DNA of 64,000 nt from Moniliella sp. 'wahieum'. Lineage: Eukaryota. The position numbers and the translations under genes were made by a program. Of this stretch, positions 1 to 64,000 are shown one piece after another. Under the pieces are notes generated by a model that had not been told where the DNA came from, searched no databases, and worked only from the letters and a program-made list of their open reading frames with translations. Position 1 is the stretch's first letter; every line of letters starts with the position of its first letter. The DNA lies in the NCBI GenBank assembly GCA_003971905.1, contig RSEE01000006.1, positions 806,001 through 870,000 of the forward strand, written 5' to 3'.

Positions 1-57
1 CGGAAACCAATTCTGAGTGTGCCATGCATGAGGTAAGACAGCGAGGAGAAGGCGGTT

Positions 58-568
58 TTAGGCCACCAGCTGAATCACACCGCCCGCCTCCTTGATCTTG
101 TACTCGGCGGCAGCCGAGACAAAGCGAGCCTTGACAATGAAGGGGAGCTTGGGAAGGTTGCCCTTGGCGAGCACCTTGCCGTAGCCAGCGGCCAGGTGTC
201 AATGACAGGCACCTCGGTCGAGCTCTCCGTCAGGCCCTCGCGCGCCGAAGCCGGGACCAAGGTCCAGAGCTTGTCCAGGTTGATCACAGGGCGCCAGTAG
301 TGGTTGTCAAGCTGGTGGAAGTGGCGCATACCGACCTTACCAAAGTACCCAGGGTGGTACTTGTCAAAGTTGGTGCGGTGGTGGTGCTGACCACCGGCGA
401 GACCGCGACCACCCGGGTGCTTGCGGTGCTTGCTGTTGTCGCACGGGTCAGCGCATGCCTTGGGCCAACAGCAAAGGCAGGAAAAGAGAGAAGTACGCAC
501 CCGATACGGCCGTGACCGGAGGAAACGTGGCCACGGTGCTTGCGGGTGTTGTGCAGACGAGTGGGCAT
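58..568 (-). CDS. RPL28: 60S ribosomal protein L28 (uL15/L27a)
   Basis: [62 protein letters not shown]. Intron 500-433 (GTGCGT...GCTGAC...CAG). One frameshift near 193. Ends [13 protein letters not shown] at 58-60. Confidence 0.97.
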
Positions 569-660
569 GGCTGGTGGTGGCTTGGCTCGAGTGGGATCAG
601 GCCGAGTTGGGGCATTCAAAGGCGGCCCTGGCCGCAGGCGTTGGCCGTCGTGTTGTGCAG

Positions 661-734
661 TAGGGTTCCGCACAGGTGCACAGGGGCAGTGTGCTCCTAC
701 CGCAGCATTTTATTTTTCCAATGTAGGGTTGTCT
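661..734 (-). promoter_or_regulatory. two AACCCTA (telobox/Tbf1-like) sites upstream of RPL28
   Basis: TAGGGTT at 661-667 and 724-730. The same motif recurs upstream of RPL20 and RPS25. Confidence 0.55.
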
Positions 735-1129
735 CCCCCTCTCAGATCTTCGTGACCATGGATTCGTCTTTGGATCGTGGTATGATTCGTGGTTCTACTA
801 CCTCAGATCGACTACAGCACGGGTGACCTTCAAGCTTCACTCCGGAAAGAATCGGATGTGTTTGGATATCATATCTGGTCCATCACGGTTTACCTTTCCA
901 AGTCCAACGACAACCGTTGAGATGTGACGCATTCGGTGCGCTGTGCCCTGCGCCACCTCGATGCTACGGCAGGAATTGAGCTTGCTGGCGGAGGAAGGGG
1001 CAGGAAAGTGATCGTGCAGCCGGCCGAGCAAGATCAGGAGGGGCTGAATCGATGGCAGCTGTCGATGGCGGGTTGCCTGTTGACCGTCGGCAGGTGAGGC
1101 AGCTGGTCAAGCATCTTTTCGAATTGAAC

Positions 1130-1186
1130 GAGCGAGCTTAAATGGTTGTTCATCTCGAGCGAGCTTAAATAAGGTTGTTCATCTCT
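1130..1186. repeat. short tandem duplication (about 27 bp x2)
   Basis: GAGCGAGCTTAAAT(AA)GGTTGTTCATCTC occurs twice in tandem. Confidence 0.85.
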
Positions 1187-1467
1187 TGAGGCCTTTTAGG
1201 ACCCTGAGTCTGACTAGAGCTAGTCATATTCTTCTGCTGCATCGCCATCGAGTCATCACCAAAGCCTCAGCGATCCTTCAGGTATCGGATCTCTCATCTT
1301 CCATCTCTGAGAGGCCTGAGGGCCGGACGTGTAACAGACACGGACACTTGTTGTAGGATGCGAGATGTGAGTGGCGAGAGGCATCGATGATAGTACAGTC
1401 ATGGAAGTGGCAGCAATGCGGGGGGAGGGAGGGCAAGAGACCGGCGAAGCGGGTGCACCAACAACAT

Positions 1468-1991
1468 TTACTTCTTCAGCGTCGCTGGGTGAGCATGAGC
1501 TGGTACATCTTCCTCATGGTCCGGATTGTAGATTTGGGTGGTGGCTTCCTTGAGCTCGGCAAGCTGGGCCACCTGCTCGTCTCGACAACTGGGCAGAAAC
1601 AGGTCAGAAGCGGTCATGGGAAGAGTACGAAAACAGCCCTACCTGGTCGAGGCGGCTGAGAACCGAAATGGGATCAGCGTCCACAGCGGAAGTTGAAGTT
1701 GAAGCGCGGGGCGCCGAGTGAAGGAGCATGCCAGGGGCAGCGTATAGACCGCGCACATATGCGTTCCATTCAGCAAAGAAACGATCCAGCTGGGCGGCTG
1801 AAGCACCGGTGCGGTGGCGGCGGAACTCATCCTTCACATAGGCGTCGCCCAGCGAGCGCATCTCGGGAGCGGATAGGTAGCGGTGCACGCGCAGGACCGA
1901 GCGGTAGAGGAGCGAGCGGCACGGCCGCCGTCGGCGGCGGGAGTGGCAGAGGAGCGCCGGCGGCAGCGCGCGCAACGAGCGAGGCAAGCAT
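1468..1991 (-). CDS. SDH7: succinate dehydrogenase assembly factor 3 (LYR-motif, Acn9/Sdh7)
   Basis: LYRSVLRVHRYL..EMRSLGDAYVKDEFRRHR...QLDRFFAEWNAY. Mitochondrial presequence-like MLASLVARAA start. Intron about 1641-1590. C-terminus DEQVAQLAELKEA...KK-stop. Confidence 0.88.
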
Positions 1992-2378
1992 GGCAGGCGG
2001 AGCGGAGCGTGCCGGCGGGCGGTGGGGCGGGTGGTCGTGGCGTGGCAGCGCGGGCGGAATGGGGAGGCGGTGCGAGGGGAAGCTGGGAGGGGCCAAGGCA
2101 GCAGACACTGGCGCCGTGCGGGCTGGCTCGTGGCGCGAGTGCAACAGACCGGCTGGCACTCCGACTCAGGCCAGCCCTCGCCGAGCTAGCTCCACCCCAG
2201 CAGCGCGCTCCGCTGTCCCCCGCCACCGCCCTCGCCTTCGTCCCCGCCCTCGCCCTCGCCACGCCTCGCCTCCCCCACCGCCACCACCACCACCACCCTT
2301 ATCGGGAAAACGCCAGCCAACACGCCCCCCTCTGCTCCCGCCGACCGAGCCGCCTAGCATCAGGCCCCTCCAGTCGCC

Positions 2379-5327
<2,949 letters not shown>

Positions 5328-5776
5328 GCTCGTGGGGAACTCTGCTTTTATTCTATTGTTGCTTTTTGTTCCCCTGGCTCCATGGGGGAGACCACGAGGA
5401 GAGGGGACCTGGGCAGTAATAGTACACATAGACAATGGCCCCGTCTGGCGTCCCAGCACAAAGTAGCAGTGCTCAGGAGTTTGACCTGTCCAATGAAATC
5501 ATCTTCATCGAATACATGGCCGAGAGCTTCTTTGAGCATCTCGCCCGCCAGTAACATGCCCAATGTAATGCTGTCGGTTGCCCACTTTGGCATCCTGAGC
5601 ACGAATTGGTTGTACCGCGTCTAGCTGTAACAGCACTCCCAATCGCGTCCAGCTATAGCTGCACTCCGTGCATCCGCTGCCGCAGGCTGCCTACCGACAT
5701 CCACTGCACACTTCTTTCGTCTGGCGAGAATGCATGCTGACGACAAATGAATTGATAAAATCACACAGCGCACCTA

Positions 5777-6619
5777 CTACTGCGCCGTGTACCCGCCATC
5801 GACGAGGTACTCGGCGCCAGTGCAAACTTGGCCTCGCTGCTGGCCAAGAGAGGCACATGTTGGCAATGTCTTCCGGTTCACCTAGGTGGCCAAGAGGATG
5901 CATGTTTACAATGGTCTCGTTCATGACTTCCTCGACCATGGGTGTTTGAATAAACCTGTGTTAATCACACCGCCCTCGGGTCAGCTTCCCCGAATAAACC
6001 AAGCGCACACTCTGGGAAGGCGGAATGGAGAGGGATCTACGTACCCAGGATGAACACTGTTCACACGAATGTGTGCTTGGCTACCTCGAGCGCAATGGTC
6101 TTGGTCATCAGACGCACACCTCCTTTGGTGGCGCTGTAGGCACATGCGAAGGGAAACCCTTCAAAGCCAAGGATTGAAGACATGTTGATGATGCTTGCAC
6201 CGCCCTGAGTCGGAGGCTGGTTGGTCTTCATCAGTTCCACCGCGTGCTTGCACCCGAGGAAAACACCTGTCAAATTGACCGACAAAGTCTGGTTGAACGC
6301 CTTCAGGGCGACATGCTCAACCTCCAATTGCGGTCCCGAGATACCTGCATTGTTGACGAGAATGTCAAGGCGATGGTGACTCTGCTGGATGGTGGCCAAG
6401 GCAGCCTCCCAGTCCGATTCACTCGTGACATCGAGCTTGAGACTGGCGCTTTGCCTCCCTCTTTGACAATTGCCTCCGCAACCGCGTTGCTGTCGGTAAC
6501 GTCGGCGATCCAGACTTTGGCGCCTTGCTTGGCCAGCACCTGGCGGTCGCTTGTCCAATCCCGCTCGCAGCGCCCGTGACGAGGGCAACCTTATCGGCGA
6601 CACGGCCAGGGAACGACAT
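5777..6619 (-). CDS. classical short-chain dehydrogenase/reductase (3-alpha/20-beta-HSD-like)
   Basis: KVALVTGAASGIG, LDILVNNAGI, SIINMSS, YSATK, HPLGHLGEPEDIA, EYLVDGGYTAQ-stop. Intron about 6043-5956. Confidence 0.93.
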
Positions 6620-8885
6620 TTTTGGTGTAGAGCAGAAGTTGGGGGGGGGGAGTTGGGTAGATGCAGACAAGAGTTGCTAAGCGTGAAGCTAGGGATGCAG
6701 TGGCACATCCGCGGGGTGGAGGGGTTATATGCCCGATGCCTTCCAATGCGTGCAGAGCATAGGATGGCCCGTGCGCCACATGGCGCCCAAACGCAGTATG
6801 TGTGGCGAGACGAGAGAACTGGCGGGTGGTTGTGGCTATTAGGCCTTAATAGGCCTTGGGCCGTTAGGTTGGGCCACTCAATACTCTGTTTTGCGCCTGC
6901 AATGTAAGTTTCACGATGCAAGTAGCCTCAAGCTCAAGGCGCTTGATCGATGATCAGTCGTCCATACATTACACCACCATATACTTACAGCTAGAACCCG
7001 CCCCCTCGTGATGAATTTTTCGGCCTTTGTATCCGTGGTTTAAAGTGGGTCGACCGGCAGCTGTAGGAAGGATGCAGTAAGTGCGAAGCATTTTTGTCCT
7101 CTACGAGCTTGACATTAATAAGCGCTAAGCCCCGTAGCCCTCCGCGGTGGCGCTTGCTGCACTGGCTAGGAACGGGGCGTGGGGAAGAGCTTTTTACACA
7201 GCCTCTTCTCTCTCGTGGATCTCGCAATTCATATATTGGTCTTTTTTCTGCCGTTCTCCCGCCGCGGTTGGAAGACTTTATTATTCTTGGCTGTGAAGCT
7301 TGAAGCTTGAAGTTCGAAGAAGCTTTTTTTGCCCCACACCTTTCTCGCCGGACTTAGAAGGCCGAAGAAGAAGAGCTCAGGAGAGAGCGATGTTGGCGCA
7401 ACGATTTTGTGGCGCAGCCGTGTCGGCGCAGCGCAGTTCAATATATAATTGGTCGTGCTGCGCTGTTATCATGTTAATACTGCAACCATATCATTGACAG
7501 AGAGGTTAAGGTTGGGACAAAGAAACGCTGCGCCTAACCTGACCCGTTTATCCGGCTTATGTTGCTTTTATTGTTTGTTAGCGTCAGCCCCGTTTAAGGA
7601 ACCAGGGGAATCGCCAGGAGATCAGGACCCTTTGGGGCCCGCCATTCGTTCCCATACCCGAGAAGTGCGTGTGGATACGGATGAATATTGAATGTGGTAG
7701 ACATCCGAGCGGTGAACCATTATCGATTAATATCTCCATTATTGTGAGATCTGAGAGTCTGTATCAAATCCTTCCAGTTCCCCAGCATCTTGCCCCCTGT
7801 CTTGGTGGCATAGTATCCTCGCATCGTCAATGCCAAGGGGAAAACAGTTCTTGGGTGCGTCCCTGGCACTTGGCGTTCTTGTCACATTTCTGTTTGTTCC
7901 AGCAGCCGAAGCAGCTCTTTCTCTCGGCGTTCCAAAGGCGTCGTGGTGTTTTCATGCACCACCTTCCGGTACGCGGGCTGCGCCTCCTGCGTTCCCGAGT
8001 CGCGCAGCGTGTGGTCCACCTCCACTCCTGATCCTCTGATTGCTCCCGGCGCCATCACGCGGTGGCCAGTGCGATTGCCTTCCTCCCGCGCCTCGTCCCA
8101 TCCTCTTCCTCCACTGTGGGTTCGCTGTGGATGTGGATGTCGGGGATGGAGCGCACGAGCCGGAGAATGGACTTCCGTACTGCCTCTGTATGCAATGCAC
8201 CAAACTTGTGGACTGGGTGGAGGTGCAAGCCTGGGATGATGTGTTCAAGCGAGGACATGACGCCGCACTTGCACAACCTGCGCGTGGAGCCGCGCATGTG
8301 CAGAGCTGAAGGCCAACCTCAACCTATATACTGCTCTTGTTGGTGAGCCGCGGATGCACGGGGCAAATGGAATGGAGGAGAGCCAGGTGTGGCTGAGCGG
8401 GTTGCTTTGCTCGACCACATTGCGAGACCATCGGCTTCGTCAAGCTTCTGGAGCAGTTCTTATCGGCTCTTCTCCCACATCTCCCGGCAGCACTGTGGCT
8501 TGCTTCGTAAATGCGTTCGCCGCCGCCGCACGCGTTCCCGATGGATCAATTAACATAAGTGGTAGTAAGAGGGTCGTTGACATGGCCGGAGTACGTGCGT
8601 GGGGCGCAATGTACGAGTAAAGTGGGCTGCTGCCGCATCTTCCCATGCGGAGAGCAGGCTCATCATGAGCATGTCGAAGTGATCATCCTTGACGTACCTT
8701 GGGGTCCTCTTCGTCCCGGATGCAGATGAAGGCAACAATCTCGGCCAGGGCATCGCCCAGCTTCCCCTTCATCTGCATGGTGCGGACCAGGTGGCGCACT
8801 TGCTGTGAGTACTGTACCGCCATAGTAAGAGTCATCCTGACACGAATTGCACATTTCAACTCCGCGTTCCCCATGGGGATGCGCC

Positions 8886-8985
8886 ACATGTCACATGTGA
8901 CATCCCATGTCACAGCTCATGTCACAGCTCATGTCCCAGCCCATGTCACAGCCCATTCACATGTGATCGCACGTGTCACGTCGCA
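8886..8985. repeat. 12-bp tandem array (CATGTCACAGCY) flanked by TCACATGTGA palindromes
   Basis: cacatgtcacatgtgacatcc-catgtcacagct-catgtcacagct-catgtcccagcc-catgtcacagcc-cattcacatgtgatcgcacgtgtcacgt. Confidence 0.85.
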
Positions 8986-10059
8986 CTCCTAGTAGTGGGT
9001 GCGTCCCCCCTCGCATCAAGAGGTCCAGTCGAGGATGATATTCAATGCCTCCTCTCCACGCAGCTTCATCCCCACGGGCATTCCTAGATCCCTTCTCTCC
9101 AGCGTTACTATCCACTTCATCTACCCAGACGCCCGTTTTCCATACCCTTGGCCTCACATTGTGCTATGCAATACTATATGTTAACCACATTGTAGTTTTA
9201 AACCAATCTCATTCTTCAACGATCAACACAACAACGAAACGAAGACGAAAACAAAACGAAAACAAAGGCAGTCATTGGTCAAGGTCCTATTTACGCCCCC
9301 GCCCCCCCCGCTCCTGTGGCGGATTATCCTCTTCTCCGTTTCTTTGAAGAAGGAGGGACAACCTCCATTCTCCTCGTCTTGTGGACTTGGGCCTTGTGGT
9401 ACCATGAACGTGGAGTTGCCGGCAGGCTCAGCGCCACGCCGCCATCGTCGCTGTGGCACAGGCATTCTAACGGCAGGTAGCCATCTCCAGTGCTTACCCC
9501 ACTTCCGCCCGTAAATCATCCGTTGGCCCGCTGGCCCTTCGATGAGAGTGCCAATGCCTCCATTCCCACGGTAGCCGAGCCGGCCCAGATCGACGTATCG
9601 TGCACCATCGCGACTCCGCTTGTGGAAGTACGTTTTCCCCTCCGACATTGTTGGTGAACGCCAGAAGTCCAACAGCAGTGTAGGACGTGCCGTTAAGGAC
9701 CAAAGAATACGCACCCCCAATAGCACTGGCCAAGCGACGGTCATACTTGGCAATCAAGAAGAGAAGTCTCAAGAAGAGAAGTCCACTGATCCGATGGACA
9801 GACGTATCTGGGCCAAGTCTTCTGTCGCTTCCCGGATTGTGCCGCACAATTCCGCAAAAAGCTTGTACGACTCAGGGCATGGCCTAACTTTTCGGATGGG
9901 TGACTGGCCTGATTGGAAGGGTTAGATCAGTGGAGCAGTACAGGAGGAGAGGAGAGAGATGAAACACCTTTACCGCAACAGAAGGAGAAGCGTGGGATGG
10001 CCTTTGAAGAGCGCACATGTTCTTCGACGAACATGTTCGTGCCACAGTACCTAAACTTT

Positions 10060-12600
10060 TTCCATGCCCCCGCCGTCAACCGAGACTGAATCGGCCGACT
10101 CGCATCGACTGGTTGCGGTCACCCCTCTTCTGGTAGTCGCCAGCACTGAAGCGGCTCGCAGTGGCACCCTGCCTCGTCCCCAACAGATCGCCCGCACCGA
10201 AGTGGTCGCCCACATGTTCATCGGCCATGCCCGCATCTCGCGGGAGGGATCGCGTAGTCGTGACAAGTTCTTGTTGGACACGCTCCACTTTGCCATTGCT
10301 GGCGCTAGCGTTACGCACCGTCTGGATGTGTCGAATACTCATTTCAGTTAAAAAGGAAGCAAGAGGTACCTTTGTCCGAATGGACGATAGATACCCTGTA
10401 CCCTTGTACTGGAAGCGTCGCTCCTCTTAGACGATATGATTCCGGAGAAGGGTAGCAACCTTGTCCTTTCCCGCCGCAGGATAAACGGAGCAGTGCCTGG
10501 TGTGATCGTCCAGCATCGTGAGCATCACGGTGGCGCCAAAAGCATCTGACAGGGGGAACGTTGTCACCACCTCAACATGTAGCTTGTAGAGCGGTTAAGG
10601 GGAAGTCACGGGTTCGGCTGCCCGATGATGGGGAGCGTGGCGAGCTTTCTCGGTGGCACACACGGCAGAGAACCATTTGCTTGCCGCGCGGCGGACAACT
10701 GCGGCTGGTACCTCAAAACTGTGTCCCTTGGAGGATTCAGCCAGGCGGCCGAGTCCCATATGCCTTAGGCACCTATGAGCGTCCATAACACGCTCAAGAT
10801 CATCCTTCGGGGGTGTGGCCCGTGCAGGAAACGCGCTCGCTGTCGCCGCGGTTGGCTCCGGGGCCAACGCATGTGGCTGGTTGGGGCCCAAACGCGAGGT
10901 TGCAAAGAGTGGGCGTCGAGCACGACCTTGGCTGGCGGCGGCGTGTGCTGGTGTAAGGTGCGCATCGCCGCCGTGGGCGGGTCGGGTTCCCACGGCAGGC
11001 CGACATCGCTCGGGGCGGCCGTGGGGTGGTGGAGTCGTGGGCAGAGCGGCCAAGGCCGAAAATTGGGGCGGCTTGAGTTGCGCTGGCTGGACGGGTTTTA
11101 AAGTTTCACACTGGTGGACGTGCAACCAGTTGCGCGCGCGGCCGGCAATGCGGGCTGCGCGGACGGGCGGGTGCGTGTGGAGGAGCGCACCACTGGGTTG
11201 ACCTCCTTCCGCTAGCAACGTCACTGCTACTATGCCTTGCCTCGCCAAATGATCACTCGACAAAAGCGGGTATACCAACCCTTCCACTAGACGGCACTCT
11301 GGCAGGTAAAGGGATACAACGTCATCGTTTACGGCGCGTACCGAGACGCGAACATCACCGATGTGGTTGCACAGCACAGCGGCATGTTGGCACCATTTGC
11401 CAGCTCCACCTTTTCCCGCGTGGGCCGCACGTTCTCCACCGGCCATCCGAGTGGGACCAAAGTAGGGTCCGCTACAGAGTCCAGTAGCATTGGCGGCAAA
11501 GATCCGGGGGTGGGCTGCGGCTCGGCTCGTTCAGGTGTCATCCTGTTACGGGGCGCTCCGGTTATCTCCGGACGCTGAGCCCCGCATGTCGTAGACATCT
11601 CAGTACAACACGCGTCAGTCCGGATAGACTAGCGAGAGAGAGCCAGTCGACACCTTATCCTTGCTGCGGATATCATCCGCGGCCCGCCATGGTCGCATGG
11701 GCTTATCGGTACGATGCTTTGTGACTATTGCGTCCAGTCTTGGCAGAACCCTTACTGCTGCGCCCGACTACGCAGCGTCAGCGCCTTGGGAAGCAAGGGC
11801 TGTACATTAGTCTTACCTTTCTGGGAAGTGCCCCGCATTCTGTCCATACTTGTCATGAGGCACTCGAGGCCTGGTTCCTTCTGCTGTGGTGTATATAAGC
11901 AGCCATGTCTAAGGCTTGCTAGCTGTGGTCCTGGTCGACCATCCTGTCTATTACCGTTGGTCTCCCCGACTACCAGTTCCTCTCTCGCCCTTCCACCTTC
12001 TACCACCCTTACGCTTACGAATTTACGACTTACGTCGAGTGCACTGCAAGCCGCGGTTACTCACATCAGTAGCGCTTGCTCTTCTTTAGGACTCTGTCTG
12101 TTCCCGCCGGCTACAGCGTACCGAGTGTGGTAACGCGGCGAGGAACAGAGTAGCTCGGAGCTCCTGGACCCCTTCAGCTGGTCTAACGACCTACGTACAC
12201 GGCTCCTACCTCGGAGGGTCTGGACTGCGGCCTTTGCACGCAGGCAGCCACCCAAACTAGAGGGTCTCTCCCTAGCCTCTACACCCGCTCGGTTCAACCA
12301 GGATCTGGAGCAGGACCTAACGTACGAGCCACCGATTGACCTGTCCAAGGGTTTATACCCCTAAACTACAGGGGGGGTCCCACCTCGGGACCCCCCCGTG
12401 ACACATCCTGGACAGCGGGGGTGTAGGCCAGCAGTGTGGCCATGCACAACTCCAGGCCATTCGTCCCGGTTGCCATTCAAGTCCTCACCTCTCTACAGCC
12501 ACTGGCAGGAGCTCATCCCACAACCGATGTCCGGGTTCTCTAATAGTAATAGCCAGCGGGGGCATCCGGCTCCCAGTCGGTAGACCAGGTTCGCCTCGGT
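10060..12600 (-). mobile_element. degenerate Ty1/copia LTR retrotransposon fragment (protease, GAG-pre-integrase, integrase core; RT/RNaseH not seen)
   Basis: Protease-like LLDSVAD...VELANG...LVEGLVYPLLSSDHLARQGI (about 11490-11230). Zinc-binding-like AHRCLRH...SAVC..K (about 10790-10640). Integrase-like MLDDHTRHCSVYP and IRHIQT...SNGKVERVQQELVTTTRSL (about 10530-10230). The PR-INT order is copia-type. Multiple stops and frameshifts. The upstream boundary is a guess. Confidence 0.8.
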
Positions 12601-13162
12601 TCCATATCGGCTTCCACGCTGCTGTCCCAGCGTGTCACTGCCATCCCAGCCTGTGCCCTGCACTCTCTCCTGTGTGACTCACTGGCCCTGTGCCTAGTCC
12701 GGCCTCCTATATAGAAGCCTCTGTACCCAGACCCAACTCTGACTCTAATCCATCACCTTCTCCTCATCCGTCTGCCCGTCCGGCTCCCTATAGGCCAACA
12801 TTTTCTCCTGGCCCCCGTGTCCGGTTTGTCCTCGACACCCTCAGCGCATCTGATTCGGAAAGTATTGTTGACCTTAAAAAAGCTTTAATAATACATTTTG
12901 CGCGCGCCATCGCCATCGCCATTACAAGATCTGTCTACGGCGGAAATGGTCTGTGCGGGGTAATGGAACGGGTTGCCTATGGCGACCATTAGTGGAGACA
13001 AGGAGTTCAGCAGGGTACCCTCTTGCTGCATCGTGGTATCGATTGCAGGCAGGACCATCGATCGATAGACGATAATCGATAAAATTTAAAAACGCCCCAG
13101 TCGGAGCAGGCACCTTATTATGTGCTCCGCGCTGTTCTGCTGCGATACAGCCACAGTCAATC

Positions 13163-13171
13163 TTATCAGAT
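13163..13171 (-). promoter_or_regulatory. iron-responsive GATA element (ATCTGATAA) upstream of the HapX-like gene
   Basis: TTATCAGAT is the reverse complement of ATCWGATAA, the SreA/Fep1-type consensus. Additional GATA(A) sites at about 13065-13084. Confidence 0.6.
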
Positions 13172-13599
13172 ACGGCACCGCGTGTCGCGCGATGCGTGAT
13201 GCCAGTGTCTGCACGCTGATGCTTGCCGTCTGATGCTGGCAGGCAGCGGAATGCTTAATGCAGACGCACCAGGCGGAATTCAGCGCGCTGTCAGCGTCAA
13301 TTAACGTCATTAATTTCGATGCCTCTTCCCTCTTTGGGAGGCTCCGATGTTCAGAGCTTAGCCTGAAGCTTGGCATGTTGGCACCTCAAGTCGACTTGGC
13401 TTCACATCTGATGGTCCTTGTCGCCACTATTGCGCTGCCTGGCTGCCCCTTCCCACCACCACCGCTTTTTCTCTTCTCGGCGAGCCTGTCTCTTTTGGCC
13501 CACCGCCTGAACTTGCTCTGCCCCTGCCTGTTCGCTTGCCTTACTCGTTACCAGTGTCTCTGCCATCGGCGCCGCCGTCCCTTGGCCATCTAACGAGCC

Positions 13600-15929
13600 A
13601 TGGCCCAGACCTACCAAGTCACCCAGCCTTTGCCCCCGCCAGGCCCGGCTGCCCCCTTGTGCCCACGGCTATCCCTCCCGGAACCAGGCCACACGCAAGC
13701 ACAGGCAACACTGCTCCTGACAACGTCCCTTCCTCTTTTCCCCTTCCCCTTCCCCAACCCCAACCTCAGCCTCAGCACCAACCCTCGTCTTCCGTCGCCC
13801 CGCCCTACAAGGCTGCCCGTCGTGGACGCCCCCCCAAGGCGACTTCTACTGCCCGTGGCACCAAGCGCAAAGCATCTTCTTCGGATAAGGAAGTGCGCAC
13901 CCGACAGACTCCCAGATCAGGTGGGAATGCACCAGGGATGTACTCACCTCTCGGCTCCGTGAGCATCACCGACGTCTTGAGTGCGCTCGCTGTGCCGCAG
14001 CTCTAACAGCGTCCATGCTGACAGCTCCCACTCGATCTCAAACCTGTCGGAGCCAGGCGCTTCACCGGAAGACAGTACGCTACGGAATAAGCCCGGACGG
14101 AAACCCCTCAACGATGTCCCCGCAACCAAACGCACCGCACAGAACCGAGCGTCGCAACGCGCCTTCCGCGAACGTCGTCAGGCTCACCTCGCAGACTTGG
14201 AAGGCAAGGTGAAGCGGTATGAAGCCGAACGGACCTCCATCGCATCTCAACTTGCTCTCTTGGCGCAGCGCGTACGGGAAGAAACCCCACGGATCCAGGC
14301 CCTGGAAGTGGCGCTTCAAGCGGGGACAATGAATTACCCAGTGGAGAGCTAGGTGCACAGATTTAACTCGAGCGCTTGATGCGTTGCAGGCTGTGGTCCG
14401 ACCCTCTCCGTCTCAACAACGTGGTGATCTTGTTCCTCAGCTCGACTCCATCCGTGCAACTCCTACTATCAGGGCTCGGAACGCTATGAACAGCAATGGA
14501 AACGAGGAGAACCTACCCAAGCCTTCTTCCACGAGGAGGGGCATGGCTCAAATTCCCCCCCGGTTGCCTCCTCTTTAGCCCCCCTTCCTCTCCTGCGTAA
14601 TGCAACCGCGACGCGCAGATGGAGATGGGAGCAATCAACATGCCTTCAACCCTGGACGGTATGGAGTAGGCAGCACCTCCCCCCTGGGAGATAGCTTCGT
14701 CTGCTCCCACACCGACGCTTCACTGCCAGAGAAACAGAAAAGGCATCCCCAAGCACTCGGCCTGAGGCAACGGATTCCAGGTACAAATGTGGCTTTTGTG
14801 CCGACGACAAAGACTTTTGCCTCTGCCCGGCTGATGTGCCTATGACCGATGCGCAAATAACCGAAGTGGAATTCCCTCCTGCATCTCCACAGTTACCTGC
14901 GCTGCATGAACCTCTCGACAATGAAGAGGATAGTGGTTGCGGCGTCTGTTCCAAGGGTGGTGACTGCGCTTGTCGCGGTGATGGGATCATTGACTTTGAT
15001 GCGGGGAACAACTCCTCTGATGGCTCCCCTACTACTAAAGCCCAGGAACTGTCCCCTTTATCCAGTATATCTGTGCTCGCTCCTGGAGCTTCCGTTCCCC
15101 TCCGCCGTTTGACGTCTCACAAAGGCAAGGAGAAGAAAACACTGTGGGATGTGAATCCAAGCCCCCTAACCGCACCTGTACCCTCCCGCCGTTCTTCATT
15201 TGCTCCACCCAGCTTGTCCTCTTCTGCACCCCTCCACCGTCTTTCTTCTAACCCTCGCGGAACAAAACTTTGGTCCACTACACCGAGTGCTCTGGTGACC
15301 CCAGCACGTGTGCGGCGTGTGGCACTGATCCTCAACTTGCAGCCTTTTGTGAAGCAGTGAATGAAGACGAGGCACCCGCATCTTCCACATCAGCGGAGGC
15401 AGACGGACCTCCGCCGCCAGTCGACTTTGCCCCTGCGGCATCGTCCGCGTCAGAGCAAGCAGAAATGCCAGTGACCGAGGCTTGGCGTCAACTTCGCTCT
15501 CACCCGCATTTCCAACAGTTTACCCACGATTCCGCCCATGGCGGACTCCACCTTCTGGCCGATGTCGTGGCGGGTCGACATAATAGTTATGCCTCACCTG
15601 CACCCCTCGCAACGGAACTGGGGCCTGAGCCTGACTCTGCTCCTGGACATCGTCGCTCTGCTTCCACTTCTGCCACAAGCACGGCCCCCACTAACCCCGT
15701 TGATTCTGCCCGTACTGCTTCTGGTCTAATCGCTCTGGCCACACTCACCCGCGCTTCCGCCGACGCAGGCGTTCCCTCTCGATCTCACTCACCTCATCTA
15801 CCCACACAACAGGACCAACACGCCCCCAAGCGACGCCGGCTCTACGTGGATAACGATGGCATCCGCAACGCGTTGGCACTCTTGGACCGGGGCGCCCTAG
15901 TGGACGTACGACCGGGGCGGAGGGAGTAA
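13600..15929 (+). CDS. hapX: HapX-like bZIP iron-sensing transcription factor with Cys-rich clusters
   Basis: KPGRKP..TKRTAQNRASQRAFRERRQAHLADLE bZIP. Cys clusters CGFCADDKDFCLC, CGVCSKGGDCAC and CSGDPSTCAAC..AFC. C-terminal EAWRQLRSHP..LLADVVA and VDNDGIRNALALLDR. Probable intron about 13921-14023. The start is approximate. Confidence 0.8.
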
Positions 15930-16070
15930 CGCGAGTTTGGGCGACCTCTTCAGCTTCCCACTTGTCCCTCTTCTTTTCTTCGGAATCGACTTGCTACATA
16001 GGATTCCCAGTGTGTGGTGGTGAGGATGATGTGGATGTCCATCATATACATCATAGGTACATGCACCTAC

Positions 16071-16559
16071 TTAATCTTCCGGCACCTCGTATTCGTTCTT
16101 GATCGCTTGCACGGTTGTTGCCCGTAGATGAGCAATCTGTAAAACGAGCGAAGTAACCACTGGTCAGAAGAGGCCGCTGGGTGGCGCACCCCAAACAAAA
16201 TGAGAGCCAGACCCCACCACCTACCCGGTTCAGCAAGTCGAGCGCCACATCGCGCACTTCGTTGTACTCATGCAACGCGGCAATGTGTGCCCGGACGAGC
16301 TCGTCAGCATCCTGGTCGCTATGCCATTCAACCCGAATCAGTCAGTGCTCCTTCTTTCGCTTACGCCGTCGGTAAGAGAAAGACGGTGCTCACCCCAACT
16401 GCGCCTCCAATTGCGCTACCTCTTCTGCCAGCTGCGCCAGCTCGCTGGGGTCCGACGAGCTACCGGACGGGGCAGGGTTGCGGGACGCAAGGCGGCTGCC
16501 GTCGGTGGTGGTGAGGGGGTGAAGCTGGGGACTTTGTTGGGACGCACGGGAGGGGACAT
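16071..16559 (-). CDS. SWI5: DNA repair/recombination protein Swi5/Sae3
   Basis: EEVAQLEAQLG | DADELVRAHIAALHEYNEVRDVALDLLNR | IAHLRATTVQAIKNEYEVPED-stop. Two introns. The HI..LHEYNE..D signature identifies the Swi5/Sae3 family, not the S. cerevisiae transcription factor of the same name. Confidence 0.85.
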
Positions 16560-18038
16560 GGCGGCAAGAGAACAAGTGGTGGGCAGAGAAAGAAGGCAGA
16601 GTGGGTACACCCCCACTGGACTGAATGCGTTCCGACTATATATACCACTGCTGCTGAAAGGGGGATGGAAAGCAGATTGGTAAAAGTGGCACTAGCATTC
16701 AGCACACATTGCAGGCAACATGTATAGAGGACTATACCATTCTGAATTCATATAGCATGTACACTAGTTGAAGCGAGAGACAAGCAAACACCCTGCGCCT
16801 GTCCCCTCGCTCCTCCCCGGCGTATGCTGCTTGTTGTTGCCCGTGCCAACCACCTGAAACCAGTGGAGTCGCCCGCAGGCCAGGACCATCTGGCTTCGCC
16901 ATTCGCACGCTGAATGTCGCGCGTGTGGATACTAATGAGCATATATATGTGTGTGGTAAACTTGGGGGCGATGAACTATTCCCACTCAATGAGACTCTTC
17001 AGCAAGTTCCTTCCAGTGCTCAGACCTTTATTTTTGTTGCGACACCAAGGTGTCGTCCGTCGCTGTTGCTGATCTGTTCCAAACGCTCCAAACCCCATCA
17101 ATCGGTAGTCCATACATCCTGCTTTCCTCACCACTTCTCCTCTTCTTCCTCCCCAGTCGGCGGCTCATTGAGAACATGGGTGTCCGGAAGGGAGCTCAGA
17201 GGTTCTGCAAATGCAAAAGCATACAGCGTTCCTGCGAAGGCCACGTGACGCGTGACATACAGACAGGACATTCAATATGCATTGCTTACCCCGCTCAGTT
17301 ATTGCCGAAACAGAGCGCATCATGCATCATGGATACACAGAGCCAGCGGCCAGTGACGTCACGTCGATTGACACAGCCCCCATCCGACGGGCACTGTTTT
17401 CCATGCGGCGCTGTTGAGACTCAGCTCCAGATGCGAGAATCCCAGCCAACGCCCAGGGTCAGCCAAATGTTCAGCCGGAGCGCGCGCAACCTCCCTCGAC
17501 AAGCTCTCGACGTTTCCATCAACGCTTCTGAGCTGAGCCGCTCAATCTGAGCAGCCCCCAGACCATCTCATCCGTGTCATCATAGAAGTTGGGGAGACCG
17601 ACTGAGGGGGGCCACATAGAGCGATACGATGATACGATGGGGCGGGGACTGTGGAAGAGACGAGGCAGTGGCCACTATACACAGCTGAGCCTGAGCGGCC
17701 TGAGCGCTCAGGCTGAGCATTCACAGTGGACGTTACTTATCGGCTGAGCGGCTGAGCCTCCGTTGTGCCAGAAGCTGGGAGTGACTACAGTGACTTGCCT
17801 CGTCACCGACGCAATCACGCCTGTGGCCGCGCTTATAGCACACCTACGATTGGGCCTTCGAACTATACGAAGCCAAATACCCATCTCGTTTTTCCTTTTC
17901 TTTCCACCACCATCTCTTGACGCTTGGAACGTGAATCTTTTGAAGCGTGAAGCGCGGGCAGTGGGACGACAAACTGCTGCTTCATCCCCTCAGCGCACTC
18001 CACACCTCCTTGGCTTCGTCGCCATTATATCGACACAC

Positions 18039-19961
18039 ATGCCAGGAGGCCTTCTCCGCGGTCTGGCCGACCGGCTTCATCCACATCGGGACACGTCATC
18101 GACCGGCCCCGACTCAGCCTCGACTACCCCCCACCCAGACTTCGATTCTGGTCCAGCCGCAAGCGTCATCTCTACTGCTTCTGTGCCTGCTCCTACACCC
18201 GCTACAACCCATTTGAACAAGGCAAGTGTAAGTTGTTCGGGTACAGACACTCTCGCGTCCACCCCCCACCCTCAGCCTCACTCTCATACCCAACCCCACT
18301 CTCACACCCATGCCCATGTGAATTCAACCTCGAGCCCCTCCCACCTGTCATCGTCCATGGTTCCCAGTTCCAAAGCAGGCCGGCGAAGTGGCTCCTTTGG
18401 TTCAATTCAACACCCCCCTCTCCCGACAACCGACGAGACGTGTCTCTCTCTGCGCTCGTTGGCCATGTGGGGGACCACTTATCGCGAACGTTCGGCAACG
18501 GGAGCAATGACAGCCACAAGGACTCGGCGCGCAAACGACATGCCCGCCCCCGCCCTAGTACCGCCCCAGCTACTAGCTCCGCTTCGGCGGGAGGGCACGA
18601 GCAAGAAATCACCCCCTCTCTTCGGGCACCCGTCCTTCATCCTCTGGGGCAAGTGAACATCCCGCGGATACCCACACGAGGTCGATAGCCAAGCCTGCTC
18701 CCTCCGTCGCCCCACACGGCAGTGATGCTAGTGCCGAAGCGCCGGATGCGTGCCCCCCCCACCCCTCGGCTCAGGGGGGTCAGTCTACGCTCCGCGCATG
18801 GCCCGAGGAGGACGAACCATTGCATGCAGCAACCGCTGCATTATCAAAGGAAGCTAAACCTAGTGTTCCCACGACCACCGCTGCACATAATGACGCTGTT
18901 GTCATTCCTACTCCTCTTTCTCCTGCTCCTGCCCTTGGCAAGGAGTCCGCTCTTGATGCTGCAATGGGTAAGCCTGATACCCCCCTCTTCCTGTCCCAGC
19001 ACAATCGGGGACGCAAATAGGTATCTTCTCCTCTCGACGAACAAGTTCCTGGTGCGCACCCTCCTGCTCCATCCCAGGAGCCAACCTCGGCGGCGCAACC
19101 CCCCGACCCAGCCAACGGCAACAACGCTGTGGCTACCTTCCGCTCAGGCAGCCTAAAGGAGTACGACCTGTTTACGCTCGGCCCCAACGAGTGGCTCTCG
19201 GACAATGTGCTAGCATTTTGGTTTGAGCTAATCGAGGCCCAGATCCAAGACCAAGGCACCGGCTGGGCTCTCTCTGGCCCCCCAGTGTAGTAGAGCTCAT
19301 GTCGGCATTACCCGAAGGTACGTGGCCTTGCTTACCGTGACTCGAGCGCTAGCCGACAGTCTTTGCTGACGTTTTGTGGGGCTCGCATCCTGGTTTGGCT
19401 GGGACAGACACGCCGTCAGATCAAGCTCGTGTTCTTTTCCCGCCCGTCAAACCCGTTGTTCTGCTCCCTGTCAACGATGGTTATTCCTCCGAACGCGAGC
19501 GCACACCCGAGGACGAGGGGGGCTCGCACTGGTCGCTGATTGTCATCACGGGCGCGGATACGGGAAAGAAAGCCAAAGCACGGCACTATGATTCCATGCA
19601 GCCCACCAACCGGGGCAGTGCGGCGCGGTGTGGAAGAGGTGGTGCGCGTGCTTTGTCCGGATGAGAAGGATGCGCCAAAGGCGTTGGAAGAAGCGGACGA
19701 GCTGGAGCCGCAGGAAAACGACTTCGACTGCGGGCTGTATGTGCTGGCATTGGCGGGCCTGTTGTTGCTCGATCGCTCGCCCATCCCGGTCGCGGCCAAG
19801 ATGGCGGCGAGCAGGTGCGTGCGGGCGAAGTGGAAAACTACCGAACAAGCATCACCAACTGGCTTGCCAAGTGGCAGCACTTTTTCCGAGGAGCAGGCGC
19901 AATGGAAGATGTGGAGGATGTGGTGCAACATGTGGGGCCAATGCCGCTGCTGCACATATGA
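18039..19961 (+). CDS. NEDD8-specific C48 protease (NEDP1/SENP8/DenA-like) with long low-complexity N-terminus
   Basis: LGPNEWLSDNVLAFWFE, LLPVND...GGSHWSL, HYDS, QENDFDCGLYV (His/Asp/Gln/Cys catalytic set). Intron about 19318-19408. Confidence 0.85.
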
Positions 19962-20471
19962 AAAGCACCCCCCCCTTGCCCTGCCCTGCGCCTCGTCCCC
20001 TCTTCGTGATGGCACTTCCCCCCTCATTCTGCTCTTGCCCCCCTTTGGCCTGCACCGAACCCAACACATACTCTCTTTAGGACCCGAGCGACTGGTTGCC
20101 TCTTCGTCGATGATGGATGGAATTGACGGTTTGTATGGTCGTCCTGAGCGTGTCGGAGCTTGCTGCCATCTGCCGGGTCATTAAGGTCATTAAGTAGTTC
20201 CAGGGTATCATATGTCAGCGCCATGTCAGCGGGCGTTTATTCTGTGGGGGTCTCGTTGAACGTTCAATATTCGATGAACAGGAGCAGGCAGACCTACCGC
20301 AGACAGCTTTTGAAACGTTCAGACCTTCAGGTCGCCCAGCCGCCACCTGCGATCGCGACAGCGCTCGAAAAGCTGGGATTGGCCGGCCATCGCATCGGAC
20401 GCCCCCGCGGCCCCCATTCGCTTGGCTACCCTCCCCCGAACCACCTGCCGGGAGAGAGTGGACGTTGGACG

Positions 20472-21928
20472 ATGGCTGTGCAAGCGCCTGTGCGTGTTGC
20501 CGGGATCGGAGCCGAGAGCATCAGCGATTTTCTCGACCGGCAATCGCATGCTGTGCTCAACGACTATACGACGTCCCGCGTCGTGCCTGGCCATCTTCCG
20601 GCTCTTGCCCACGCTGGCGCGGCAGCTGGTCATGCAGCTGCTCTTCACGAGCGGTCGGGCATCGGAAGAACGTGGCGTGCACGTCTGACGGAAGAAGGCG
20701 CGCAACGGGAGCCGCAGGCACGCAAGCGCCTTGAGGCGCTTCACTTGCTCCGCTCCCAGCGCGGCGAGATGCTGCTGAACCAGCCTTCCAGCAGGGACTG
20801 AAGCAGGCATTGGTGGGTGGTGGCTCCCATCGCTCGTTTGGTGTGCTGGCGCCTACGCCGGCGCGGCATCCCGCCGACGTTGCGTTCCTGGACCAGTATG
20901 CGCAAAGCCGATGGGAGGACATTCTGCACTTTCTCGTCGGCAGTCAGGAACACACCCGGCCGCGACAAGATGTACTGGTGCTTCTGGAGATGAGTGGTTT
21001 GATGGCCAAGTCGGATGGGAGCCGGGGCGGACTGCACATTACCGCCCGAGGGTTTCAGTTTTTGCTGGAGGATGTGCACACCCAACTGTGGATGTGCTGT
21101 TGCAGTACCTCAGTTTGGCCGATGGACGAAGGATGGACGTGGTGGACGTCATGTCATTTCTCTCCTGCTGGGATCTCTTGAATTGGGTGCCGACTATGCA
21201 ACGGGCGACCTGAGTCCCACCCAAAAAGTGATGCTGAGCGATTTTGCGGACTACGGACTGGTGTATCAACATCCGGACGAACGCGATCGCTTCTGGCCTA
21301 CCCGCCTCGCCACCTCCTCACCTCGCACAATGCCAACCCCATTTCGGCGATTCATGGCCAAGAGCGGGAGGAGCGAGGATACATTATCTCGAAACCAATT
21401 ATCGTCTTTATGCCTATACAAGTACGCTTCCCCCCTCTTATTCCCCGCTGTTCTCATTTCGCCTCCTTCCCCCCGGCTGATTGACTGACTTGGTGTGATG
21501 TCAGGTAACCCATTGCGCATTGCGGTGCTCACTGTTCATCTCTCTCAAATCGCGCTTTCCCAACCTGGTCATGGGTGCGATCACGAGGGACAGTGTTAAA
21601 AGTGCCTTGCGTAACGGCATCACCGCTGAGCAGATCATTGCCTACCTATCGCATCATGCCCATCCGCAGATGTGGACTCACGATCCGCTTGCCGGTCACG
21701 GTGACGGATCAGATCCGGTTATGGGAGCGGGAAAAGAACCGAATCGGCAGAGGAAGGTCGGTTGTACGACGATTTTGCCAGCTTTGCCGATTATGAGTTG
21801 GTACGTGACCATGCGGAGCAGCAAGGCGTCCTGGTCTACCATAACGACGAACAGCGCCTCCTCTTTGTCACGGCCGCGGGCCACGAGGTGATGCGGGACT
21901 ATATCTCCGACGGAGCGTATACACATAA
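20472..21928 (+). CDS. TFB2: TFIIH core subunit Tfb2/p52
   Basis: [89 protein letters not shown]. Intron about 21422-21504. Confidence 0.95.
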
Positions 21929-23136
21929 TGAAAAAGGATTTCGCCCGGGCGCCATGCATGCCCAGGCAGAACAACTGTGTCTTCGACGATTGTCGCGGGC
22001 GCTCCCTCAGTCCATAGCGGAGCATGGGAACGTACCTCTCTCAGTGGAGGGTTAGTGGGGATGTCAGAATTCTTACCTAGACCTGGATTCTGTCCCATTG
22101 AGTTGCAAGGGCTCAGGGAGGGAAGTTGCTAGTTTTTCTTAAGGAGATGTATATATAGGGAACGCGGGGAATGCCATTCCAGCGGGCCTTTGGCGCCAGG
22201 CATGGGGGACGTCGATGTGAGTGCCAGAGAACATTCTTGCAGGGAGGCAATGCGTCCCCCTGCACCGCCCTTTGTGGACTTGACGATAACAACATCGGCT
22301 TAATACTGCATGTCGCAAACTCAACATGTCCAGAGCGAGTGGGCCACATGGCGCTTCCCTTCCAAGGCAGGTTGCCCTCCGATCCAGCGATGGCGCTCGT
22401 TCTTATCAGCGGACCAAAGTTGCGGTGGTTTGGGATAAAGCTACGGACCAAATCAAAATGTTGCGCGCATTTTGAGCACGCTCTTCGGACGCTGGACGTG
22501 GGGTTGAACCGGTACTAAGACCATATTTTCCAGCCCGTGTGAAGCTTGAAGATGCTCGTAAATGCGGAGCGCAATGCGTTTGGGGGGAGTGTATGCAGTG
22601 ACCCTAGTGACCCCATACTAACAAGGGCAATAGTCTTCTGCAAAGCTAGTAAGTAGCGCAGACGAACTAATACCGACATGGAACGGGTACTCTTCCGTGC
22701 TAGGCGGGGGCACAGTCGAAGAGACCATCCGCAATCTGAAGAAGGCGCGCGATTCGCTCGAGACGCGGCTGGGTCCTGGCTGCGCGCAGGAGTGGGGACG
22801 CTGGACGCAGCAGCGAGCAGCCGAGGCAGGCAGGAGTGGGGACAGGCGGTGCGAAATAGGTTGGGGTTAATCGATCGTTAATCGCGCCGCGTTGGGTCGC
22901 ACAGTCGCCCCCACCTGGCCGACGCGGCCGGAAGAGAGCAGCGGGAAAAAAGGGGAGGCAGGCACGAGCTGCGGCACGGGGGCAGTGCACGCACTCTGCG
23001 CCTCCCGCCAGCCCAGACAGGCAACCAATCGACCGCGTCTGCGTCGACACGCCGCACGCCGCCTCCTCTGCCTCCTCTGCCTCCCTGTCCGGCTGCGGCG
23101 CCTCCTCTCCCACCGCCTCCACCACCCCTCGTCTCC

Positions 23137-26100
23137 ATGGCCGGCCGGCGCCGCCCAGATGCGCCCCGCCAGCAGCACCCGGTATCCCCGCGGCCGCCGC
23201 CATCGCCAACCGCGTGCCACAGCCACAACCACTACCACTACCACTGCCCCAGGTGCTAGTGCTGCTGCTGCTGATCCTGGCACTGTAGTCCTGCCTCCAC
23301 TCATGGCGCTCGAGCGTGCCACATCGGTGGGAAGTGTCAGCTCCGTCACCAGCCCTCCTCCTCGAGGCCACCCCGTTCCGCCTCGCCCCGCTCGGGAACG
23401 TCCGCGCTGCGTATGCTGCTGTTCGTTCTCGCTCCGCCGCGCCAAACGCTATTCGCCACTCGGCTTCATTCGCATCTTCCTCCTCCTCTCCGACTGCCAC
23501 TCCTTTGGACCTCAGTCGATGGACTTCAATCAGGTCCAAGACCCGCATCCTCCGTATCGGGCACGAGCGTCGCGTCCAAACGACTCGAACGTTCTCCTGC
23601 CCGCCCCATCCCTGGAGCGGACCAACATCTGGAGCGACGCCCCAACACGAGTCCCCTATGTATGGCGCATCTGTTGGATCGTTATCATCGGTTGGAACCG
23701 CCCGCCCCTTCCCTGCGATGCCTACCCGCCCTCTGGTGGTCCCGACGCGTCCGCCTACGCCAATCGGTTACCAAAGAAGACGTCCAACGACTGGCAGTTC
23801 CGTAATGCACCTGGCTTAGGAGGGCGATCCTCCATTGCAGCAATGTATCGCCGCAGCCGTGAGATGAGCTTGGGCCGTTTATCGGACCGCGACCTTGCGC
23901 TCGCCAGGACAAGCCCTGGGCCCAGCCCCGATGGAGGTGTTCGTCCCGTTGCCATTCGGGGCGGTGGTGATACGGGGCATCTGAGTCCCCGCATGGGAGG
24001 TCTTCTTTCTTCCTCCCCTGCCGCGGCCTCGGCTGCTGATACCCATCCTGGAGGGGCCCACCCTTCATTTAGCCATGGTGGGTGGAGCCAACGCGTTTCG
24101 TCCCAAGCGTTGGCCACCCCTGGCACGAACGTCAAGCCCTATCGCATCGGATGTTGGAAGTACCCCAACGCCTCACACAGCGTTGTTGCTTCCTCCCTCT
24201 ACCCAGTCCCCCATACCCTCAGATGCCTACCCATTCCCCATACCCGCTTCTTCTTACGCTTCAGACCCGCTTAACGACCCGTCACCCGACCAAGCCATTC
24301 CGCAGGCGACAGGGACCGACTCATATGCTGCCCAGGCCGAGTATTGGCGTCAACGAATGACTCCCGCCGAGTTTGTTAAGTGGTTGGCTCTCAACCCGCC
24401 GTCGGTCACTGTGCCTAATAAAGGACATACCAGTCCGCTTGGTCAACCTCTTTCGGACGTAAGAGAAGACACCCCCCACCACCCACTCTCCCCTCCCTTT
24501 GCCTCCATGGTCATGGGGAGAAAACGAGGCCACCGCACTTCGCATGCTTCTAGCCAAACTGTTTTGCCCCCCCAGCTCGACATACCCCCCATCTTCCCGA
24601 GCGAGGAGGATCGGGAAGAAGATTCGGGCAGGAACCTCCACATCCAGAGGGAACGGGAGAGTCTCGCCGCCGAAACTTCGTCAACGCCAACGGCGTTCCG
24701 CAAGAATCGAATGGTGAAGTCCTGACAGCTGATGACTTCAGCGGCCTGGGGTTGCGATTCTTACTGCCGCGGAGGAAGGTCAGGCTGGACTGGCCCGCTC
24801 AGCTGCTGCACCTCCCATTCGGCCACTCCGCCCCATATGAGAGATGGGACGGAAGCCGAGGTTGCTTCTTGGCTGCTGCTGCGGCAGCGGATCGTGTGCG
24901 ACTTGATCTTTCCACGGCGGAGCACACCCGTCCTGACCTTTCTCGCTTCGCCACGGACGAGTCGACCGCTACAATAGTGATAAACAGCCTCTGGACAGAT
25001 AGAATCCACCACACCCGGGTTGGACTCACTTCTACCGGGACCTGGTTCGGATGCGCTTGCCTCTACACCCATTCCGCACTTGGTTGGCCCTCTTGCTTGG
25101 GCCGGGAAGCTCAAGGACAGGAAGAAGTGCGGACCCCAAACACTGCAGTGCCCAGCCTTCCGCCTCCTGCCATCCCTGCTATTCCTTTCCCTACCCAACA
25201 ACGTCAGCCGCCTCCTTTATCTCGTCTCCATTGGCGTCCTTCCCAACAACTACAGCGGAACCCCAGCTCATCCCAATTCCTCCTCCCTCGACCAATACCG
25301 CATTACCCCCCTCTCTCCCGCAACGCCTACAGTCACCGCCTCCACCGCCGCCTCCATCTCTGCCTCCGCCTTCGCCCCTTCCCCCATTCCTGCTCCCGCT
25401 CTCACTCCCTCGCCTGCTCCAGCACCATCGCCACCTCCCGCCGCTGTGGCTTCACAGCGACGAACGCCGCGCGCGGACCGAGTGATTTTTCGTTCGGCGA
25501 TCTTCTGGGCGAGGGCTCGTATTCGTCTGTGCTGATGGCGTGGGATGAACTATCGGGATCAGGGATGGCATCCTCATCCGGCGAGATCGGCGCAGATGCA
25601 GACGTACCTCCCTCTATGGGAGACACGAATCCGAACAGGAGAGTGTCAGCGGCGGAAGCCATTGCTGGGGTCCATGCTGCATCGTTAGTGGCCAAGCGTG
25701 CTCAAGCGGAAGGCAAAACTGCGTATGCAGTCAAGGTCGTACAAGTCGCATATTATTCGCGAGAAGAAGAGCCGGTATGTGGGCATCGAGAAGGAGGCGT
25801 TGTGGCGATTGTTCGTCTCAAGGGGGTGTCAGTCTCTATTGGACGTTCCAAGATCGGGAGAGTCTATGTACGTGAATCTCCGCATTTGGGCCTCAGTCCG
25901 GTTTTGACTATTTCTCTCCTTCTACAGACTTTGTTCTCGAGCTCGCGCCTAATGGCGACCTGCAAGGTCAAGTGCGCAAGCTGGGTTCCATTTCCCTTGA
26001 CTTGACCCGCTATTGGGCCGCTCAGATCGCCCAGACGCTTGCGGCGATTCACAAGCTAGGAGTCGTGCATCGCGACATGAAACCTGAGAACATCCTCCTT

Positions 26101-28368
26101 GACGCCCAGTGGCGCATCCGCATCACAGACTTTGGGTCCGCCAAGTGTACAGCACGCGACGCTCAGGGGAACCCCCTCTCGGCCGTCATGACGGCCGACG
26201 GCCCAGCTTCGCCCATGCCTGAGCCTCCCGCGACTGAATCCGGCGTCAAGTACTCTTTTGTTGGTACTGCCGAGTTTGTGTCTCCTGAGCTTCTTGAATC
26301 GAAGCAAACAACCGCGGCGAGCGATTGGTGGGCGTTTGGGGCGATTTTGTTTACCTTATTGGCTGGTGCGCCTCCTTTCCGCGGGCCAAGTGAGTACACC
26401 ACCTTCCAAAAGATTCTCCATGACCCCATTCCGTTCCCCTCGGCCTTCCCTCCAGTTGCCCGCTCGTTTGTGGAAGCATTTTTGCAACGTAATCCACTCG
26501 AGCGCTTCAGCGAAGCTACCTGGTCCGACCTCGTCAACCACCCCTTTTTCTTTACCGATCAGGACGAACATGTCGGCAATGTTGCATCCACCTGGTGCCC
26601 TTCTGCAGATGGTGGCGCCGCCGGTGCGTCTTTTGATACCACAGCGCCTTCCCTTGAACCAGCGCAGGGTGCCGAGCCCAAGTTGCCCAATATCTGGTCA
26701 GATTTGTGGACCAAACCAGCTCCGCCGCTGCGCCCTGGGCTTGTCGTCCGTCCCGAGACACCAGAAGATGAACGGAACGGTAACGTGTTTGCCCTATTGG
26801 ACACCGAGTCAGAGGTGGTGCCGACGGAGGATGAGCAGCCAGCCATCTCGGTCGACTCCCGATCTGTAGCTTCTCGGTCCTTTGGCGCCCGCCGTGGTCC
26901 CTCGGAGGAGTGGAGTAGGAAGGAGATCCGTCCAGAGGTCAGATCTGTCAAGGATGGCTCCCCATTGCAAAGCCGACGGGCTAGCAGTGGGGTAGAGGTG
27001 GACCCCGAGGTGGATGCCGATAACGAAGACGATGGCTCGGTTTACGAGCCAAGTTTGCATCGCCAAACTGCGGCCCAAGTACCCGAATGGACCCGACCTG
27101 TCCAGCCACGGGGGGCTACAAGGCCAATGGTCGCGCCCGCTGCATCCGTTGACGACGGTCACTTCCTCGGCATCCAGCCTTCCAGGAAGCGTCACCAAGG
27201 CAGACCAAATCGGGCAACCACGGGGCTAGATCGACCGCCCCCTTTATCCGGGAAAAACTCAAGTCAACCAAGCTGCGACACAAAGCCAAACGGCAGATCT
27301 CCCGTGCACTCCTTGCCGCCCAAGGGGATCACGCCCATCATGGACAGGGGCCGAGCCCTGCTCGGTGTAGCACATCAAGTCCGGGTGCGGTCCATGCCGC
27401 TATGACCTTGTCTCGCCCCTCTTCCCCTAGACACCGCGGGTGGCACCGTTCCACTATCCCACCGACAGCTTTGACCGAACTGTCACCAACATCGGCACCG
27501 AGCCCAGTCAATGCGGCGGTCAGCACGCAACCTACTGTGTCCATCCAAACCCTTTTCGCCACCACCTCAACCATCGTAACCGAGGTCGCGGCAAGCGCAA
27601 CCAAAGATGCTAAATCCGCATCTCCATCCCGATCCTTTTTCCGTCGCCCCAGCGTCCGCGCCTCGTCTGCGGTACGCAACCATACCCCCCCAACCCCTAC
27701 GGCGGAGACACGGAACGAGATGCGCGTGGGGTTGCCCCCATCCGGTGGGAACACTGCGCCTGGTCACGCAGCGGAGCCGGCGGAGCGGATGCGCTGGCTA
27801 GCAGCGCCTCACTCGACACAACTGCGTGGCGGTTGCGTCAAGGAGAGAATATGCTATTGACGATGCCCGTCTTGCAGCGCAAATCGGGCGCTGCCTATCT
27901 CTTTTCTCCCAAACGGAGGGACCTTGTTCTGACCGATCAGGCCAGGCTGGTTTGCCTCAAACCCCCGCTTGGCCAGGGAAACCGAAGATGGAGTTTGTCT
28001 TGGCGCCATGGGCCATGCCGAGTAAGATGGCCCGCCGTCGAGATACGACTCTGCCGAGACGGGGAAGGCGACGGCTCTAGAGCCCCCCCATCCAGCCCGG
28101 TGGGGCAGCGGGGACCGAACCCGAGCTGGTCCTCTCGGTCGAGCCAAGGGGATCCAAGGCATTTGTGCTCACCACCACCTCGCGCCGCCAATTTTTCTAT
28201 GAAGATCCTTCGGGCGACAATCGCCACTGGCTGCGCATGCTCCGTCATGTCATGGCCGCCCCAGCCCCGTCGTCCTTGGCGCCCCCAGCCAGCCTCCCCG
28301 GGGCCTCTGGTCCTGCCGACGCACCATCGCTCCCTTCTCCTCTCTTGCTCTTGGCCACCATCCACTGA
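23137..28368 (+). CDS. PKH1: PDK1/Pkh/Ksg1-family kinase with C-terminal PH domain
   Basis: [64 protein letters not shown]-like KRRDLVLTDQARLVC...RQFFYEDPSG..HW. Introns about 23411-23515 and 25867-25928. The start is approximate. Confidence 0.9.
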
Positions 28369-28753
28369 CCGGCCTGGCCTCCGCTCCCCCCACTTAACCC
28401 CTCGTCCAGCCGTGGCGCTGAATGCACTCTGCGCTTGTACTGCTCTGTGTTCATGACGCCGGGCCTTTTGGCAACTCACTGCTTCGGACGAGGGGGGATA
28501 CGTGCCTTTCCCTCGCATGGGTCTCGTTTCTCATCTGATCCGAAGCAGGGTGGCGATAAGCTGCCGAGGAAGCAGGCGCCGCTCCCCCCCCCCCCCTCCC
28601 CACCTCCCCACTTCCACCCCGTATCGGCATGTCTTGAAGCTCCCCATGTCCCAATGCTCATACTCATGCGTTCCTGGCTGCTAGCGCTCATCGACAGATG
28701 GATGAAGCTGGCACAGGCATCGCATTCGAATAGCCAGTATTGTATTCCATGGT

Positions 28754-31700
28754 TTATCCGCATTCCCAACCCAACACGAGCTGCCTTGGCGAGTTGGTGA
28801 GCGCAAGCGTCTCGGCTGACTCGATTCCATGTTTCGTGCTCCCCTCCACAGTAGAATACATCATCATCGCATAGAACTCATCCGATTTGTCCGGGCCCGA
28901 GAGCACCAATCTCACGTCGGAAGCCCAAGTCGACATTGCATTAAACGTTGGTGCGGCAGTTTTCCCCTGAGGAGCGGGGGCTGACATGACAGGAACAAGT
29001 GAGGGGGAAGGGGATCTGCTTTCTCTTAGGAGAGGAGAGGGAGACGAGAGACTTGTGGCCACTATGGGAGCGCGTGCGGAGGAAGCGCTTGAGGCTGACC
29101 AGCCGTGGGCCTGGCTCATCGGTTAATGGAAAGACGACCGGCCCCCCGCGTCCGACTCGTCCCCGTCCGAGCCGCTGGAACGCTTGGTAAGCAGGGGCGA
29201 GGCGTGCTTAGTCGGACCACCCCTTCCGTGTGCGTACGATCGGTGGCACCCGTTCGAGCGGGACACCTACCCTGACGGGAGAAAGAGGAGGCGAAGGTAC
29301 GTCTGGCAGCGAAACGTCTTCCTTTTCACTCCATTCGGAGGTGTGGGAGGTGACGTAGCCGTCCTCACCTTGTGGGGGTGGGGCGGGGAGACGGCTTCTT
29401 CTTCCTCCTCCACGATGGGAAGAGGGCGCACTTCAATGATTTGTGCTTTCTGATGGGGAGTAAGGAGTTGGCTCAAGCACTTAAGAGGAAGGCGTTGTCT
29501 CCTCCGCCGGCGCAAGTGGATTTTGGGTGGGTTCATGCGGGGTGGGGGGGGGACGGGGGAAGCGGGCTGCGGGAGGGGGGCGGTATTAACAGTGGGAGAA
29601 CGGCGGAGAACGCGGTCGAGGGCCGAGGTGTGTGTGCCGCGTGTGAGAAGAATGAGGGCAAACAGCACACACAGCAGGGTGAGTTGAACTGCATCCATCC
29701 GGCGTTCAAAGTGCAGCTCAGAGCTGAGGAGATGCATCCGTTGCACCAATTCGGCTTTATCCTGAGCCCACGCCAAACGTTGCACATCCTCGACTCAAAC
29801 ATCATCCTCTGGAGATCAATGTGGTGCCGTCGACGCAACCCTTCGACCTCGTTGGTGTTGGTCAGATTCAGGAGGGCCAACTGGGCATCCCTGTTCCGAT
29901 CCATCCTTTTCAGGGCGTCCAAGAGCATCTGCCCACTCTGCTCCACGTATTGTAAGGACAAACTTGCGTTGGCTTCGAGCGCACTGAGCCGACGAGTGAT
30001 GGAGCGATAAATCGACTCTCCTCCCACACCCGTGGGGGCGGACGCTGCGGACGCCGGGACTTGGTAACATTGCTCTCTGTTGCATTGAGCAAGGGAAGCG
30101 GTTCGTTCCAGGAATGGGCGCATCGGACCAACGAGAAAACTCGCGGTCATCTTCGGGTGAGTAATACTCTTCCTTGGACGATATGTTGAGGCCACGCAGG
30201 GATCGCAACATCATCTCTCGCAACGCATCGGACATGAACGGAGCGGGTTCCAGTAACTCATCATTGGTTGCTGGACTGGGTGGCAGAGGGGAGGTGGGGA
30301 GGGAAGGGCATCGGCGTCATTTCGAGCCTCCTCCTCCTCCTCGATCCGCAACTCTTCTTCTTCCTCCAATTCTTGTTCTTTGCGCTTGTCCTCAAAGTCT
30401 TCGAGCTCCCACCCATCAAAGTGGACAATCCATAAACTCGAAGCAAGGAGAGAGGACAATACGCCTCGGTACCATAATAATCTAGAAGATCAATGCGGAT
30501 GTACTTGAGGTACTGCTGCAAGTGGGATGGGACGTCAAATACCTGCGGCCCACGCATGTTGCGGGCAAGGTAGGTCCCCAGGTCAGACCATTCTTCCAAT
30601 GGGGCCGTAAGGGATTTGCTGCCGCGAAACCGGACGCGCTTAAAGACCCTTGAGAAGAACTCGTAGTTGGCCACACCAGGGTGTCCACCTTGATTTCGCT
30701 GCACAGCTCAATCGTAACGTACATCTCATGGTCATCTCCCTCGGGGCAAGGTGCAAGCAGGTACCGGTCCTTCTTCTCGTTCAGGATGGACGAAGCAAAC
30801 TTGACAGATCCACTGGCACGCTGCACTTGCGCCGCACAATCTGCCGAGGCAAAATTGCGGCGGTGGCGCAGCGTCTCCAATTCTTTCCCCGGATCCGATT
30901 GGGCAGGAATGAGCATTCTCCTACCAGGAAGAAGGAGCAGAGGGTTGCCCCGCTTCCGAGGAAGGAGATGTGCTATTTTCCAGCCCATTCGACTGAGATG
31001 GGAGCGGGGAAGCCGAATGCTGGAGCCGGGGGCAAGGGTGGAGAGCAAGGGGTGCAGGACTGGCGCGGTCAGAAGTGGATGCCTCGCTGGACGCTTCCAC
31101 GGCCTCGCTGGGGGGGGGGAGGGGGAAAGAAGGGGAGGGAGGTGGAGGGAGCGGTAGCGTTAGCGGTAACGGTGACGTTGGTGGGTTCCAAATGCGCATG
31201 CTCCCATTTCTTCTTTTCCTTCTTTTCCTTTCTCCGCCGTTCTCTTCGCTCCTGCTCTTCCTTCTCCTTTTCAGCGAGGTGGCGCTGTTTCCATTCAGCA
31301 AAGGAAAGAAACGCTGGTGCAGACTCGCCTCCGATTGAGACCATCCACTCTCCATACTCCTTGGCAGCGTCCTGCTCGGTGTTCGCAGCAGACATGCCCT
31401 CACGGGGGGTGCCGGGATCCACACCTGCTCTCCCTCCTTTTGGCGCCAGAAACCAGCATCGGGAAGGGTAGGATCCGCTGCTGCGTCCGAGGTAGGAGCC
31501 GGCACGGCGGAGGCACGGGTGGGTGTGGGGGAGGACAGCAGGCCTAGATCGGGTGCGGGAGCGAGGGGGAAGGTGGCGGGCATACTGGGGCAGCCGAGGG
31601 CAGGAGAAGGTCACGGGGGCGCGGGTGGCATCCGCCTCGCATCCCTCGGCGGAGGTGGGTGGCAAGGGGGAGACAAGCGGCGCGCCGCAGGGGGAAGGGT

Positions 31701-31838
31701 GGACGTGGTGGCGGGAGGCGAGGCGGGGGAGGCGGAGGAGGGCGGGGCGGCGCGCACAAGCAAGAGGAGGGCGAGGCCCAGGGAGGCGGCCCAGAGACAT
31801 GCCTGTATGCGCCGCACGAGTGCCATGGCGATGGCCAT
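28754..31838 (-). CDS. SLP1: mid-SUN domain ER membrane protein Slp1/SUCO
   Basis: Signal peptide, then RRNFASADCAA, ASSILNEKKDRYLLAPC, TIELCSEIKVDT.ANYEFFS, YIRIDLLDYYGTEAYCPLSLLRVYG, GGESIYRSITRRLSALEANASLS, and a C-terminal TM segment QLTLLCVLFALILLTRG. Confidence 0.92.
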
Positions 31839-32126
31839 GGCCTCTGCCGCGCCCGTTGCCGAACGAGCACGCAGTGGACAGCCGATCTGGACGAATTGGC
31901 CGCCAGCAGCCCCAGCCGCCCGTTCCACGTCACCTCTCCCTTGAACGTTCAACCTCACTGGGCCTGCGACTTTGAAACTGGAAACGTGCACTAACCCATC
32001 CCATTCGCCAGCGGCGGCAGTCTACCACCTGGCCCCAGCATCCACATCTCCGACCCCCCAGTGGCGGCCAATGCACGCGGCTACATTGGCTGTGTCTCCC
32101 CTCAATAGCTGGCGGCGTATACTCGT

Positions 32127-33598
32127 TCATCTCAATACCTCTTGGGTCTTGTAGGAAGCGGGTCTGCCCCCCCGTCCTTCACTTGCCGCCAGCCACCGGG
32201 AAGAGCTCATCAAAGTTCTTCCGGTCGCGGAACCAGACCTGCTGCTCCGTAAGCCATCAGGCATGATCTCATCCCGCACCGCGTCCGGGTGCAGGTGGTG
32301 CTTCTTGGCCAAGAGCTGGCACTGGTGGTTGATGTACGTATCGCCCTTGGCGCGCAGCCCTCTGCCTCGGGGTCAAGTCCGAGTAGTCAGTCTTGGGCAC
32401 GGCCGAGCGGGAAAGATGCGTTGCCAGAAAGGGGGCGGTCGCGGGGCACGCGCCCACCACTGGCGGGAAGTTCCAGAAGCACGCCATGCGGCCGAACCAG
32501 GAGGTAGCTTGTGTCGTCAAACAACGCAGATTCGGCCGTGGAGAAGCTGGGCCCGTTGATGTTTCGTTGTTGGGGGGCCGGAAAGTAAGCTTTGAGCAAC
32601 TCAAACTCGTGCGGGAATAAGTCGTTGCGGGCGTAGAACTGCATCGTGGAACAGTGGCGGATGGTACACATTTTCCAGCGAAAATACCCGGACCCGTTTG
32701 TCAGGCTTGCTCCCTACCGGCCATCGACCGTAGCAAAAGGCGAGAAGAGACCAGAGAGCTCGGGAACAAACGTCTCTTGGGCAAGTACCACGACAGACCA
32801 GGTTTGACGGTCTGCAAAGCAACCAAGCCCGACTTGAGATGGAGGGTGATGCGCGTAATGGTGCGTGTCTGGGTGAACAAAGGTAGGCGGCACAGCCGAC
32901 ACCGAGGAAAAAGCAGGCAGAGGACAAGCCCACGCGGATGGTCTTATCGCCAATCTCCTTGACCTCCTCATCAGCCACGGGAAGGAAGCTGGGCACAAAC
33001 GAAGGCGCAAACCAAGCGAGGCCGATCGCAGCGTCAACCCCAACACCAGGGAGACCCAGCAAAGGGTGTCGTAAAATTTAGGATCAAAGGGAGGACTGCC
33101 ACGGTAGATCACCAAGGGTTCGTCGGTCAACCCCCCTCAAGAAGCGACTGGGCACTGAGCTCCTGGGCTGCTTGAACTTTGCGGACCCGATCCAACTCCT
33201 GAGGGCGCAGCGGGCGGGGTCAGCAGAGGCTCCTCTGGCAGCTCCTCTTGAAGCTCCTTGGCAGGCGCATCCGACTTGAGCGCCGCTTCAGAGTCATTCG
33301 AGACCGCTGCCACGGGTAGGCGCAGTAGATGGATCATCTTAGATTTTGGACGGGTTGAGGAAGGGCGGGGTGCTTTAGGAGTACGCTGGGAAGGCTTGGG
33401 TGCTTTGGCCCAGAATGGAAGGGAAGGGCGGGCGGATGCATACGCTGAGGCCGAGAAGGCCCGGAGACGCGGGTAGCAGGATGGGTGTGCGGCGCCAAGG
33501 GGGCCGCAGGGCCCCACGGCGCCCATTCCTAAGCCCGCGCCTAGCCCCACCGGACGTATGAGGGTGGGCAATACGAGCCCACGCATGGCGAGCGCCAT
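32127..33598 (-). CDS. probable mitochondrial inner-membrane protein (TMEM223/TMEM186-like)
   Basis: Presequence-like N-terminus (MALAMRGLVLPTLIR...RAFSASA), PLVIYRG, two TM segments, then TRTITRITL...VALQT. The family assignment is tentative. Confidence 0.5.
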
Positions 33599-33977
33599 TC
33601 TTGTTGGCGATGTCGGCTTGGCTGGCGGCTGTGAGCTCCAGTCTTCTTCGCGCCACAGACGTGCCAGCCGCAGTCCCGGCCCAAGCCGAGGCAGCGGCGG
33701 AAATGTACATATTCCGCCCTCTAGCCCCACATGCATTTTCCACTGGTTACGCCGCCGGAGCCTCCGCTGGGCCTCGTTGTGTCCTTTGTGAGGGCCCGTC
33801 TCACGCCCATACCAGACTCCACCTTCCCCCGGAGCCTCCGAAGGCGGACAGGAAGAGGGGTCGTTTATGATACTTCGTACCGGCGCACATGTCCGGCTTC
33901 TCTCCCCCCCTCCATCATCTCTCTCCTTTCTTTTCCCTTCCCAACAATCACTCTCGCCGCCTGTGGCTTTGCGCGCA

Positions 33978-35700
33978 ATGTTCGACCGTTCGTACGAGAG
34001 CAAGCAATGGGCCGCCCTTCTGCTTCATCTCGCCGTCATATGTTTTCTCCTCTTCCCGCTCTGCAGCCCGGCCCCCATGTCCCAAAGTTCAGCAACCATG
34101 CTGGATCTCATTCCCTCCCCGCGCCCCAGCCAAGAGAACCAAGCCAACCTCACTGCACTGACCGATGAGTTCATGAAAGCCCCCGGAAACTTCGTCCCCT
34201 CATCTCCCATGGTCGCCGCTCAGAAAGCAGGACAATAAAGAGCAGCAAGGCGTAGCGACGGACTCCATTTCGCCTGCCTTCCGTGCGTATCTCCACTCCA
34301 TCCTTCCCAACCCGGCATCGTGGCAGAGCCCGCTTCGCTTGAGCTATGGCCTGCTGGGCACGTGTTATGCACAGCCAACCCTCCATTCGCACAATCGGTG
34401 CAGCCCATCTTCTCCACCCCCGTCTTTCCTTACAAGCCTTTGAATCCATTCCCTGGGTTAATGCTACGGCGTACCTTGCTGCCTCCCCTGCTCAGTTGGA
34501 GCAAGCCAAGGAAAACGCGACGCTTGCCACGCAATGGTTTACCATGCCGCTCGACACCACCATGCTCCCCATCGGATGGGGTGCTGTGCCGTCGCTACAG
34601 TTGACCGTCTTGGTTTTGCTTGTGGTCCTGATAGCGGGTACTAGTATGCCCCTGTTTTACATTGCCCGGCGCCACCCCATGTCGCGCTTCTCGCCCGTTT
34701 CCAATCCAGTAACGGAGACTGTCAATCCAGTACCAAAAGCTACACTGTTTTCTTCTCCCTCTCCTCCTGGCCGCCGAGTTTGCCCTGACCGTGGTGACAC
34801 GGATCAATGGGGCACTATGTGGCCGGGTTCAATGAGGCGAATAAGGAAGTGTGGCTACCTTCTAGCGTGATGCTCGATACCTTGGCGGGGCAGCTCCCAA
34901 ACCCCTCTTGACCTCGACGCCATCCCAAACGGCCTTGGTGGCTCAGGTGGGAGACGGATTCAAATTGTACTACACGGGGCTCGCCAGCCACTTGGCGTTG
35001 GTACTGATGTTACGAGCTGTACCGGGACGACACGTCGCGGAGGCGCGTACGGATCCACCATGAGCTCAATTGGTCTGCCATGCGGATTTGCACGGTGGGG
35101 AAACTCGTGGCGGACCCAGTACGCCCCCCGCCATCAAGCGACAACGGCTTTACCTCAACGCCAAGGCTCCGCCTCCACTCAACCTCAGTCTGGTGCAGCA
35201 GCAGAGAAACGGGAGCCTCGTACACCACACGGTGTCGCGCGCTCCAATGTCCATCTCCACCTCGACTCTCCCGGCAGCCTCACGCCTATTGCCAAACCCG
35301 ATTCGATCAACTATGGAGACCATCGTCGTGGTAGCGAGGTGGACCTAAGCGAGGTCCGGGTCGAGATGGATTCTGTCTCCCTCGACACGCACATTTCCCC
35401 CGTCCCCTCTGGCTCCCCAGCCCACGCGCCTCCCTGGCCTCGACCACCAAGCTCTCCCTTAACACATTGGGGGAAAAGGACGAAGACACCAAACGAGCCA
35501 AGTCCTCACCTCACTTGGTGAGGACGAGGTCAACGTTGCTTCTCTCCGCAATGTGCCCCCCGCGCTAGTGCGTCCGCCTTCGGCCATGTCAGAGACCACG
35601 TTTGGCGCTCTAACCTCGCCTTGGGTGGCCGAGGGAAGCGAGCAAGCGGTACCGATGGAGTTTCTCCGTCGGAGTGCCTACCAGCCTTGAACAGTTGAGT
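33978..35700 (+). CDS. hypothetical membrane protein
   Basis: Hydrophobic segments WAALLLHLAVICFLLF and LTVLVLLVVLIAGTSMPLFYI in successive frames, with a Ser/Pro-rich tail. No family recognised. The end is uncertain. Confidence 0.5.
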
Positions 35701-35873
35701 CTCGACGGGCCCGCGGTGTATGATGTGCTATCCGCCCGGGCCTCTCTACCTCTCCATTCTTGGGCCTTACTATGTATGCCATGCTACGTCGGACTTGTTT
35801 TGAAAAGCCACATACGGGCTGCATCAGCACGCCGCCGAGGCTACAGTGTAGCCCCCACGTAGAATCCAAGTAG

Positions 35874-36927
35874 TTATGGCACGGCGGGTATGAACGTTAT
35901 TCGATCAGATGGCCATCGACAAGCGCGCGGGACAGGATGCCACGCTCGTCCGTTCAAACACCAAGTCGGCACTCGGCTCCTGTTCCACCTCGCGGTCAAA
36001 AACGCAGCAAAGTGGGTAAGCACATCAGGAAGCACGGCGCGGACGGTGACGGCGGCGGCCTCGGCGTCCAGTGGCAGAGGCGGCTCCACCACCAACGTGA
36101 GCGAGGAGGTAGCAGGGAGCGGGGTCAGGCCGCCCGGCAGAGCGGGAACGGCGAGCGAAGGCCGATTGCGCACAAAATCTCGCGTTGCAAGCAGGTCATC
36201 CCCTTGCCCTGGATGCCACACGCAACAATGTACCCAAACCAACGCAGCCGCCTGCTCCACATTAAATGCGAATCCATGAGAAGTGATGCGGTGCCGGACG
36301 CGGATGCCAATCGAGGTGATTTGTGTGCTCGTCGGTCCAGACGCCAGTGTGGTCGTCGGGCGGGTCGATGGTAGCCAGATGGCGGTCCGCGAGCAGCGCA
36401 CGGAAGACCCGGCACCCGGTCCACGTAACATTTCGCCGACAGGCCCATCGCGCCCAGGTCGAGAATGGGGTAGCCGACCAGCTGGCCCGGACCATGGAAG
36501 GTGATCAGGCCCCCGCGCAGCGTCTGCACATAGTCAGCGCCAATGGCGTGAAAGCGCTCGGTGAGGGCGCTGACCTCGTCGGGGGTCTGGGCATAGGCGC
36601 CCCGCGGCGGCCTTCGGTAAAGACAGGAGTGTGCTGGAGAAGAAACAACGTGTCCTGGCTCGCGCGTTTCTGGGCCTCATGGGCCTCGGGAGAGTTCGGG
36701 TCAACGGAGCGGAGGACAGCGCGGGCGTCGGCGCGGGATTGGACGAGGTACTCCTGGATGCGCAGGCCCAGGTGGTAGGGCACAGGGTAGGGGCTGTATG
36801 CCCAGCGCACCTTGGACAGGGGAGGCGTGTCTTGGCGGCGGCGGCGCGGCGGGTGCGGCGGTGCTGAACCTGCGCATGCCCAGCAGCACCAGCGGCCCCG
36901 ACGGGCGAGGGCTGGGGCAGGGAGCAT
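35874..36927 (-). CDS. LIP2: mitochondrial lipoyl(octanoyl) transferase (LipB)
   Basis: LFLLQHTPVFTEGRR, RGGLITFHGPGQLVGYPILDL, TGVW, ITSIGIRVRHRITSHGFAFNV, FGYIVACGI. Confidence 0.95.
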
Positions 36928-38084
36928 TGGATGGGATGGGATGCGATGGATTGGATGGGTATTGGCACGCCCGTTGGGAGCGTGAAGACTGGCCAGCCTG
37001 CGAGGAAATCGGTTGCTGCCACTCCCAGCCACCCCAGCCGAAGCAGCCGCCAACCAGCTCGCCAGTCCCCGTCGTCAGCGGAACGGCGCCTCTGTTCCGC
37101 CCCACGAGCTCGCCAGCGTCCACGTTCAACGTTCAAGAATCAAGTTCATTAATCATTGGTCAAAGCATGAGTTGTTGAACGTTCAGTTGAACCAACGCGG
37201 AGCCTCCGCGCCCTCGGCCGCCCACACCCTTCCGGCGCCGCACCACGACCGCCTCTGCAAGCAAGACGGGCGGAGCCTGGCGGAGCTTGTCTCACACCCA
37301 TTGCGCTGCGAATTTGAAGTTGAAGCACGTTCGACCGTTGCCAGCCTGTGGTGACTAGTACCTATAGTGGCTCACCGGTCACACCACCGTTAACGGTCAT
37401 GCGCGTCCGGTGCCTCCGTCTTTCATGTCATCCGTCTCAGGCAACGGCCGCTATGGGAGGCGGGTCTTTGGTCAATCCATCCGTTCCGGCCGGCCTTTGG
37501 CGCATCCCTGCGCCTGCACCCTCCGCTCCCATTTGCCTTCCCACCAAGGTCTTATAGGCGCCCCGGGGCAAACGGAGACAAGACAGGTTAAGATGAACAA
37601 CCCACCGCGGCCTGTGCACTTATACCTCGCCCGCTCCCCCCCGCTTCCTCCTGCCCAATGAAAAGTGCACGCTTCGAGCCCGAAGGAAGTGCCTTATTTC
37701 ATCAAAACATGGTCAGCGGCGAAAGCTACAGAAACAGGACTGCCATTGGCATGGGAAACGTGAACTATAGGGGGCTCGTCCACCGTAGCGCATGACAAAT
37801 GAGAGGAAGGAATAATAAGGGTACGTGCAGGACGAATTATGAATCGCCAACAGGCAGGCGAAGTAACAACCTTGCAGGCCAACAAAAGGGTGTGAGGCAT
37901 GGCACAGGAAAGGATCCAAGGAGGGTGGTCAGGGTGGGAATAACAAAAAAGCAGGAAAGAGCTCTGGGGGAGCGGTCCGTGGCACAAAGTTTAACGATGA
38001 CCCCCAACGTGGAAAACGGGAAGGTCAACGTTGACCTATGCTTGGGGCTTTTCACCGTTTCTCAGAATAAATCCGAGACCCGAT

Positions 38085-38722
38085 TTAAAGGAGGGCAGCA
38101 GCCGCAATGCCAACAACCAGCAACAGCCGCCGAGGCGACGCGCACGTGGGAAGCAGGCGACTTGGACTCGGTGGCAGAGAGCGGAGGCAGCCGACGACGA
38201 TGCCGACGACGACTTGTCAGCCGACGAAGAGGCGGGGCTGCTGGCGGCAGCCGACGAGGCAGCCACCGACGAGGGGGCGAAGCAGCAGCCGAAGTCGCAG
38301 CACTGCTACTTTCCGAGGCAGCGGAGCCCGAGCCGGCACCCGAACCAGCGAGAACAGCCTCCGTGGCACCCGATTGGCCAAGAGCACCAGTCGAGTCAGT
38401 CACATCGAACTGGAGCATCTGCCCGGCGGCGCTGGCAGGAGGGGTGTAGGTGAAGGGCGAAGTGACGCCAGTCTGGGTCTTGAGGATACCCGCGGCACCG
38501 TTCTGGAGAAGTCCGTGTCAGCAATGAGCAAGAGACAAGGCAGAAGAGCAAAGGCATACAGCAAAGGTGTGGACGACGAGGTGAAGGGGGCGGTGCCGTC
38601 GGACCACTGGATCTGCATGGGCACGCCGGTGATGAGGGTGGTGGTGGGGGTGATGACCTGCGGGTTGCCAGCCATGACAGCCACGCGGCGGCGAGGAGAG
38701 CAACAAGAGGGTAGATCTGCAT
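38085..38722 (-). CDS. secreted Ser/Ala-rich, probably GPI-anchored cell-surface protein
   Basis: Signal peptide MQIYPLVALLAAA, small Ig-like domain (PMQIQWSDGTAPF...FTYTPP...LQFDVTDSTG), Ser/Ala-rich stalk and hydrophobic C-terminus. One intron about 38560-38505. TATAA at about 38811. Confidence 0.75.
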
Positions 38723-39699
38723 GGCGAACGGGTGGCCAAGAGCAAAGGAGTTGCAGGGACTAGGGGCGGTGGAGGGGGAAAGGCAGGCGTGGTGGCAGGG
38801 GGCGGAGGGCTTATAAGGAAACGCGGCTAGGGCCAGGCCTAGCCTGGGCTGAGCCTCAGATCTCCGGGCCTCAGTCCTCACTCTGCGTACCACAGCCGGG
38901 TGCCGGCGGCAGCCGCGCCACTGCAGCCAGGCACGCCTGCCCAGGGGCAGTGTGCACCGTCGCAGCGCACGTGTGGCCGCGCGTGGCGGCAGGGCGGCAC
39001 TCTGTGTTCCTCTCGGCATGACCGAACAGCACGCGGCAGGGCGCAGATCGACGGGCGCAGGCAGGGGGGGGACTCAGGCGTCCCGTCCTGCCGTACTCGG
39101 TGCTCAGGCGCTGTGCCCCAGGGCGATCGAAGAGGCCCATGCATCACATGTCACAGTGATGCATTGTGCAGGATGCATGTGACGCGTGATGGTGTATGAC
39201 AAGTGACAGGGCCGATGGGCAGCATGCAGGCAGCATGCAGCAGGCAGCTGCGCACAAACCCTGGCTGCCGCCGGCGCGCAACGCCAGGAGGCTGCACACT
39301 GGGCCAGTGCCCACGCCGGGGAGGCGTAGGAACGCCAAAGGCAAGGCTGGGCACTGCCCCTCTGCGGCCTGGCATATCTCTGGCCAGGCCAGATGCATGT
39401 GGTTGGGACACAGGCCCCTAGCTAGCTGCTGGCTTGCTCGACTTCTAGTTACAAGTTGCTTTACACATGCAACGGGTTCCACGGACTGGCGGACACTTGC
39501 CTGCTCCCTGTGCGGCGCAGCAGCAGCCGCAATGCAAGCCCCACAACCCCCCTGCCGCAGCAGGCGATGCAGACTCCACCGAAAAACAACAGCTACAGCT
39601 CGCGTGCTGCCTCGATTGCGGCAATGGGGCTGATCACGTGCAGATAGCCCTCCGCCAATCATTAATCACTGTGACACACCCTATGCACACAGCTCGGGG

Positions 39700-41030
39700 A
39701 TATACTATCGCTTGCTGCTATAAACTAAAGAGAGGTGTCGAGCTACAGAGAGTGGAGTGGGCCACACGTATAGTCGAGGAGACAAAAGATTCGTTGGTAC
39801 AGGAAAGAGGTAGGCACGGTTAGCGAGGAGCGGCGCGAAGAAAAGACTGGCAGGAGACAAAGATTATTAAAAGCAACACAAAGGCAGAAAGCAGGGCTGG
39901 GGGAGACAAGGCCCGTCGAACAACGGTCCGGACTAACCCGGAGGGAAGAACACAACAACAGCAGATAGAAGACAACATGTTTTTCGGTTGGTGGATTATC
40001 CACCGTTGCAATGGGGCAAAACCCGCGTACTACTGTGGGTTTGCCTCCCTGGAAAAAAGCCCCCATAGTAGCGAAAAGAACTATACTGTTATGCCTGCAG
40101 AGGTGGGCGAGATAGCTATCTAGGAAGCCATCAGGCTGGATAAGAACCTCTGGCTCCTCAGCTGGTAGGAGAGTTCTTCCATGTACCGCGGTTCTATGGG
40201 GTTCCTCTGTCATAGTTACTCACATTGCAGCAGGAAATGCACAACTGTGGCACGCAGCAACCCACGTCGGGAGAGGGTAATGCAATGCCCTCCCCGGGGT
40301 TAACATCTCATCTAAAGTTCTTTATTATGTATATGACTTCTTCCTTAGAAGATCTTGATATTACCGCCATCTGGTGAGGATTGTCTTCATTTAGTTGACT
40401 GTGTTGTTCACATAGTATGGTTTGTATTCCCCACCTTGCTTCTCGTATAGTCGAACAACGGGGAGTGTGTGTGGTGTCACGTATTGAGACTATGCATTGT
40501 AATGTATGTGTGGTTCCTGTACTGCAATAGGAGTTCTGTCGATACCAATATATGTGGGTCCAAAGGCGACACAGGGAAAACTCTGTGCATGTTGTTACCA
40601 AGGCAGAGAGCTGTCGTCGGTCGCATCCCGATGCTCTGATTTTTCCCTCCCTGCGCTTCTCGGCCGGTGGCGGAGTTGAGCCTCGGGCCTACTACGGAAT
40701 ACAGACGAAACCCAGAATTCACCCAGTGTGGGTGCGAGACACCCAAAAATATCAGTAGTAGAAGGGACACATTCCATCCCAGCCGTATCCCTCTCTTCTT
40801 GGGGGGAAACTGCACAGACTCGGCGCGGATTAGGGATATAAGGCGGTGATAGACTGAGCCACAATTCGAGAAGGATGGGGACACTCTCAGTCGGAGGGAT
40901 GTGGGGTACCATTGCGGAGCCTGGGGCCCGTACCCCACATCTCCTACTTCTCCAACACACGCCATATGGCCACTATACTTCTTGTGCAGTCCTATAGTCA
41001 TCATTGAACTAACACTTTGAGTCTCACTCC
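39700..41030 (-). mobile_element. highly degenerate non-LTR (Tad1/LINE-like) 3' remnant
   Basis: AT-richer, stop-riddled stretch. Residual W.H.IGID..IA (RNase H-like, about 40560-40515) and ATVVHFLLQC..R (C-terminal zinc-knuckle-like, about 40255-40200), followed by a T-rich tail. Confidence 0.4.
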
Positions 41031-41934
41031 TGACTTGATAGCTTGACTGATATATGATACCGATACCAGTTGTGCTTACCTCCGTTACGCGTTACTGTCC
41101 GTTTCACCAATGACTAAACACATTGGGTGGGCTTGGGAAGAGGGGGCCTTGTTGGCGAGAAAAACGGGCATTGACGCACTATAGGGCAATGGTGTGTGAT
41201 AAGTATACTACTACTTCAATCTTCAGTCGTCTGCTTCTTTGGCTGGTGTTGAGTACCCAAAAGAGGCTGTCGCTCTGGCTGCGGGTGGACGAAAAGGCGA
41301 CGATGCAGGCTCTAGGACAATGACCACTTCGCCCCTTCGTGCTCCACCTCTCTGCACCACACATGATTCAGTGGACGTATGGGCCCCACATGCTATAACA
41401 CGGACCATCGCCAGGTTCCGGAGTGGAGCGTGCTCTCCGCCCTCAGGCCCTCCGGACGGACACAATATGGATCAAGCCTTTTTCGCATTTATCGGACGGG
41501 CAGGTAGGTGCATACCATCGGGGACACACACCACAACGTGGCGTTGGCGAGGGATCAAGGCAACGGCTGAACAATAGTGCAGCTAGTGTATTAGACCTTC
41601 AAGAAGTGCTTGCTGTTCCAGGGTCCCATCAGGGCGACACGCACTTGGGGGCCCTCTATGAAGTCCGATTGCTGTCCCAACAGCCCGAGACTCAAGAGGA
41701 CTCACACTCGATGCACGAAAACGGGAGGTAATGCATAATGGAGGGTGGACTGGCCAGGAAGTGTAGCAATGCGTGAAGGGTATAAACACCATCGTCCCTT
41801 CAATCTCTTCAGTTTTCATCATCCCTTTTTCCCTCTCTGATTACGATGGACTCTCTTTTCCATCTCCCACCTCTTCCCTCACCTGCAGAGCTTGCTACTT
41901 GGTCTTCGTTGCTCCCTTTCCAACAGAAGGAACA

Positions 41935-42920
41935 ATGCAAGCCCTTCTTCGCTCAGCCGTCGCCACAGGGGACTTATCCAAGGCCCAAATGGCTTGGAAA
42001 CACATCCAACGGCAAAGCTTGCAGCAGCCTTCGCCCGCCCCCGCCACGCCACTTGCTTCTCATCCATGGAAAGTACCGAGTCTTCCGCTCGTGGCGGTCC
42101 ACACGGGGTCTTCAGCACGATGATCCGCTGGCTTCGAAAGATCCTTCCAAGCGATCAGTGGACCAATCTGGAGAGGAAGGGAACGATTTTGACCTCTAGC
42201 GGCGTATTTAGGACCAGTGAGTGCCAGTTACACCCTTGCAAAACGGCCGAGGTCAGACCGCTCTCCATTTTGCTGCTGCGGGACATGCATCCCTGATCAG
42301 GCTCTTTCTCGCTCAAGGGGCCAATGCGAACGAGGAAGATGCCGATGGCAACCGGGCATTGCACTACGCTTCTGCATGGGGGAGGTAGATGTGATTGACC
42401 TGCTGCTACCGAGGACCAAGCTGGACGCACGCAACCGCGATGGCAGTACTGTTTCCGATGTCGCCTATGACCAAGGCACCTTATCCATTTTGCTCTCTCG
42501 GGCCAAGGGGAGGTACCACGACCTTGGTCCGAGCCCCTGCCTCTGATGGAGGACCCGAAACTGGCTCGGTCGCGATGGCTTCACCCCCCGTTCCCCTGGT
42601 TCCCCTACTCCCATTTCACATCCCTCCGATTGCCCTTGCGCTACCGGGCCCTCAAGTCCCTACCCCCCGCTCCCTCCCCACCCCGCGACTGTGGGGGATT
42701 GGTATGGGCAAATGTCGTGAGGGGGATGCGCCTGCGCCCCGCCTCGATCGATCTGGCTTCCTCCTCCTCATCAGTGGAGACAAGCGAACGTCTTTCCATG
42801 TCATCAACAGCTACCAGTTACATTTTTTCCGACTCGTCCCAATCTCCGCCTGCATTCTTGGATGCGCTGGGCAGTAAAAGATGCTCGTACCCGCGGAGGA
42901 TGGTTGGGCATGCCGAATAG
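41935..42920 (+). CDS. ankyrin-repeat protein, Avo2 (TORC2 subunit)-like
   Basis: LRSAVATGDL, LHFAAAGHASLIRLFLAQGANANEEDADGNRALHYASAWG, LDARNRDGSTVSDVAY. Confidence 0.7.
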
Positions 42921-43043
42921 CAGCCGCACCGCGATCATAGTAACAATGAGGCATGATGCAAAAAAATGGCTCCCAGGAGGGGGGAGGATGCACAGGTAAC
43001 AGGCGGGTGTCGTCCAAGACTGTCGGGGGATAGGGGCATGGGG

Positions 43044-43560
43044 TTAGTAGAACGTCTTGGGCCGGTTCGCGGCAAAGACCGACTTGGCGGCCGACTTGCG
43101 GTGCGGCAAGGGGAACTTGAGGTGAGGCTGGATGAGCTGCTTGATGTAGGGCCGCCGCACGTCTGCTGCCTTTTCAATCTCGGCAATCTTCAGAATATGG
43201 ATCGAGGCAAAGCGGGCACGGTGCCGCGCCGCCATGTCCTGGTACATGTTCTCCACCGCTTCGGCACGGGAAAGGGAACGGTACTCCTTGTACATGTTGT
43301 GCGTGCCCGACCGCGAGTTGTACCGCAGCCACACGCCAAAGTTCTTCACCTTGAGCGGCTTGGCCTCGGCAATCGCTTGCACCGCCACAATCTCTCCCGT
43401 TGACTTTTTCATCTTGCGCAGCTGGCGAACAAAGTACCAGAAACGCGACTTGGCCACGACCGAGTTGGGCGCAAAGATGCGCATGCGGTACAGCTTGGGG
43501 GGGCTCCTTCTCCGTGGGCAGGTGGCGCCCCACAACGAGATACTCAGTGAAGCGGGCCAT
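43044..43560 (-). CDS. RPL20: 60S ribosomal protein L20 (eL20/L18a)
   Basis: [39 protein letters not shown]...[22 protein letters not shown]...KFPLPHR..RPKTFY. Probable 40-nt 5'UTR intron 43634-43595. Confidence 0.97.
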
Positions 43561-43725
43561 GGCGATGGATGCCTTGAGGCTTGACGAGGAGGCACTGAGA
43601 GGAGAGCAGCCGTCAGAGGTTGGTGAACACGCACTGCTGGGGCCTTGGCTGGGCCGCGGCTCTGGGCCAGAGCGTCGCTCTGGCCAGCAGCACCGAAATA
43701 GTGCCCTTGGCAGGAGGGCAACTGC

Positions 43726-43826
43726 TAGGGTTGGCTTCCCATCTCTGGCACAGCGCCTGTGTCGACCCAGCGGGGACTGCCGCAGCAGATGAGAGGGGGC
43801 TTCACCGATTACCAGTAGGGTTGTCT
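43726..43826 (-). promoter_or_regulatory. two AACCCTA (telobox/Tbf1-like) sites upstream of RPL20
   Basis: TAGGGTT at 43726-43732 and 43816-43822. GTAGGGTTGTCT is identical to 723-734. Confidence 0.55.
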
Positions 43827-44016
43827 TCTTCAGTGCGGGGCCCCGCACTCTGTATCCAGCCCCGTGGGTGTTGTGTTGGTCTGGTGGGCATGCATCAGCT
43901 TGGTCGGTCGTAGGGATCGGTGATCCACTCTGCATTATGGCACCTGTTGGCCTGGCCAAGGGGCGAGAAAACGCGAACTTATACGTGCATGACATGACAG
44001 GGGGAATATGTGCGGT

Positions 44017-46013
44017 CTACTCTGTCTTTCCCTTCTGGGCAAAGAACTGCTGGATGAGCTGGAGCCCCTGGCCGTGGGGTAGCAACAGCTCACCGTGCGC
44101 CAGCCCTTGACCCACGAACAGCCCGCCGCCTTGGCTGAAATCGCGCATCCCATTCGCGACCAGGTAATCGTAGTTGCTCTTGCAATCCAGGATGGCGTCC
44201 TTCGTTGCGAGCATGATCAGCACTTTGCTCGGGTCGTCGAGCGAAGGGATCTCTTCGGGCCAGAGGATGTTGGAGGACCAATCAAAGTGGCGACAGAGCA
44301 CGTTGGCAGTGCCCACCTCTCGGGCCACAAAGTACCGCATCATCAACGACACTGGGTTGTCGGCACGCCGATACACAAAGTTGAAGCACACATGTGGCAC
44401 CCATAATTGGAAACAGACGGGGTCCACAAGACCACCGCTTGACCAACGTGTTCATCGCCTTGAGTGTCCACGATGCCACAATCGTGCCCCACGAGTGCCC
44501 CAGGATCTCGATCCCTATCCTCGGGTCGGCCCAGCCCTCGCGGCGCATAATATGGTCAAGGTACCCGGTTGTTTCGTGGTGCGCCAATGGACGCAGTAGT
44601 CTCGACTGAAGATCGACATGGAGATTTGATCTTGTAGGGGGATGAGGATCGGGCGGTCCTTAAAGTCTGGCGAGTGGACCAGGAACTGGAGCACCGAGTC
44701 ATACTGTATCAAGCCAATGCCGAGACCGTGGAAAACGACAAGAGGACGGGTGGAGGAGGTTTGGTCCTTGACTGCTTTCTCCGGGCTCCAGCCCGATGGC
44801 CGGTAAATGAGATAGCGCAGGCGCCCTATTTGTTCCTGTTGGAATCCCTGGCGGCGCACCCATGCCACCTCAAGATAGCTCAGAGTGTTGACCACAAGGT
44901 ACAGCAGCAGGGGCCGGGCCACAGTGCGGACGGGATCGATGGTGAGACGCATGACACGATGCATCTTCTCTCCGGTAGCGGGGTCAGTCATGAGCCACTT
45001 TGGATCCCCCCCTCAATCCGAAGGGGAAGACTAAACCCTTGACGCGCCTCAATCAGTTCCCGACAATAGTGGAGAAAGTCCAGCCGGTTGCCACGAATGG
45101 GGTCGTTCCATTCTCCAGGCCTCGCACGCGTTTCGACATGGTCCCATTGTCGCATATCTCGCCTCCGAGGCATCACATCCACCACCCCCGGGCCGCCGAC
45201 CTTGGGGTTCAGACCACGAGGGGGGAGCCGGAGACGCATTGAGGTTGCGAGCATATGGGTCCGGGCCGTTCGCATCCGCCTCAATCTCAGCAAGAGACAT
45301 GCCATACAGCGCCCCGCAAGCCATTGGTCCACGTCTCTTCGGGTCAAATTATTCGGCGGGGGACTCCAGTACCACATACCCTGTCCTTGCGCAAAGGATT
45401 GGGCACGCGGATCGTTGGCGGTCAACAGTCGTCCACAAAGGCTGGCACATAGGACACACGCCGAAGACGCTTCACACGCTCATCTCGCTCGTGCTCCGAC
45501 TTGCTGGCAGCAGGGGTAGGGGTGGGACTAGGGGTGCGGCTGGGTTGGGGGTGGGCTGGAGAACCTCAATGGGCTCCAGCGCATTTGGGTCGAGTCGTTG
45601 ACGAGTGGCAGGGGATACGGCCGAGGCAACGAGCGTTTGGGAAGGATTGGAGATAGAGGTGATGTCGGAATCGAGGGCACGGGACAAGACGTAGCGCAAA
45701 AAGCGACGACCGTATATTGGCCGAGGGCCCGGCTGCTGAATGAGGTGGCAGAGATACTGGTAATAGAGGGAGAATGCGTTTTCGGCGCTGCTATAGACGA
45801 AGAGAGTGAAGGCGAGGTACGGATGCGCCTCGAGTGCACGCGCCACCACGGCTGGAAGCACGATCCAAGGGCTCAGGTAGTGCACAACGTAGAGGATACC
45901 GAACACCCACCAGAACGGGACCTGGACCCAGATGGCAAAGATGACGGAGCGCATTATGGCGAGGCCCGTGTAGTGGAGCAGGTGGCGCGCACGCCGGCTG
46001 CGCTGGGCGCCAT
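44017..46013 (-). CDS. membrane-anchored alpha/beta-hydrolase fold protein
   Basis: N-terminal TM segments, MRLTIDPV..RPLLLY, PLVVFHGLGIGLIQY, nucleophile elbow GHSWG, DPVCFQLW.PHVCFNFVYR, KDAIL, AHGELL. Confidence 0.85.
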
Positions 46014-47316
46014 ACTGGAATGGGGGCTGTGGCAGGCAGGAGGTGGTGGCGGGGGGCAGCGGAGCGGACAAGTGTCGAGCCCAGCACACTTGCGTGTCGT
46101 GCGAGCAGCCGCAGGAGGGATCATACGCCGTGGCAGGCGAGGCGATCTGCGCGGCGCGCGGAATGCCCCCGGAGGCAAAGGACCCTGCTGCCCAACGGCG
46201 CGGTGCAACCGGCTGCGGATGGCTCCGATCACCGATGGGCGTGCGGCCAACCGCGGGGCAGTCTGATGGGGGCGACGCATGCATGACCCCAGCGATCTGA
46301 GACCCCCAAGGCCGCCAGCCCCAGGGCCAGCGAGTGTGCGACGGCTGCCGACGTCTCGTGCCGAGTCGGCTCAGCGAGCACGCGCACGCCGATCTTTGGC
46401 ATCCGCATGGCACTGACACGCGCCCATCGGCGGCACTACGGAGGCCTCTGAGCCTGCTGAGCCCCTGGGGCCTTCAGGCTCCTCAGGTGTGACGCGTGAC
46501 GCGTTAGGCCCAGGACGCGCGACGGCGACGGTTAGGCGCTTAGGTCTTAGGCGTCCTAGGATGGGATTGGTGGTGGGATGCGGTAGGATGCCGGATGGAT
46601 GGATGGGATTGCGAGACTCTGGACCGTTCGGTAGATATTGCCATTCCCATTGGGATCCACAAACTGCAATCCACTCTGGGATCTTCAGAACTCTCAGTTG
46701 TGGCTCCTTCTTTTGTCCTTTTGGCCACGTCCAGCCCCACACCCGCCGCGCCGTCAGCTGGACACGCTCCCTCCGTCCGCAATGAGAGTGGGAGTGCACC
46801 TAGCTGCCAGCAACCACACCCAGTCAGTTCTCTCTCGAGTTCTACACAGTACTAAGGGGGCACTCCAAACGTAGCACACGGCGCATGGCGGTCGGGGAAC
46901 AGGTCTACTAGGTTCGTCGCCGTCCGCACCACCGCCGACGAAGGGGAGCATCAACAGAAGATGCGAGCACCATCGCAACGTAGCGCGCCAAGGGGGTTGA
47001 ACGTTGGGACGTTGGGGGGGGGGCTCGTGCCGGACGATGGATGCACGCGTCGTTGAGCGCCGCGGCCAGTCTCGGCAGTCGGCTTGGCTTCGGTGGCGGC
47101 CAGAGGTGTGGCGGCCGGACGAACGGAAGGGGGGCGGAATTGGATTGGATTTTGGCCGTGGCGCCAAGCGGCGAAATGGAAGTACACTGGACCAGCCGGC
47201 TGGCGGCAGGCGGGCCGCGTAGTGGCGATGAAACTGCCGCCTTCATCACCACCACCACCGCCGCCGCCGCCGCACACCCACTACTGCGACCGTTCCACTC
47301 CACCAGCCCAGGGGCG

Positions 47317-49130
47317 ATGGGCATCACCTGGCCCCATCTCCAGCCTGTCGTCGCCGTGCCCGTACCAGCAGCGGCGCTGTGGACTCCCCGAGCAGTCTCA
47401 CAGTGGGTCTGCTTACCCTTCTCGCCATCTTGCTCGCCATGCTGGCAGGCGTCGGCCTGACCCCCAGTGTGTCCAGCGTGCGGGCACGCTTTGCTCCTCC
47501 CACACCGTCGCCGCCTCCAGCCAAAGACCTGGTGGGTACCACCCCGGCATCTACAATGCTGGAAATACGTGTTTTATGAACTCCACCCTCCAAGCCCTGG
47601 CTAGTGTCCCGCGCTTTTGGACGAGGTCGAAAAATCCCGGGCATACGCAGAGGAGGGTAAATTGTCTGTGCCGGTGTTGGATGCAAGTGGGGAATTGTGG
47701 GCCGAGCTCAACGACCCACGCGCCCGCCCATGGGCAATCCACGCAACTGCACTTGCTCGCGCCCTGTCCGCACCGAGGCCGGGAGGGTGGAGTGCGCGCA
47801 CGCTCACCGGTGCTCATGAACAGCAAGATGCACATGAACTGCTGTTGCTTCTTCTGGATGCACTGCAGAGGAGGAGGAGCGTACACAGAGCTACCGTGTG
47901 GAATACGCGCGGCTCCTTCGAGGCGGCCTGCGTGCCCTTCTCCCTTCTCCCCCACAACAGAAGGTGAAGGAAAAACTCGGCGCACTCCAAAGTTTAGTGG
48001 GAAGGGTGACACGGTGTTTGGTCTGTGGCTACACGACCGGAATCCGGGTGAATTCTTCACCAGTTTTGGAGCTGACGCCTCAAGGTGATTTGGTCTCCTC
48101 TCTGGTCCACTGGGCACAGGAAGAACGGGTAGAATGGACCTGTTGGCGCTGCAGCGTGCGGCGTACCCAGGCTCGTCTCTCTGCCCGGATTTTGGAGCTC
48201 AAGGAAGCTGGGCAAGGGGAAAAGCCAAATGGTGACTTGGGTCGCCTTTCGACTTCGGCCAAAAAGCGCAAGAAGAAGAAAGCCAAGAAGGCTAAGGATG
48301 AACGGGTGGATATGCTAGCACAAGCGGAATCCCTCAAGCGCGTTCTGCAGCAAATCGAGCGGATCTTACGGGACAACTTGAGTGAAGATGAGGTGGAGGA
48401 GTTTGGGGTCCCACTCTCGGAACCGGAGCAGGGCGTGACTCCGCCTCCACAGGAGGAGTCGAATTACGATCAACTCTGGGCCGAGCTGCGCACACGAGGC
48501 GACCGCTTCCCCAACTTGGCTTTCACAAGGCAGACTCTCCTTTGTGGTGGAGAAGTTCTCCCGATCCATTTGTCCCGCTCCTCCTACTTCGCGGGGTAGC
48601 AGTGAAGAATTCAGTCTTTGTCCCGTTCCCCGAAATCTTACGCTTACCCCCGCAAGGATTTTTGAGCCGAGCATTTCGGACGAGGAAGCACTTGCGCTGA
48701 GCTTGGGGAAGGAACAGGCGGCGGTCCTCGGCCTTCCAGAGGACAAGTTGAACGCTCTTAGGGCAGAGTTGCAACTCTATGAGCAGGGCCAAACCTATCG
48801 TCTGATGGCGGTGGTGGTTCACTTTGGGATGCACGGCTACGGACATTACATTGCCTTTCGTCGGAAACCCCCTTCTTTGCCCCCTGATGACGAGGAGTTT
48901 GATGATGCCTTGCCCGACCCGAGCCAAGAAGAATGGCTTCGTATATCCGATGCTAACGTACGACCTTGTTCATTGGAGGAGGTGTTGGGGCAAAGCGCAT
49001 ACCTTCTGTTTTACCAAAAGGTTGCCCAGGAAAGCCAGGGGGGCAAGATCGGTCCCCTTTCAATTCCTCCACACAGGAGACCCACCGCCTGCGCCTCAAG
49101 CCGCGTACCCTCCTTCGCGCGACTATGTAG
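47317..49130 (+). CDS. ubiquitin-specific protease (USP30/Ubp16/Ubp1-like) with N-terminal TM anchor
   Basis: TM LTVGLLTLLAILLAMLAGVG, Cys box GIYNAGNTCFMNSTLQALAS, EQQDAHE, His box YRLMAVVVHFGMHGYGHYIAFR, WLRISD, AYLLFY. Confidence 0.9.
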
Positions 49131-49276
49131 CATACCCGGGCCTAAAAGAATGCTCTGTGCCCACACATTGGACTGCGAGGAGCCGAGCATGTGTAGGCAT
49201 TGTGGACGAACGAACACGGAAAGGAATACGCATGCTAATGCACATGGCTCAAGCTGAGCCGGAAGCATCGACAAAC

Positions 49277-52200
49277 CTAAACGGATTTTGCGTGGAAGAA
49301 TGAACCCATCGCGGCAACATGCGAAACTGATATTCGCCGTGGGTATGGTCCGCCCAAGGAGTAAACACGATTGTTCTCACTTCGCCCGGACGACAGAAGA
49401 AGCCGAGGCTCAAGTCCGTGTCGGAAGAGAACTGCCCTAGCACGCCCTCCGGATGCTCGAGAGAGAAGTAGGGAGCGACGCCACCCTCGCACGTAACATT
49501 GTAGGATGCTTTGCCTCCCTTCCATGACAGAAGGGTGAGAGTTACCTCTGGGTCGGGCAGTTCGATGGGACAAATTGCTCCACAGGCCAAAAATACTCGT
49601 TTTTGAACTTGCGTTTGATTCCCCTAGCAATCAGATGGAGATAACCTCCCCCTCGACCGATGGGGGGAGAGACCGTGAGAACTTTGGTTGCGTTGGCCCC
49701 ATATATGAGAAAGGGTGCTTCTCCCTCGGTTATCTTGGTGCCCAAGTAATCATACCAGGCCCATGAGAGGATACCGTCGGTCCGGTTCTCCCGGTTGGTT
49801 CCGAGAGGATTAAAGTCGCTAACAACCCACAGGTCAATGACCCCCTCGCGGGCTGCGACAAAAGGCGCAACGGGGGCTTGGGCCGCACGCTGGTGTAGGC
49901 ACTGAATTTCCACCGCCCACCGTACTCGATAACCGACCAATCGCTGCCCTGCCAGACCGAGTTGAGTTGCCAAAACACTACACCGCTCGTCCGCTGGGGG
50001 AGTGCCGCGCCTACACGGTACATGAGCGTCTGGGAAGCGAGGTAGATGCCTTGGTAGACTTGCGTCGCATACGCCCATTGAGCCAGGTCCGCCCGACGTT
50101 CTCCCAAGCTCGCTGTCTCCGCAAGGGGCGGCGGGTGGGGGAGAAACATGGCGACGCCTTCTGTCAGCTGGGCTTGTCCGTCGTCGGCAGGGAAAGGATA
50201 GGTCAGGTTCCCCGCGGGGAATGTTTGTCGTGTGCCCGAACGACGGTCGAATTGAACCCCCAGTCGGCGGGGGCGGCATACGAGTCGATGGTCCAGATTG
50301 AGGGCAAGGAATGCATGCCGTATTCGTTCACGAAACGACTAGCTGGGTAGGCAGAGACATTGAAGGCATCCCGTGGATCGTAATTGTAGTGCTCAGCATC
50401 GCCATAAATGGCCCCTGGAGTGAATTGAGGTATCGGGCACATAGGGATCGAGGGAGGTGTACCCTTTCCCAGTTATGCAGGATGTAGGACAGATGTGTGG
50501 CTCTCCCTCATGACACGCAGGTAAGGTTGTGGAAAAGATGCTCGTACATGCCCTCATAAATCGAGCCGTTGGCCAACGTACTGTCCTGAGCATCATCTGC
50601 TCCCCCTCATTGTTGCCTGCCCACAGGGCAGTGGAAGCATGTGAGCTGAGCCGGCGGGCTTGGTAGTGGGTCTCCTTCCTTACCTCCTCGAAAAAGTCGG
50701 GGAGGGTGGGGTAGGCAGCGCCGCAGGCAAAGATGAGTTCCGACCAGACCAGAATCCCGCGCTCGTCGCAGTACCTGTACAACTCCTCGGATTCGTACCG
50801 TCCGCCGCCCCAGATGCGCAGCAGGTTGAGTCCCATCTCCTCTGCCGAGCGCGCAGCATGTATCGTCGCGCTACCTCTGCGGGGTGCAAACGTGTCCGAA
50901 GGGATGTAGTTGGCACCCTGGATAAAGATCGGGAAACCGTTCACCTCTACTTGGAATTTGGACCCAGGCGCCCAGCCATTGCGAACCTCGGTGGGAGAGA
51001 CGTTGTTCTGATTCATCACGATCGTCCGGAACCCGTAGCGGCGAGACCAATCGAGCCGCTCTCCACCCACCCAGAGGGTGCCATGGAAGGTATACAGGAA
51101 CGGCTCTCCTTGGCTGCGCGGCCACCAAAGGCGCGGTGCCTCTGGCCCCTTTGAAGGCAGCTCAAAGCTGGCCCACAGTCCGGTATTGTGTCCCCTGTGG
51201 AGGGGCTTGTTAAACTTCACCGGGGTGCCGGTCAGATGATCCAGCCTCCACTCGAGCGTCGCTACACCCTCGAGTGTCGACCACAGGTCGAGCGTGATAT
51301 TCACCACCCACGGTGCACTCTGGTCAGGAGGAAGGTTGGGCACTTGGCCCTTACGGTAGATGTCTGCCGCCACAAGGTCTGCCCAGAGATGGGCACTCTT
51401 CCCCCCATTGGTGGGGTAATCTTGCGTTTTTGTTCATGCGAGCTCTCCCTCTCCTGTTGCGGGGAACGGATCGGCCGAGGACTGTGGGAGAGGGCTACGA
51501 GGTAGGCGTCATCAATCGGTCCGGTAGGAAGATAAGCGGGTCCCCAATCCCATCCAAAGTCGGATTGTTGCTTGCGGACAAACTGCCGGTTGGCATACTC
51601 GTACACGTCCATCACCTCGTTGCCAGGGGCCGTGTTTTGGGTAGGGTAAAAGTGGTCACGCCAACTCTGATGGTCAGCATACGCCCTGGGCGAGGCAAAT
51701 CTCAGACTCAAGTTGCCTTTCAGATGGGAGAGGAAAGGCGTGACGTTTACTGTGCAGGGGCGGAAGGAGTTAGCGCTCTGGGCAATGGGCGTGTCACCAA
51801 GGGAGATGTTGACCGCCGTGTCGAGGGCAGCAAAGTGGAGGAGGAATTCATTGTCGTGCAGGGGAAAAGAGGCGTTGACCTGTTGCAGAAGAGGATGAAG
51901 GTCGACAGTGTAGGTCCACTCTTCATCTGCGACCCAGCGTACAAGCGCCTCGTTGAGTCCGACGTTGGGGTCGGGAATGAGGTTGTTAGCCAAAAGGTCA
52001 AGGTGCACCACAAGGGGAATCGCGCTGGGATGGAGATGGTTCCGTTAGCGTTTATGAGCTGCCATCGCAACGGGCCGGAAGGAGGAAGTCCATGCTGGAC
52101 ATGCCCAAAGAGGTGTTGGGATACGTTTTGCAGTCCAAAAGGCAATGGGCGGTCGTAGGAGCCGCTTGCCAGGGACCAGATGCCCGTGGCGTTCGTCCAA

Positions 52201-52308
52201 ACGGCAGCCGTGCCCGCCGCAGCTTCAAACCGCACAGACCAGATTAGCGTCGGGGGTTGTGGGGGACAGAACAGACGACACGGCTCGCGTACCGATGGGG
52301 ATCTGCAT
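49277..52308 (-). CDS. GH2 beta-mannosidase
   Basis: VHLDLLANNLIPDP, RKQQSDFGWDWGP, LWWP..GEPFLY, GANYIP.D, LRIWGGG.YE, WAGNNE (acid/base), RFVNEYG (nucleophile), WQLNSVWQ. Boundaries are approximate. Confidence 0.93.
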
Positions 52309-52612
52309 GAGCCCAGTCTTGGTGGTGAGCACGTTGGACACAGCGGCGAGGCAGGGCAGGTTATGCCGGTTATCGGCTGTGGATGGTAGGGTCATCGATC
52401 ATCTCGACTGCCGGCCAGCAGTATCGTAATTAGCTAAGGGTGTGTGCACGGCCGCTCTCCGACCGGCTACACCAAAAGATCCGGCTTGACTCGATTACCC
52501 CCCAAAGCTGATGGAAGCATGGGCTGCGGCACCCTGCATATGCGGGTGCACGACAGGTGGTAACGGGCTAAGCACGAGCTGACTGTGGTTCAGCCAAGAG
52601 GGAGAACGGGAC

Positions 52613-52729
52613 AAAAACATGTGCTTCCGAAGAAGCGACTCTTCTGGTCAAGATTGTCATCCTTGTGCAGGGACCATGCTAATCTTCTCTGTATTGTTCC
52701 AAGTTTAACGATAGCAAGCCGAAGCTTGC
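52613..52729 (-). ncRNA. SNR6: U6 spliceosomal snRNA
   Basis: 5' stem GCAAGC-UUCG-GCUUGC, then AACAAUACAGAGAAGAUUAGCAUGGUCCCUGCACAAGGAUGAC (ACAGAGA box, AGC triad, ISL), and a Pol III UUUUU terminator. Intronless. Confidence 0.98.
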
Positions 52730-53251
52730 GATTGTGAAGCCGACGCAACATTATCCTTGTAATTCGAATTGTATCATGGTCGCCGCGTGAACTATATTAT
52801 TTCCTCTCCAATCTTCTCCTGTACTCCTCTCGTTTTTCCATCCTCTCGATACAGCCCAAGGCTTGCTTGAGTACATACCCTGCACCCAACGGACAGGATG
52901 CTAGGTTATTCTGTCTCGCACTGCGCTTACAAATGAAGTGCGAAAACATCTTAGCATATAGTTTTTCTCCACTCCCCCCTCTGTCCATCGACACGAGTCC
53001 ATTGTGAGCTGAACAAGATATATGATGTTTAGCGCGGCAGCTGTGGTGACAAAGAGGTGGAGGTCAGACAGCCCAATGATGATGTGGATGTTGCTACGGC
53101 TCCTTCCAAGGAGAGCCGAATGGGCTAAGTTTGCGTCTGCTGGATGACCTGACGAGCACCCCGGCGAAGACCAGTATCGATGTGATTGATGGAATGATGC
53201 AACGATTGCGCATATCGTTATCGTCGACACCGGCATCATAGCCTCTATGAT

Positions 53252-54606
53252 CTATGACTGGATGTCCACTTTGGACACATGGAGCGCAAACGCCGGCGTG
53301 ATCCACGAACCACTTGGTTTTTTTTGTCAGCGCCTCAGACCAGAAAACAAGGAAGCGTCACGTACCACCCACATTGGGACCCGGCCCAATCATAGCTGCC
53401 TAACTTGGCTCCACATTTGGGAGCTGGGCAATCCAGGCGACCCTTGAGCTGTCCCTCGCTGAGCTCGGGTGTCATCCACTTGAGGGTTCGACAAAAAAGG
53501 CACCGCACCCTTCGGTGGGCAGCACTTCCCGAGGCGACAAGAGGGTAGGGAGGCGCACGCCTCGGCCCATGCGCAAGGCGGCCAAGTGTGGAGGCAGCGA
53601 GGCTGATAAGGCTGCCGCCGATCCCGCCGCAGCTTGAGGGAGAGTACGGCTGAGTGCACTGGCTTGCTGGCTTCCGGGCGCAATGCGCCTGTGTACCTCG
53701 AATGCGCCCTGGCCCTTGCCAGGCTCGTGGTCAATCAGATGTTCATTCAGCACCGCCAAGACCCTCTGCATTTCTTGCATCGCAGCAGGGGGCCGATGTC
53801 GCCCTCTGTAGAAGGAGGTGGGTGCGGTGCGCGCTGGCAGGCGGAAATAGGGGGAACACGGTAACCTCCCCCAGCGCCATGGGGAAGCGTGCTTGGGTTT
53901 ACTGTCAACGGCGGAGAGATAGAGGTCGACGGTAGTGCCTTCCCAGGGAGCATGCTGGGGGCTAAATGCGCGAACCGGCAACGGAGAGAGTTCGCCTCAC
54001 CAGCAAGCGAGATGATATTCTCACCTTGTCCCCTCCCTGAACGTCCAGGGTGGAGAGGAGGAAGCGGCGAAGTGCCTTGTTGCGTACATCCAGCGTGCAC
54101 CCAGCTTGGTGGTACAGCTCCAGTCTGTGAGGGCCAGTTAGTATAGGGTGATGATGCCAAGGGAGGGCGTACATACTGCCGAATGAAGGCATCGTTGGGG
54201 TGGGCCTGACTCGTCGCTTTCGCACCTCAACCAGCGCGTCCTCGGGGGCGAGATGCTGAGTGGCCATTAGATAGGCGACAGCCAACTGGGACGGCACATG
54301 ACTTAGTTGGGGCATCAACGGGCAAGAGAGACGTACAGATGCGCTACGGGACACGCCGGCCTGGCAGTGAAGCAGAATGCTGCCGCCTTCACTAGGACCT
54401 GGTGGATGAGCTGGTTGACCCGCCCAAAGTAGGGGAGAATGGGCTCTTCAGTGTCGTCAATGGGGACTTGGTACACCTTGACCCCAGACGGGTAAGGCAC
54501 CTCCATCCGCGTTGCATTGACCACATGGGTAATGTGGGCCAAGGCAAGTAGCTGGGCGACGTGGCGCTCGCAATGTCGCCAACCCAGGGGGGTGCACTTC
54601 GTCCAT
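53252..54606 (-). CDS. YVH1: dual-specificity phosphatase Yvh1/DUSP12
   Basis: ITHVVN, LLHCQAGVSRS, RCKKCR..HLIDH, FFVEP.WM, GRLDCPAPKCGAKLGSYDWAG, WITPAFALHVSKVD. Three introns. Confidence 0.93.
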
Positions 54607-54840
54607 GTTGTCTGAGGGGCGAAAGACGAGCGGGTTGGTTGCTCTGCCCAAATTTTTTGGTGGCAGTGGCTTCGAGTGGGCAGCGGCAGCCGCGGTGACA
54701 TGTGCCACGTGACACATGCAGCTGGCAATGTTGAAATCTTCTGGCACTCGATATCCGATGCGCTGGCCAATACCACACCACTTGCGCTTGGCCCAACGGT
54801 TTCTACCCTCCGCTGTGCTACCGACCTGCTCGTGAACCGG

Positions 54841-57086
54841 ATGCACGTGGTGCGGCTGGCACGCAGGACGCTGCGTCCTGGGGCGCAGGTACTTTCCTCG
54901 TCCCGCATGGTGCGCCCTGTGCCCCTGCGCGCGTTAAGCACGCCCAGCTGGAAGCGCACTCATCTCATCTCCGACCTAACTGAGGCAGATGTGGGCGCAG
55001 AGGTGCAGCTTACTGGCTGGCTCCATCCCGTACGAGAACGGTCCAAGCATTTGGCCTTTGTCAAACTACAGGACTCGACCGGGGAGGTGCAGTTGCTTGT
55101 GCGTGTGCCGGAGCAATCAGTTCCCGGAAAGGAGGACGCCCAGGAGCTGCTTGCCAATGTACGGCGGGCGCCTGTGCAGAGTGCCGTGGCTGTGACCGGT
55201 ACGCTGCGGAAACGGCCCGGACAGAACGTGAATGCGGTTATGGCGAACGGGGCGTACGAGTTGGAACTGAGCCGGTTCCAAGTCCTCAACCCTGACCCAC
55301 TCCCCTTTGCACCCCATTTGCCCGTGCTGGCCAACGAGACGCTGCGAGCCCGGTATCGTTACCTTGATCTTCGTCGGCCCGAGCTGGCTTCCAAAATCAA
55401 GCTTCGGAGTCGGGTGGCGCACATTGTGCGTACCTCCTTCACGATTATGGGTTCGACGAGGTGGAGACCCCACTCTTCTCCGCTCCACGCCCGAGGGGCG
55501 GCGGAGTTCCTCGTGCCCTTTCGGCAGGGCCGCTCAAGGCGTCCGACCCGTTGTTTTATGCTCTTCCCCAGAGCCCCAGCAACCTAAGCAGCTGCTTATT
55601 GCCTCGGGTGCGGTGGATAAATACTTCCAGTTCGCACGATGTTATCGCGATGAGGACCAACGCTCAGATCGGCAGCCTGAATTCACTCAACTCGACTTGG
55701 AAATGGGCTTTGTATCGCCCTCATTGGAGCATGAGACGGGGGCAGAGCAAATGGCGGATTGGGGGAAAGGAGGTACGAGAGGTGGTAGAAGGGTGATGCG
55801 TGCATCTGGATCCAAGTGAAAGGGGAAGATCGGTGAAATGCGGGCTTTATGCCCGAGAGGGAGATACGGGTTGCCCGTGGTAACGTTTTCCCATGCGATG
55901 CGAACATATGGGTCGGACAAGCCCGATCGACGATTTGGTCTGCCGATCCGGACATTGTCAGACGCCTTCTCCGGGGAGGAGAAGGATTGAGCTGGACTTG
56001 CTCGTTGTGCCCTCTGTAGAGGGTTTGAGCAGCAAATTGGAGAAATCCATCGGGGCTCTCAAGCCAACCCCAGCACGCAGGCAGTCCTCACTCGCCTCTG
56101 GCCCACTGCTTCACGTACCATCGAGTGCTTCAAGGCCAAACTTACTGAGCCCGTTGAGGGGGTGGCTCAAAGGATTCTCACTCGCAGTGGGCTTGGTAGG
56201 ACAATATGGTCCCTCCCCCGACTGTGCCAGGAGAGTGGAGGAATTATTGACGTCGGCATTGACCGCAGCAGGCAAGGAGACTTTCCGCAGTACTTCGGAT
56301 CCCAGTTCTGCTCTCATTTTCCTCGCCCCCCGTTGCGGGCCGGTGTAGGTGGATCCAGTGTACTGGGTTCTGCCCGTCTTTTGGCCGCGAACCTGATTGA
56401 GGGGGCAGGTCGCCAAGTGAGGAGTACCAAAGACGATATGTTCTGGGTTACCGAGTTCCCTCTCTTTTCACGTGAACTGGCCGAGGATGGGACGGATGTG
56501 GGGTGGACCAGCACTCATCACCCCTTCACCTCCTCTGACGAGCCAACTTCCATTGCTCGCGACCCAAATTTGACGGACGAGACGATTGGTCAATTGCGGG
56601 GACAACACTATGATCTCGTTCTCAACGGCACGGAAATTGGCGGTGGAAGTGTCCGTCTTCACCTAGCGCGAGAGCAAGAGATTGTCTTCCGTCGCATCCT
56701 CAATCTCAGTGATGAAGAAGTTTCTCGGTTCAGCCACTTGCTTGGGGCCCTGCGCTCGGGCGCGCCGCCCCATGGGGGATTGGCGATTGGTACGCACCCC
56801 TCTCTTACGATTGCCCGTGATGTTGTGGACTGGAAATACTAACTTGATGTGTGCACAGGCTTTGACCGCCTGATGGCGGTTCTGACCCACTCTGAGTCCA
56901 TCCGGGATGTGATTGCGTTCCCGAAGACGGCTTCGGGTGCTGACCTTCTGTTCGGTTGTCCCGCGCCTGTGAGCGACATGATCGACTTTAAGGTCTCCCC
57001 TACAGGAGAAACGGGGCGACAGCAAGAGGCAATCCTAAAGCGCTATGGGCTGGCAAAAGCGGCACCGAGCCGCCCAAGACAGCGTA
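54841..57086 (+). CDS. MSD1: mitochondrial aspartyl-tRNA synthetase
   Basis: KRTH..., [91 protein letters not shown]. Intron about 56790-56858. Confidence 0.95.
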
Positions 57087-57252
57087 AAATGCATCCCTCC
57101 CCTCTGTTGGAAGACCTTCAATTGGCAAGGTTGCGACGGCATCAAATTGGCTGTCTACCGAGCCCTTCAAAGAGGAGCAAATTGTAGAGCAAGCCCACAG
57201 GATATCGATATCGCCCGAGAACACAGACTGGGCTGCTGGGTGCTGCAAGCGA

Positions 57253-57301
57253 GTCACGTGCAAGATTCACTGCGAGATCCCGCGCTGGATTCTGTAGGGT
57301 T
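57253..57301. promoter_or_regulatory. GTCACGTG (Cbf1-type E-box) plus TAGGGTTT (telobox) upstream of RPS25
   Basis: GTCACGTG at 57253-57260 and TAGGGTT at 57295-57301. Confidence 0.5.
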
Positions 57302-57509
57302 TCCAGGGCGTAATATTGCCAGCACTGCCCATTTGCTCATTGGGACTACACTGCCCCGATGGCTTGCCCAGGCGCGCTATCGAGCTCATCGCTGTTCCCT
57401 CTCCCGAATCTATCTCCATCAAGCCAACCCCTGGGAGCTGGTCGCAAGTGAGTTTACTACTGATAGCCTCCTGCTCCCTCTCTTCGTTTTCTCTCTGGCC
57501 TCAGGTACA

Positions 57510-57938
57510 AGTAGGATGCTCGCATCCGGCTGTATGCGGCATCCTTGTGGGATACGCCAGAGTGGAGCAGTGCTGGCTGTGGCGTTGATGGCTGGCCATG
57601 TTGGATAGAGGTGAAGCTAATGCTTATTGTCAGTGCCCCCTAAGAAGTCGGCGATCCTGGCGTCGGCCACCAAGAGCGCGAAGAAAAAGAAATGGAGCAA
57701 GGGCAAAGTGAAGGACAAGGCACAAAACAATGTTGTGCTGGATAAACCGACGTACGACCGCATCATCAAGGAGGTCCCGACGTTCAAATTCATTTCGCAG
57801 TCGACGTTGATTGACCGGTTAAAGATCAATGGTTCCCTTGCCCGGCGCGCGATCAAGCACCTGGAACAAGAGGGCCAGATTAGGCGCGTGGTCCACCACC
57901 ACGCCCAGTTGGTCTACACTCGCGCCACGTCAGACTAA
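57510..57938 (+). CDS. RPS25: 40S ribosomal protein S25 (eS25), start codon split A|TG by an intron
   Basis: (M)PPKK...KKKKWSKGKVKDKAQNNVVLDKPTYDRIIKEVPTFK..LIDRLKINGSLARRAI..HHAQLVYTRAT. The exon starts TGCCC at 57634 after GCTAAT...CAG. Confidence 0.97.
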
Positions 57939-58748
57939 GAAATTCATATATATCCCCCTATGACCTAGGTACGCTGCGAACAGTGTGCGCAGAACCCTGA
58001 TTTTGTGCCCCTGAGCTCTGACCATAGCAGTTTGAGGAGTTTACCTTGTGCCTAACCCCTTACCCCTTACCCCTTTCTGGTCGACTTCAAATGGGCATGA
58101 CTGGCATCAGACATGTCAACATTTAGGACGAGGCTAACGTCGGTCAGGTACGCTGCTGCGTACACCCCGGGCACACCAATTGGGATTTCGTGCACTTGGT
58201 ATTCAGCAGATGTTTCCACTGCGTTTTAATTAGGCCGACTCCAGAGGAGGGATATCGAATGGAGAAGATAACAGAGACCAATGTGGATATCATCGCGTGG
58301 GTATTTGAGAAGTAACGAGCAACCGGGAATTTACGAGGAGACGGACGACTGGGGGGCTCTATATATTGTGTGGCACCGGCGGTGCCGGCGATGCCGGCGG
58401 AGAGAGTTGGGGGCTGCCGGGGTTCCGGGCGGGGGCGAACAGGACCTTTTTTCTGTGCGCTTCGCCCAGACACCCGAACGGGCGGGCGAGGGGTGGAGAG
58501 CGTAATAGAGCGAACACGAACGTCTTATGGCATATGGTGGGCGGAGCGACAGTGTTGCCCACATGTCTCATTGCGGCAGCGCCGCAGAGTTGCGCCACAG
58601 CCCACGGATATAGTTGGTGCCTAGCATCTCTGTAGTATAGCGCCCATTATTTAGCCCCCGTCATCAGCGCATCAGCCCCATCGCCGTCGAACTCTCTTAC
58701 CTTCCTCGCTTCTGTTCCACCACCTCCTTCTTCCGCACTCTTCTCATC

Positions 58749-60358
58749 ATGGCGCTTGCAAACCAAGTCCCCACCCCGGTCCGCTTCGGCTCACCCGAGC
58801 CCGTCGACAGTCCTCCCCACCCTGTGGAGGGCGAGGCACCAGATCTTCCGTTCTCATCCGGGCCACTCGCGTCAGCTCGAGTCCGACCTTTTGCCTGGCA
58901 TGACCCACCCGGGAAGTAGTACGTATGATTCTGATCAGTGCAGGCCGCCATGGCAAGCAACAACAGCGTATGCTAATTGATATGTGGACGTGGTGTCGCA
59001 GCGGGAGTTATCTACGTTATGGATCGAGCCACGGCCAATGGGTTTCAATACGGGGCTCATGGCTGGTCCAATTTTGGGCAGGGAGCGCCCGAGACGGGAC
59101 AGATCCCTGGAGCCAACCCCAAGCCGGCGTCCATTGATCTCTCTCCTTTTGGGGATAACGTGCATGAGTATGCGCCGACGACGGGGGTGACCCAACTGCG
59201 CGCGGCGATCGCAAACTACTACAATGTCACCTTCCGGCAAGGCAAGACGTCCAAGTACACGGCAGCTAACGTGTGTGTTGTACCCGGTGGACGGGCGGGG
59301 CTGTCGCGAGTGGCGTCGATCATCGGATCGGTGAATACGGGCTACCAGTTGCCAGAATACACAGCGTACGAGAACATGTTGGGCGTGTTTAAAAGCCTGG
59401 TGCCCATCCCGACTCAACTGAGCGAAGAGAACAACTACAAGCTTCGGATGAATGGGCTCCGCAAAGAAATTCGCAACCGCGGTTTGTCGACGGTGGTCAT
59501 GTCCAACCCGCGCAACCCAACGGGTCAGCTGGTAGAAGGGGATGAACTGAAGGAACTGGTCCAGATCGGGAGGGACATGCACGTGTCGCTTGTGCTCGAT
59601 GAATTTTACTCGTGGTACATGCTTGAGGGCGAGTTGGGGCGTGCGGTAAGCGCGGCCGAGTACATTGACGATGTGAACAAAGACCCAGTGATCCTGATTG
59701 ATGGATTGACCAAGAACTTCCGCTGCCCTGGCTGGCGGGTGTGCTGGGTGGTGGGTCCTCAGGACTTGATCAATGCCCTGGCCGAATCGGGCTCCTTCCT
59801 CGACGGCGGGGCGAACCATCCCTTGCAGCTGGCGGCACTGCCTATGCTCAATCCCGAGCACTGTGCCCAAGATCGGATGGCGCTTCAGGTCCATTTCCGC
59901 GCCAAACGTAACCACGTGCTCGCTCGACTGGCCAAGATGGGACTCCCGGTGGAGGTCCCGCCCGTGGCTACATTCTATATTTGGCTCTGTGTGCGCAAAT
60001 TGCCGGTACCCTGTGTTCGGGCATGACGTTCTTTGAGGAACTGCTCAAAGAGAAGGTCATCACTACCCCAGGCATCTTCTTTGACCTCAACCCGGCCCAT
60101 CGTCGCAACATTATCGACCCCCTGGGAGCCGTTCGTGCGTCTCAGCTTTGGCCCGCCGCTCGAGGAGCTGGACCGTGGTTTGGATGGGATCGAGCGCGTT
60201 TTGGCCAAGGTCAATTTGGGCCCGCTTGCCGAGAAGGCCGAGAAGGTGGGCAAGCTTCCGCGTCTGGGGAACTACAAGCGCCACCCGCAGCCAGTCTACC
60301 TTCTTTTAAGGTCCATTTTTGGGACTGGTGTTCTCGCCCATTTTCTGGGCACATATAG
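58749..60358 (+). CDS. PLP-dependent class I/II aminotransferase
   Basis: GQGAPETG, HEYAPTTG, VVPGGRAGL, SNPRNPTG, LDEFYS, DGLTKNFRCPGWRV (PLP lysine), TPGIFFDLNP, VRLSFGP. Intron about 58923-59001. Confidence 0.92.
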
Positions 60359-60465
60359 TGGCGATACTACATACTTCCTACAGGAATTGATTGACGTGTT
60401 GTGGACAACGTTTGGATTGGTAAATAGACGACATGCAAAAGCTGTTAGCCAGAAAATTAAAGACA

Positions 60466-63400
60466 TCAGAAGAAGATGGACAGGGGCATGAGCGTATCGC
60501 TGGCAAATAAGAGCTGGCCCGAATAGCTCTCCTGCTCTAGCCACCGGGTAGGAAACTGGACCAAATGGCCTTGGGTGCTCTCAAGCAAGCGACCAATGGC
60601 AGCAATGTCTTCAGGGGTAAACTCGCTGGTCCCGCCCGAGCCAGGCGGCGGGTGAGGCTGAGCCCCTTGAGCTGGGTTGGCCGAATTCTTTTCCTCCGTC
60701 GTATTCTCTCCCTCTCGCAGCTCGGACGTTTTGCCCTTCCCAAAGGAACCCTGGGAAGGAGGAAGTGGAGCCTCTCCCATCGTGTTGAAGGAGGCGGTAG
60801 CCGAGTGAGACTGAGCCATCTCTTCCTGAGCCTTGGCGAGCCGGTCGGAATAGGAGATGAACCATTTGTACTCGCTCCACGTCTTGACAGTGTTCCGGAA
60901 CAACGCGAAGGGCACGACGGTAAATGAGGGTGTTGCGCTCGGCCACCGCGGTCCACAGATCATAATAATACTCGTCCTTGATGGGATCCTCAAAATCGCC
61001 CGGAGAAATGGGGATTTGGGGTCCAGGCATGGCAAACCGACCGACCGGCTTGCGTCGCCGGGAAGAAGCCGGGGGGGCGCCCTCTTTGTTTAGGTCGTTA
61101 TCAAAGTCCAAGGCGCTACCCGTACCATTGCCCTCCGCGCCAGGGCGGGGCTCCACCGGGAGCTGGGGGGTGGGCACCAAGCCCCCTGGGGTCCGGCGGA
61201 TGTCAGGCGTAGGTGCATTGGGGTCAGTGGGTTGCGAGGTGGATGCAGATGGAGAAGAGGAAGGAGAGGCCTGAGCCTGCAGTGCATCCACATCGATTCC
61301 CACATGTTCTTGCATGAGCCGGATACGCATTTGGTGGGGCATGCGTCCCACCTTGAACGGTATGCCAGCCATGGTCGAGTCAATCAAGTCCGTGTCCCGT
61401 AACACTACCGCCAGTTCCGAGTCCCGGTCGCCGCGTTGGGAACGCTCATTGATGTTGGCCGATCCACAAATAATAAGGCGATCATCGACAATACACAACT
61501 TGCCATGGATGTAGACTTGCTCTGTTGTGATTGCACCATTCTTGAGCCGCCCCCAATTGCGCAAACTAAAGAAGGAGATGTAATCGGCCGGGTCGATGCC
61601 ATGGGCTTGCAGGCGGCCAAAGATGGAATGCTTACCCCGACAGATAGTACGATATTGGCCTTCAACAATGAGTCGGACACTGCTTGCATCAGGGTGGTCG
61701 ATAGGGAGGGGGAAACCTGGTATGAGCGGTATGACGATTATGGCTCGCCACGGCGTGCCGTCACGATGGGCACGGAGGATGCGATCGACCAAAGCATCGC
61801 CAATGTGGTTCTCGATTTGCGTTGTCTCCACAACCGTGGAGGTGAGGAAGAATTGGTTCTCAATGTAGACAAAGTGCTCCGAGTTCTCAATTGCCTTGAG
61901 GTACGCGTTCTGGATCGAATGTTCCACCCGGTCCGGCGTGCCAATCGACCAGGGACCCGCCGACCTGCAAATCTGCGCTTCGCATGTTCCCGTCAGGCCA
62001 AATTGCTTCAGTTCGGCTGCACTAAAATCAGCAGGAGGGAGAAGAAAAGGCATCTCCCTCGTATGGTTTTTGATCCGCAGGAGGTAGTTCCAGCGCTGGA
62101 TAAAGTGCCGGGCCAAATCCCGGGCCGGCTGGCCGACAAGTTGCATGCCCACATCGTGCCAAGGCATGCGCGGGAACTTGTCTCTCGGGAATAGGTCTTC
62201 TTCAGGACGATTGAGCACGTTCCATTCCTTAACCCGTTCATTGGCATAGTCCTGGCCCGGCCAAATGTTTGCTTCGATAGGGCCGTCCGCAGTCTCGCGG
62301 ATGGGGCCCAGCAGACGTGGATCATCAAACTCGTACTGTACCCCGGTCTGGTCCGGATCCGCCTCCACATTGTCCGTCAGAACATGGGCATGCGTATCCC
62401 ATCGTCCAAAGCAGAGGTCAAACCCACCCATAAACCCAATCGCCTCGTCGATCACGCACATCTTTTCGTGGTGCGCCCAGTAAAAGGTGCCCGTTTGGAA
62501 ATGAGAAGGAGAGCGCTGGACCATGATTCTTGTGCAAATTGATCAAGCGTTGCTTGCTGTAGTTCGAGTCGGTGGGAGTGAAGTTGTTAGACACCTCGTT
62601 GTAGAGAATGACAAAGATCTTGACTCCCTCCTCGGCTTTTTGGCGGAGAATGGTGTCAAGACGAAACCCTGGGCGCCCCGGGCGACGCAGATATAATTCC
62701 TAATGAACAGTTAGTGTTCGGTTCCCATCAGAAGAGCGTGAACATACCGGTGAAAGCCACCAGTCGTGAATCATGATGCGATCCTTGGCACGGGCAAGGG
62801 CCTTAGACAAAGCCCAGTAGTAATCCCTCCCATCAATCAATGGCGTGGCATTGACGTGAAGTCGAATGGGCGCAAACGAGTCGAATCGGTTTGGACCGGC
62901 ATAGGGGTTGCGTCTGGCCACATCTTGCATCGACGCAACAAACTGGTTCATTTGTCGCTGGTTGTGTGCGACTAGCTTGAGCTTCTGGTGTGAGTTGATG
63001 AGGTAAAATGTGTGCGCCGACACACCATGAGCGTGCTGGAGGGTAATGTCCTTGCCTTCTTGCATATTGGCTGCCTGGCCTTTGATGAGGAGCGCGGCCA
63101 AGTCCATGTGCTGGTCGGGTTCCCCAGCTTCCTGCCCCGTCTGGTCGCGGGCAGGCATCTCCTCGTCCTCATCCGACTCGCCCATCGACTCCTTCAGGGT
63201 ATGGATGGGGTGGCGATAGATCCGCTTGGGGCGCGTGATGCGGAAGTCCATGTCAAACAAAAACACATCGTCTACCTTGAGGTCTCCAGGGTGGTTCGCC
63301 AGGATGAGATAGGACTCTCGGACCAAACACCACTTTTGATTCTTGCGCGTTGCAATGCGCAGGGCCATGTGTCCATGCGAGGACTTGCGGGAGACGGGGG

Positions 63401-64000
63401 AGAGGATATTAAGAAACCCTTGTTTGCCCTGGATCCCCGGACGACCAGCCAACGCCAATGCCAACGCACTGATCTCGAGAAACTTGCAAAGACGATTCGC
63501 ATCGGGCCGCAACGCGGCGATGCGACAGATTTGCACTAGCCATTCCTCAAGTTGGACGCGCATCGCGTGAGGCGAGTGCCGCAGCGCCGCATTATCCCTG
63601 TTGCGGAACACGGTGTGCTTCAACTTGGGAAGCGCAGGAAAGCCGCTCTCTTCATTCACCGCTCCTCCCGAGGGACCATCAGCCCTCCCAATCCCCAGTA
63701 TTCCTCGGAGCGACGCCGCACGGTAGTGAGTCTGAAGGATAAGAAAGTCGCGCATCTCGCGGTAGATGACCCAGCGGGCTAAACCATCTCCATAGGACAG
63801 CTCGACACGGAAGATGGCGTAGCCGGCCTGAGCTCCGGCCTCGAGCGAGTCTGTGACTCGAATTTTGAGATGGTTGAGCAATACCGGTACCCGTGGGTCC
63901 CCACTCTCGTCGCGGTCCAAGCCCATCTTGAGCAGCATGACCGGCAGGATTCCCGTCGACAGTTCCTGAGTCAAGTCGGGTTCTGCCTGGGTGTGCGCCG
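60466..64000 (-). CDS. SPO14: phospholipase D1 (Spo14-like), 5' end beyond the window
   Basis: PX/PH region, IMIHDWWLSP|ELYLRRP, HKD motifs HHEKMCVIDE and IHGKLCIVDD, RMPWHD, YIENQFF, GSANINERSQRGDRDSE. Intron about 62746-62700. Confidence 0.96.

Follow-up and report, generated by a model that had tools for sequence, protein, structure and literature searches.

Splicing very probably completes the start codon of a fungal eS25 (RPS25) gene

In yeast, the ribosomal protein genes RPL30, RPS14B, RPS9 and RPL22 autoregulate through structures that lie at or near splice sites. Conserved intron structures are also described for RPL18B, RPS22B and RPL28, with repression shown by reporter assays (PMC13232506, in extract). 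An intron can also sit within the start codon itself; that of Saccharomyces cerevisiae RPL20A and RPL20B is given as '5'-A intron TG-3'' in the passages of PMC3226532 drawn on here, which also place the 5'-UTR intron of RPS25B at -436..-14, counted from the start codon. Ribosomal protein genes are enriched in start-codon introns, and introns that disrupt the start codon are called 'relatively rare' (Nielsen & Wernersson 2006, PMC1626468, in extract). For Yarrowia lipolytica, 42 'start codon' introns are described, with the donor after the A, the T or the G and with high splicing efficiency and expression (excerpted text of PMC13309789).

Within the 64-kb stretch of DNA analysed here (the window), the coding exon listed in Table 1 encodes eS25. 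Its product, 100 residues followed by a stop and read from a coding sequence free of frameshifts, matches PF03297 (Ribosomal_S25) with an E value of 6e-39 and 132.8 bits against a gathering cutoff of 28.8, over profile positions 11-101 of 101. The best protein match is the Logan-derived P0002 (96% identity), and among the other relatives Tilletiaria anomala (85%) and Tilletia species (81-82%) are followed by other Ustilaginomycotina; the gene would be the single-copy eS25 (RPS25) gene of an Ustilaginomycotina lineage near Tilletiaria and Tilletia. The PPKK residues are encoded from 57636, and the methionine preceding them needs splicing. The exon opens TG CCC CCT AAG at 57634, directly behind the acceptor tgtcag (here and below a slash within a sequence marks an exon-intron junction), the coding frame carries a TAA at 57618-57620, and from there to the PPKK codons it holds no ATG. 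The frame upstream of 57447 is open, yet it contains no in-frame ATG usable as an alternative start. Ahead of the TG stand a branch motif and a YAG, and an A followed by a GT donor is found upstream at 57447/57448 and again at 57510/57511. The arrangement is common to relatives, being present in the DNA of the metagenome contig L001 and betrayed by V-PPKK in four protein models; since relatives share it, the split start codon exceeds what chance would give, which holds for none of the other features proposed at this locus. An earlier, sequence-only reading of this DNA had proposed that the start codon is built by splicing, from an A of the 5' exon and the TG of the coding exon. On reading the sequence from 56900 to 58500 we found all the motifs it had listed at their positions and confirmed that the coding exon is without an in-frame ATG; the acceptor/TG junction in L001 and in the models of relatives supports its central proposal. 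It had also held that RNA retaining the last intron lacks a start codon, which agrees with the in-frame TAA and with the lack of any usable AUG. From the sequence of this locus and its relatives, we consider it very probable that the eS25 start codon is completed by splicing.

Table 1. Positions in the window of the features of the eS25 locus and of two neighbouring introns used for comparison.
Feature	Position	Strand	Basis
3' end of exon 1 (5' UTR), A57447 being the putative first base of AUG	57420..57447	+	sequence; transcription start inferred
Distal donor GTGAGT, preferred; context CAA/GTGAGT	57448..57453	+	sequence; homologous loci
Proposed phase-1 intron of 186 nt within codon 1 (start codon)	57448..57633	+	splice signals; length near the 108-170 nt of 9 other loci
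Pyrimidine-rich, A-free tract within the proposed intron	57467..57502	+	direct reading: no A from 57466 to 57502
CAG (57502-57504), candidate microexon GTACAA (57505-57510) and candidate donor GTAGGA (57511-57516)	57502..57516	+	motifs in sequence
Predicted hairpin: 12-bp core and weaker outer helix 57506-57509/57546-57549	57506..57549	+	folding
Branch motif CTAAT (gCTAATg, 57616-57622), putative branch A 57620, 13 nt from the intron end	57617..57621	+	sequence
Acceptor tgtcag, CAG at 57631-57633	57628..57633	+	sequence; L001 has ccgcag/TGCCTCCCAAG
eS25 coding exon: TG, 100 codons and TAA (57936-57938)	57634..57938	+	translation, Pfam, proteins of relatives
Local intron, AspRS: donor GTACGC, branch TACTAAC, joins ..LAIG/FDRL..	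56790-56858		homology
Local intron, aminotransferase: donor GTACGT, branch GCTAAT, acceptor cgcag, joins ..HPGS/TGVIYV..	58919-59001		homology

The N-termini of 16 fetched eS25 relatives were compared, M-PPK(K) being the usual beginning of the protein. A methionine stands directly ahead of PPKK in 9 of the 16, including Ustilago, Pseudozyma, Ceraceosorus, Exobasidium, Acaromyces, Sympodiomycopsis, Jaminaea rosea and one Logan protein, and the sixteenth relative, P0019, opens MAPAAQKK. In the other six this methionine is missing: a valine takes its place in four, P0002 (..FTFTVPPKK), Tilletiaria (..SPTVPPKK), Tilletia indica (..GAVPPKK) and T. horrida (..GMVPPKK), a leucine in the T. laevis model, while that of T. 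maclaganii, flagged as partial, opens at PPKK. Valine is what reading gTG through an acceptor AG would give, and the read-through N-terminus of P0002, MLSSFTFTV, would be compatible, as judged from the protein, with a DNA sequence of the form ctaATGct...pyrimidine tract...acag/TG. All six fetched models of the lineage (P0002, P0003, P0004, P0006, P0007 and P0014) were thus built without the split start codon, and each either has a spurious extension at its N-terminus or is flagged as partial. Three further proteins of 130-148 amino acids, P0008, P0009 and P0011, probably have the same N-terminus problem. L001 allows the layout to be read in DNA: this Tilletia-like contig encodes an eS25 with 82% identity over residues 1-100, and its sequence cttccgcag/TGCCTCCCAAGAAG has the same acceptor/TG CCN CCN AAG arrangement as the window. 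The sole A/GT with a consensus donor in L001 is CCAATCA/GTAAGT, at position 7/8.

L001 was one of 80 eS25 loci obtained by a metagenome scan, and it alone comes from this clade; the prokaryote genome collection gave five short, contaminant-like matches (47-55% identity) that were of no use for comparison. The PPK exon start could be recognised in 14 of the 80 loci, with one A/TG (L001), nine in which the exon adjoins an acceptor and four whose ATG is uninterrupted (L042, L067 and the identical pair L038 and L039). In all nine acceptor-adjoining loci (..yag/CCNCCNAAA) an ATG/GTGAG or ATG/GTGCG lies 108-170 nt upstream, and the donor hexamers of these nine start-codon introns are GTGAGT, GTGAGC or GTGCGC, that of L001 being GTAAGT. 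Judging by these loci, an intron at codon 1 is normal for fungal eS25, and the present lineage would carry it 2 nt earlier.

Several side observations were made on these contigs. Seven ascomycete-like ones (L022, L024, L025, L028, L029, L030 and L033) have a start-codon intron of 166-170 nt in which blocks such as TGATGGATT and TTGGATG do not vary, and they share a predicted fold of 37 pairs, four of which show compensatory changes. Identity among the seven introns (0.74) is lower than identity at third codon positions (0.83), and close kinship may therefore explain the shared blocks and fold. A covariance model of the seven-intron core (R1), tried as a conserved eS25 intron element, matched only its seven training sequences when the window and the 80 loci were searched at E below 1, and the element was rejected; with filters off, R1 reached at most -0.4 bits in window positions 57300-57700 and had no match in L001. 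L001 begins within 7 nt, and L034 within 1 nt, of the first eS25 donor (ccaatca/gtaagt and g/gtgagt, respectively), and L001 ends ~200 nt past the stop codon, which would fit contigs derived from unspliced transcripts. The eS25 (P0003) and the mitochondrial AspRS (P0126) of Tilletiaria anomala are both reported on a 375,072 bp contig, suggesting that the AspRS-RPS25 neighbourhood of the window is conserved in that species.

A single intron of 186 nt spanning 57448-57633 is the simplest model for the window, and on balance we favour it as the way in which the start codon would be assembled. Introns within or abutting codon 1 are the rule for fungal eS25, and a length of 186 nt and a GTGAGT donor fit that series. 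Exon 1 would be a short 5' UTR ending at A57447, the sole upstream A with a consensus donor behind it, and one ordinary U2-type intron would follow, with the donor, pyrimidine tract, CTAAT branch and CAG given in Table 1; these signals are present in the DNA, whereas the use of this donor, a transcription start upstream of it and the lack of any isoform with a microexon are what we infer. With exon 2 opening on TG CCC CCT AAG, the joining of A to TG would mean that the spliced mRNA alone encodes MPPKK..., and the expected mRNA would join 57447 to 57634 and read ...GCAATGCCC.... Rfam gave no match at E up to 1 in window positions 57100-58300 or in L001, thus no intronic snoRNA or other known element. 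The CAG/GTACAA/GTAGGA sequence in the interior of the intron and the 12-bp hairpin over it would most likely be incidental features.

The second A/GT site, CAA/GTAGGA with its GT at 57511, is the source of the main alternative. Transcription would start in or just after the CT-rich tract (~57467-57500), exon 1 would end at A57510 and the intron would be 123 nt long, so that GTGAGT at 57448 would be untranscribed promoter sequence; the protein would be identical, a caveat that attaches to the favoured model. Pyrimidine-rich blocks are common near fungal transcription starts, and the CT-rich block would suit such a start. This donor also retains the G at +5 and gives A/TG, and the geometry of a 123-nt intron is normal, with distances of 109 nt (donor to branch) and 13 nt (branch to acceptor). 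We nevertheless hold the proximal donor to be unlikely: its positions +3 to +6 are buried in the hairpin, at a pair probability of 0.96, its first exon would be very short, and its hexamer departs from the GTGAG, GTGCG, GTAAG and GTACG that begin 12 of 12 comparison introns. These 12 are the introns of the nine other fungal eS25 loci, that of L001 and the two local introns of Table 1, which were verified by homology, scans of ORF junctions in this GC-rich and indel-affected window having returned 125 and 797 candidates that were ambiguous. The analogous donor of L001 (GTACGT, 527) cannot produce a start codon, and the model that results from it is without any in-frame methionine.

The sequence-only reading had gone further and proposed that both donors are used, that GTACAA is an optional microexon and that the hairpin acts as a splicing switch, possibly under feedback from eS25. 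Every motif that this requires is there, and its claim that inclusion and skipping both yield caA/TG was borne out on the sequence, with no new upstream ATG created; the isoform with the microexon would be 6 nt longer and read ...CAAGTACAATG... (also ...GCAAGTACAATGCCC...). Even so, we judge the model as a whole improbable, and geometry speaks most directly on the point. Inclusion requires a 57-nt upstream intron, 57448-57504, in which A occurs only at 57451, 57456, 57459, 57463, 57465 and 57503, the 35 bases 57468-57502 being A-free (by direct reading, 57466 to 57502). The sole CTRAY-like branch of this mini-intron is CTGAT, whose A57463 is separated from the donor by 15 nt and from the acceptor by 41 nt. 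Donor and branch are 57-531 nt apart in the 12 comparison introns, so the upstream intron is not of workable geometry; the 41 nt to the acceptor would not disqualify it alone, because the branch of L001 lies 55 nt from its acceptor. Nor does the arrangement of motifs exceed chance. When the intron interior was shuffled 2000 times with dinucleotides preserved, a YAG, then 1-30 nt ending in A, then GTNNG turned up in 30% of the shuffles, and in 4.6% of 2000 when a pyrimidine-rich run before the YAG was added, a null that is harsh because shuffling scatters the real tract.

The microexon also finds no counterpart in L001, the one related genomic locus. None of the four internal A/GT sites of L001 has a G at +5, so the acceptor, microexon and donor are not conserved there. 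The local alignment of the window intron with the L001 intron scores 15 against a shuffle mean of 18.2, with 195 of 200 shuffles scoring as high, although at 82% protein identity L001 is too distant for intron conservation to be judged. A recursive splice site (a zero-length exon, AG/GTAAGT) was rejected as a reading of the same sequence, CAG/GTACAA having A rather than G at +5. The optional microexon of the sequence-only reading therefore does not find support, on the short distance from donor to branch and on the lack of anything comparable in L001.

The hairpin itself is robust as a prediction. Its core pairs 57513-57519 with 57539-57545 and 57521-57525 with 57534-57538, with U57520 bulged and a loop of 8 nt, no run of four or more of one base occurs in the stem, and the mean pair probability is 0.96 in both 221-nt and 381-nt contexts. 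The proposal that the GT is bulged out of a hairpin is correct at the level of prediction, GU 57511-57512 being unpaired with a probability of 0.92-0.99, and the exposed GU in a robust ensemble favours a switch. Positions +3 to +6 of GTAGGA have probabilities of being unpaired of 0.27, 0.06, 0.00 and 0.00, however, and such pairing would hinder U1; a cryptic site that stays silent accounts for this no less well than one under regulation; if the hairpin is active at all, it would keep GTAGGA silent in this way. The exact overlap of the predicted stem with a splice-site-like sequence may not be accidental. As a fold it is statistically ordinary: the 61-nt fold has z = -1.13, with 27 of 200 shuffles as stable, and is equalled by 16.8% of 9,135 61-nt windows across the 64-kb window, and the 42-nt hairpin (-17.6 kcal/mol) is equalled by 2.9% of 12,792 42-nt windows. 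With z = +0.14 for the 221-nt fold and no similarity in L001, the regulatory hairpin of the sequence-only reading gains no support from these results.

A stem could be functional even if the single intron is used, by shortening the effective distance from donor to branch or by binding a regulatory protein, with no microexon needed. Besides the high pair probability, the 221-nt minimum free energy structure, in which the hairpin caps a longer stem of 57469-57500 paired with 57556-57580, lends itself to this reading, and structured introns matter in yeast ribosomal protein genes (extract of PMC12350175). Neither the z of the 221-nt fold nor the Rfam search gives it any support, L001 shows no similarity and R1 reaches no more than the negative score given above, and we regard it as improbable, to about the same degree as the microexon switch. 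The boldest version makes the hairpin a sensor, whose opening or binding, for example by free eS25, would shift the choice of splice site, including the 6-nt microexon, and so tune the amount of translatable eS25 mRNA; we rate it very doubtful. Autoregulation through intron structures in several yeast ribosomal protein genes (PMC13232506) is a precedent, and RPS25 occurs 0 times in the text of that paper available here. eS25 autoregulation was not found in a literature search at the level of titles and abstracts. Optional microexon, hairpin switch and eS25 feedback would each be ideas with several points against them and a small probability, the feedback being pure conjecture. If the sensor reading were true, a basidiomycete would have a feedback loop in which a ribosomal protein acts on an intron that forms the start codon, and the regulatory reading would matter only if RNA shows isoform switching.

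Two other readings would do without a split start codon. The sequence-only reading had itself allowed that a base may have been dropped from the assembly, the true ATG lying at 57633/57634, and the window does carry indels. In the mitochondrial-type AspRS gene (~54880-57187, + strand), a frameshift-tolerant alignment to the related protein P0122 shows 16 frame changes at 55436-56560, mostly beside short G or C runs, all within 1.1 kb and none elsewhere in the gene, which indicates either a locally unpolished assembly or a decaying gene. The RPL20/eL20 gene on the - strand has an intact ATG at ~43559 and a stop at ~43044, and its frame shifts inside a run of seven C (~43491-43497), with PKLYRMRIF... 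continuing in the other frame; a run of either six or nine C would leave the frame unbroken, which makes an indel error in the homopolymer likely. In the aminotransferase gene (58837-60284, + strand), homologues align in two frames over 59957-60118, which indicates further indels. We also noted a possible 40-nt 5'-UTR intron just upstream of RPL20 (GTGCGT...CTCTGAC...ctcag).

These local indels put single-base details at some risk, and the problem is local, because long ORFs elsewhere are intact, for example one of 643 codons at 60614-62542. The eS25 start site lies outside homopolymers and its coding sequence is free of frameshifts, and branch motif and acceptor stand exactly where the end of an intron needs them. 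As the acceptor/TG layout is common across the lineage, in the DNA of L001 and, by implication, in the four V-PPKK models, a missing A is unlikely, and we consider the artefact very improbable. The remaining reading has no splicing at all, with a near-cognate GUG start (57633-57635) on a transcript that is either unspliced or initiated internally. The window, L001 and relatives do have an in-frame GTG directly ahead of CCC CCT AAG; its G is dictated by the acceptor AG, however, and the branch motif, the pyrimidine tract and the AG, which are conserved, point to the end of an intron. The GUG has a poor flanking context, and a ribosomal protein gene, which would normally be very highly expressed, would not be expected to rely on a start of this kind. 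It seems to us the least credible of the readings considered.

The main value of the split start codon lies in annotation. Gene callers that require a contiguous ATG fail on the A/TG layout, and the public eS25 models of Tilletia and Tilletiaria carry wrong N-termini. The 5' introns of fungal eS25 genes would also form a small natural series in which to follow intron shifts around codon 1, lying in the 5' UTR in S. cerevisiae RPS25B, after the ATG in nine loci and inside the ATG in the present lineage.

Set beside the described systems, the window intron most resembles those of RPL20A and RPL20B, as set out in the extract cited above: the coding part of exon 1 would be a single A, and the ATG would exist only once spliced. 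It differs in that the gene is eS25 and not eL20 and the organism belongs to another phylum, the RPL20 gene of the window itself having an intact ATG. With the start-codon introns in the cited extract of Nielsen and Wernersson it shares a codon-1 intron in a short, lysine-rich, conserved ribosomal protein; the nine fungal eS25 loci have the phase-0 form, whereas the present intron would interrupt codon 1 itself, 2 nt further upstream and in phase 1. The Y. lipolytica introns are of the same class, but in an ascomycete yeast, and in the excerpt their number of 42 is not split by base and RPS25 is not seen among them. RPS25B of S. cerevisiae is of the same gene family and has its intron just upstream of the coding sequence, yet, as described in the passages used, that intron is wholly within the 5' UTR and leaves the ATG intact. 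Like the autoregulatory yeast introns described in extract, the window has a predicted stem in a 5' intron near a splice-site-like sequence; unlike theirs, its predicted stem shows no conservation in L001 and no structural excess. The split A/TG of eS25 is a further case of a rare and already known class.
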